Below are positions 1-64,000 of a stretch of 64,000 bases of DNA, piece after piece (the first letter of the stretch is position 1; each line of letters opens with the position of its first letter). The notes under the pieces are model-generated. The model ran no database searches, was not told the origin of the DNA, and worked only from the letters and a program-made list of their open reading frames with translations. Origin of the DNA: Octopus vulgaris (Eukaryota). Location of the stretch: assembly GCA_951406725.2 (NCBI GenBank), contig OX597825.1, forward strand, positions 21,824,001-21,888,000. Direction: 5' to 3'. Position numbers and translations under genes: made by a program.

Positions 1-103
1 TCACGGCCAAGGTTCAAAGGGCTAAGAAAATGTCTATGCCTGCTAGCAACTACAATAGGTTCTAAAACAGCGTAAATGATAAAGGAAAAACAATGAGCTT
101 CTT

Positions 104-116
104 TTATATATACATA

Positions 117-189
<73 letters not shown>
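104..189. repeat. (TA)n microsatellite
   Basis: Near-pure TA run; one of many in the window. Confidence 0.95.
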
Positions 190-191
<2 letters not shown>

Positions 192-952
192 ATTCATGCG
201 ATAACAGTTTGGGTGTAGTTCTATATTTGATGTTTATATTTTGGAACTAGCTCACTTTATAATATCTCTTGCCCACGATTAAATCCTTCTGCAGCAAGAC
301 GACTGTGCATTTACGATTCCATGTATATCTAAATTACTTCAGTTCAATCTAAAAATAGTTTAAGAAATGTTGCATCTATTGCACGACACGCCATTTTCCT
401 TACGTTATCGCTATGAAAATATGATACCTTCAAACATTTGAAAGCCATTATTTAGAAAATAGGTTGTTCAGTGTTACAGAAATGGATATCTACTAGTCAT
501 TGTATCATATGAGATAAAACATAATGAAGGTGATATCCGGAAGATCAATACAGTTGATAAATATGAAATTATTCCACGAAGACTCAAACAACGAAGTCAC
601 TTAATAGACTTGTTTGTCATATAAATTACTGTGGCAATGATATTACTTAAGGCTATGTTCTTTCAAGTAGTTTGTAGTGTGATATGGAAGAACTAAGAAA
701 ACAGTGGCGAAAATTAATTGCAGTACAGGAAAATCGTCTTTTACGGTATTGAAATAAACAAAACTGTTAAATAAACGGCACCCAGAAGAGAAAAGGAAGG
801 GAAGTGTCCGTTAAGGAGAGCCACGGGAACTTTTGATAATTTCCGTTAATTAAATGATTGTCATGAAAAGAAAGTTTTCACTGTATCTAAAGTGAATCGT
901 TTGATCTCATGGTACAGTACAGTATTTTAATTTGCAATACCTATATATTTAT

Positions 953-1201
953 TGTGGAGGCGCGTGACTTAGTGATTAGGGTGTCAGCATCATGATCGTA
1001 AGATTGTGGTTTCGATGCCTGGACCGGGTGACGTGTTGTGTTCTTCAGTAAAACACTTCATTTCACGTAGCTCCAGTCCACTCTGCTGGCAAAAATGAGT
1101 AACGCTACGATGGACTGGCGTCCCGTCCAGCTGGGGAACACATACGCCACAGAAACCGGGAAACCGGGCCCATGATCCTGGGTAGGCTTCAAAAGGGCGC
1201 A
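953..1201 (+). mobile_element. tRNA-derived SINE (family A)
   Basis: tRNA-like head with A-box-like (gtgacttagtga) and B-box-like (ggtttcgatgcc) motifs, followed by a body related to degraded copies near 14820-15060 and 37585-37740. Confidence 0.7.
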
Positions 1202-2844
1202 GAAAGATATATTTATTACGTTAATACAACGTGTTTGTTACCTGAATTATGCTTATATTTCTTCCTTATATCTCTCATTTCTACTATATTCTGGGTCACT
1301 TATATAAAAAAGTCAGTTAACCAGCAACCTTTCTGTCCTAGTAGTATCGGATTAGAGGAAGTTTACTGTATTTAATTATACCTCTCAAATAAATGGCGCA
1401 GATTTCCTGTTACTCCAGCTGCTATGAATTAATTCATGTTTCTTAAAAGAAATATGTAGCATTGAAAAATATGAATTTTGTATTACAAAATAAGAAACGT
1501 AAATATTGAGTGAGAAATGTCGTGGATATAGTTACCAAGCTTAGCAACAGCGAGTAAAGGACATGTAGGGATATACCTAACAGAGGATAAAGTTAGAGTT
1601 ATGTGCTGAGTGTCGGAAAAGGAAGTCCACTGTACGTTACTAATTTCATAAGTAATAACCATTTTTGTTACAAAACATCTGGGCGGGGAATAGAATAGAG
1701 TAGGTAAGGCAAGTGATAGAGAAAAAAGTTACTAAGTTTTAATATCTCTTTATGTTTCAAGATCAAATAGGAATGATATAGATTTTCCTTCCCAATGTTT
1801 GTGGTCGATAAGATAGAATTTAATTGAAATCAAATCTCCTTTAAATTTGCATGTCTTTGAACCTACTGAAAAATCAATTAATATGCTTTTGCTTGTTAGA
1901 AATTCCTTCTAGTTTGGTAGGTTGACTCTATTATATTATTGATTTCATACTTAGCTACAAAACCGCACGTTTAGAGAAGAAGCGAGAAGTAGTTCTTTGA
2001 TGTTTCACTCATACCTTTCATCTTGTTAGGAGGATATACGTGTAGCCATACAACTTTAAATACGAATCGAACAACAATCTCATCTCGGTGAGAAGTCTTT
2101 CTTCTTCTGTACGATTCGCATCTTGTAACGCCAAATAATAAGAAATATTATTTTGTTTGGATGGGTAAATTACATGTGGTTATCATGAAATATTTCATCT
2201 TTCCGTGAATGACAAAGTGTAATGTCGTTTTACTCAAGTTATAGATACTGAAATTTCAGATAGCAATAATTGTATTATAGAAAATATAGTAACTTTTCGT
2301 AACCAATATAACACCTGATGAGGATTGCGAGATTTCATGGCGTATTATGTTTGGTGGACAGTCGAAATATGGTGGTGGCCACGTGCAGGATTGATTTCAG
2401 TGAATACATGCTGTGAGAAAGCGGAAGTTCGAACCCCGTACAAGACTGAACTCCGCTAAGAAAAATTGACCTCGACAAGGATATGATCTCAGAAAGCAGA
2501 GAGATGGAGCATAAGTCAAATGATACTCTATTCGATGCTCGTACCTCTCGTATAACATTGTGATTTATATCGACAGTCATTAATCGATTGGCAGAATTGC
2601 TAGAAGGTCCGTCAAACATGCCATTTAGTAATTCTTCTAGGTATTTACAATCTCTGTTTAAATTCCACCGGGAGCATCAGAGTCTTTAAACTCTCCGGGT
2701 TCATGGAATTAAGTACTGGTTCTGGTTTAATCGACTCTTCACCATAAGAATTGTGTTTATGTTAGAAATTCTAAAGAGATTTGGATTGACAGATTCGATA
2801 CAGAGCCTGAAAACGAGGGCCTAAACTTTTCATTTAACCCCGCA

Positions 2845-3180
2845 CGGCTGTGAAGAAGTTTTAGTCGAATGAATCGACCTCAGTTGTTTTTATAAGACCG
2901 GGTGCTTATTGCATAGTTATCTTTCATCGAACATTGTTAAGTTACGGGAACGTAAACTCTGCAACACTGATTGTCAAGTGGTGGTAGTGGGACACATACA
3001 GAGGTGCGCGCGCACGCACATATTTACGACGGGCTTCTTTCAGTTTCCGTTTCCCAAATCCACTCACGAGACCGTGGTCATCTTGATTCTATACCAGAAG
3101 ACACCTGCCAATGTTGTTACGCAATACGACTGAACCCGGAACCATGTGGTTGGGAAGCAAGCATCTCACCACACAGCCGT
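2845..3180 (-). mobile_element. SINE family B, degraded copy
   Basis: Reverse complement of the 12731-13163 element (gggcttctttcagtttccgt...aaatccactcac...gaacccggaaccatgtggttgg). Confidence 0.75.
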
Positions 3181-3544
3181 ACCAACGCCCAATTGATATA
3201 GATTCAATCAGGAATTCAGGATATTCTATTGAAAATATGATCGCTTTTCAGAGTTTTGCATCAATGCGAAAGTCGTTTATTTAACGCACCGTGTACAACA
3301 AAGTAACATGGGAATGAGAAAAAGCTTATTTATCATTTTATGTAATTTGACATTCAATTTCGTCTATTACATATTACACTCATCGGATCATAATTCTCCT
3401 CCGAAATTCGAATTGAAAATATTTATTCCATATACGCATATTTAATTATATCGTCTGGAAGAAAACGAATAATCTTGAACTTAAATTCATTTCGTATATA
3501 ATCCAATGTTTATTCTATATCACCAAGAAGAGGGTAATAATAAT

Positions 3545-3940
3545 CATTTCTGCTGGAGGTACAAGATACGAAATTTGTGGGAAAGGACTACACGATTCTG
3601 TCAATCGCAGTGCGTAACTGGTACTTAATTTATCGACCCTGAAAGAATGAAAGGTAAAGTCGATCTCGGCGTAATTTGAACTCAGAACGTAATGACAGAC
3701 GAAATACCTATTTCTTTACTACCCACAAGAGGCTAAACACAGAGAGAACAAACAAGGACAGACAAACGGATTAAGTCGATTATATCGACGCCAGTGCGTT
3801 ACTGATACTTATTTAATCGACCCCGAAAGGATGAAAGACAAAGTTGACCTCGGCGGAATATGGGCTCAGAACGTAAAAAACGGATGAAATGCCGGTAAAT
3901 TTTTTGCTCGGCGTGCTAAGAAGTTCAACAGATCTCCACC
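3545..3940 (-). mobile_element. SINE family C, partly tandem copy
   Basis: Two repeats of tggtacttaatttatcgaccc-gaaag-atgaaagg-aaagtcgacctcggcgg-atttgaactcagaacgta; matches 56896-57290 in reverse. Confidence 0.8.
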
Positions 3941-3977
3941 TTTTATAGGATTAACAACGACAACAGCCTAGACTGAC

Positions 3978-4299
3978 TGGCACTCCGTCGCTTACGACAA
4001 CGAGGGTTCCAGTTGATCCAATCAACGGGACAGACTGCTAGTGAAATTAACGTGCAAGTGGCTGAGCACTCCACAAACACACGTACCCTTCGCATAGTTC
4101 TAAGGAGTATTTAGTGTGTCGCAGCGTGTGAAAAGGCTAGCCCTTCGATTTACAGGTACAACTCATTATTGCCAGCTGAGTGGACTAGAACAACGTGAAA
4201 TAAAGTGCGTTGCTCAAGGACACAACTCCCCACCGGGAATCGAACCCACGCCCTTACCATCGTGATCAGAATACCCCTACTAAGCCACGCTCCTTCACA
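3978..4299 (-). mobile_element. tRNA-derived SINE (family D2)
   Basis: Minus-strand tRNA-like head (ggcttagtagg...gggttcgattcccgg); body shared with 22860-23150 (+) and 38620-38942 (-). Confidence 0.7.
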
Positions 4300-4315
4300 C
4301 AACAGCAACAACAGT

Positions 4316-4775
4316 TGAGGTGCAATATCCCAGTGGGTAGGGCAGCTATTTCCGCGGTTTCGATTCCCGGTCCGGGCATTGTTAGTGTTTATTGAGCAAA
4401 AACACCTAACCTCCATGAGGCTCAGGCGTGGGGTGGTGGTGAACCCCGCTGTACTTTTTCACCATAACCTTCTCTCACTCTTTCTTGCTACTTCTGTCAC
4501 AAAGCAGAGGAACCATGGTGTAATCCACTATGGTGTGGTAAACTTTCAGACCCTAGTCTAGATTGCGAATCCTCTGTGCCCCAGGATGATTCAGCTCGCC
4601 ACCCGTTAAAAGTCATCGTTTACGAAATGAGGATAACAACGTAGCTTTCTCGCCCGTGCAACCGCCAGTCTATCGGGTGTGGTGGGTGGATCTTCAAGTT
4701 GCCACACGAATTCTCAGTAGCTTAAACTAGATTGAATTAGAAATTATTCTTTGTGGCTAATGGCGTGAGTCCTGA
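4316..4775 (+). mobile_element. tRNA-derived SINE (family D)
   Basis: Collinear reverse-complement match to 55105-55573; tRNA-like head with ggtttcgattcc B box; followed by a (GAA)n tract at ~4780-4863. Confidence 0.75.
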
Positions 4776-4826
4776 TTGGAAGAAAGAAGAAGAAACGAAG
4801 AAAAAGAAGAAGAAGAAGAAGAAGAA

Positions 4827-4858
<32 letters not shown>

Positions 4859-5370
4859 AGAAGACAGCAACAACAATAATGGCAATTCTTTCTACAATAG
4901 TAACAAAGCCTAAAATTTTGTGGTAGGCGGCTAGTCGATTACATAGTCACCTGTACTCGTACTTATTTCATTGAACTCCAAGGGATGAAAAGCAAAATCA
5001 AGCTCACAGGAACGTGAACTCATGGCGTAAAGGAATGTCACTTAGCAGCTTGTTCAAGCTGCTAATAATTCTGCCAGCTTGGCACCTTCTCGAAATGACT
5101 AAACGCCTGAAATTTTGGAGAAGGGAGATAATCGAATACATTTGTCGTAATATCTGACTGGTATTTAGTTTTCTCGACCCAGAACGGATGAAATGCAAAG
5201 TGAATCTCGGCAGGATTTGATCTAAGAACATGAAAAACCTAAAGAAATGACGCTAATGATTTCGTGATAATACTAAAAGGAATAATATAAAAATGATAAT
5301 ATTAAAAAGAATAATAATAGTAATAATCTTTTCTACAATAGGCAGAAGGTTAGAAATATATATATATATA

Positions 5371-7074
5371 TAAATTGATCAAAATAAAAACATGATGCGA
5401 AGGATTCAGCGGTACATATGTTTCGGGCCTTTATTAGACAGATTTATAACAATGCATAATGTATGTCTGTGGCCTTCTTCAGCCGCGCACAACAGCTTCC
5501 ACAAGGACATGTGTTACATCAAAAATTCTTGGTTGGGGATGCAAATCCTCTCATTCGCGTACGACATAATGCGGCAGCAGCATAGAATTGAAGCGTCCAT
5601 CTCTTTCTTCTCTCAATGTAGAATGAGGAAAATTGGATGTTGAAGTAATGTAAATAAATAAATACATATGTAGACGTGAAGATGGAGGGGCGAGAATTCA
5701 GGACGAGGGATAAAAAATGTATAAAAATTGTAAGTATAGAAAAATATAAAAATGTAGAGCATAAAGATATAAAGAGGTATAAGGAGATGTAAAGGGGGTA
5801 TAAAAAATATAAAGAAATATAAAGAAATATAAATAAATGTAAAGGCATAAGGTTATAAAGTAAAAATAGAAATAGAAATAAAAGTTAAAAAACATGATAA
5901 AAATGTAAAAAAATATAAAGATAAGGGATGTATAGAGGTTACGGACCAAGCATGGTGGTCAGGAGATTGATAAAATTTAGTTGTAGAATTGTCAGTAAAT
6001 CAACAGTTTCGTCTGGGGACCTAATGTGTTGTAAATCAGAGCTGTTGAGCGTTTAATCTGGTTCCTTGAATTAATTGGACTTCTAGTACATACATATCAT
6101 CATGGATACATACACCCATATACACGCGTACATATACGCCTCCAAGCCTATAAGCATACACACGCACTCGCGTGTAAACATGTACATAAACACACACACA
6201 CCCACACGCACGCGCGTACACATACATACATACAACAGAATATCCGCATGTATACACGGACACTATACTTGTACACACTCACATGTACATACGCGCGCCC
6301 ATCCCTACATACACACACGCATATGCCCACGCTTCCAGGTCTAGATATAAGATATTAAAGGATGTATATAAGAACGTATGTAAAGAATCACGTACTCATG
6401 TCTATACGTGCACGCACACACGGCTGTGTGTCCGTATGTGCGTGCACATATACACTTACACACACACACAGAGACACACGGGCATATGGGTATAGCTATA
6501 AGATATTAAAATATGTATGTACATATATGCGTGTGTATATGTATGTATGCGTATACACACGTACACGGACGCTCGTATAGTCAAAAAGTGGATCCATAGG
6601 TAAGTAAATAAACATATATAGAGGTGTAAAGCGATAAGTTAGGGGTAAGAATGAGGGTAAGGGTAAAAATTAGAAATAAAAGTAAGAAATACAGTATAAA
6701 ATAAGAAATACAATGTAATAGTTAGAAATGAAATATAAAAATTATAAAAATTATAAGAGTTAAGGTAAGGGATGAAAATAAAAATGAGAATAAATGGAAG
6801 TAGAATAAAAGTAAAAATAAAAGTAAAAATAAAAATAAAATAAAATAAGATAAAAATATAATTTGGTAAAGTTTAACATGAGATGAAGGTGGTTGAAAGT
6901 TAGAGGTGTGTGTTAAAAGTGCCCACGTAGGGGCGGGCGGGGGGAACTGAAAATTGGAAGGGTGGGAAGTGGAGTTTGGCGGTGTGCGTTCAACATCCGA
7001 GTTAGAAATGTGAAGGGGTATAGATATAGGGAAGTAAAGAGACTATATAGGAAGGATATGGGTGTAGGAGAAGA
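5371..7074 (-). repeat. Left arm of 1704-bp inverted repeat (inverted pseudo-LTR / 3' region of the PLE)
   Basis: Reverse complement of 9621-11324. Mirrored positions sum to 16695 throughout (e.g. ORFs 5392-5643 and 11052-11303), so there are no net indels; about 9 substitutions by eye. Confidence 0.97.
5409..5486 (-). ncRNA. Minimal type I hammerhead ribozyme (mirror of 11209-11286)
   Basis: Minus strand reads GCGG-CUGAAGA-A-GGCC...GGCC-C-GAAA-CAUAUG-UA-CCGC. Confidence 0.8.
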
Positions 7075-8728
7075 CTTAATCGACCTCATTACCAACATCA
7101 ACATTAGTAAACATAAGACCATTTCCAACACCCACTTAAGGAGCCTTAAAGATTTCCTGCATTCACTTAGGAACGATGATAGTCTTATCATACCCGCCGA
7201 CAAGACTGGGAACTGGTATAGGCTAGACTACCAAACCTACAAATCGCTCATCATGAGGGAACTTAGCAAAAAGTATAAAACTACTTCTACGGATAACCTT
7301 AAGGAAATTAACTACAAAATCAAGGAAGTTATGAGCAAATTAGACCTCCTGGACAGAACAGAACCTATTAAACCACAAGTACCCAAAATTACTATTAAAG
7401 ACCATAAGAAAGACTTCCCAGATAATGTAGGAGTACGATTAATCTGTCCGACTAAATCGGATATCGGCAGACTTAGCAAGACTATCCTGGACAAGGTGAT
7501 CCCACACATCAAACCCCACATCCCACTCCAACTATGGATTAACACCGACGATGTGCTAGAATGGTTTAACACTATCACCAATAGGCCCGACTACTCATTC
7601 ATCCAATTCGACATAGCTAGCTACTACGCCAGTATATCCCCCATCTTACTTAACAAATCCCTTATATTTGCCCGCAACCTTTCACTCATAGACAGAGAAA
7701 AAATTGACATAATACTATTAGCTAGAAAAACCATAATAGAATTCGACGGTAGACTCTGGACCAGATCCGATACCCCCGACAATTTTGATGTGGCTATGGG
7801 CTCGAGCGATTCAGCTCAGGTGACTGACTTGGTCGGGGCCTACCTGCTCAAGAAGCTTTTCTCCGAGGTACCGGATCTTCAGGGGGGTCTATACAGAGAC
7901 GACGCTCTCTTCATATACCCCACCAACAATAGGAGTAAACTAGAAAGAATTAGGAAAAAGATCAGGCTTTTTTTCAAATCCTTCAATCTTAAACTAGAAT
8001 TTATGACCAATACTAAAATAGTAAACTTCTTAGATGTTACGTTAGACTTGAATAAGCACCTTCACCACCCGTATAGGAAACCCGAAGAAACTACCAAATA
8101 CATCCATACCTCTTCCAACCATCCACCCTGTATAATTAGCACCACGGTCCAAGCCATCTCAGACAGACTGACAAAACTATCCTCTAATAGAGAAATTTTC
8201 AATAATCATGCACAACACTACAACCAGGCTCTCTATAGTGCCGGGTATAACCAGAGAATATCATATGTAGACCACCCGGGAGCGTCCGTCGGCCATAAAA
8301 CTCCCAATTATAATCGAACTCAGCACTCAACTCACACTAGCGATAATTCTAATTTAAACTCCAAACAACGTATAGGAAATAGGCGAACTAATAGAATAGC
8401 ACACAATAGTAACCCTCCCGACGAGAGCAATATAGATCCTATTAGGAGAAATAGAAGGGATAATAGTAGATTACGCAAATATATATGGTTCAACATACCT
8501 TACAACTTAGCAGTTAGGGGTAAGTTATGTAAGAGAATATTCTCTATCATTTCCAACAACTTCCCACCCACCCACAAGTATAGAAGTATCTTCTCCAACA
8601 AAACCATTAGGATTTCCTACTCTACCCTGCCCAACATGAGCTGCCTCATAGCTAAACATAACTATATTAATATTAGAACAGCTAGATCAAGAGCAAACCA
8701 TAGCGACCAACAGAACCCCCTCATCTAG
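7075..8728 (+). CDS. PLE reverse transcriptase, 5'-truncated (the ORF track start at 6962 is read through the inverted arm)
   Basis: PLE RT motifs: ADKTGN, RLICPTKSDIG, FIQFDIASYYASI (A), FDVAMGSSDSAQVTDLVG (B'), GLYRDD (C, YRDD at 7892-7903), VNFLDVTL, YRKP, YIHTSSNHP, IWFNIPY, IRISYSTLPNM. Confidence 0.92.
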
Positions 8729-9333
8729 ACAGTAGACAATATAACCAGACTGGCAGCCATACTACCCAAACAGTTAGTAATAACACCCGCCAACACAACA
8801 GAGGAAATACTACACCCATCAACAACCAGGAGGATATCAACGCCCCCACTCGTATTGCAACACCTCCGCCTGGGATTAGCAGCACACGACCGAATAATGC
8901 ACTGCAATGCAACTGCAGATGTGCATCAGAGTGCCCGCTGCAGGGCGCATGTAGGGCGAAAAACGTAATATATTCATGTGAGGTGAGTACTCAGTTTAAC
9001 ACACTCACCTATATTGGTTGCTCAACCTCCTGGAAATCCAGATACTACAACCACCGGTCCTCGCTGAGACACAGACATAAGGCTAACAGCACCTCCTTTT
9101 CTAAAAGAATTTGGGAACTAAAAGACAAACGCATAGGCTTCAAACTCAGATGGTCCATCATCGGATCAGCTGCACCTTATTTAAATAATAGAGCAGGATG
9201 CCAACTATGTTGTGTAGAACTCCTGAACATCTTGAAATTCAAAGACAAACACAATCTTATTAACAAAAGGTCAGAGTTCAAACCATCCTGTATACACAAA
9301 CTTATTAATACTTTCAAATACTACAAAGCTTAG
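8704..9333 (+). CDS. Cys-rich linker and GIY-YIG endonuclease of the PLE (-1 frame relative to RT)
   Basis: Frame is open 8704-9333: CNCRCASECPLQGAC, VIY...YIG, WKSRYYNH, CQLCCVE, LINKRSEFKPSCIH, stop TAG at 9331-9333. Confidence 0.88.
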   Translation, partial: RPTEPPHLDSRQYNQTGSHTTQTVSNNTRQHNRGNTTPINNQEDINAPTRIATPPPGISSTRPNNALQCNCRCASECPLQGACRAKNVIYSCEVSTQFNTLTYIGCSTSWKSRYYNHRSSLRHRHKANSTSFSKRIWELKDKRIGFKLRWSIIGSAAPYLNNRAGCQLCCVELLNILKFKDKHNLINKRSEFKPSCIHKLINTFKYYKA

Positions 9334-9473
9334 GTTTTATACCAACTCCCCCATGCAATTTCCTCCCACCCGGTGCAACCTGCCGGCTCCAGCACATCCC
9401 GCTTTCCTATATGTGCGTGTATATGCGTATGTGTGTGTGTATGTATATGTATGTGCACATATGTGTACGTATA

Positions 9474-9504
<31 letters not shown>

Positions 9505-9620
9505 GTGCGTGTGTGTGTGTGTGTGTGTGGGTGTGTGTATGTGCATATATGTTTCCCTACATTTTCCTCCTATATATACAAATTTTGTCTCCCATATATG
9601 ACTTCTTTTCCCTAAATATT

Positions 9621-11324
9621 TCTTCTCCTACACCCATATCCTTCCTATATAGTCTCTTTACTTCCCTATATCTATACCCCTTCACATTTCTAACTCGGAT
9701 GTTGAACGCACACCGCCAAACTCCACTTCCCACCCTTCCAATTTTCAGTTCCCCCCGCCCGCCCCTACGTGGGCACTTTTAACACACACCTCTAACTTTC
9801 AACCACCTTCATCTCATGTTAAACTTTACCAAATTATATTTTTATCTTATTTTATTTTATTTTTATTTTTACTTTTATTTTTACTTTTATTCTACTTCCA
9901 TTTATTCTCATTTTTATTTTCATCCCTTACCTTAACTCTTATAATTTTTATAATTTTTATATTTCATTTCTAACTATTACATTGTATTTCTTATTTTATA
10001 CTGTATTTCTTACTTTTATTTCTAATTTTTACCCTTACCCTCATTCTTACCCCTAACTTATCGCTTTACACCTCTATATATGTTTATTTACTTACCTATG
10101 GATCCACTTTTTGACTATACGAGTGTCCGTGTACGTGTGTATACGCATACATACATATACACACGCATATATGTACATACATATTTTAATATCTTATAGC
10201 TATACCCATATGCGCGTGTGTCTCTGTGTGTGTGTGTAGGTGTATATGTGCACGCGCATACGTACACACAGCCGTGTGTGCGTGCACGTATGGACATGAG
10301 TGCGTGATTCCTTACATACGTTCTTATATACATCCTTTAATATCTTATATCTAGACCTGGAAGCGTGGGCATATGCGTGTGTGTATGTAGGGATGGGCGC
10401 GCGTATGTACATGTGAGTGTGTACAAGTATAGTGTCCGTGTATACATGCGGATATTCTGTTGTATGTATGTATGTGTACGCGCGTGCGTGTGGGTGTGTG
10501 TGTGTTTATGTACATGTTTACACGCGAGTGCGTGTGTATGCTTATAGGCTTGGAGGCGTATATGTACGCGTGTATATGGGTGTATGTATCCATGATGATA
10601 TGTATGTACTAGAAGTCCAATTAATTCAAGGAACCAGATTAAACGCTCAACAGCTCTGATTTACAACACATTAGGTCCCCAGACGAAACTGTTGATTTAC
10701 TGACAATTCTACAACTAAATTTTATCAATCTCCTGACCACCATGCTTGGTCCGTAACCTCTATACATCCCTTATCTTTATATTTTTTTACATTTTTATCA
10801 TGTTTTTTAACTTTTATTTCTATTTCTATTTTTACTTTATAACCTTATGCCTTTACATTTATTTATATTTCTTTATATTTCTTTATATTCTTTATACCCC
10901 CTTTACATCTCCTTATACCTCTTTATATCTTTATGCTCTACATTTTTATATTTTTCTATACTTACAATTTTTATACATTTTTTATCCCTCGTCCTGAATT
11001 CTCGCCCCTCCATCTTCACGTCTACATATGTATTTATTTATTTACATTACTTCAACATCCAATTTTCCTCATTCTACATTGAGAGAAGAAAGAGATGGAC
11101 GCTTCAATTCTATGCTGCTGCCGCATTATGTCGTACGCGAATGAGAGGATTTGCATCCCCAACCAAGAATTTTTGATGTAACACATGTCCTTGTGGAAGC
11201 TGTTGTGCGCGGCTGAAGAAGGCCACAGACATACATTATGCATTGTTATAAATCTGTCTAATAAAGGCCCGAAACATATGTACCGCTGAATCCTTCGCAT
11301 CATGTTTTTATTTTGATCAATTTA
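9621..11324 (+). repeat. Right arm of 1704-bp inverted repeat (PLE 3' region / pLTR)
   Basis: Reverse complement of 5371-7074. Confidence 0.97.
11209..11286 (+). ncRNA. Minimal type I hammerhead ribozyme in the PLE pLTR
   Basis: Stem I GCGG(11209-12)/CCGC(11283-86); core CUGAAGA(11213-19); stem II GGCC(11221-24)/GGCC(11266-69) with a long loop; GAAA(11271-74); palindromic stem III ACAUAUGU; predicted cut after GUA at 11282. Confidence 0.82.
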
Positions 11325-11388
11325 CTCCACCACCTACACCACCAAACGGTATACACAGGTGCTTATAATTATCAAGTACTCACCCCGA

Positions 11389-11393
<5 letters not shown>

Positions 11394-11455
<62 letters not shown>

Positions 11456-11596
11456 TATATATATATGTATATGTATATATATGTATATACATATGTGTAT
11501 GTATATGTATATATATAGATATGTATATATATATGTATATATATGTATATATATATGTATATATATATATGTATAAATATATATACATACATATAC

Positions 11597-11657
<61 letters not shown>
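11394..11657. repeat. (TA)n/(TATG)n microsatellite at the PLE 3' junction
   Basis: Direct reading. Confidence 0.95.
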
Positions 11658-11658
<1 letters not shown>

Positions 11659-12730
11659 TTTCCTATGTGCATGTACGTGTGTGAGTGTTTATACATACAT
11701 ACATTTACATATACACTCATGTATATTTGTTTTTACTGAATCTGCTTAATCCATTCTATAGCCGGGAACAAAGCGTGCAGTTCAAATGAAAATTGTTAAA
11801 CAAACATTGCGTACCTTTGTTATAGTTTCGTTTTGTCTTCAGAAACAAAAGTGAAAATAACTTAAAATATAATAATAAGTTGGATATAATCACATTTGTT
11901 GAATTATATTCAGCGCAAAAAAAAAAAAATTGATTATCTGTTATAATAAATCCTAGGTGGATTAAGAAAAGAAAAACAGTATAAGTATATAAATAATTGA
12001 ATTTGTTTTAGAATTGCCTTAATTGTAACGTGAAAAATAGTGAGAAAGTAAAATTAAGCGATGGATTCAACGAAATAATTGTTCTTGCATTTTAATAGAA
12101 AACTAGAACGGCAGCCATGAGATTGTTATATGACTTATTTATGACTTTATTTATTCTGTATACAGTACGATGCCATAAGTGAACCTCTATGCCGGCATAC
12201 AACCTGCTAGAAATAGCTGCTAAATTTTCCTAAACTGATACAAAATTTAATTTCATCTCACAAATAATCCGATATTTATTTTATACAAACATAAAAAGTT
12301 GGGAAGAAATAATCCTGTTTAATGGCCTAAAATTATGTGAAAAGGGGTTGCGCGTTTTGACATCGATCCAAGTACTCAACTGGTAATTATTTCATCGACT
12401 CCGAAAGGAAGAAATACAAAGTCGACCTCAGCGGAATTTGAACTCAGAAAGTAAAGACAACCGAAATGTCACTAAGACTATCATTCAGCATGCTAGCGGT
12501 TCATCGCCTTATAATATATTTCTTTACTCTAATCAGTTCTACTAAAGTCACAACACCTGAAATTTGAGGGAGGGACGGGGCAAGTTGATTACATCAACCC
12601 CAATATTCAACTGGTACATATCCTATCGACCCCGAAGGGTGAAAAGCAAAGTCGACCTCGGCGGAATTTCAGCTTCACCGCCTTATATTAATGGATTCCA
12701 ATTTTGGCACAAAGCGAGAATTTTTGAGGA

Positions 12731-13163
12731 TAGGCGCAGGAGTGGCTGGACGGTAAGTAGCTTGCTTACCAACCACATGGTTCCGAGTTCAGTCCCACTG
12801 CGTGGCAACTTGGCCATGTGTCTTCTACTATAGCCTCGGGCCGACAAAAGCCTTGTGAGTGGATTTGGTAGACGGAAACTGAAAGAAGCCCGTCCTATAT
12901 ATGTATATATAAATATTTATGTGTGTGCATATGATTGTGTGTCTGTGTTTGCTACCCCCCCCCCCCACAACATAGCATGAAAATCGATGCTGGTGTGTTT
13001 ACGTCCCCTTAACGTGCCCGGTTCGGCAAAAGAGACCGATAGAATAAGTACTAGGCTTACAAAGAATAAATCCTGGAGTCGATTTGCTCGACTGAAGGCG
13101 GTGCTCCAGCATGGCCACATTCACATGACTGAAACAAGTAAGAGAGTATAAGAGTAAAGAGTA
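12731..13163 (+). mobile_element. SINE family B, near full length
   Basis: tRNA-like head (ggagtggctg...ggttccgagttcagtccc), internal TA/TG tract, tail actgaaacaagtaa(gagtaaa)n; many copies in the window. Confidence 0.85.
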
Positions 13164-13393
13164 GGAAGAAGTCCTTTACATTTCATCCGTCTCTACTTTC
13201 TGAGTTCAAATTCCCTGAGATTGACTTTGCCTTTCGTCTTTTCCGAGTCGATGAAATAAGTACCAGATGGAGATTGGGGTTAATCAAATCGACATAGCCC
13301 CTCCCCCATAATTGCCTGTCATGTGCCAACATTTGAAAGCATTAATGTATGTCTTCTTTATGTATTCAAGCTTTTCTTTGCTTTATTTTGCAG

Positions 13394-13555
13394 TCCTTAT
13401 ATCAACAAACGAAACGGAGAAGGCCGTATCCAGCGAAAAGGATGGCATGCTGACTGGCTTAATAGTAGGTGGAATTGCCTTGTTGATGGTTATTGTTCTC
13501 ATAGTCGGGCTCTGCCACAGTTCATCGTCAATTACTTTTTACCAAAAACTTCCAA
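13394..13555 (+). CDS. Internal exon with transmembrane helix of a receptor-like protein kinase
   Basis: ttattttgcAG acceptor, GTaaat donor, phase 1-1, 162 nt; encodes LISTNETEKAVSSEKDGMLTGLIVGGIALLMVIVLIVGLCHSSSSITFYQKLP (N-glycosylation sequon NET, then ~21 hydrophobic residues). Confidence 0.75.
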
Positions 13556-15221
13556 GTAAATATATTTGATTTTATAAACGTTTTCATTTACTCTGTTAGT
13601 TTTTGTGTAACCCAAATCGAATTTTGATTTAAGCTTCTTTAGATAATTTCTTCTTTACCGTTTGTTTTTTTTTTCTGTTTTTGAGAAGGCGAATATTTTG
13701 AATCCTCAAAAAGATAAACCTGATATATTTTTATAATCCAAATATCAGAAGCAGAGAACGGTGGTGAGATGAGATATGTATGGAAATGGGAATGAAGAAA
13801 TGTCGGGAAGTTATTTCAACAGATAATATATATGGTGTGGAGAAGTATGTAAAGAAATAATCAATGCTGGACAGAAAGATCGAACGAGAGAGAGAGAAAG
13901 AAAAGAAAGGGAAAACACTAGTGAAATTTTAATTAGTATTACAATAGGATGAGAAAATATAAATACAAATTTAGGTTTATAAAAACATTTCGCTTTTATG
14001 ATATCGGAAACGAAATACGAAAACTCCAAAGAAATTTTAAAAAGATTTTTAAAAATAAGCTTCAATCAATTATCAGATATTTCCTATCTGATACTAATCT
14101 CCTTTTACTCAGATAAACTCTGTGGTAAAAGAAAATTCGTTTTTGTTTAAATTTTGCTTTAAATTTTGATACTTTATACTGAAACACTTCTAATAACCTT
14201 TGGGGTTAAATTCATTGGATTTTCATGCATTTGTGTTTGACGTTTTATCGAATTTTGTGGGAATGATGGTGAAATGCAATATAGATATTAGAAGCTAATA
14301 TACTAAATATAATTTTGCCTGACTTCATTGTCAATTGATCGTTGCCCCTCTTCACTATTTGCACATAATTAATTACAGTTTAATTATTAGTTTGAGAAAC
14401 AAAAGAAGACTACGAAAATACTATATAATCTGAAATAGATTATGAGACGACATATCCCTGAGAGCCAAGTCCTTATCATTATTCATGTAGAGCTCTGTAA
14501 GTTCGTATCCTGCCGCTAACAATGATATATAGCATTGCCAACACACCAAAGTATCAGAGACTCATAATAGAGACACGAAAATTAAGATCGTAGAAAACAA
14601 GTAACCTACACTACAAGAAACAATGAATTACATAAACGATCGAAGAGCGATATGAAAATTTAATGCAAATGTCAGTCACTAAAGCCATCTACTTCTACAT
14701 CAGCACCTTAATAATTATTTCTAACTCAGACGCAATGCTCCATTTTATGGTCATGATATCGGAGTCAATACGTTACCTGTACTTTATTTTATAGAACCCC
14801 ACTCACTTCCCCGGAGTGATTAAAAACTGAAGACATTTGGCTTAGTAGTAAAGGTGTTTGTTCAAAGTTCATGGTTTCGATTCCGGAACAAGCCGCTCCT
14901 TTGTGATCTTGAGCAAAACGCTTCGAAACCATGTCACGTTGCTTCAGTATATTAAGCAGTGAATAAGTCTACGAAAGACTGGTGTCTCGTTCAGGGATGG
15001 AGTCTGGTGATCTCGGTCACTTATACGCCATGGAAACCGTGTTGCCGTCCATGTGCGGTCTCGGACTCAAGACGGTAAAATCTCCAATGGTTAATTATGA
15101 TGGAGCATTGAAAAGCGTAGTTAATCACGTCGGGACTTGAACTTACGACATAAGGAGTCGGAAGAATCCTCGACAACATTTTCCCTGATACTTCATCGAC
15201 TCTGTCTCTCATGCTTAATTC

Positions 15222-15432
15222 TTTCTACAATAGGCACAATGCCTGGAATTTGATGGGAGGGGTCTAGTCGACTACATCGACCCCAGTGTTTCACTGATAC
15301 TTAATTTATCGACCCCGAAAGGCTGAAAGGCAAAGTCGACCTCGGCGAAATTTTAACACAGATCGAAAACACGGACGAAATGCCGTTAAGCTTTTTGCCC
15401 GGAGTGTTAACGATTTTTCCAGCTCGCCGCCA
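15222..15432 (-). mobile_element. SINE family C copy
   Basis: gtcgactacatcgaccccagtg...aaaggcaaagtcgacctcggcg...cagctcgccgcc. Confidence 0.75.
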
Positions 15433-16055
15433 TTTTCCTTTATAATGGTTTCAAATTTTGCCACAAGTGTAGGTTTTACCTGCTCGCCGCCATTCCTTCT
15501 TAATAATAATGATTTACAACAATGGCAAAACACCACATGTATATTGATTAATTTTTATTTATTTTTTATTGGCGGTAGAGGAAAGTAATTTACTGTTTCT
15601 TTTAACCACTACTTCTCGCTTTGTTTTTAATAATAATAATAATCCATAAAAGTGGCATATTTCTAGACATTTTCGTGCGTGATTGTAGAGTTGATTAATA
15701 TGATCTTCTATTTGGATTCATACATAAATCAATCTCAGAAGTGGGATAGCCAAACATAGGAAGTAATAGACGATGATGATGACTAATGAGCCCGTTGGCT
15801 GACATTGTAGATCAAGCTGGCCCACTCACTACAATCCAATGCATTTTCGATCAACTCGCTTTAATTCGGTTTGAAAAATGCGTGATTTTTCGAAAGCAAT
15901 ACTCCTTTCTGAATTCTATCCTTGATGGTGATGACAAGCAATTCTTTCCCAATTCACCTCCCAACTTTCAAATTGTTTCAGTAAGGACTTTATATAATCT
16001 TTAAATCGTAGGCTTAGCTCCTGTTGGGGTTCTTACAGTACAGAATTTGGCCATA

Positions 16056-16590
16056 TACAAGAGATGCTATCAAAACGTTCACGAACAAGTTCTATAGCAC
16101 ACCAAAAGGTTGCGGAACACAGTTGCATGTGCAATGGGAGCTAGCAGTGCCATTCATCACTGTGACATCATAATAGTGAGCCGAGTGGTATCGCTGTATT
16201 TATTTTGTACCTTGTGAAATTTGTGTTTTTGTGATCACGTGTATGCTGTAGTTTCCAATTTTGTCATGGACAGGAACAAATGTATTGTGCGTTGAATTGA
16301 GACGTTAGCTACAGTGACATTGAGCATTCCTCGGCAAGCTTAAGGCGACAAGGCATTGGATCGAAAGTAAGGTTTCGAGTAGCACGGGTTCTTCAAAAGC
16401 ATAGCAACATCCCTGGAATAGGATGCGCGATATGAAAGTGCCTCCGTCCTGCCAATTGAGAGTTTAACTACGACATTTTGAAGCGTTTTGGGGAGGGCAT
16501 TCGATGAAAGCGACCGGGAGCGCGAAAACTGGAATTTTCCCGATGGCAATGCATCCTATCACCGAGCTCTTCATGACTCCCAAATCTGCA
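16056..16590 (+). pseudogene. Degenerate mariner-type transposase N-terminal remnant
   Basis: Stop-riddled translation ~16305-16440 (ATVTLSIPRQA*GDKALDRK*GFE*HGFFKS..TSLE*DAR) resembles the mariner HTH region (ET..L..AYGD.AL.R..VFEWH.RFK.G..SLEDD.R). Confidence 0.55.
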
Positions 16591-17745
16591 CCCTGCAAAC
16601 AATACATAATTGCATAGTTTTCATAAAGTTAATTGAATTGACAATAACATATCTAATACAGTGAATTGCAATACTATTTTAATCAACAAAAACCCCATCT
16701 GTAAGGGGGGTTATTACACATATAAATATAGTTTCCTGGAAATAATTTAATTGTAGCTATAACACGTTAATTGATTCGTCTTATGTTGAGGCGAGTTAAC
16801 GTTGAAGAAAAGTTCACAATACAAAATACAAAAAATATCACATCCTCTATTCACGGGGCCAGCATACTTCGAGTTTCTCTCACTGGCCCTTTCGGCCACA
16901 AAAAAGGTTCCAGTGTAACACCAGTTATATTAATCTCAGATGCTTGGGAGTACATATAAATAATATGGCTCTTATCTATTTAAATTTTTCAAACTACAGT
17001 AAAACTTTCTTAAATATTGACGACTGTGCGTATTAAATTTCGGAGTATATCATACAGCTAACTTTGATATAAATTTAGAACATAAAATGACATCCGCAAT
17101 GTTTCAGCGAAAAAGAACATAACGATAAATAAATAATGTATTCTATTTGAGAAAAATTAATTTAACATATCTAAGACTTGTATGTCATCTGTTTTCTCTA
17201 TAAGCTTTGACTCCTAACGAGTAGCTTGTCGTAGTAAATGACGCCTTAATTAAAATGACATTTCTAATAAGTGATTTCTGAGAACGTACATCCAAGATAA
17301 GTATCTGATTCTAGACTTAAGAAGCCTTAAAACACATATAGGTATACACAAATACGTGTGAACAAACGCATATTCATATATGTCTTATAACGTACAGCTT
17401 CATTAATATCTAAAAATTGTGCAACAAATTGCTTAAAAGGTTTCCATTCAATATTAAGCCATTCTTGATGAGATCAGACAACATTTACTTAACCAATCTA
17501 TCATTTATAATTCTAAAGTCAACTTTTGTTAATGCCTAAAAAATGTAGGTTCGTGCTGCATAGGCAGCCATCGAATTTTGTATCGGAAAGGCTTCTTCAG
17601 CCCTATATTTACATGCTTTTATTTAGATTTACTTGCTTCAAAAACCATGTTCCCAGGGATATTTATTAATTCTTATGACGGCAACAATATATATAAAAGT
17701 ATATGTGTGTAGATATATATTTATATATGTAAGTTTACGTAAGTC

Positions 17746-17776
<31 letters not shown>

Positions 17777-18132
17777 GGTGGGTATGCTCTCCTCAACAGC
17801 GTTATGGCTTCTTGAGTTTATGGAATTTCACAATTCAGGAAATTATATATTATACCTGATATTCAAATTTCCAGAATTTGAAAGCTACATTTCCTTCCAG
17901 GCAAAATGGGTCCTTTCCAGGGGTGTATATATGTGCGTGTATGTAAATTATGTTGTATTAGAATGATTATCCACCTATCTGTCTGTCTATTTGCCTGCCT
18001 GTCTATTTGCTTGCCTGTCTGTCTAGTCTATCTATATCTGTCTCTCCATCAATTTCTATGTTTTATTACATCCTCCACACTCACACACGTATACATCAAC
18101 ATTGATCATCACAACTATCTGCGAACAATACT

Positions 18133-18496
18133 GACTCAAAGAACATCAACACCAACGCCTATACAACGACCATAATTCCAAACACACCAACACCGACTCA
18201 AAGAACATCAACACCAACGCCTATACAACGACCATAATTCCAAACACACCAACACCGACTCAAAGAACATCAACACCAACGCCTATACAACGACCATAAT
18301 TCCAAACACACCAACACCGACTCAAAGAACATCAACACCAACGCCTATACAACGACCATAATTCCAAACACACCAACACCGACTCATAGAACATCAACAC
18401 CAACGCCTATACAACGACCATAATTCCAAACACACCAACACCGACTCAAAGAACATCAACACCAACGCCTATACAACGACCATAATTCCAAACACG
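18133..18496. repeat. 62-bp minisatellite, ~5.9 near-identical copies
   Basis: Unit gactcaaagaacatcaacaccaacgcctatacaacgaccataattccaaacacaccaacacc starts at 18133, 18195, 18257, 18319, 18381 and 18443. Confidence 0.95.
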
Positions 18497-18642
18497 CAAA
18501 CACATTCGTGAACAAACCTTACAGCAACAATATAAGCAACACTAACTAAAATGATAACAATGACAACTGATAATTTGTTAAGTAAGGTCACTTTTAAAAA
18601 ATGAATGGAATGCTCCCGGAAAAGCATACATATATGTGTCAA

Positions 18643-18873
18643 TAGGCGGCGACCTGGCAGAAACGTTAGCGTGCCGGGCCAAATACTTAGCGGTATTTCG
18701 TCTGCTGTTACGTTCTGAGTTCAAATTCCGCCCAGGTCAACTTTGCCTTTCATCCTTTCGGGGTCGATAAATAAAGTACCAGTTTCGCACTGGGGTCGAT
18801 GTAATCGACTTAATCCTTTTGTCTGTCCTTGTTTGTCCCCTATATGTTTAGCCCCTTGTGGGCAATAAAGAAA
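18643..18873 (+). mobile_element. SINE family C copy
   Basis: aggcggcgacctggcagaaacgttagc...gttctgagttcaaattccgcc...gccccttgtgggcaataaagaaata. Confidence 0.85.
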
Positions 18874-20920
18874 TATATATGTGTCAATATGGAGCAATAC
18901 AGCTAACAGGTAAAAGTTGACACCATCATCATCATCATCAACGATACTATCACCATCACAAACACTAATATCAACGCGAAAACCAATACAATCAATACTA
19001 CAGTTCCTACTAACCCTCGAAATTTTGGATGACCAATTTCAAAGGACATTTTCTTTCATCCATTCTGGGTCGATTAAAATAAGTAGCAGCTGAGCACTGA
19101 AGTTGGTGTAATCGATTTTTCCCTTCTTCTAAATGGCTGGCAAAAATTTCAAACCAATAATAACGTCAATATGGTAGCAACGTCTCGAGCCACAGATGTT
19201 TTATAGCAAAGGAAAGATTTTTTTTCTGTGCCTGTGTCCGTAAAGTGTAGATATTTATGGCTCAACTCCAAAGGTGCAAATGGTGAAGTGGCTATGAACC
19301 TAGTAACCCTTCAGCTATCTGTAATAATACAGTATTTTCTCCAACTTCATCCTTTCCTTTCTCATTCCATTCTTAAATCCATAGGAATATAAAAATGTTT
19401 TACTCTCACAAACAGTACTTTCCTCCTCCTATATCTTACTACATATTGTTGAAAGCCTCCGCTATTGGCTTTACCTACAGTTCAAGATGTCTAGAAAGAA
19501 AACATCAAGGGAAACTGAAGGACGTAATGCATTAAGAAACCATAAACCATAAAAGGATTGCGCTGGATATTAAGCTTGACTCCTGAAAAAAGGTTTGATG
19601 TGAGAGAAGGAAATCAACCGCATTAAACGTTAAAGCTTGCAAAGTAAAAACAACACGTAAAACAATACGTAAAACAATACGTAACAATAGAGAAAAATGC
19701 TAAACAAATTACTCAACCCACATCTCGGTCCCCCATTTTTGCACTCATCTAATTGGATACATCAAACGTGACGGTTGCTGGGCGTATGAATCGATGATTT
19801 GTCTCGAATCCTGGCGCCAATTAGCACAAGAGAAATTATGGAAAAAATTAAAAAAACATGAATATATTGTAGGACAGTTTTCAGATGCCAACCTCCGAAA
19901 AAAATGAAGCGTTTCACGAAAAGCTTTTTCTTGTTATAAAGGCTGGTTTCAAAGTTTGAAGAAGTTTTCGACTTGCACAACAAAACGATGACAAAAATGG
20001 CCAATAAAACTCCTATTTTTGATACAAATGCTGCTCCAAATGTCTTGCGCAACTGGGAAAAAAATTGCTGGAGCAATTCTGCAGGTTTGATGAAACTCCA
20101 CTTTTATTGAAGTTCATGTCTACTAGATATTTTTTATTTCCTGAATCGAAAAAAATAACAGAAGGATTTAAAGTTTCCAAACAATCGTCTGGCGCTTCTG
20201 GGAAGAAATGGCTTTGGAGATCAAATCTCCTACACATCTAAAGTTTTTGAAGAGTTACGCAACGTTTAATTTCGTGATTAATAAATAAATTTCGTGTTTA
20301 AATAAATAGATGTGTCTAAGAACCTTTTCCAAATATTTTCGTCCAGCTGTAGAAGGGAACCATAAACTATTTCGAACAAAGCGTTGCTTCTTCTAACCGC
20401 TGCAACAAGCCACCTGGTGAACTTAAATGAACCTTCTGTGAATGTGAATATAGAATATATGCCCCAAGAATACAAGACGAGTAACTAAATTGCTTCCGGT
20501 TTCTTTATCTGTTGATGCGGTCAGTGTACATATAAATTGATACAGTGAGTGTGTAGGCGCGATGCTTTTCTGGTCCTCTGTCACCGCTTTACAACTAAAG
20601 CTGAATTTTTTTATACTCCTATAACATAGTAGCTTATCGGAATAGTCTTATGGGATAAGCAACGGACTTAAAGCAATAACGAATTGATAGGCTAAACCAT
20701 TGAAAGCCTTGCCCAATATGACTGCAATCTGCTGACTGGAACAAATAATAAAAGAAAATATATGTGATAGAGAGATAATTTCAAGAGATTAATTTGTTTA
20801 ATAAATTGTTACCGCTGGTGTAGGCTGTTGTCTGTATTGTTGTCTATAAGGCTAGATATTTTGGAGGAGTATCGGTCGGTTATATCAAGTGATGCTATAT
20901 CTTATTGTATCTAGCATACA

Positions 20921-21432
20921 CTGTAAATCCTCGAGTATAATCCGCATTTTTTCCCAAAAATTTAAAGGTCAAAATCCCTAGATCGTACTATATACGAGGT
21001 TAAAAATGAAAGTTATTTTCTAAGCAATGTCCGAGTCTCTATTTGCTGTTCGGCAATGTTTATTCAGACGCATTTTGTGATGTCAGGCATGAAAATACCT
21101 TAAGCTAAGCCTGAAAGCAATGAAGTCATAAAAGAATCAGCCATAACTTGCAGTAAGCAACATTTATTAAACATTATTATTGTTATTTCTTTATTTTCTG
21201 CAAACAAAATGTACAAAAAAGCTACACGTTTGCATTACGTTATATGTACGATAATAATAAAGGGCGTTACCGTATACATTTTTACAAAGCAAGGACGTTA
21301 TATAGATCTCCTTGACTGAAGTTAGAGAAGGGGTGCGTATTATACACATGGTTTAGATTTTTCAGAGGTACAGACCCCTAAAAATCCCCTGCGTATTATA
21401 CTCAAGGGCGGACTATACTCGAGGATTTATGG
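20921..21432. mobile_element. Non-autonomous Tc1/mariner/pogo-type MITE
   Basis: ~25-bp imperfect TIRs (ctgtaaatcctcgagtataatccgc / gcggactatactcgaggatttatgg), TA at the right flank, no ORF. Confidence 0.75.
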
Positions 21433-22407
21433 TATGTGATCGCAGCGTGACTTCAAGTCAGAATTTAAAACGGCGAATAAATATCCCAAAGTATTTTCCC
21501 CGTTACTCTAACGAATGTACTAATCAACCATATTTAGTGCAATTACGTGGATTGGGAATGTCTAAAACACATTGTTAACACGTAAAACATCGCAACACAC
21601 ATACAGTAACATAGATATAATATAATTAATTACTGATCTCGTGTACGGTATAATGGAAACGAAATCAAACAAATGAAAGCGAATTTAATGAAGAATAAAA
21701 CAACGCAATAACAATACAATTACAAAGATAATTTAACAGATGATATGTTCACAATAACGAATCAGACGAGAATAAAATCAAAGAAGAGGCGGGGAAATAT
21801 TAATAAAAACAAACAAAAATCTGAACATCAGAAACACCACTAACAAAAAAGGAATAAAAACCGAAACAAATCAAAAATACAAATGGATGAAAATAATAAA
21901 CAAATAAATTAAAAGTTAAAAATGTTTGATAATATTTCTGAATTATCTTGGTTAATTAGTATGTAATTTAGATTGTACTTATTTCTAACTGTAAGTTAGA
22001 CATCACTAGTATTGTTTATGATTAGCTCGCATGACTCAATTAATTTCTGCTTTTTTTATATATATGTTTTGCAAGGAATGCTAAGCATAGATTTTTTTCT
22101 ATATGTTTAATTAAACTCTATCAGAATTGCCGAATGAAATGTAACTAATTTTAATGTACACAATTTTCATTTGTAATTATATTTATGCAACCATATATAC
22201 GCTTTGCGTATCTTTGTAAGACAAAAGAATGTATCTGAATTTGTGTATACGGATGCATGTATACACACACACACACATGTATACATTTATATATTTACAA
22301 ACACACACACATATGTATATATATATACACACGCTCACAATCACATATATTTCGTCTATAGATTATTGTTTTACTAATAATACATACATACGTACATATA
22401 TATATAT

Positions 22408-22469
<62 letters not shown>

Positions 22470-22859
22470 TTCTAATATAGGATGGAGCTTTTTTACAGAA
22501 AAAAAATTTCATCAATAAATGTGGCAGCATATTAACATACCTGTAAGGTTAAAATTATAAACAACTTATAAACAAGAAATAATATTTCTATACCAATATG
22601 CTGATAACAGACTTTTAAATCGTCAATTTCCACATATTATTTACTCGCTACAGAAAACACGTAGAGCTGAAATCTAGGAAAGCTAGCGAACATAATTTTT
22701 TAAAAAGTTCGTTATTTTTTTATTGAATCAATTTCGGAATTAATCTCATAATAGATTTTTTTCTCTTCAGTAGAAAGTACGAAAAGACATAAATGAAATA
22801 TTTACATGCGCCCATGGAAAAAAGCGGAAGCAAAAATCATGAGTACTTATAAGTATCCC

Positions 22860-23150
22860 AGATACATCGTAAAGTTGTGAGTTCAATTTCCCGCGACCCA
22901 TTGTGTTCTGAAGTAAAACACTTTATTTTACGTTGCTTCAGTCAACTCAGCTAGCAAAAATGAGTAGTACCCGTATTTCAAAAGGGCCAGCCTGTTCACA
23001 TTCTGTATCACTGAGAAACTCTTCTAGAACTACATTAAGGGTACACATATCTGTGGAGTACTCAGTCACTTGCAAGTTAATTTCACGAGCTGGCTGTTCT
23101 GTTGATCGGATCAACTTGGACACGCGTCGTCATAACCGATGGAGTGTCAG
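22860..23150 (+). mobile_element. SINE family D2 copy
   Basis: Matches the reverse complement of 3978-4299 (gtggagtactcagtcacttgcaagttaatttcacgagc...gttgatcggatcaac). Confidence 0.65.
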
Positions 23151-23492
23151 TTATTCCTTAAGACGCGCGGCCTAGGGTTTAGTTTACTTAGCTGGAGGTC
23201 ATCATATAGGTATTTCATTTGTGGTACAGAGGGTAACACTCTGTCCTTGAGCAAGGCACTACATTGCATGTTGCTCTGGTCTATTTAGCTGCAAATTAGA
23301 GCCCCTCACAGTCACTGATTAATAATCAAATATATAAACATAACATCGTTAGGAGATTCACTAATTACATAATACTTGCACATCTTCACGAAATTATGCA
23401 TACGCACCCACATATACATATATAAATATATACACATACAGACACACACATGCGTATATATATATATTTACGTGTGTGTGAGTGTATGTATA

Positions 23493-23524
<32 letters not shown>

Positions 23525-23591
23525 ATTGAACGCATGTAAGCGTCTGTGTGTACGTCACTGACGCAAGCACACACATGGACATATAATACAT

Positions 23592-23627
<36 letters not shown>

Positions 23628-24954
23628 TCATGTGAATTCAGATGCATGCATAGATGTGCATCTACTACTGTTGCACATGTTTGGATATAGGGACTTCAAT
23701 AATGAATAACTGGTTAATTATACAATATTTCACATTGTTATTCTAATTAAGTGAATCATTGACTTATTAAGGAGAGCGATATTCTACAGAAACCGCCGGC
23801 TAAATTAGATGCAATTGTGTACACGAGAGAGAAAGGAGTTGTGTTCAATAGAGAAAGAAGGAGAAGGCGGACTGATACAATGCATGAGTGAGTTTCAGAA
23901 AGGATTAGCAAGTGACGGTCGTTGATGTTTATAATGAAAATACGGACGACCATAAAATTATGCAATAACAACGAGAGCAACAACAAAAACAACACCCAAA
24001 AGAATAGATTAAGTGTAATTATAGCATTAATCTTCATATTTCAATATCTTGTAGGGGTTCACACTAAAAGTTAACTTAGAAATGAGGCAATTTGCTGAAT
24101 AGATTTGTGGGGCAGGTCGTGTGCACTATTACCAGTCGTCACCCGCCAGTCATTATATTAGGCTGTCTCGATACTTCAGTTCTTCCATAGCTGGAGCCAT
24201 CCAATCTGATGAATAATAATGAACGTTGAACGTGTCGAAGCTAAATGAGAAGGCAATGGGTTACGAATGACGACGATTATAAATATAAATTACAAAGCCG
24301 ATTTTAAACATAGTATTTCAGTTTTCCCCCTTCATAGAGCTCTGCGTGTTAAAAAGAAAAGAAAAAAAATAGTTTGGGTTCATAAAAACACTGCAGACGC
24401 TGATGCCATAGATTAGCAAATAAAATTCTTTATTCATTTGGAATGACATACACTTGAAAGACGTGTGTGTATGTGTTTGTGCATGTGTGTGTATGTGTGT
24501 GTGTGTGAGGGTGTGTATGTGTGTATGTGTGTGTGTGTGTGTGTGTGTATTTTGCCTGTAAAATATAAACGTCATTATTTTCTGTGTCCTGCTTTCATAT
24601 GTCATTAACCGAATCACTATTATTACCATCGGTAATACAATTATTATTACCTCTACAATATCGATACCATCATCAACACAGAGACCATCCTAATTATTGT
24701 TCTGAAATTTCAATTTTATTAGCATGCGATATTCGTTCGGGGCGCCTTCATTCTTTCTCTGAGCAACTCTCAACTTTAAGCACAAATGTTACTCCATTGC
24801 TTAGCAAAAATTCACAATTACAAGAAAATAAAACAAAATTAGTACATCGTAGCCTCCAGACATAGAACTAATGTAATAATTTGAAGAATATGTTAATAAT
24901 TAGACGAGCATCGTTTTCTGCATTGTTCAATGATTAGATTTTTCGTTACTTCAG

Positions 24955-25087
24955 CTAAATCACGAAGACGAGAAGCCATAAAAGCACAGCTGGATTATGA
25001 ACCAGAACTAGCGCAGTCAAAGAAGCGCGAGTTGCCTGTGATCAATTGCTGTATCATCCCGGCCTCTCAGATTGAGACAGGTAAAAG
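24955..25087 (+). CDS. Internal exon (juxtamembrane region to kinase start) of the receptor-like kinase
   Basis: ttacttcAG acceptor, AG|GTaagc donor, 133 nt, phase 1 to 2, bridging the TM exon and the kinase exon exactly; encodes TKSRRREAIKAQLDYEPELAQSKKRELPVINCCIIPASQIETGK(R). Confidence 0.82.
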
Positions 25088-25129
25088 GTAAGCGTTTATA
25101 TGGATCTATGTCTTTGTTCTTCGTCTATA

Positions 25130-25742
25130 ATCTTTTCTACTCTAGGAACAAGGCACAAAATTTTGGGAGAGGAGGCCAGTCGATTAGATCGATCCCAGTA
25201 CGCAACTGGTACTTAATTCATCAACACCGTGAGGATGAAGGTAAAGTAGACCTCGGCGGAATTTAAACTTAGAACTTAAAGACAGACGAAGTACCGCTAA
25301 GCTTTACGCCCGGCCTGCTAATGTTTCTTATTTCTTTATTGCCCACAAGGGCTAAACATAGAGGGGGGAAACAAGGACAGACAAAGTGATTAAGTCGATT
25401 ACATCGACCCCAGTGCGTAAGTGGTACTTAATTTATCGACCCCGAAAGAATGAAAGGCAAAGTCGACCTCGGCGGAATTTGAACAAAGAACGTAAAGATA
25501 GACGAAATACCTATTTCTTTACTACCCACAAGGGGCTAAACACGGAGAGGACAAGCAAGGACAGACAAACGGATTTAGTCGATTATATCGACCCCAGTGC
25601 GTAACTGGTTCTTAATTTATTGACCGCGAAAGGATGAAAGGCAAAGTCGACCTCGGCGAAATTTGAACTCAGAACGTAGCGGCAGACGAAATACCGCTCA
25701 GCATTTAGCCCGACACGCTAACGTTTCTGTCAGCTCGCCGCC
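25130..25742 (-). mobile_element. SINE family C tandem multimer
   Basis: Three reiterations of the gtcgat..atcga.cccagtgcgtaactggtacttaatttatcgac...gtcgacctcggcggaatttgaac block. Confidence 0.8.
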
Positions 25743-26639
25743 GTGTTCTCCGTCTATAATAGTGAATACAACTAATTTATTAAAAATATTGAGTGTATAT
25801 CTTTTATCTTATATCATCACTCAATTATTCCTTTCAGTCAATCGTCTCCAGACGTACTATGGCGCACACATAACGAGTTAAATGGAACAAATCAATCTTA
25901 GCACTTATTTTCCATCGGTACATGTTGCAGAAACGCTAATGTTACTCGAACATAAACAAACCAATAACGGTTGTCGAGCGGTGATAGGGGACAAACACTA
26001 CACAAATACAAAGACATGCACACGCGCACACACATTCGACAGGTTTCCATAGAGCCTCCGTCTACCAAATTCACTTACAAAACATTGGTCGACCCGAGGC
26101 TACAGCAGAAGATACTTTCTCAAAATACTGTGCAGTGAAATTGAATTCGAAACCATATACTTGCAAAGCGAGCTTCTTAACCGTAACAACATGCCTGCGC
26201 CTAACAACACAGCCATGCTTGCTCCTGGAGATTTTACAACTGTATCGCATGTCTCTCCAGTTTTAGTTTCGACTATCTATCTATCAAAGGAAGCAGATAA
26301 TACGACCTTCTACAAAGCAGAAAAGAACTATAGTCAAGCGCTAGTTATGAAATTTAGAGATCTTTCCAAAATCACAATGATTTCTCACAAAAATATAGAA
26401 TTTTCTTAGCCCATTCAACAAAGTATTTTGATTAGTTATGCAAAATGTTTTCTTTCAATAAATCAATAATCGACTGGTTCATAATTGGCTCCGTATTTAC
26501 AAGCAAGTCATGCATTTCTGTAGAGTAAGCACTTTGTAATATGCAATAATGAATTGCTTTACACATTCATTCACACACTCACATCTATCTGTCGGTCTGA
26601 CTAACTATCTATATATTTATCATGATGATGTCGACGATC

Positions 26640-26644
26640 ATCAT

Positions 26645-26698
<54 letters not shown>

Positions 26699-26712
26699 CA
26701 CTGCTGCTGCTG

Positions 26713-26766
<54 letters not shown>

Positions 26767-27180
26767 TTATTACTACTACCACCAATACTACTACTACTAC
26801 TAGTACTACTACTACCGCTTCCGCTGCTGCTGCCGCTGCAGTAGCGGCGGCGAGCTGGCAGACTCTTTAGCACGGTGTGTATAAAAGGCTTAGTAGTATT
26901 TGATCCGTCTTTATGTTCTGAGTTCAAATTCCGCCGAGGGCGACTTTACCTTTCATTTTCTCAGGGTCAATAAAATAAGTACCAGCAGAGGACTGCGGTC
27001 GATGCATTCGAGATGTTGTCGTTGCTGTTGTTGTTGTTGTTGTTGTTGTTATCATCATCATCATCATCATCATCATCATATCCATCATCATCATTTTTAT
27101 CATCATCATCATCATCATCATCATCATTATTATTATTATTATTATTATTAATATTATTGTTATTATTATTATTATTATTT
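26640..27180. repeat. Compound trinucleotide repeats (TAC/TGC/TTG/CAT/TAT) around a family C SINE remnant
   Basis: Direct reading; these produce the poly-Y/T/S/H pseudo-ORFs. Confidence 0.9.
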
Positions 27181-27409
27181 AGGCGGTGAGAATATCAGAA
27201 TCGTTAGCCGGCCGGAGGGAAATGCTTGACAGTATTTCGTCGTTACTACGTACTGTGTTCATATTCCCTCGAGGTTAACTTTGCCTTTCATCCTTTTGGT
27301 GCTGAAAAATTAAGTGCCATTTAAGTACCGGAGGCGATGTAATAAACTATCCCCTTTCCCGAAATTTCAGGCCTTGTACCTAATAGTAGAAAATATTATA
27401 TTATTATTA

Positions 27410-27490
<81 letters not shown>

Positions 27491-27752
27491 TATGTTTGAC
27501 TTTTGCTTTATATTTGTACAAGTTGGCTCCAAGTCTCACCCAGAGACCTCAAGAGACAACAGGGTTGGAAGTTCATGTTGTTGTTATGCCTAGTGTGCCA
27601 TATATTTGGGGGGTGGGGATGTTGTACTAATGAATGTCTAAAAAAAAAAATTTTTTTTTTTTTTTTTTTTTTAAACCGAAAATTATGTTTGTTTTAAACC
27701 TTGAGATTACATAGAGAGTATTTTGCGTAGGATATGAGCAGTTCCCATGAGC

Positions 27753-27817
<65 letters not shown>

Positions 27818-27819
<2 letters not shown>

Positions 27820-28470
27820 TTTATCATCTGACAAAAACTGTCTGCTTATTTTCCTGGGTATGTTGGAATGTGTCAGCTGCCCACAGCCACAAGGTTATAG
27901 TTATGATTGTTTATTCAAGAACCCTGCAGAGAAGTCTGGCATTTCCAAGCAATGATGATTTTTGTGGGAGTTCTATCTTTACATTTGTACCAATCTGTTT
28001 TGTTAGTTCAATGCTGATACTCCCAAGCATGCCAGCCACTATTGGTGCCATGTCTACTCTCCTCATTGACCACATCCATCGTATTTGTTTACTTTTTCTT
28101 CTTCTTTGCCTTTGGTCATGTTATCACCGGGGCATGCTATGTACATTATCATGCAATTTTGTTTCCTTTTTTTTAATTCAAAAATGTCCGGTTTCCGATG
28201 TCCAATTTAAGGGTCACACTGAATCATTGCATCCCACAGGATTTTGCAGGTTTAATTCTCAGTAACTCCTTGTATTTGTTCATACCAGCTTTTTGCTCCT
28301 TGTAGAGCGTAATATGCGCATAGCTCCCAATGGACCATTCTTGTCACGTTTTACTAACTTCAGGCATTCACTGACAATGCTCCTTACCGTTTTTACCCCC
28401 TCACCACACAAACTGCATTTGACGGTCTCAGTTGTGCAGCCGGTTCTACACTTCACATACACCACAATCA
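27818..28470 (-). mobile_element. 3' fragment of an R4/Dong-like (restriction-like endonuclease) non-LTR retrotransposon
   Basis: Minus-strand degenerate peptides KCSLCGEGVKTVRSIVSECLKL (zinc-knuckle-like) and WMWSMRRVDMAPIVAGMLGSI...ELPQKSSLLGNARLLCRVL (REL C-terminus), ending at a (TAA)n tract (27752-27817) as is typical for this clade. Confidence 0.7.
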
Positions 28471-28907
28471 TAGGTGCGTCACATGGTGATCTCATATCAA
28501 GATAAACAGCGCATGACCTGGCAGGTGTGGCCCACAAAGGGTTTTCCTCCAGTCGTGTAGTCCATCCCTCTCGAAAGTTGCCCTAACAAGGTTGTTTAAG
28601 GATAATGAATGAAAGAGTATTGATTCCGGAGGTGACGTATTCAATCCCCAAAGAACTCCTCTCAAGACATGGCCATGATGCTTCCCCATTACATCTGCTC
28701 GTGATCAGAGTTGCATATATCCACAGCCACTAAGCAGCATGAGAAACAGACACGAAAATCTGTTGCATTGTGCGAAATATTTACGTTTGCCTATATTTTA
28801 TACCAAGATAAACCATGTACATGCAAAAAACTTCCATCAGTTAAGATCTAAAGGCAAGACGGCCATTATCTGGTACTGCTTCAGGTTATTCTTGTTGTTG
28901 TTGTTGG

Positions 28908-29163
28908 TCTTCTTCTTCTTCTTCTTCTTCTTCTTCTTCTTCTTCTTCTTCTTCTTCTTCTTCTTCTTCTTCTTCTTCTCCTCCTCCTCCTTCTTCTTCT
29001 TCTTCTTCTTCTTCTTCTTCTTCTCCTTCGTCTTCTTCTTTTTCATTTTCTTCTTCTTCTTCTCCTTCTTCTTCTTTTCCTTCTTCTTCTTCATCTTATT
29101 TTCCTTCTTCTTCTTCTTCTTCTTCTTCTTCTTCTTCTTCTTCTTCTTCTCCTTCTTCTTCTT

Positions 29164-29192
<29 letters not shown>
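28908..29192. repeat. (CTT)n/(GAA)n microsatellite
   Basis: Direct reading; source of the poly-F/K/R ORFs. Confidence 0.95.
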
Positions 29193-29196
<4 letters not shown>

Positions 29197-29368
29197 ATTA
29201 TTATTGTTATCGTTGATGGGTTTGAAATACTCTGTCGGAAATTTGTTGGGCAAATAGAGGATAAAGTAGAAACTACCGGAATAAGTATTGCAGTGTGATC
29301 GATAAGTGAATCTATCATTCGCATCGAAATCACTCACTCACACGCTCATCTACTCACTCCTTCCCTCC

Positions 29369-29399
<31 letters not shown>

Positions 29400-29940
29400 T
29401 ACTCTCTCGCATAAACCGAACACATATGCACATATATGTATGCACTGAGGTTTAGATGCATGTACACACACACACATACGCTTATTTATATTTTTACGTT
29501 CATACATACACCCACACACAACCAGACATACACAAACACACGCGTCTAAATATATTGACAGAGTTAGCTAAAGAAGATGGGCGGGATAGAGAGAGAGAGC
29601 AGGATACAGGGGGAGCAGGAGAGAGGGAGGGAGCAAGACAGAAAGAGAGAGACAGAGAGAGAGAGAGACAGAGAAAGAGAGAGAGGGGAGAGAGAAAAGG
29701 GGTGTATTTGTGTTTGTGGATATCTTATCAGATTTTGTCTCGAAATTGACTTATTCTATAGACATAGAACATTAAAATAAATAACTGGCAGAAAATAAAT
29801 AGTGGGGTCGATAGGATCGGCTGAGTCATAAAAACCATGCCCCTAGTCCAATGAGAGATAAATAAATCTTAGGATGGATGCATATATGCATATGTATGTA
29901 TATATAGATATGTATATAAATACATATACATATACATATT

Positions 29941-30012
<72 letters not shown>

Positions 30013-30671
30013 TGCGTGTGCGTCTGTGTTTGTATACATACTTACGTGCATACGCCCTTAGGTGTGTATAGAGATGCGTGATATTCATATATATACATAA
30101 ACATGCAAGCTCCATTCTCTTCTATACGCACATACATACATACATACATACATACATACATACATACATACATACATACATACATACATACATACATACA
30201 TACATACACACATACATACATACATGCATACATGCATACATACATATATTAATGGACCCCAATACACTTCTTTTTAAGCTGGGACGTATTCTATCGATTC
30301 TTATGCCTAACCGCCATCATCGTTTGTCAGACAGCTGTGATATCAAACGGACACATACACACATCCACACTCACACACGCACGATAAATTTCTTTCAGTA
30401 TTCGTCTACCAAATTCATTGGCATGGCATTGGCATGACTTTGGTGAATCCGTGGGCATAGTACAAGACACTAGCCAAACTTTCCGCGTATTGGGACTGAT
30501 CCTGGAACCAAGAGATTAGGGAAAAAGCGTCTTACCTCAGAACCAAGCTTATATACATACATATATACGTGTGTGTATTGTGAGTGTATATATATATATA
30601 TATATATATATGTTTCTACATATTTATATATATATATATATATACATACATATACGTGTGCAAGCGCGTGT

Positions 30672-30726
<55 letters not shown>

Positions 30727-31384
30727 TATATATATATATATGTATGTATATATATATATTTATATATATGTATATATATATATATACGCTGATGTATGTA
30801 TGTTTATATATATATATATATATATATATATCGTATATACATATATTTATGCATATATATACATATATACATATATATGATATGTATGTGTGTGTACGTT
30901 TTTATAACCAGGTATGTCTGTCTATGCGTGTGTGTTCGTGCGCCTGTGTGTATGTGCTTTGTGTGTGTAGAACTTGATTCCTGGTGCAAATATCAATGTT
31001 ATTGATTCCACTTGGCTGAATAATATTCATCGTATATTTTGAATAGCCAATTATAAGTCGTAATTACAGCAATTTTCGATACGTAATGTCTACATATACT
31101 TGTTAGCAAATTTTATGATAAATGTAATTGTATTAAGGAAAGATATTCCACATCAACGCGACGGATAAACATATCCGTTTGGTTTCTGAAGCTTCTATTA
31201 TCAAGATCTTGCTAGCAGTTTTGTCTTCAACGCATGCAAAAGGGCAGCAAAAAGTTCAAATCGGTCCGTTTCAATCTTTACAGGTCACTTTAGACCACGG
31301 TTGGGGAAAATATTAAGTACGGCGGGTAAAAATTTCCAATGCAAAATGTGCGCAGGCCGGTCACAAGTTCAAATTGTTATATCT

Positions 31385-31647
31385 CTTTTACTCTTTTACT
31401 TGTTTCTGTCATTCGACTGCGGTCATGATGGAGCACCAGCTTTACTCGAGAAAATCGACCCCAGGACTTATTTTGTAAGACTAGTAATTATTCTATCGAT
31501 CTCTTTTGCAGAACCGCTAAGTTACGGGGACCTAAACACACCAGCATCGGTGGTGAAGTGATGCTGGGGGGTGGGCAAACACAGATACACAAACACACAC
31601 ACACACAAACACACACACAAACACACACACACACACACACACACACG

Positions 31648-31705
<58 letters not shown>

Positions 31706-31876
31706 TATTTAACGACAGTCTTCTTTCAGTTTCAGTCTACCTAATCCACTCACAAGTTTCGGTCGACCCGAGGCTATAGTAGAAGTCACTCACCCAAAGT
31801 GCCACGCAGTGGGTCTGAACCCGGAACCATGTGGTTGGTAAGCAAGCGACTTACCACACAGCCACTCCCGCGCCTA
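31385..31876 (-). mobile_element. SINE family B, full length
   Basis: Reverse complement of 12731-13163, including head (cagccactcccgcgcct) and tail (ctcttttactcttttacttgtttc). Confidence 0.85.
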
Positions 31877-32785
31877 TCTGTGTAAATCTTGTATATATCT
31901 ATGTATAATTCGATATATATTAGTAAAGATTACTTTAACACATCAAATTAATGCGCAACATCTTCATTAACGCCACCACTGAATTTAGGATTTTTATATT
32001 ACTATATTTTATAGTTTTCAGTAAGTGTAGTTGGGTCTCAAGAGGGAGGTAGTAACATAGCAATGTGTTTTAAAGTAACAGCAAAATTTCCATTCAAATG
32101 GCTATTACCGAACTATTCCTGTTCCAACGTGAGCCTTTTAAGTCGTAGTCAAAACGTGACCTATATTGCAAATAGGCATACAAATATTGTGTAAATTTTA
32201 TAATTGAAAAATTTACTACATTTTGTACATACGAGTTTTTATCAGCCTGCAGGAGCAACTCTGCAGGCCGGCGGAGTTTTCCTTGCCTCTGCTTTAGACA
32301 AGCAAAGGAGACTAAGTTGGTTGATGATAACTTCTTTTGCAACTAGTTGAGTAATTTATATTTCGTGAACTTAATTTTGAATGGATATGTGCGAAAGAAT
32401 GTTCGTGTTTAAATGAATAAACACCTCGTGAGAAAACAGCACGTGCAAATGAGAAGATATGGCGGTGAATGTTTATATTGGGGGATAAAAATCAAGCGGT
32501 GTGAGGTGAAAGATAAAAACCGAGACGAACATGGAGTTCTGAGCACTGGTTAATAATTTTTCTGTGTGTGTATATATATATATATATATAGGCCTGTAAT
32601 ACAGGTCAGCGGGGTCCAGATTTGCGTTACTATCGATCGATGGATACCATCCGTGCTTATAACATCATAACGCACTTTAAAGTGCAAGATTGTGCACTAA
32701 CAATTGGCGGAAATGTATTAATTTGACTGCACTATGATTAAGAAAACTGTTTTCTATATTCTCTGTTTTCTTTAAACTATTATTG

Positions 32786-32846
<61 letters not shown>

Positions 32847-33750
32847 AATATATATATATCATCATCATTTATCGTCCGTTATCCACCCGGGCGTGGATTC
32901 AACGCCTTTTCAAGATTCGGCAAGCCGGAAGTCTGTCTGTTTTGGCAAGGTCTTCCGGCTGTTCTTTGTGTGGAGTGGCTGCATTTAACTTGGCAGCAGC
33001 ACCGGTGGGCTAAGCAAGTAACTTTCCAGGAAAAAGGTATTTAAAGGGGTGGGTCAATGGAGGATGTACACAGGTGATGGGAGATTAGAGTAGTCTTATT
33101 CTTTTATTCGAAATTGGTGGCCGTGTGCCAAGACTTGAAACAAATATTATAAGACGCTACAGCGCCAGCTAAAATGCTTAGCGACATTTCTTGTGATCTT
33201 ACGATCTGAGTTCAGATTCTGCCGTATTCAAATTTGCCTTTCTTAGTTTCGAGGTTGATCAAATAAGGACCTGCTGAGCATTGACGTCTACAAAACCGAC
33301 TTAACCGTATTACGACATTGCCGGCCAAGTGCAAAAGTTTGACAGCAATATTATAAGCCCCTGCGCATCAACCATTTCATCTGTAGGGTAAATCTTCGAC
33401 TTTAAGTTATTTGTTTCGTGCATTGTCGTTGTCTCACAGGTTCAATTTAGAGACACTGGAGAATAATATAACGCCAGAAAGATTAGGTGTTGTAGAGTCC
33501 GAGAGTTTAACCGTATGTTCATAAAAATACAGTTATATTTGTAGTTAAGACGAGAGATTGTATCTGCTTTACGAATGAAAACTGGAGTTTTAATTGCCTC
33601 AACATCAATTCTGTAGCGTATGTTGAAAGGTATTACATTTTTTTCTGATTGTAATATAAATTCTGTTCGTGAATGGTATTTTTTTTTGGGTGCTGCGGAG
33701 GGAATGTACGTATATGAATGTATATATACCTACATTTATGCACGCGCACA

Positions 33751-33832
<82 letters not shown>

Positions 33833-34161
33833 TATCAGTGTTTGTGTGTATATGTATTTGTAGTTTTGTGATTAGATCTTTGGATTCACGATTTCTAGAA
33901 TGTGGATTTCATTCCCGGACAGGGCAGCACAAGTTTGTGTCCTTGAACAAAGCATTCGCGTTGCTCTGCAAGAGTGGCAGAATCGTTGGCGCGTCGGCAG
34001 AGATGCATTACTGTAATATATTCCGATTCTCTGTATTCTGAGTTCAAAACCTACCTGCTTGGCGAAGCCAAATTGAAACCACTCCACTATTAAGTCCCAG
34101 GAATTTATTTAACAGCAGCAGGGCAGGTATATATGTAGGAGTGTGTGATTAAGTGTGTATG

Positions 34162-34200
<39 letters not shown>

Positions 34201-34300
34201 ATGCATGTATGTATATATATGTATATGTATATATATATATGTATATATAAATATGTATATATATATATATATATGTAGGTATGTATATATATATATATGT

Positions 34301-34336
<36 letters not shown>

Positions 34337-34342
34337 GATATA

Positions 34343-34441
<99 letters not shown>

Positions 34442-35528
34442 ATGACAGATTACTTTATTGACGAGGTGGAATGCTAGGCAGCTCACCATCGACACGCATT
34501 TCTCACATTTACGATTGCTGTCGGATGAATCCCTTGTCTCTCTTCAACACGCATATTATGGCACGGGAGTGGATATTCTCTCTAATGAAAAAAAGGAAAA
34601 AGAAAACGGAAAGAAAAAATGAGAACAGAAAAAAAGCTGAAGAAATTTCAAAGAAAATGAATGTGAAAGAAGAAGTGGAAGAGAATAAGAGTAAAACGAA
34701 AACACCAGGAAGAAAAATTGTGCAGTGGAAGCAAAAAAAAAAAAAAATATATAAAATGAGGAATAGATCTGAAAGAGTATCTGGAAATTTCTGTAAAGTG
34801 ACATTGATGGCCGCTGCGAATTATGGTGATGAATATAAAAGACTTACGGAACCTATGAATGAAGTATGATTTGATTTTACTGGTGAAGTGCGTAATATAA
34901 TTTAGAGACCCTATTTAACTTAATAGGATTTGGAACTAAAGAGCCTGCGTATACTTTAACCTCCCTTTAGTGTTTTCAATATATATATGTGTGCGTGTGT
35001 GTGTTCGTTTACAGACATAAAGAGAATGAGTTATGCGAAATGACTTGGTAGGGTTATTGACCTGCGTTTCAGAAACAAAGACGTAGTATCTCCCAAATGA
35101 GATAATTTCTCGCTATATTGACACCACTTTGCCTTGCATAGAAGGTAAAACGATCGCTTGGTATCAACTGGGACCGGTTCGAAGTAAGAAGAGGAATAGT
35201 ATCTCGAATCAAACATTCTTGAAATTATACATGCCATTAAGGAAAACGCAGTTTAACTCTTTATGGATGCGACGAGAAAACTTTAGGCACGTGATCTGAT
35301 TAAATAAAGGATCATTAGTACAGTGTTTATCCTACTTTTCTTTCAAAAGAACGATACAGGTAAATACTTGTGCGAAAAATGATAACATATCGATGGCATT
35401 CGCAGTTTGCTCAATGCGAAAATGTGTTAAATTAAACAACTCCGTGTGGTTAGTGGTATATATTTGAGCAACGACGACTATTAAGTGTATATTACATCAC
35501 ATACAGTTGCATAAATTTAAAATACTGA

Positions 35529-35612
<84 letters not shown>

Positions 35613-35691
35613 ATTGCAGCGTGGAAGGTGTTTATAAGCCATTTAAGAAACATATAAACGGTTAGATTCACTTCAATATTTAAATTTAATT

Positions 35692-35738
35692 TATCAAAAT
35701 ATTTTCGTCGCTTTGAGACCGCGATCTGTTCACTGACA
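35692..35738 (-). ncRNA. Hammerhead-like motif with variant core GUGAACA
   Basis: Minus strand: UGUCA-GUGAACA-G-AUCGC-ggucucaaa-GCGAC-GAAA-AUAU-UU-UGAUA. Confidence 0.6.
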
Positions 35739-35765
35739 CAACGTCACGAAGATGCAGCACGAAGT

Positions 35766-35815
35766 TTTGTCAGTGAACAGGTCGCATCTCAAAGCGACGA
35801 AAGTATTTTGACAAA
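35766..35815 (+). ncRNA. Hammerhead-like motif with variant core GUGAACA (G3:C8)
   Basis: Stem I UUUGUCA(35766-72)/UGACAAA(35809-15); GUGAACA(35773-79); G; stem II GUCGC(35781-85)/GCGAC(35794-98); GAAA(35799-802); GUAU; UU. Confidence 0.68.
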
Positions 35816-35915
35816 TTAAAGTTAAATGTTGAAGTGAATCTAACGGTTTTTGTGTGTTTCTTAAATGGCTTAAAAACACCTCAGATCAAATCACACGCTA
35901 TGCTAGTACATCTCC

Positions 35916-35951
<36 letters not shown>

Positions 35952-36185
35952 GTGACCGGTAATATATATTAATAAGTATAATATCGGTACTTATTAATAT
36001 TAATATATACACTGTTATATATTTTGTTTTATTTTGTTCTGTTTACCTTCCTTTTTGTACAAATGTGTATTATATTATATAAGTATATATTATGATGTCA
36101 TATCTACAAATTTTAAACATTTTTATATATACATATTTATATGTCTATGATTACATAATATGTGCGTACATACATATTTAATTTA

Positions 36186-36305
36186 AATATTGAAGAGGCC
36201 GTGGGTCATGATTTTAGCAAGTGCCTACAATTTACCATACAGATTCTATGTATTCATATGTAAATGTGTGTGTGTCTGTGTTTGTGCCGAAACAGCTGTC
36301 AGTGT
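36186..36305 (+). ncRNA. Degenerate minimal hammerhead remnant
   Basis: (c)UGAAGA-GGC...GCC-GAAAC-AGCU-GUC-agugu; the 3' half is canonical with a palindromic stem III, the 5' core is damaged. Confidence 0.45.
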
Positions 36306-36420
36306 GTGTGAGTTTAATTACATCATAAATATATATGAAATTTTTACAATATCTCTTATATATATATATAACATGTAATATTATATATATATCATTTCAT
36401 ATATATATATATTGCCTATA

Positions 36421-36570
36421 TACTACATATGTAATGGCTCCTAAATTAGGATGCCGAGTGCTGGGAACACAAAGGAGATGAATTTATCGGATAGTTGAAA
36501 ATCAAAAACGTTTACTGATAACCTTAAGGACTGATCAGTTTCTCCTCTTTCTAGCTACCCTTCTTGGTTA
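36421..36570 (-). mobile_element. 5'-truncated pLTR-like fragment with 3' half of an HHR
   Basis: Minus strand GAAAC-UGAUCA-GUC (36529-36542), then a ~108-nt tail ending in TA repeats. Confidence 0.45.
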
Positions 36571-36597
36571 TATATTGTATATATATATATATATATA

Positions 36598-36970
36598 TGG
36601 GCGTAGGAGATGCTGTGCGGTAAGTAGATTGCAAATGGTTCTGGGTTCATTCCTACTATGTGGCACTTTGGCCAAGTGTCTTCTGCTATAGCCTCGGGCC
36701 GACCAAAACCTTGAGTGGATTTGGTAGACGGAAACTGAAAGAAGCCCGTAGCATATATGTATATGTGTGAGTTTGTCTCCGTTTGCGCAGCCCCACCATC
36801 GCTTGACAACTGATGGCGGAATGTTTACGTCCCCGAAACTTAGCGGTTCAGCCATAGAAACAGTTAGAATAAGTACTAGGCTTACAAAGAATAATTCCTT
36901 GGGTCGATTTCCTCGACTAAAGGCAGAGCACCAGCATGGCCACAGTCAAATGACTGAAACAAGTAAAAGA

Positions 36971-36971
<1 letters not shown>
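36598..36971 (+). mobile_element. SINE family B copy
   Basis: Collinear with 12731-13163. Confidence 0.8.
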
Positions 36972-37009
<38 letters not shown>

Positions 37010-37010
37010 T

Positions 37011-37077
<67 letters not shown>

Positions 37078-37823
37078 TATAGAGATATAGATATAGATAT
37101 ATAGATATATATCGATGTAATGTAAACTGCGTTACTTGCGTGATTCATAAAATTGCAGTTTTGTAGGTCCTTCCAGAGCCCCTCTTCATATATTTTAGTA
37201 GAATTTTCTATTACCATTTTGATAAGCATTTTGGTAGGTGAAACCTAAATGTCTACTTGAGCGAAATGACAGCTAATACAACGATTGTTTCCTCTGAATC
37301 TGATACATCGAACAAGCGAGCAAATAAATAAGAATGCTAATAGATTAACATGCTATGGGCTAATATGCACCGAAGGTTAAGATGTGAAGATTAAGTGAAC
37401 TGAGATTTTGAACAAAATCTGCATGCAATGAATTTTATTTGGCAAATATGAATATAAGGAAACTCTTCTCTCTAGAGACGTACATAATTATTTTTTTCTG
37501 AAAGCTAAATTGAAACTATTCTGCAGTTTTTGTTGGCCAGTCTATATTTCCCAGTCCCAATCCTAGAAGTATCCAGATACTATGTGGAGGCGCCTGATTT
37601 AATGGTTGGTGTAATGCACTCATGATTATAAGACTGTGGTGTCGATTGCTAGACCAAGCGATGTGCGTAGCTTTTTTGCGAAGCGCTTCCTGTCACGTCG
37701 CTCCAGTTAAGTCACCTCGTAACAAAGTGTAAAGCTGCGAAGAACAGACCAATAGTTTATGTGGTGGTGGTGATGTATGTATGTATGTATGTATGTATGT
37801 ATCTCTATCTATCTATACACACA

Positions 37824-37916
<93 letters not shown>

Positions 37917-38619
37917 GTATATCACTGAATCTGGGAAACCATCTTGTATGAAGATATGACTCGGAAAGTTGGCTCGGGAAGGACCGCCTAGTGATCAATT
38001 CTATAATAGTTAGAAGATGCTTTTTCTCGCTCAGATAAAGTAAGTCTATAAATGGAAAAACAATATTTTGAATGATATAACATATCTTATATAGCTGATG
38101 TATAACGTGTTTTCGAGTTCAGTAACCATTCGACTTTTTATGGTTTTAAATTCAACGGGTGTGGGTCGCAGTCATATCTCTGGTCGTTAAAATCGTTTGT
38201 AACGGATTAAAGCTCGCCACTACGAATAATTACCCTGGCTCTGGTTATGAATCGGTAGTAATCTAATTTGCAACGGAAAAGATAAATGATTTAAATATTT
38301 TGACACTGGCTTAAAAATCGAATCAAACACAAATATTTACTCGTCTTTTTTGAATGGATAGTCGATCCTATATGCTTCACAGCCCAGGGCTGTCGGATAT
38401 TGCTGTCTCATATTGATAGAAATAAACGCAGTTGGGCTGAATGACTAAAATATTCGCTTTACAATCACGATTTCCTGCTATCGTTCTCTTATTGTAGTAT
38501 TTTAGTAAATGGAGGCATTGTGACCAGGCTGAAACGTTGTGGCAGATCGTCGTGGTTGTTGCATCTGTAATTAAATGCCCGAGCTTTGCCATGCACTGTG
38601 TCGAACTGAATGTATGTGG

Positions 38620-38942
38620 TGTGGAAGCACTCCGTCGGTTACGACGACGAGGGTTCCGGTTGATCCGAATCAACGGAACAGCCTGCTCGTGAAATTAACG
38701 TGTAAGTGGCTGAGCACTCCACAGACACGTGCATCGTTAATGTAGTTCTCGGGGATATTCAGCGTGACACAGAGAGTGACAAGGCCGGCCCTTTGAAATA
38801 CAGGTACAACAGAAACAGGAAGTAAGAGTGAAGGTTGTGGTGAAAGAGTACAGCAGGGATCACCACCATCCCTGCCGGAGCCGCGTGGAGCTTTAGGTGT
38901 TTTCGCTCAATAAACACTCACAACGCCCGGTCTGGGAATCGA
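38620..38942 (-). mobile_element. SINE family D/D2 copy, head truncated
   Basis: Shares ctttaggtgttttcgctcaataaacactcacaacgcccggtctgggaatcga with 62480-62533, and its body with 3978-4160. Confidence 0.7.
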
Positions 38943-40163
38943 TAAACAGACAATTCAGTTTTTGTAATAACGCTATACATACTGTAACAACTAATGAAAA
39001 TAGCTTTTGCTGGACATCACTGTTCTTTTAAAAGTGAAAAACTTGTCTCTAGTGTAATGTGAGCAATCAAAAGTTTTAGCCGAACCCGTATTTGCTAGAT
39101 ATATATATATATATATATCAATTGATTACCTAATGAAATATGCTTTAATATACTCTCCCGTTTCAATACATTTCCGTTATATGAAATATAATGTACATAT
39201 TTTAAAAAATTAATCTGAAATATATATTTGTAGAAAACTAGGCTTGAACTGAAGTATGATGTGAATTTATACTGCGCATGCGTCAGCATAATCTCAACCG
39301 TATTGTCGTCATTCAATTGTCGTTATTGAATACTTTGAGCTTTTAATACGTAGGAATGAGATGCATCTCTCTAATTCTGAATCGTATTCTTGCGTTTTCA
39401 AATGACGTAAATAGCTCTCAGGTATACAACACAGAGAAGAGAAGTTCATTGTAGTGTTAATATTATGTAATCGTATTAATATTGCTTTCATATATAATAT
39501 CACCTTTATAATTACGTCCTTCGTTACGGAAGTCGTAAAAGTATGTAGAATATATAATTTCTTTTAGTGTCAATTTACTTTCCTTGTTTGCTGGAAGGCA
39601 AAATGTTTAAATATCCTATAAATCCTGTTTTACAGAACAGCGGTGTCTGGTTTCTGGTTCAAGCGAAATCCATAATATCGTTTATTCACCTCCAAGTAAT
39701 TTTATTTATGTGGTTATATGAAGTGATAACGCAGTCAGCTATAGAAAGCATTGTGGAACGACATCTTTTCCTTGCTATAAGCACTTCACCAGATATCACC
39801 ATTATAGTTTGGAAAGAGACCCACCAAAGACGGTTATCTTAAGTTACTCTGCGTAATCACAAAGTCTCCATTATTGACTGTAAACCATTTGAATTGTAAT
39901 AAACAATGACCGTATCTGTCTATAAATCTTTCAGTAAATAAATCTTACAATAAATACATTAAATATATATTGCTTCAACCGAAGAAAACGGTGAGTGTAT
40001 ATTTCCAGAGTTGCTATAGGTGAAGTGTTTGCTCTTTAGAAATTTACCTCATTGCTTTTCACACAAATAAGATAATGCGATGACATGTGAGGAAGATTGT
40101 ATTCTATAGCAAAGGCGTTACTCATTATTTCCTTCAGAAACCATACACTATCATCAACATATG

Positions 40164-40643
40164 TATGTGAAATTGGTTACGAATTAAGCAAGGTAATAAT
40201 TTAAAAATTAAATGAAGTGTTTATATGTAATTCACGTACAGAAATGGCCAGAACTTTACTACCACATTGGTTTCTAACTCGCAGAATCGGAATCCAAGAA
40301 CTACTAAACGTTCATCTACCTTTATGTGAAATTGGTTACGAATTAAGCAAGGTAATAATTTAAAACTTAAATGAAGTGTTTTTATGTAATTCACGTAAAG
40401 AAATGGCCAGAATTTTACTGCCACATTGGTTTCTAACTCGCAGAATTGGAATCCAAGAACTGCTAAACGTTCATCTACCTTTATGTGAAATTGGTTTACG
40501 AATTAAGCAAGGTAATAATTTAAAACTTAACTGAAGTGTTTATATGTAATTCACGTACAGAAATGGCCAGAACTTTACTGCCACATTGGTTCCTAACTCG
40601 CAGAATTGGAATCTAGCATCTGCTAAACGGTCAGCTACCTTTA
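40164..40643. repeat. 159-bp tandem repeat, 3 copies
   Basis: Unit tatgtgaaattggttacgaattaagcaagg...ctaccttt starts at 40164, 40323 and 40482. Confidence 0.93.
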
Positions 40644-41272
40644 CTTCAGCTGTTGCATTGAAGTATGTTGTGCGGTTATGGTATCAGTGAAACAGCTACA
40701 TTATGGGTCATTCATACTCGATCATTGACAATAAGTAATATCTATAAACCAGATTATTTCCTGCAGTCAAGACTATGATAGAAATTCAGGTTTACGCAAA
40801 TACCATGATTTTTTTCTGTCTTCTATGTTTCTCTGTCCTTCTCACTCTTTCTCTCTCTCCCCACCTCTAGCTTTTAGCGTTGTGTTGGGTATAATAATAT
40901 CCAAATTGCCAACAGTCTCTTTAGATATTTGCCAGTCTACTGACTCAAGAAGTGTCTCTTAGAGAAGAACTCCATTTGGAATATAAAAACCAAGTTTTAA
41001 GTAAACTAGAAACTCATAATTTGTTGTGTCTGGGGAGAGTCATTTTCTTTTTGTGCCTTATAATTTAATACACTCACCGGTAAAATTTCCACTTATTTCG
41101 TTGCGTCTTGCTTCAACACACAAACGCATACAAAGAATCTTGCACACCAAATCCAAAAACGAAATAGAAACTCATAAGTTATGTCTATAATATGAATAAT
41201 GACTGATCGATCGTCCCATAAGAAAACATATTCACAGCTAATTTGTTTAATTCCGATTGTTATATTTTTCAG

Positions 41273-41419
41273 ATTGGGTGGTGGTATTTTTGCTGATACT
41301 TTCGTTGGTAAATGGGACTCGTGGACTGTGGCTGTGAAACGGTTAACTCTAGTGATTCACCCAAACCAGTTATCATCATCCCTAATTGAATGGATGAAGA
41401 AAGAAGTGAATTATTTCAG
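41273..41419 (+). CDS. Internal exon encoding protein kinase subdomains I-III (TK/TKL-like)
   Basis: tatttttcAG acceptor, AG|GTatgt donor, 147 nt, phase 2-2; encodes LGGGIFADTFVGKWDSWTVAVKRLTLVIHPNQLSSSLIEWMKKEVNYF (Gly loop, VAVK lysine, helix-C Glu). Confidence 0.88.
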
Positions 41420-43425
41420 GTATGTTTTTGAATCTCATTTTTTGATTGACGCAGCCATATAAGGTTTCATAAAATTATACAACATAACTGACTTGACTGG
41501 ATTGTAACAATGGACTGACTTCAGTGCAGATGGTAACCTTCTGCCACAAACAGTATGTGTGATCGCTATGAGTTTACAACCATCGATCTATTGGCGTACA
41601 TCATGTTAAAGAAAATAGAAACAATTTTGAACTGTTACAAGCAAATATATAGTTTGTTACATTCAAAATTTTTCTCTCCTCAATGAAGACATTCATATCT
41701 TTCATGCTACCTGTTCTTCTGGCAACATCTCATATAGCGTCATCAATATTTTCACGAATCTGAGAATCTAGGTGAGGCCAATGATGTTATAGTTAATAAT
41801 AAAACATATGATCGTGATTGTTAAGTTGTTTGTCAATGGGTAATGTGCCTTCAAATTTTCTGATATTCGACGTTGTTTGTTAAAGAGCAAAAATACGACG
41901 TGTACGGACAGATCTATCACAGAAACAAATTGCGTTAATGTATCCCAGATTTTGGCCATGTGTAACACATCCGAACAAATGTACACTACCAATGTTCCGC
42001 ATTCTGTTCATTACATTCTTATTTAGATGTGTTTCACTCACTCAAATATATTATCCTGTCCTCACTCTAGTCTTACACATTGGGAAACTAAATGCATCAT
42101 TTTGAAGCACACAATATTTCATATACGCTGACAATATAATCACCGAGCTGTTTCAACTTCACATTCGGAGCAGACAAAAAGTGAAAAATACGATATCACC
42201 ACCAGTAATCATGAACAGACATCAACGAAAACATTGTAGGTAATTACTAATGCTAGACATCCACAATCTCTGGTAATGTGTTATGCTTGCCACATCTATA
42301 TCTACCCAAAATCCGGGATTACACATAAAATGCCTGTAGTAATATAACTTTGATAAGATGATAAACTTCCTAAAAGCTCAAGTAAATCGTATATTGGAAT
42401 ATTTCTCACAAACATAATCCAGTGACACAGACTTGCTTGGCCATTTTTATAATAGTTCGCCCGTTTAACTGAATCAAACGTTGTAATCTCCAAATCAAAA
42501 TTGTTTGGTTCTCTCGCGTTGTCGCTAAAATAACGACACGTGCGTTTGTTATATAGCTTATATCATAGCTTCTTAACAGAAGAACGCAGCCCAAACGCAT
42601 TTTCTCTATTCATCAGATTCATTGCCACATCCATGGCTCCCGCAAGTATGATATTAGCCTGGTTATTTTCTTCATCGAGCGTATAAATGATTAAATTAAA
42701 CACTATCTGTATCAATCGCAGATTATGTCGTCAAATACCGTATTTCACAGAGCCTACTTCATTGAAGCAAGTGTTAAAATTGTTGAAAAAGAAATTTTTG
42801 TTACAGCTTTTAGAGCTTACCTTTATTCAAGATGATCGACAGATTACAAAACCCACTTTTTTAATATATAGTCCACTTCGTTCTCGTTCAAAGCTACATA
42901 GCCATGTATTCCTTAGTGTGTCAATTTTTGAAAAAAAAAAAGAAAAATGATAATCTACATTTATAAAGAACCACACTATCGGTTTCATGCTGCGATATTC
43001 CATCATTACCGGTGAAAAATTTCGTGTCTTCCAAATTCTTATATCTTTTCAATCCAGTTCATATAACCTTCGTTTGACAACTGAGATAACGTTTCAATCA
43101 ATTTAGTGTTAAACAATATCCACACTTGGATTTACCGTATCGCTAGCAGCATTACAGTTTTGAAAGCGTAAAACGTATGTGATATATTTCTTTGATAGAT
43201 AATACAGCCTTCCTAAACACTTCCTTATATGTTAGCGGGTCACATTGAAATGTAGAAATTTTCGTCATTCTCCTTTATTCCCTCACAGTTATGTCTCAGT
43301 GAACTTTTGACCCTATGCAAAAACGACAGCTACCCTACTAAGATATTTCAGTAGCATTCCCTTTTTACATTGCATTGCTCTTTTATATTTGAAAATTCAA
43401 TATTAAAGTGTAGACATATTATATG

Positions 43426-43481
<56 letters not shown>

Positions 43482-43523
43482 TATATGTATATATATATAT
43501 GTATATATATGTATATATATATG

Positions 43524-43572
<49 letters not shown>

Positions 43573-43651
43573 GTATGTATATATGTATATATCTGTTGGT
43601 GTCTATGTCTGCGTCTTTATGTGTGCGTGTGTTTTTATACATACATGCATA

Positions 43652-43704
<53 letters not shown>

Positions 43705-45401
43705 ACACACGTACATACTTTCGCATACGTACATATGTATGTACGTGTGCATATGTATCCACACACACACACACACAACACAACACAGACACACACACGC
43801 AGAGGTTTATATGTTCATGAGGGAATTTTATCATTTTGAATTATTAAAGGAAACGAAAAATTCAAGAAAATACGTTCATGCGAGTTAGTGAACGACTCAT
43901 ATTGATTCCCAAGTCTGTAAATTTATTTTTACATTTGTAAGGGATTTTTTTTTCTTTTACTTAATTTCCGCTGAATAAAACCCGAAATTATTTGAACAAT
44001 GTCTTGAGATATTAATTTCGGAAATTCAATTCGTTCAGAAAACTTTACATGATATACACATTTTTATCTTTTTTCATCAATAATAGAAAAGTTGTGTTGA
44101 TATGCATTGCATTAAGCTTTTATAGAATATTATGGAAAAATCCCAGTTTTTTTTTTTTTTCTATCAAGTAAGAAAAATATTCTGTATAATATAACTCTTC
44201 TGTTTTTCCTGACAAATTTATTCATGAACCCCATTTAGGTTTCTGCTAAGAACTGTCTCCCTGCTGGTTGTTTGTTGTATTTAAAGAGAATTGCTTATGC
44301 GAATTGCATTTTCAGAGGTGTGTTTAACAATATTTAGCAGTTAAAGTTAGTCATTATTAGCTCTGGCTAATTCTAGTGGACATTTTATGTCATAAAACGC
44401 AATTTTTGAACTACAGAATTATATGACTGTTTTGAAAATGTTTTTTTCTCTCTTTTTGTTTTTTGCATTTCCCATCAAATTTAGTCATTGATATTTCATT
44501 CACATTCGTATTTCATACTATAGCTTCGCAAAAAACTAAAATATTTATTATTGTAATGGAACAGAAAAGGATGAATGTGCTTTTTTTTCAGCATCCTCCA
44601 TTTGGGACTTTCCGAGAAAATTTATCATAATTTCGAATATAATTTACATATGAAGAAAATTTAAATACTATATATTAACTTCTAACACACCTGACAACGT
44701 AAAAAAATACGAATTAAGAAATTTGGCAGTTAATAGGTTAAGAATGATATATAAGGGTATAACTCTGTATTGGAACAGGCCAACATTGTTTCATTGGTGA
44801 CTTATGCTTTTTACATCTTGACTGAAATAAGATTACCAAAAAACAAAAGACGAAATGACTGAGTTACGGTGTTCACTTAACACGGTTCGCATTATAGTTC
44901 AATAAACGGATATAGAATGGAATTACCATCAAACCATGAATGAAATTATAAAAAAAAACAAAAGCGTTTGAATAAAATAGGTAATTGGTAAGCGGAGCCA
45001 TTTTCCATTCTTCTTCTTCCTCGTGTCATGGGATATGCTGAACACAGCATTTTAAATTTCCAAATACCTACCAGATTGATGTTGCGTCCTTTTCCTATGT
45101 AGCTAAACGGCAAAGTATTGCGGTAGATTACGTATAACACTGAGCTTGCAGTCTATTCTGCAGCCATGCAGTTCATCCTGGGAACATATGTTTCCCATGA
45201 CTGTGTGGTTAACAATCTCAAACTGCAATCATATGATTTCGCGTTCATTTCCAGTGGGCGGTACATTGGGCGTCTGACTCGTACAATACCTCCGAGCAAA
45301 CCAATGCCTTGGGATTGAAATTAGAGGACGGCAGGATGTGTTGAAGGCCGTCATCTCTCTCTCTCTCACTCTATCTATCTATCTGTCTGTCTGGCTGTCT
45401 G

Positions 45402-45473
<72 letters not shown>

Positions 45474-45474
45474 A

Positions 45475-45506
<32 letters not shown>

Positions 45507-45517
45507 GTGTATATATA

Positions 45518-45750
45518 TTCTTTTATTCTTTTACTTGTTTCAATCATTTAACTGAGGCCATACTGAAGCACCCCCTTTACTTGAACAAATCGACCGCAAG
45601 ACTTATTCTTTGAAAACATAGTACTTATTCTATCGGTCACTTTTTTGCTGAACCGCAATGCGACGGAGACGTAGACGCACCAGCCACGCTTGTCAAGCGA
45701 TGGTGGGGGAACAAATACAAGACACAAATAACAAATACATACATACATAC

Positions 45751-45793
<43 letters not shown>

Positions 45794-45806
45794 TTACTAA
45801 TATATA

Positions 45807-45849
<43 letters not shown>

Positions 45850-45934
45850 GCATTATATACATGCCATTATACATACATGCCAAACGCTAACAATTTCTTG
45901 TTATTTTCCTTATTAAGTAGTTGTCCTTAATTGC

Positions 45935-45969
<35 letters not shown>

Positions 45970-45981
45970 TTATAATATATA

Positions 45982-46030
<49 letters not shown>

Positions 46031-46330
46031 GACGGGCTCTTCCAGTTTCTGTCTACCAAATCCACTCACAAGGCTTTGGTCTGCGGCTTCTTACCACACA
46101 GCCACTCCTGCGACTATACACATACACCCATATATATATGTATTCTTTTACTTGTTTTAGTCATTTGACTGTGGCCATGCTGTAGCACCGGCTTTAACCG
46201 AACAAATCGACCCCACGACGTTCTTTGTAAGCTTAGTAGTTAGTAGTTATCAGCTGTCAGTATCTTTTGCCCAGCCGCTAAACACACCAGCGTCGGCTGT
46301 TAAGCGATGGAGGCGGAAAAACACAGAGAC
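45518..46330 (-). mobile_element. Nested or fragmented SINE family B copies with TA tracts
   Basis: Two tails (ttcttttacttgttt...catttgactgtggccatgctg) and one internally deleted head segment. Confidence 0.65.
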
Positions 46331-47742
46331 AACACACACACACACACACACATACACACATGAACCGAAAGAGGCCGGTCAGTTCTGATAGCTTTTATGA
46401 CTTACTGTAGCATCCAAGAGAGACAATGATTACAGAGTCATTTCTACCTTTTCGCTTCTCCACGCTGTCACTCTAGTAACTGTATAAAATATTCACGGAG
46501 TGTCACTGATAGTTCAGATGAATCGATAAGTAGGTGAAAAGGATGCTTACATGTTTTAAAGAAAAATATTGTGGTTTTCACTATTTTTAAACTTTGAATA
46601 TTAGAAGAATCAAAAGTGCAAGTATATAAATTCCTGTATGCCTAGACAAACCTCCTATTAAATTTCATTAATACTAACTGGAAATATAGTTACTTCTCAT
46701 AAGCAATATACATTTGTATCATAAATAACAGGAAATAGCAGATAACAAATGATATATTATTCCACTAAATAGAAAATAGATAAGAAATCTAAAGTTACCG
46801 AATTCCGTAGTAATATTTGCCTTATCTTATTCGTTTGTCTTCAAAATATATGAGTATAAAATATAATTGCGCTTATTTTTTTTACTTTCGCACCAAAAGT
46901 GTCCAAAAGTTATCAAAAATGCGTCTGCAGTTTACAGGCCACCATTTGTTTACGAGGCAATTAAAACTATTGCATTTCTTATTTACAGTGTTTCATGTGT
47001 CCCAGGAGATTCATGAAATACTGTATAACTATTCCTGTCTTTTGAAACAGTAAATTTTTAATCATTTATTTTCTTTATGTAGTTCGGCTGTGTGAAACTG
47101 CGATTGTATCTAACGCAGAAAATATGTACAATCGCCTTTGGCCGACTCTACTTTCACCAGAACGAATGGTAAGCGAGTCGTGAGTGTTTTTAAACATGAC
47201 TCAGCTTATGTGTTCCTTCTGTATGTGGGTGAATCGCTTGATCTGTGTATTGTCCTTGATTCTTAGAGTGGCAAGTTCAAGTTTCTGAATCGAAGTTTGA
47301 ACTATTTTGTGATAACTATGAATAAACGAGAATGGAGTTGAATTGGCAAGGTAGGAGAAAAGATCTTCAGCAAAGTACTTAAAATATAGGTTACTGTATA
47401 TTCTTTGTGTTGTAGATATTCGTTTCCTGCAAGTCAAGTGTAAGATGAAGGTGTCAACGTCTGGTGTTAACATCGGCTGTTGATACCAGGTGTTAACAGT
47501 CGATATAGTTAATTTAAACCTCTTAAATGGCTGGCGAAATATATCGAATATAATAACTTCCCACTGTGGTTTCATTACAGGAAATGTTATTTTAAACTGT
47601 ATATTCATCTTGTGATTGAGATAATTGTATATTTTTCCATATTTTAATTGACATTACTTTGAGAACTGTGCAAAGAGTTGAATGTCAGAAGGACAAAATA
47701 ATGTATTGTATAATAATCTTCCCACAGTACTTTTAGCAAAGC

Positions 47743-47786
<44 letters not shown>

Positions 47787-50700
47787 TATACGCACACACA
47801 CACATCCACACGCACAACGTAGCTGCTAAAATCACTTACATGTGAACGGCTCTGTAGACAAAAATAAATAAATAAATAAATAAAATTGCTGCTCTAAATA
47901 TTATATGAGCTGTCACAATAATGTCGACAAGTGTTTCGTTCGTTTACAATATTCAATTGAATTCTTCAACTGAGCATTACTTGGAAGAAGCAAGTTCCAC
48001 AAGTTACGTTTCTTCAACCGAAAATGGCATCGTACTCATATTCTGAAATACAATAATTCAATACTCATTTATTCCTGCATTTTTGCAGAAAATGTGAATG
48101 TGCCTGAGTGTGGGCATAGTTAGGACATTAAATGGTATAAGCATAAAGCGTAAGACGGCACCGAAATTAATTATTAATTAATAATTAATAATTTTTTAAA
48201 TTTTAAATCTAATGTGGTTTAGCAATTGATGTCAGAGACCAGACGTTGTTCCACCCAAAAAAGTAATGAATGAAACCATGATCATAGATATCGCTCTAAC
48301 TAGGGATGTCGAAATGAATGATCAAAAATAGCCCAATATTCAGAAGTACAAACCGCTAAGTGTTATAATATAGACCCAGTATTGATATAAAGAACATGTT
48401 TCTAGATTTTCATATCGCTCTGTGGACTGAAATTATTCCATACATTTTGGATAACGTTTTGTTTCCATTCGTCGACCTTCTTCCATATATTCTTCCTTAT
48501 TTCTTATCCTCCACAACGGTTTGACATTGCACTGCATCATCCACTTGCTTCCTATCGAAGCATATGACTGGTATGGTACTGCTAGACATGGAATGTTCGG
48601 TAGAGATAAAATCTGATTTCTGAACTTTTGAATTTCGATGCAGTAACCTCCGTCATTCGTTCCTGTTTCAGAGCAAGTTACTATCCATCAACAATCATCA
48701 TCATTATCATCATCATCATCATCATCATCACTATCATCATCATCATCATCATCATCATCTCTCTCTCTTTCTCATTCTTCCTTTTCCTCTCTCAGACTTT
48801 CCAGAGGACCGTGATATTTCCCATACTTCGCCGGAGCCCATTAAACTGGTCGTTTAAAGTAGGGGTCATATAAAAACATCCCTAATACACTGCGACGCGA
48901 AATATGTCATATGAACCATGTTTTCCCTCTCAAACCATTCGGGAAACGCTATAGAGAGTTCAACGTGATACACCCTTGTTTCTCTGTGAGGAACGTGTAT
49001 AAGACAAGAATTTTCTGACGCGATATTTGGAAAGCTGTGTTCGCAGAGCCATGAGTTGTTATTGCTTTCGCCGTTGCTGTGGTAATAGTTAAGCCACTTG
49101 ACAAAAGCGCTGACATTTGCTCTAAAAAGTCATAAACATAATTTTTTTCAAACTGTTAATACCTTGTTTTGCAATATTGCTGTCCATTTAGCTTCTGATT
49201 TCATATTTTCCGCACACTGTCTCTGTTTATGCTGCAGGGGAATATTATCCCCGACTTGTTGTGCTGTATGTCAGATAAAAATAAACACAAAATCAGACGA
49301 AGTTTGGAAAAATTGTTCAGATAATTTGGGTTAAAAATATTGAAACAATATCTTAGAGTTCTTTGAATCAAATCACATTGATACAGCAGAAATAATCCAA
49401 GAACCAAGAGCATTATGAAGTATGAATTGCCAGTTTGAAATTGTAATAATGAATGGGAAAATAGCAGCAACGACAATAACATTAAAACGATGATGATCAT
49501 AATGATGATGATGATGTTAATGACGATGCGGAGGAGGATGATAACAATGCCAATAATGATATGTTTCTTCGTCAAAAAATGTTGTGTGAAGACTTGAACA
49601 AGATTGTTTGTAAATAAGTCCCGTGTCGGAATGGAAAATACATAATTTTTACGCGTCAGAAGTAGGACACAATGCCGAAGCTAAAATAGTGCATTTCTAA
49701 TATCTCTAAATGTTCTTCAAATCATTGGAAGCTGTGTTCGTCTTGTTATGAGAACGATATAAAAGAAGTTAAGAGTAGAACAAGGAAACATTCAGTCACA
49801 AAATTCCCATCGGCCTTTCAGAAAATTTACTGCCGCACAGAACCACTATCCACTATCCTGGCGTATTTGAAGAAGAGGATGGGCAGTTGGGTTGAAAAGA
49901 AATGTATTTTCTCACTCCTTGCAGGAACGCGTGCAACGCTTCTTCTTTTCTAGTAACAACAGATAGGGAAATTTTTGAGACGATATTCACAATTGATACA
50001 AGGGATACCAAGATAGAGTAAAGAAATCCTGAAGCGCATTCTGTGTAATTTTCAAAGTTTGAAGAAGTGCGTGCATGAAGTTGCCAATTCTCCTCGTTGA
50101 TATATCTACCGGTGCAATAATTCCTTCTACTATTGGTAGAAGATCCGAAACATGGCGGTAGGTGGCTAGCCGATTTCAAAGTCACCAGGACTCGACTGGT
50201 ACTTATTTTATCAACCACAGTGAGATGAAGGGCCAAGTCAACCTCAGTGGAATTTTGAAGTAGAACTTAAAGTCGCGAAGAAATACCGCTATTCATTTTG
50301 TCGGACGTATTTTAGTAAATCCATGAACAATGAACTGCCAAAGAAAAGTATTAAATAAGTCCAATATACTTTTTAACAGACTGCCAATGAAACGGTCAGC
50401 AATGCAGGTTTATCCTCTGTGAAGATTTACAGACATTTATTTCGTCGGAATTTCACACGTAAATCTCCTTTATCAGAGTTATTTCAGATAACAATTGAAG
50501 CGATTATATGCAAAATAACAAGAAAAATTTTGCAAAAACTATCATGTAAAACTGATTACATAATACATTTTCCTCACTATGCTTCAGGTGAAACATTTCT
50601 GAATTGACTTGATAATAAATATGCAAGTGTGTGTGTGTGTGTGAGTGTGTGTGAGAGAGAGACAGACAGACAGAGAAAGAAAGAGGGAGAGAGAAAGAGA

Positions 50701-51569
50701 GAGAGAGAGAGAGCTTGGCTTCGTTTAAATTTTTTGTACGTGCTTCCCCTTAAAATGGTGGTTCGGCAATAAGAATCCCATTGAATTAATAGGAGATTCT
50801 TTTATATTGGGACCCTTTTGATACCTATTTCACTCGCTTGGACCTTTATAGCCGTTTGATATTTAAAGAAGTCCTATTATATTTTTACGATTAAATATTG
50901 TAAGAAATCCTATTAAAAATTTGTTAAAATTATAGAAGTATATATAGAAGCATAACCAATTTATTGTACATAAATTTTAACAATGAAATCGTACGGACTC
51001 CTTCTGAGTCACACAGACATCGGTTGGGAACGTTTACTTGAAAATAATAAAGGACTGGTGCCGATTTGTTAGAGTAAAACAGTTCAAGGCGTTAACCTAA
51101 CATGGCCTTGGTCCATTGATCACAGCAAGTAAAAAAGATAAAAAAAGTAATATTGATCAAATACCAACGCTACCACATTAAGAGACGAAATAGGCATTGG
51201 TCTGTTCAGTAGATTTTGACATTCAAGAGACGCGATTGCCTGTCAGAGCCGTACTTGGGAAAATAACGAACAAAAAAGAAAGAAAAGTCAAAGGAAAAAC
51301 CAAAGTGCAACGATCAAGTCCGCAGTACGTATTAAAAAGCAAAAAGGTGCCGCATAACATCAACGGTTGTATCTAATTTAGTTTCGTACATTTATTGCAT
51401 GGAAAAGAAGATGAAATAATAACGGTATATATTGCGCACCAGAATAACCTGGGTATTCTCTGGAGGCGTCGTGCTTTGATTAGAGAAAGACACAAAGAGA
51501 GAATAACACAGACAGACATATGATTTTCTGTCTGTGAGAAAATTATTGTTGTCGTTATTATTATTATTA

Positions 51570-51628
<59 letters not shown>

Positions 51629-51974
51629 GTTGTTGTTGTTGTTGTTGTTGCGGTATTATAAAACATACATTGTGTAAGGTTCAGCGTGTGATTACTATAG
51701 TTACGTGACCGTAATGTTTTAATAAAAATAAATTGTTTTTCTCGTTCATCACAAAAACAGAAAGTAATTATTTTAGGTAGTTTTTTTTCTTCTTCTTTTT
51801 TCTGTTCTCTGAAACTTGTCTGATGGTTCATAATGTGACAAATATTATGATAGAACTGCACTTCTATAATTTAGATATTCCACAAGGAAATCAACCATTC
51901 ACCTCTCCCTGGCAACAGAGATACACAAGCAGGGGACACTGAACCAAACGCACACTCTCGCATACATATATTGA

Positions 51975-52059
<85 letters not shown>

Positions 52060-52081
52060 GTATATATGTATATGTATATAA

Positions 52082-52116
<35 letters not shown>

Positions 52117-52484
52117 TATATATATGTACAAAATATAAGTAGGTAAGTAGGTATATATGTATGTATATGCATATACACGCTCAAATACTCCGCACAAGGA
52201 TATAATGTACACAAACTTATACACATACATAAAATCATTATTGAATAACAACAACAACAATAATAATGATAATAATAATCATAATGGTTTCAAATTTTGC
52301 CACAAGAGCAACCATGTTGGGGGCTGGGTGGATAAGTCGATTACATCGAACTCCAGCATTTCACTGGTACTTAGTTTATGCAAGGTAAAGTCTACTTCGG
52401 CAGAATTTTCAATCAGAACGTACCGACGGGCGAAAAACCGCTAATTCATTTTATCCAGCGCGTCGCCTTATTAATGGTAATAAT

Positions 52485-52905
52485 CCTTTCTACTATAGGC
52501 GCAAGGCCTGAAATTTTGGTGGAAGGGGACTAGTCGATAACATCGACCCCAGTGCGTAACTGGTACTTTAGTTTATCGACCCCGAAAGTATGAAATGCGA
52601 AGTCAACCCCGGCGGCATTTAACTTCAGAATGTGAACACAGAGGAAACACCACTAAGCATTTCGTCCGGCGTAATAACAATTCTGCCGGCTCGCCGTCTT
52701 AATAATAATAACAAAAATAATAATACTTTCTTTTATAGGCACAAGGCCTGAAATCTAGATAGTCGATTACATCAAACCCAGTACTCAACTAGTACTTAAC
52801 TGGTACTGAAAGGAAAAGTCGACCTCGGCGAATTTTGAACTCAGAACGTATCCCCAGACGAAATACTGCTAAGCATTTCGCTTACGATTCTCCTAGCTCA
52901 CTGCC

Positions 52906-52963
<58 letters not shown>

Positions 52964-52965
52964 TA

Positions 52966-53000
<35 letters not shown>

Positions 53001-53002
53001 AA

Positions 53003-53092
<90 letters not shown>

Positions 53093-53287
53093 ACCTTTCT
53101 AATAAAGGCACAAGGCCTGAAATTTGGTGGCGGGGACAAGTCTATTGCATAGACCCCAGTGTTTCACTAATACTTAATTTATCGACCCCGAAATTAGGAA
53201 GGGCAAGGTCGACTGATAATGTAGTCGTAGACGAAATACATCTAAACATTTCGCTCGGCGTGCTAACGATTCTGCCAGCTCACCGCT

Positions 53288-53290
<3 letters not shown>
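52485..53290 (-). mobile_element. Cluster of SINE family C copies separated by (TAA)n/(TAG)n
   Basis: Repeated ctttct..tataggc.caaggcctgaaat...atcgaccccagtg...gctcgccg blocks. Confidence 0.75.
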
Positions 53291-53341
<51 letters not shown>

Positions 53342-53770
53342 GTAATAATAACAGCAACACCAACAAGAATAAAAGCAAGAGCATTTAGCAGGCTGATAAT
53401 AAAGTAAGAACAAAGAACGTGTTCTCAGGAAATGGAAGTAATAATCGATTCACTGATCTGAAGGATGCCTTCGAGGCGCCGATTGTCACAATATATTCAC
53501 GCACATAAGCTGTTCCAGTGCTTTAGTTATTTAATACGTATTTTTACTGAATGCAGTGATTTGCGACTGAGTAATATCGGTGCCTGTTAGTGATAGTTTG
53601 TTTTCCATAAGTAGCTGTTAGATAGTCATTCATTTTGTTCAAAAACCTTGGATAAACACGCTTTGAAAGACGAGGCGCGTAAAAACTAGTTGCACATTTC
53701 TACATATCGTTCAGAAGAATTATTTCTGTAACTTAACAACAGAGTTTATTTATATAACGGTGACAGACAC

Positions 53771-54858
53771 GGGTTTAAGAAAGACTGGCTGTGTGGTAAG
53801 TAGCTTGCTTACCAACCACATGGTTCCGGGTTCAATCCCACTTCGTGGCAACTTGGGCAAGTGTCTTCTACTATAGCCTCGGGCCGACCAAAGCCTTGTG
53901 AGTGGATTTGGTAGACGGAAACTGAAAGAAGCCCGTCGTATATATATGTATATATATGTATGTGTGTGTATGTGTTTGTGTGTCTGTGTTTGTCCCCCTA
54001 GCATTGCTTGACAACCGATGCTGGTGTGTTTATGTCGCCGTCACTTAGCGGTTCGACAAAACAGACCGATAGAATAAGTACTGGGCTTACAAAGAATAAG
54101 TCCCGGGGTTTAAGAAAGACTGGCTGTGTGGCAAGTAGCTTGCTTACCAACCACATGGTTCCGGGTTCAATCCCACTTCGTGGCAACTTGGACAAGTGTC
54201 TTCTACTATAGCCTCGGGCCGACCAAAGCCTTGTGAGTGGATTTGGTAGACAAACTGAAAGAAGCCCGTCGTATATATGTATATATATGTATGTGTGTGT
54301 ATGTGTTTGTGTGTCTGTGTTTGTCCCCCTAGCATTGCTTGACAACCGATGCTGGTGTGTTTATGTCGCCGTCACTTAGCGGTTCGACAAAACAGACCGA
54401 TAGAATAAGTACTGGGCTTACAAAGAATAAGTCCCGGGGTTTAAGAAAGACTGGCTGTGTGGTAAGTAGCTTGCTTACCAACCACATGGTTCCGGGTTCA
54501 ATCCCACTTCGTGGCAACTTGGGCAAGATTCTTCTACTATAGCCTCGGGCCGACCAAAGCCTTGTGAGTGGATTTGGTAGACGGAAACTGAAAGAAGCCC
54601 GTCGTATATATGTATATATATGTATATGTGTGTATGTGTTTGTGTGTCTGTGTTTGTCCCCCTAGCATTGCTTGACAACCGATGCTGGTGTGTTTATGTC
54701 GCCGTCACTTAGCGGTTCGACAAAACAGACCGATAGAATATGTACTGGGCTTACAAAGAATAAGTCCCGGGGTCGAGTTGCTCGATTAAAGGTGGTGCTC
54801 CAGCATGGCTGCAGGCAAATGACTAAAACAAGTAAAAGAGTAAAAGAGTAAAAGAGTA
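53771..54858 (+). mobile_element. Head-to-tail trimer of SINE family B (~333-bp units)
   Basis: Three near-identical units beginning gggtttaagaaagactggctgtgtgg; only the last has the normal 3' tail with (gagtaaaa)n. Confidence 0.9.
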
Positions 54859-55104
54859 TCCAATTTTCTTCCCAAAATATACTTGCATTGGGCCATCAAG
54901 TAGGTAATTTATTTTTTTGCCCGTAAAAATCATCAAAAAATATCGGGTGACAAATAAAAGAGGATCATACATGCCAGTTTTTTGTGCTGGTGTCAGTATG
55001 ATATCTTTTCATAAAAAGAAATGCCGTTTAGGCTCCTGTTTCCTTTGTTCGTTGTTGTTTTTGTGGTTGTTGTTGTTGTCTTCTTCTGTTCTTCTAATCA
55101 GGAC

Positions 55105-55573
55105 TCACGTCAGTAGCCAGAAAGAATAATCTCTAATTCGAGCCTTCTCTAAGCTACTAAGAACGCGTGTGGCAACTTGAAGATCCACCCACCACACGCG
55201 ATAGACTGGCGGTTCGCACGGGCGTGAAAGCTACGTTGTTTTCCTCATTCCGTAAACGGTGGCTTTTAACGAGTGGAGAGCTGAACCATCGTGGGGAACA
55301 GAGGGATCGCAATCGAGCCTAGGGTCTGAAAGTTTACCACACCATAGTGGGTTACACCATGGTTCCTCTGCTTTGTTGTAGAAGTAGGATGTAAGAGTGA
55401 GAGAAAGAGTATTGAGTGGTGAAGGAGTATTGTGCCCCCCCCCCCGCCGGATGCTCGCAGGGCTTAGGTGTTTTTGCTCAATAAACACTCACAATGCTCC
55501 GTCTGGCAATCGAAATTGCGTTCTTACGACCGTGAGTCCACTACCCTAACCACTGGGCCATTGCGCCTCCACG
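55105..55573 (-). mobile_element. tRNA-derived SINE (family D)
   Basis: Minus head gtggaggcgcaatggcccagtggttagggtagtggactc...tttcgattgcc; collinear with 4316-4775. Confidence 0.78.
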
Positions 55574-56244
55574 GTTGTTGTTGCTTTTGTTATTGTTTTA
55601 GTCGGTGTTAAGAATGGCAATGTTGCTGATGCTTATCGTTGTTTCTGATCTTGCTGCCACTAACTTTGTCCATGTATTTGTCGAGTGGAACTAACTGCGA
55701 AAGACATCTTCGCCATGAAAACCACCTCCACACTTCTCTTCTTGGTTTCATGACAAATACAACGCCATATTAATGTTTTTCCAATATTTCGAAAAGAAAT
55801 ATTTACGTTTCGAAATTTCACCCCTTGGGGTAGATAAAAGTAATTTTTGCTAAGAGGCAGTATCCAACAAAACAGGAAACGAAACTGATAGACTTATAAG
55901 AATGAAAATAACCAAAAGAGTCACAGAGTTTTCGTGACACGTTTAGTGTTGGTGATAAACAAGAAGAAAAACAATAATATTCCTTTCTAGTATTGGGCAC
56001 AAGGTCTGAAATTTGGGGAGGAGATGATTTGATTACCTCGACCCCAATGTTTATCGACCCCAAAATGACAGAAGGCAAAGTCCACCTCCTAGAACGTGAA
56101 AATAAACGAAATACCGCTAAGAATTTTCCCCGGCGTGCTAAACATAATAACAACAACAGCAATAATAATTTACAACAGCAACAACAACAGCAATACTAAT
56201 ATTAATAATAACAACAACACCAATAACAGCAACGGCAACAAAAA

Positions 56245-56279
<35 letters not shown>

Positions 56280-56286
56280 ATACTAC

Positions 56287-56321
<35 letters not shown>

Positions 56322-56895
56322 GTAATAATAATAATCTGAGATGTTTCTAAAACGCTTTGTTGAAGATGATTTGGAGCAATAACTTAAACAATACAAATAC
56401 TATCTGCACGGAGTGACAAAGCCTCTACAGGAAGCATATCTACCTTAATTTTCACACGTCACCTTAAAGAAGTGTCTTTTATTAGATAATGCAGTTTGGG
56501 ATGCATAAACCGGCTAAATAGAGTCCGTTAGAATGTCTTTCATCACAGGTATGTTTGATTTGGTCTGGTAAGGATTGTACAATAACAACATACCAGAGCT
56601 GTTAAACTGAATATTACTGGCTGTGCATCTAGCAACTCATTAAACACGCAACGGTCTCGGGAGGTTTTTAACGTCTCAGATGATAAGGATATAGATGAAT
56701 TTAACTATATTGTCAATAAATGCAACAACAAGAACAGTGAAGTGTTCAAATATGATATGGGTAAAATGGACAGAAGGACGGAACAATTTTCCCCATCTTA
56801 CTATAGAAATAGTTGGTGGTTCCTACCAAAGGCATTTGCAGATCAAAACTTACAAAGGCCCACTATTTTGTTACTTATGAATATATCTTATACTA

Positions 56896-57290
56896 AGGCG
56901 GCGAGCTGGCAGAAACTTTAGCACGCCGGGCAAAATCCTTAGCGGTATTTCATCTGCCGCTACGTTCTGAGTTCAAATTCCGCCGAGGTCGACTTTGCCT
57001 TTCATCCTTTCGTGGTCGATATATTAAGGACCAGTTACGCACTGGGGTCGATATAACCGACTTAATCGGTTTGTCAGTCCTTGTTTTCCTCTCTGTGTGT
57101 AGCCCCTTGTGGGTAGCAAAGAAATAGGTATTTCGTCTGGCTTGAGGTTCTAAGTTTAAAATTCCGCCGCAGTCAACTTTACCTTTCATCCTTTCGAGGT
57201 CGACAAATTAAGTACCAGTTACGTACTGGGGTAGATCTAATTGATTGGCCCTTCCCCCAAAATTTCGGGCCTTGTACCCAAAACAGAAAA
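56896..57290 (+). mobile_element. SINE family C, ~1.5-mer
   Basis: aggcggcgagctggcagaaac...gttctgagttcaaattccgccgaggtcgac, then a restart at ggtatttcgtctg (57127). Confidence 0.85.
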
Positions 57291-57540
57291 GAATGTTTCT
57301 GAAACTAATTGATGATCCCATTCTCCTTCATATTTTGTTCTTCTTATCACTGTATTTCTTAAAGTGTAGTATCAGTAAGAAGATAAAGCTGCAGCTGTGC
57401 ACAACAATTGGTTTTCCAACCACCATCTAAACTTGAAACCTGGAAGAAAGCAACGAGGATTGCTTTCTTCTCAGTTGCTGGGCGTGTTCAATCGACGTTG
57501 TCTACGTTCAGTCCTGGGCAACGATGATGTTGTATGTGTG

Positions 57541-57592
<52 letters not shown>

Positions 57593-57958
57593 CATATTAA
57601 TTTTAAACGATTCGTATAAACATCGCAATATGTTAAGTTTTGGGGAAACTGTCAAACATAACTTGCATATAGGAATAATAGCACGACATGTTTATATGAA
57701 AATATCAAGAGATTATTGTGTAAAAAATATATTGGTACTTCCAATTTCATACGGTCCTTTTAATTTTCGTCCTCTATTTCATATCTCACTTAGACTTCTC
57801 CTTGTATCGCACTCCCTAGGTTTGTCAGTGTATACTTAAATGTCTGTATATCTTCAAGTGTTCGCATATATGTGTATATATATATATATGTGCGTGTATG
57901 TAAATATATATATATACATTCTGAGATTTAATTATGTGTATATATATATATATATATA

Positions 57959-58327
57959 CTAGCAGTATTGCCCGGCGTTGCTCGGGTTTGTAAGGGAAAT
58001 AACTATAAAGTATTTTTAGAGAGTTATAGCCAAAAAATGGAAAAGAAATGATGGTAAATTTTTTTAGTTAAAAAGGTCGAGTTGCGTCCCCTAGACAGTC
58101 TGTGGTTTGTGTTTCTGATTCTCGACCCCATGTCGAATTTATCGATTTTTTTCAGAACTGGGGGAACTTTTCAAACTTTTCGCTGCGTTAGTTTTGAATT
58201 ATGATATTGGGCTATGTGTGTGTCAAGTTTCATCAGAATCGGTTGAAAGCCGTGGTCAGGGTGAGGGTACAACCTAACAGCTACACACAGAAACACACAC
58301 AGACAATGTGCCGTTTATATGATAGAG

Positions 58328-58328
<1 letters not shown>
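57959..58328 (-). mobile_element. Non-autonomous Helitron-like element
   Basis: Minus strand starts TC (58328), ends CTAG (57959) with a GC hairpin (cccgagcaacgccggg) ~8 nt upstream; sits between A and T in a TA tract. Confidence 0.7.
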
Positions 58329-58393
<65 letters not shown>

Positions 58394-59058
58394 TACATTT
58401 AGTAAAATGAAGTACTGAACCCCCAACCTATGAATCAAATAACCACATAATATAATTTCTAAATTACTTGAAAAGACTATATAAATATACATAAATATAT
58501 AATGCAATAATTAAAATAAAATAAATATAAAACTAAACTTATACAATAACAAATAAGACATACATCCCAATAAAGGTAAATTTGAAAATAGTAATAGAGG
58601 ATAATTTAGAAGTAAAACTATGTGTAGGGTAATTACCCTCCTTGGTACTAATTACCTATAAATACCCAAAGCTCCCAGCTATCTTCTTCCTCAAATCCCC
58701 ATTTTAGTTCCAGCAAAAAAAAGGAAGAAATATATTTGAATTTTTCTAGTTATATATTACATTTAAACACAGAAATATATATTTATTCCGATGTTTAATC
58801 TTATATCTCAGGTTCTGTATTTGGCATATACATGATTTTACATGATTGATATATATACTAATTCATATTTAGAATTTATAATTCATTAATTTTAATTCTT
58901 AATATTACAAAGTATAATTTTTATACTTAATTTTTAATCTTTAATGCTTAACTCTATTGCTTATTTTTAAAGGGATGTAAAATAAGATATATACTATTTT
59001 GAAATGGAACCTGAATATGTGTTGGAATAATTGCAAATCTGACGTTTGCATATATATA

Positions 59059-59117
<59 letters not shown>

Positions 59118-59119
<2 letters not shown>

Positions 59120-59350
59120 CTTCCATTACTGAAACACGTGTAGCTACTTCATATTTAATAAATATAAGTTTTATCTATAGTATAATATAATTAATGAAGT
59201 ATATCATATAATCAGCTGCTAATTTTGGCAATATCGTTTCGTGAGTTGAAAACTGATACCATGCGCTTAGTGTCAGATGTACTACTCGTTAGGTCACTTT
59301 TGTATTATCTGAAATAAAATACCCGCATATCGATTAATCCCAAAAGGTTG
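59118..59350 (+). mobile_element. 5'-truncated pLTR-like fragment with 3' half of an HHR
   Basis: GAAAC-ACGU-GUA (59131-59142) near the start of a unique island between TA tracts. Confidence 0.4.
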
Positions 59351-59357
59351 AATACAT

Positions 59358-59637
<280 letters not shown>

Positions 59638-59925
59638 TATACTTTCAACAATTGAGGGTAAAATTAATTAATTATTAATCAATTTCACCAAGTATTCAGT
59701 ATGTAAAGGGACCATTTTAGGCGAATTCAAAATATTACATTATATATAAGGGCTTAGTAAAATAAATTACTTTGCCACATACTGAACTCATTAGAAATAG
59801 CAGCTAAAGAAATTTCTTCAGCTATTTCTAATACTTAAAGAAGATCTCTCTCAGATAGTGTTTGCCTAAACCAACTCACAAAGGTATGGGGGAAAAAAAT
59901 TAAAAACTCAAGTGCAAAGGTTATT

Positions 59926-59977
59926 TGAGAACGTACGTTTCTAGATTAGTCAATTCGACATTTCTTTCGTCAGCTCA
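59926..59977 (-). ncRNA. Minimal type I hammerhead ribozyme (mirror of 60558-60609)
   Basis: Reverse complement identical to 60558-60609. Confidence 0.72.
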
Positions 59978-60557
59978 GAATTCCTTGAATCGGATTTGGG
60001 AACACTGAAAGTTGGGAGCATACCCTTTCGACTTCTTATCACTTCTAGAATTCTGCTCGAACTAAAAGTGCTATCAAATCCGAATATGCAAGCAAAGAAT
60101 TTCTGCTCTCCCCTTTCCACCAGCGTGGGTTAAAATTGACAAACACCATGTATTAACGGTGAAAACCGCAGCATTTAACAGAGAGATGAATTATAATTTC
60201 AACAATTGAGGGTAAAATTAATTAATTATTAATCAATTTCACCAAGTATTCAGTATGTAAAGGGACCATTTTAGGCGAATTCAAAATATTACATTATATA
60301 TATTAATAATTAATTAATTTTACCCTCAATTGTTGAAATTATAATTCATCTCTCTCTGTTAAATGCTGCGGTTTTCACCGTTAATACATGGTGTTTGTCA
60401 ATTTTAACCCACGCTGGTGGAAAGGAGAGCAGAAATTCTTCGCTTGCATATTCGGATTTGATAGCACTTTTAGTTCGAGCAGAATTCTAGAAGTGATAAG
60501 AAGCCGAAAGGGTATGCTCCCAACTTTCAGTGTTCCCAAATCCGATTCAAGGAATTC

Positions 60558-60609
60558 TGAGCTGACGAAAGAAATGTCGAATTGACTAATCTAGAAACGT
60601 ACGTTCTCA
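60558..60609 (+). ncRNA. Minimal type I hammerhead ribozyme
   Basis: Stem I UGAG/CUCA; core CUGACGA(60562-68); imperfect stem II (AGA..GUC-gaauu-GAC..UCU); GAAA(60594-97); palindromic stem III AACGUACGUU; predicted cut after GUU at 60605. Confidence 0.72.
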
Positions 60610-60764
60610 AATAACCTTTGCACTTGATTTTTTAATGTTTTTTCCCCCATACCTTTGTGAGTTGGTTTAGGCAAACACTATCTGAGAGAGATCTTCTTTA
60701 AGTATTAGAAATAGCTGAAGAAATTTCTTTAGCTGCTATTTCTATATATATTTATTTTACTAAG

Positions 60765-60832
<68 letters not shown>

Positions 60833-60841
60833 ATATATATG

Positions 60842-60877
<36 letters not shown>

Positions 60878-60927
60878 CATCTATATAAATATGTATATAT
60901 ACATGTATGTATATGTATATACATACA

Positions 60928-60966
<39 letters not shown>

Positions 60967-60989
60967 ATGTATATATATACATATACATT

Positions 60990-61021
<32 letters not shown>

Positions 61022-61785
61022 AACATATATATGAATATATATGCATGTATATATATGTGTGTGTATATATATATACATACATTAAGCCAATATATATATG
61101 ACAGTTTGGTAGGCGGCGAGCTCTTAGATTCCTCAGCATGCCAGTCAAAATGTTTTGTAACTGCATTTGGTCTATCGTTACCTTCTGAATTCGAATTCCG
61201 CCGCCGTCGACTTTTCTTTCCAATACTAATGATTTAGTCGACTAAGCCCTTCCCATAAAATTCAGGTCTTTCCTCTCTTCTACGAAAATTGTTTGCTCAA
61301 ATCTATCTTGTCCGGATTCTTGAATGCCTATGTCAGAGGGAAACACATACGTTCCCTATTATTTGATTCAATTCATTTCAGAAAGGTGCCGGTCTCTGTA
61401 AAGAAGACGAAGAGAATATGATTAAATGAGAAAGTTTGCATTCAATCATTTCTGAAATAGAGCTGACAGCATAAAACTTTTCAAATATATGCAAAACGTA
61501 AATATAAGCCAAAATAATGTTTAATCTTTCATCCTATTTGTATTATCTACGAAAACAGATTTATAATTTGCATAATTACTCTATTTTAATTAAAAAATAA
61601 AACCTTGTTTGTTTAGCAAATGGCAGAAGTGTCAGTATATGTCACCTTAGGTGATGGCCTTTTCATGAAAAAGATTATGTAGGTGAATATTTTGGGGTAT
61701 CCGTATGCATAGACCTACAACTTTCAACATACATACATTCACACGAATGCCACCATGCATGTTTGTTGTTTGTACGTATATACAT

Positions 61786-61816
<31 letters not shown>

Positions 61817-61842
61817 AATATATATATTTGTACATATATGTA

Positions 61843-61932
<90 letters not shown>

Positions 61933-61986
61933 ACGTATATATACATATGTGTATGTATATATATATTTAGATATCTGTATATATGA

Positions 61987-62031
<45 letters not shown>

Positions 62032-62039
62032 TGTATATC

Positions 62040-62230
62040 TATGTGTGTCTGTGTTTCCCCCCCAAACCGATGCTGGAGTGTCTACGTCCTCGTAAGCCTG
62101 GCGGTTCGGCAAAAGTGACCGATAGAATAACTACTATGCTTACAAAGAATAAATCCTGGGGTTGATTTACTCGACTAAAGGCGGTGCTCCAGCACGGCCG
62201 CAGTCAAATGACTGAAACAAATATAAGAAT
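62040..62230 (+). mobile_element. SINE family B 3' half
   Basis: gtgtctgtgtttcccc...aaagaataaatcctggggttgatttactcgactaaaggcggtgctccagc...actgaaacaa. Confidence 0.75.
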
Positions 62231-62257
62231 AAAGGCTATATATATAATTTTGTGTGT

Positions 62258-62300
<43 letters not shown>

Positions 62301-62307
<7 letters not shown>

Positions 62308-62588
62308 ACCGACCAGACCATCACATGTTGTTACACATCGCTTGTCACAATGCGTTCGCATTGTTTCAGCCTTCGAATGACGCCACCCCGCTGCCTAAGC
62401 AAGCAGGCCAACAGAAGAAAGAGTGAGAGAAAGGGTGGTGAAAGAGTACAGCAGGGATCACCACCCCCTGCCTCGTGGAGCTTTTAGGTGTTTTCGCTCA
62501 ATAAACACTCACAACGCCCGGTCTGGGAATCGAAACCGCGATCCTGCGACGGCGAGTCCGCTGCCCTAACCACTAGGCCATTGCGTCT

Positions 62589-62592
<4 letters not shown>
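62301..62592 (-). mobile_element. tRNA-derived SINE (family D head, different tail)
   Basis: Minus head gtggagacgcaatggcctagtggttagggcagcggactcgccgtcgcaggatcgcggtttcgattccc with clear A and B boxes. Confidence 0.8.
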
Positions 62593-62687
<95 letters not shown>

Positions 62688-64000
62688 TTTAAATATAAAC
62701 ATATATATATGTTTATATATATAAGTAATTTTATACAGTAGTAATTTCCGTGGTTCAAAGTATGTTGGTCATCAGTTTTCACATTAAATAGCTTATCGTT
62801 TTCTCACCAAATTAAGTGCGAATGATCTCCTTTGCTGTCTTATTTTATTGGCCAAAAAACAACCGTCTAAATAAAGAGTGTCTTTGAAGAAATTATATAA
62901 TAACATGGAGGCATCTTTTTATCTTTTCTTTATCAAACTTTTAACTATCGATCTGTTATTATTTTAAAATATATAATATCGAACCCTTTGTTCTCTTCTT
63001 CGCTGGTATTATTAGCGCGATTTTTATCAAATAACATGGTATTACATTTTATATCAGTAAAATCTTTTTATAATGGTTCTTTAAATAAAATCCATTAGTA
63101 AATCGGCTTGTAACCACGTGTTTACACGATCGATATTAGGAAATATATATATATATATATATACTATATAGTCGTTCCGGTACATTATATCGTTTCACTT
63201 TATTTGCTATTTATATTTTATTTGTAGAAGAAATGAAAGTTATGGGGCGTTTCTAAACAAAACGGAGACTTTTTTTTATCGCGGATGCTTGTTTCGAACA
63301 ATGCATGCACAGCATAATTCCATAATGAAAACAGATATAACTCGTGTATACAATTTCATGAGACCTGACCGTATCCGGATTTTCATGGTAGGCTTATAGA
63401 AAAAAGAATCTTGTGCAAGAGATACTAGTCCAGCACAGGATTAATACACAGGTGGCATTGATTCCCTTTAAACGCTCTTATAATTTAAAATGCTTTGATT
63501 ATAATGTCTATGTTTTACAGCCAAACAACTAACCAAAAATAATCTACTTTATGAAGCCAGATATCTTTCAGTACCATTTATAATTGTAGAGAATGTAATG
63601 TTTTTCTCAGGTCTTCGTGATCACAGGGTTGGTTATTCAGTTTCCATGGTGTTCAAATGATCAAGATCACAACAATAAACTCTGAACGGGTCGCCACTGT
63701 GTCGTAGGATTCAAAACCAACAATTTTGAGTGAAGACGGTAAATCGATTACATCGATCCGATTACTTGGGGGTTCTTAATTTCATTGAGCCTGAAGGAAC
63801 GACAGCCAAACTGACCTAGGCGTGATTTGAAGTCAGAATGTAGGGAGCCGGATTCAATACTGCTAATCATTTTGTTCCGCATACAAACCATTCTGCCTGC
63901 TTTAGAGAGTATACAGAAGATTGCAACTTCGTAAAAGTTATTCTTAACCTTTGAATGCTAATTCAAATTCCAGCATCAAAATTTGGTTCACGGTTCAAAT

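What the first reader, a model, noticed from the sequence alone, without database searches (positions are those of the whole stretch)
35607..35918. Candidate natural hammerhead ribozyme with a swapped G3:C8 core pair (GUGAACA), present twice in a palindromic TA-targeted element
Seen: both arms fold into minimal type I hammerhead topology (stem I up to 7 bp, 5-bp stem II preceded by one extra purine, GAAA, palindromic AAAAUAUUUU stem III, UH triplet), but the CUGANGA box reads GUGAACA in both, although the arms differ elsewhere. Established: positions 3 and 8 form a tertiary Watson-Crick pair in the active hammerhead, and the engineered C3G/G8C double swap rescues activity. Inference: a family of PLE-associated elements uses a compensated G3:C8 core, which CUGANGA-based motif searches would miss. 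I cannot confirm from here whether it is already described.
Basis: partly seen in the sequence, partly recalled or inferred. Interest (0 to 1): 0.88.

Follow-up and report, generated by a model that had tools for sequence, protein, structure and literature searches.

The report
Penelope end repeat, flipped hammerhead pair
This palindrome is two back-to-back end pieces of an abundant Penelope-type jumping gene, carrying a hammerhead-shaped RNA motif whose key core pair is flipped (G3:C8) in thousands of copies; relatives use other pairings there, so the fold is likely under selection, but self-cutting is untested.

Summary
The motif is real. The right arm has a 7-bp stem I, GUGAACA, an extra G, a 5-bp stem II, GAAA and UU, with the predicted cut after 35808. 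The left arm is decayed at 10.1. The arms are two copies of one ~208-nt unit, so their agreement is not independent evidence. The unit is the pLTR of a young Penelope-like retrotransposon (RT plus C-terminal GIY-YIG; whole copy L398). About 7,900 core matches exist, and 91 of the first 100 are G3:C8. An older family also has G3:C8; sister families have C3:G8; four metagenome relatives show C:G, U:A, U:A and a weak A:U. This supports selection on the 3:8 pair. Against a need for cleavage: most copies span the cut site, and a thriving sister family has A9C. I found no natural G3:C8 in print (10 searches; four key papers unreadable). The scan noted this family six times before in this genome, and similar swaps in two other genomes. 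Verdict: new variant of a known kind; cleavage untested.

The parts
35535..35606 (.). (TA)n target microsatellite, left part
35607..35749 (-). Left arm: inverted, slightly 5'-truncated pLTR copy ending at the short 3' end (no tail)
   Evidence: matches reference positions 20-152
35690..35740 (-). Decayed hammerhead motif of the left arm: G3 35733, C8 35728, A at 10.1 (35725), predicted cut after 35697
   Evidence: fails the descriptor
35607..35642 (-). First codons of the PLE ORF in the left arm (ATG at 35642-35640)
   Evidence: homology to the ORF start of whole element L398
35750..35918 (+). Right arm: pLTR copy from the common 5' end (AGATGC, likely the transcription start) to the long 3' end (with tail); 37-nt internal deletion near 35881
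35766..35815 (+). Minimal type I hammerhead motif with G3:C8 core, extra G after A9, predicted cut after 35808
35773..35779 (+). Core box GUGAACA (G3 35773, C8 35778)
35865..35918 (+). Remnant of the ORF start (ATG 35865, stop at codon 3 in this copy) and the one-sided tail
35917..35949 (.). (TA)n target microsatellite, right part

Best explanation
The 312-bp palindrome is a head-to-head pair of terminal-repeat (pLTR) copies of a Penelope-like retrotransposon, and each copy carries that element's minimal hammerhead motif with G3:C8 in place of C3:G8, which is likely a slow, dimer- or protein-assisted self-cleaving RNA. Shown: unit structure, ORF link, family state, sister states. Inferred: a capped transcript starts 23 nt upstream of G3; the element's RT starts at one of two sites inside the first codons of the ORF and copies back to the 5' end; both nicked strands of a (TA)n target are extended, giving one short and one long arm. 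Inferred: the swap arose once in the ancestor of families A and B and was kept because the 3:8 tertiary pair is needed. Two hammerheads 4.26 kb apart in a read-through RNA would pair through the palindromic stem III and cut after U17 in a minority of RNAs, while uncut RNA is the usual template. These two copies are inert remnants.
For: Whole element pLTR-ORF-pLTR, 4,261-bp unit, both pLTRs intact with GUGAACA (L398). ORFs of 839 and 1,025 aa with RT motifs and a GIY-YIG end. 40 of 40 head-to-head insertions among 86 distinct loci have one long and one short end, as described for PLE tails (PMC8557442, PMC11167929). 25 of 43 copies ending at AG|ATGC carry a G where the template has C, read as a copied cap. 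Older family B keeps G3:C8 (24 of 29) with N7 changed to C, stem I outer pair U-A to G-C and a shorter palindromic stem III. Sister families keep C3:G8 (60 C:G, 10 G:C, 30 other among the first 100 of 215). In 38 aligned motifs the 3:8 columns give 13 CG, 13 GC, 3 wobble, 8 unpaired, and stem II is 93.5% paired. 4 of 20 metagenome relatives have a hammerhead-shaped 3' motif (0.01 expected per shuffled set) and all 4 pair at 3:8. The C3G/G8C double mutant partly restores a PLE hammerhead, with protein help (PMC11167929).
Against: No cleavage data. G3:C8 is one evolutionary event, so the copy counts are not independent. Stem II covariation was partly built in by my search patterns. Of 116 unbiased arms only 2 start at the cut site, both explicable by microhomology or deletion. 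Genome-wide, about 46 of 97 matches start there, against about 24 of 100 four bases upstream and about 4 of the first 100 of 437 two bases downstream (sorted by eye), at most a 2-3-fold excess. A sister family with intact 1,312-aa ORFs has A9C in 85 of the first 100 of 4,406 matches. G3-G8 makes up 42 of the first 100 of 386 non-C8 copies. In PMC11167929 hammerhead mutants did not affect insertion in vitro. The monomer folds with G3 paired to U17.
Confidence: 0.62

Rival explanations
1. The motif is a hammerhead relic that no longer cuts. It is kept as a protein-binding or promoter-proximal structure, or simply drifts, and the swap arose through tolerated broken intermediates because cleavage is dispensable for transposition.
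For: A9C in the most intact sister family. G3-G8 copies are over-represented (42 versus about 16 G3-A8 of 100), though not one clade. Most cDNAs span the cut site. Mutants do not affect insertion in vitro and no RNA ends were seen at the cut in Anolis (PMC11167929). Naiads thrive without canonical hammerheads (PMC8557442).
Against: Drift does not explain Watson-Crick pairing at 3:8 in families A, B, C, D and in 4 of 4 outside motifs. U4, G5, A6, G10.1:C11.1, GAAA and U16.1 are kept between elements only about 55% identical in protein. The 3:8 pair belongs to the active fold (PMC3088659).
Confidence: 0.3
2. The motif is an efficient ribozyme that defines the 5' end of a template RNA or releases circular monomers, as in retrozymes.
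For: About 46 genome copies begin exactly at the cut site, four loci as perfect fold-backs with both arms starting there.
Against: These are about 1% of the family. Common 5' ends lie 23 nt upstream of the core with a cap-like G. The unit does not begin or end at the cut site. No tandem arrays of the short unit were seen in the fetched loci.
Confidence: 0.06
3. The element is a DNA-transposon MITE whose arms are terminal inverted repeats, and the hammerhead look is chance.
For: This copy is a near-perfect palindrome in a TA target.
Against: 46 of 86 loci are not head-to-head pairs; partner arms are variably 5'-truncated; ends are asymmetric in 40 of 40 pairs; the unit flanks an RT-GIY-YIG ORF as direct repeats.
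Confidence: 0.01

Closest known systems
Minimal type I hammerheads in pLTRs of metazoan Penelope-like elements (Cervera and de la Pena 2014, PMC4209133)
   Same: Location in the pLTR; extra nucleotide between 9 and 10.1; G10.1:C11.1; tiny palindromic helix III suited to dimers; mostly solo or opposite-strand copies.
   Different: Core reads GUGAACA or GUGACCA. The paper reports CUGANGA and, in Schistosoma Cercyon, U3-A8, not G3-C8. The extra nucleotide here is G, where the published consensus is H.
Natural U3-A8 core covariation (Perreault et al. 2011, PMC3088659)
   Same: Compensatory change of the 3:8 tertiary pair in nature.
   Different: U3-A8 is two transitions; G3:C8 needs two transversions. 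G3-C8 is not named as natural in the section read.
Poseidon_Ac hammerhead and its engineered C3G/G8C mutant (Frangieh et al. 2024, PMC11167929)
   Same: PLE pLTR hammerhead near the ORF start; two internal RT start sites that define the tail; the double swap partly active; uncut RNA is the main template.
   Different: There the swap is a laboratory mutant and the ORF starts inside the hammerhead. Here it is the natural state of thousands of copies and the ORF starts about 57 nt after the cut site.
Neptune/Nematis-type EN+ PLEs (as described in Craig et al. 2021, PMC8557442)
   Same: RT plus C-terminal GIY-YIG with CCHH and a CX2-5CxxC linker; inverted 5'-truncated copy; one-sided tail; (TA)n targets.
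   Different: DKS in place of the DKG motif; tail about 58 nt rather than 30-40; clade not placed by a tree with named references.

Membership tests
EN+ Penelope-like element (pLTR) | RT and C-terminal GIY-YIG in one ORF between direct pLTRs | tested here: met
   L398 pLTR-ORF-pLTR (this copy frameshifted); L142 839 aa, L146 1,025 aa open; Pfam GIY-YIG E 1.2e-4 on the 338-aa piece. Pfam gave no hit on the 839-aa protein, so RT rests on motifs and on homologues at 41-48%.
EN+ Penelope-like element (pLTR) | Inverted 5'-truncated copy and one-sided tail | tested here: met
   40 of 40 head-to-head pairs have one long and one short end
Neptune/Nematis clade | CX2-5CxxC linker and CCHH in the endonuclease; (TA)n bias | tested here: met
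   Read from the translations; 84 of 137 arm ends run into TA repeats
Neptune/Nematis clade | RT phylogeny with named reference elements | not tested
   The tree held only unnamed relatives
Minimal type I hammerhead of PLEs | Stems I and II, G10.1:C11.1, extra nucleotide after A9, GAAA, palindromic helix III, UH | tested here: met
   Right arm and most family copies; left arm fails at 10.1
Minimal type I hammerhead of PLEs | CUGANGA box (C3:G8) | tested here: not met
   G3:C8 in 91 of the first 100 of 7,948 matches; the pair is kept, the letters are not
Hammerhead ribozyme | Self-cleavage 3' of H17 | not testable with these tools
   Indirect genomic test inconclusive
Rfam hammerhead families | Covariance-model match | tested here: not met
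   No hammerhead hit at E<=10
Non-LTR retrozyme | Tandem short monomers delimited by the ribozyme cut site | tested here: not met
   Unit ends are the 5' start and two RT start sites, not the cut site; only fetched loci were inspected for arrays
MITE (DNA transposon) | Fixed terminal inverted repeats, no RT link | tested here: not met

The most novel reading that the evidence does not exclude
This clade of Penelope-like elements carries a relaxed-core, active hammerhead subclass that uses all four Watson-Crick pairs at 3:8 (C:G, G:C, U:A, A:U) and tolerates C at position 9 when a G follows it (seen in the young sister family and in metagenome locus L263), probably because the element's own protein chaperones the fold. 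Hammerhead censuses built on CUGANGA would then miss more than 10,000 motifs in this genome alone.
Probability: 0.25. Interest if true: 0.72.

Novelty: new variant of a known kind. Interest (0 to 1): 0.48.

Why it matters
It would be a natural, high-copy instance of a core swap that I found only as a laboratory rescue mutant, giving phylogenetic support for the 3:8 tertiary pair. It also offers a matched natural series (C3:G8, G3:C8, U3:A8, A9C) in closely related retroelements for testing the open question of whether PLE minimal hammerheads are selected for cleavage. Practically, descriptor and Rfam searches miss these motifs. The insertion itself is an ordinary PLE remnant.

Tried and rejected
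Rfam scan: only microsatellite-driven hits. MITE reading rejected. A 3' splice-site reading of the fixed 5' end (branch-point-like motif and pyrimidines before AG|ATGC) was considered; sequence beyond the extra G varies among copies, so a copied cap fits better, untested. G3-G8 as a distinct subfamily: no diagnostic columns, scattered on the tree, 13 copies. Other abundant G3:C8 families outside A and B: 324 matches versus 327 for the reversed control. Abundant A3:U8 families with a purine after A9: 248 versus 430 control. Expression: no RNA holder listed; all laid runs were contigs and show no ends; they show only that the family with the GUGAACA core occurs in runs of coded organisms A-E. 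No ORF was linked to families B or D. One search used a mis-registered stem II and was replaced. The tool for contigs encoding a given protein was closed. Papers not held: PMC5785218 (Lunse et al. 2017), PMC1986816, PMC3334697, PMC2151028; Brill et al. 2024 was seen only as a reference. File 1 of the PMC4209133 supplement was not searched, and figure content was not seen.

Full report
Observation. The right arm carries a complete minimal type I hammerhead layout: stem I 35766-35772/35809-35815, GUGAACA at 35773-35779, an extra G, a 5-bp stem II, GAAA, a 4-nt helix III insert and UU, with the predicted cut after 35808. My descriptor left positions 3, 7 and 8 free; it found this one site in the window and none in 640 kb of shuffled sequence. 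Rfam saw no hammerhead. The left arm is the same unit on the minus strand but has A at 10.1 and a weaker stem I. The right arm has G at 15.2, a stop in codon 3 and a 37-nt deletion. The arms are about 88% alike, so their agreement shows descent, not selection.

The family. The genome has 2.8 Gb in 227 contigs. A 25-mer from the unit's 3' half has 6,375 exact matches. A core pattern with 3, 7 and 8 free has 7,948 matches against 17 for the reversed control; 91 of the 100 listed are G3:C8. Copies lie about 5% from their majority (125 copies). Among 116 arms chosen only by the 3' 25-mer, about half start within a few bases of AGATGC, 23 nt upstream of G3, and the 3' ends fall in two groups about 58 nt apart. 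Of 90 loci (86 distinct), 40 are head-to-head pairs, and all 40 have one long and one short end; 84 of 137 arm ends run into TA repeats. Some of these loci are duplicates carried inside other repeats, so they are not all independent. Of 43 copies that end at AG|ATGC, 25 have G before it where the template has C; I read this as a copied cap and a transcription start (inference).

The parent element. Upstream extensions led to a 3' UTR and a GIY-YIG domain. Open frames of 839 and 1,025 aa hold RT motifs, a CX3CxxC linker and CCHH. L398 is a whole pLTR-ORF-pLTR unit of 4,261 bp with an intact GUGAACA motif in both repeats, and the ORF starts inside the pLTR and runs through the tail. This matches the architecture in Craig et al. 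(PMC8557442, passages and a supplement search) and the two internal RT start sites of Frangieh et al. (PMC11167929, parts 1-2 of 4). Placement in Neptune/Nematis is by motif only.

Is the swap compensatory? Related pLTR families share the scaffold and a homologous ORF start. With 3, 7 and 8 free, a short-loop pattern gave 215 matches; the 100 listed were 60 C:G, 10 G:C and 30 other, mostly single-transition decay (counted by hand). Clustering 216 motifs with positions 3 and 8 masked gave family A (96 of 110 G:C), an older family B (24 of 29 G:C, N7 mostly C), and families C, C2 and D (27 of 35, 4 of 6 and 4 of 6 C:G); A and B group together, with weak support at the root. Several loci were fetched with patterns that fixed the state, so these ratios describe the clusters and do not sample the genome. 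From A to B the outer stem I pair changes U-A to G-C and helix III shrinks from AAUAUU to AAUU, still palindromic. On 38 aligned motifs the 3:8 columns give 13 CG, 13 GC, 3 wobble and 8 unpaired. The protein of family C is about 55% identical to A and is its sister (100/100; 12 rows, one left out). Of 20 metagenome relatives, 4 have a hammerhead-shaped motif behind the ORF, against 0.01 per shuffled set, and all 4 pair at 3:8: C:G (L264), U:A (L266), U:A with C9 (L263) and a weak A:U (L273, 3-bp stem I). By parsimony C3:G8 is ancestral and G3:C8 arose once. One event is thin alone; the pairing across lineages is what supports selection.

Evidence against a need for cleavage. The youngest sister family, with near-identical 1,312-aa ORFs, reads CUGAUGC: C9 in 85, A9 in 11 and U9 in 4 of the first 100 of 4,406 matches. 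A9 is a conserved core position; that A9C is strongly damaging is recalled, not checked. In family A, 42 of the first 100 of 386 non-C8 copies are G3-G8, more than decay predicts, though they form no clade. Only 2 of 116 arms start at the cut site. Genome-wide, about 46 of 97 matches start exactly there, four loci as perfect fold-backs, against about 24 of 100 at -4 and about 4 of the first 100 of 437 at +2. Restricted to C or G flanks the first two are 19 and 15 (sorted by eye). That is a faint hint at most. Frangieh et al. likewise found uncut RNA to be the main template and cleavage only with protein present; Cervera and de la Pena found low activity, only for dimer-like constructs (PMC4209133, parts 1-2 of 4).

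Mechanism. Shown: anatomy, ORF link, states at 3:8. Inferred: capped start, internal priming on both target strands, dimer formation between the two pLTR motifs through the palindromic helix III (duplex of the 10-mer only -3.8 kcal/mol), slow or protein-assisted cutting. The monomer's best fold pairs G3 with U17. Kalweit and Hammann mention that G3-C8 works better with G17 than with C17 (PMC3884650, passages; their data not shown); A and B both have U17, which would weaken such a trap (inference). My odds: element identity 0.97, 3:8 pair under selection 0.85, measurable cleavage 0.6.

Novelty. Natural U3-A8 is published (PMC3088659 section 8; PMC4209133). G3-C8 appears as an engineered mutant (PMC11167929, PMC3884650). 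Ten full-text searches and passages of PMC6765202, PMC11014351, PMC12192606 and bioRxiv 10.64898/2026.07.22.740005 showed no natural G3:C8. Four relevant papers could not be read, above all Lunse et al. 2017, and figures were not seen, so 'unreported' is provisional. Earlier scan notes describe this family on six other pieces of this genome and similar swaps in two other genomes; they call the host an octopus, which I did not test. Two notes prompted my checks of other pairings and of cut-site ends. Verdict: new variant of a known kind, interest 0.48.

Noticed in passing
L392-L403 (e.g. L393:2156 and 6751; G000:C22:44546500 onward): A young sister PLE with intact 1,312-aa ORFs has a hammerhead core CUGAUGC (A9C) in 85 of the first 100 of 4,406 matches; older copies have A9. 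Metagenome relative L263 also has C9 followed by G.
   Followed up: partly
Family A genome-wide (e.g. L282, L297, L298, L139-L141): C8-to-G copies are over-represented (42 of 100 non-C8 copies versus about 16 C8-to-A) without forming one clade; unexplained.
   Followed up: partly
L114 minus strand 1506, L168 minus 1944, L193 plus 2667 (strand-wise positions): Hammerhead-shaped motifs with a U3:A8 core from other repeats in the same genome.
   Followed up: no
L023:1135, L122, L245, L151, L189, L216, L071: Several other canonical CUGANGA minimal hammerhead families lie in the flanks of fetched loci; L103 has a different GIY-YIG ORF next to this family's 3' UTR.
   Followed up: no
window 35750 and L398:2700-2722: The fixed 5' end sits behind a branch-point-like motif and a pyrimidine run ending in AG, so it also looks like a 3' splice site; the extra G favours a capped start.
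   Followed up: partly
one search matches, genome-wide: A subfamily of A carries a 2-nt CA insertion just after stem I (TGACACAAA), and another has G1.2 changed to C, which breaks one stem I pair.
   Followed up: no
L042, L348, L351, L352, L367, L381, L388, L389: The same head-to-head junction recurs at many loci, so one insertion is being carried inside another mobile repeat.
   Followed up: no
L281:975: A metagenome relative has GUGAAGA (G3-G8) with a 6-bp stem II but a poor stem I behind its ORF fragment.
   Followed up: no
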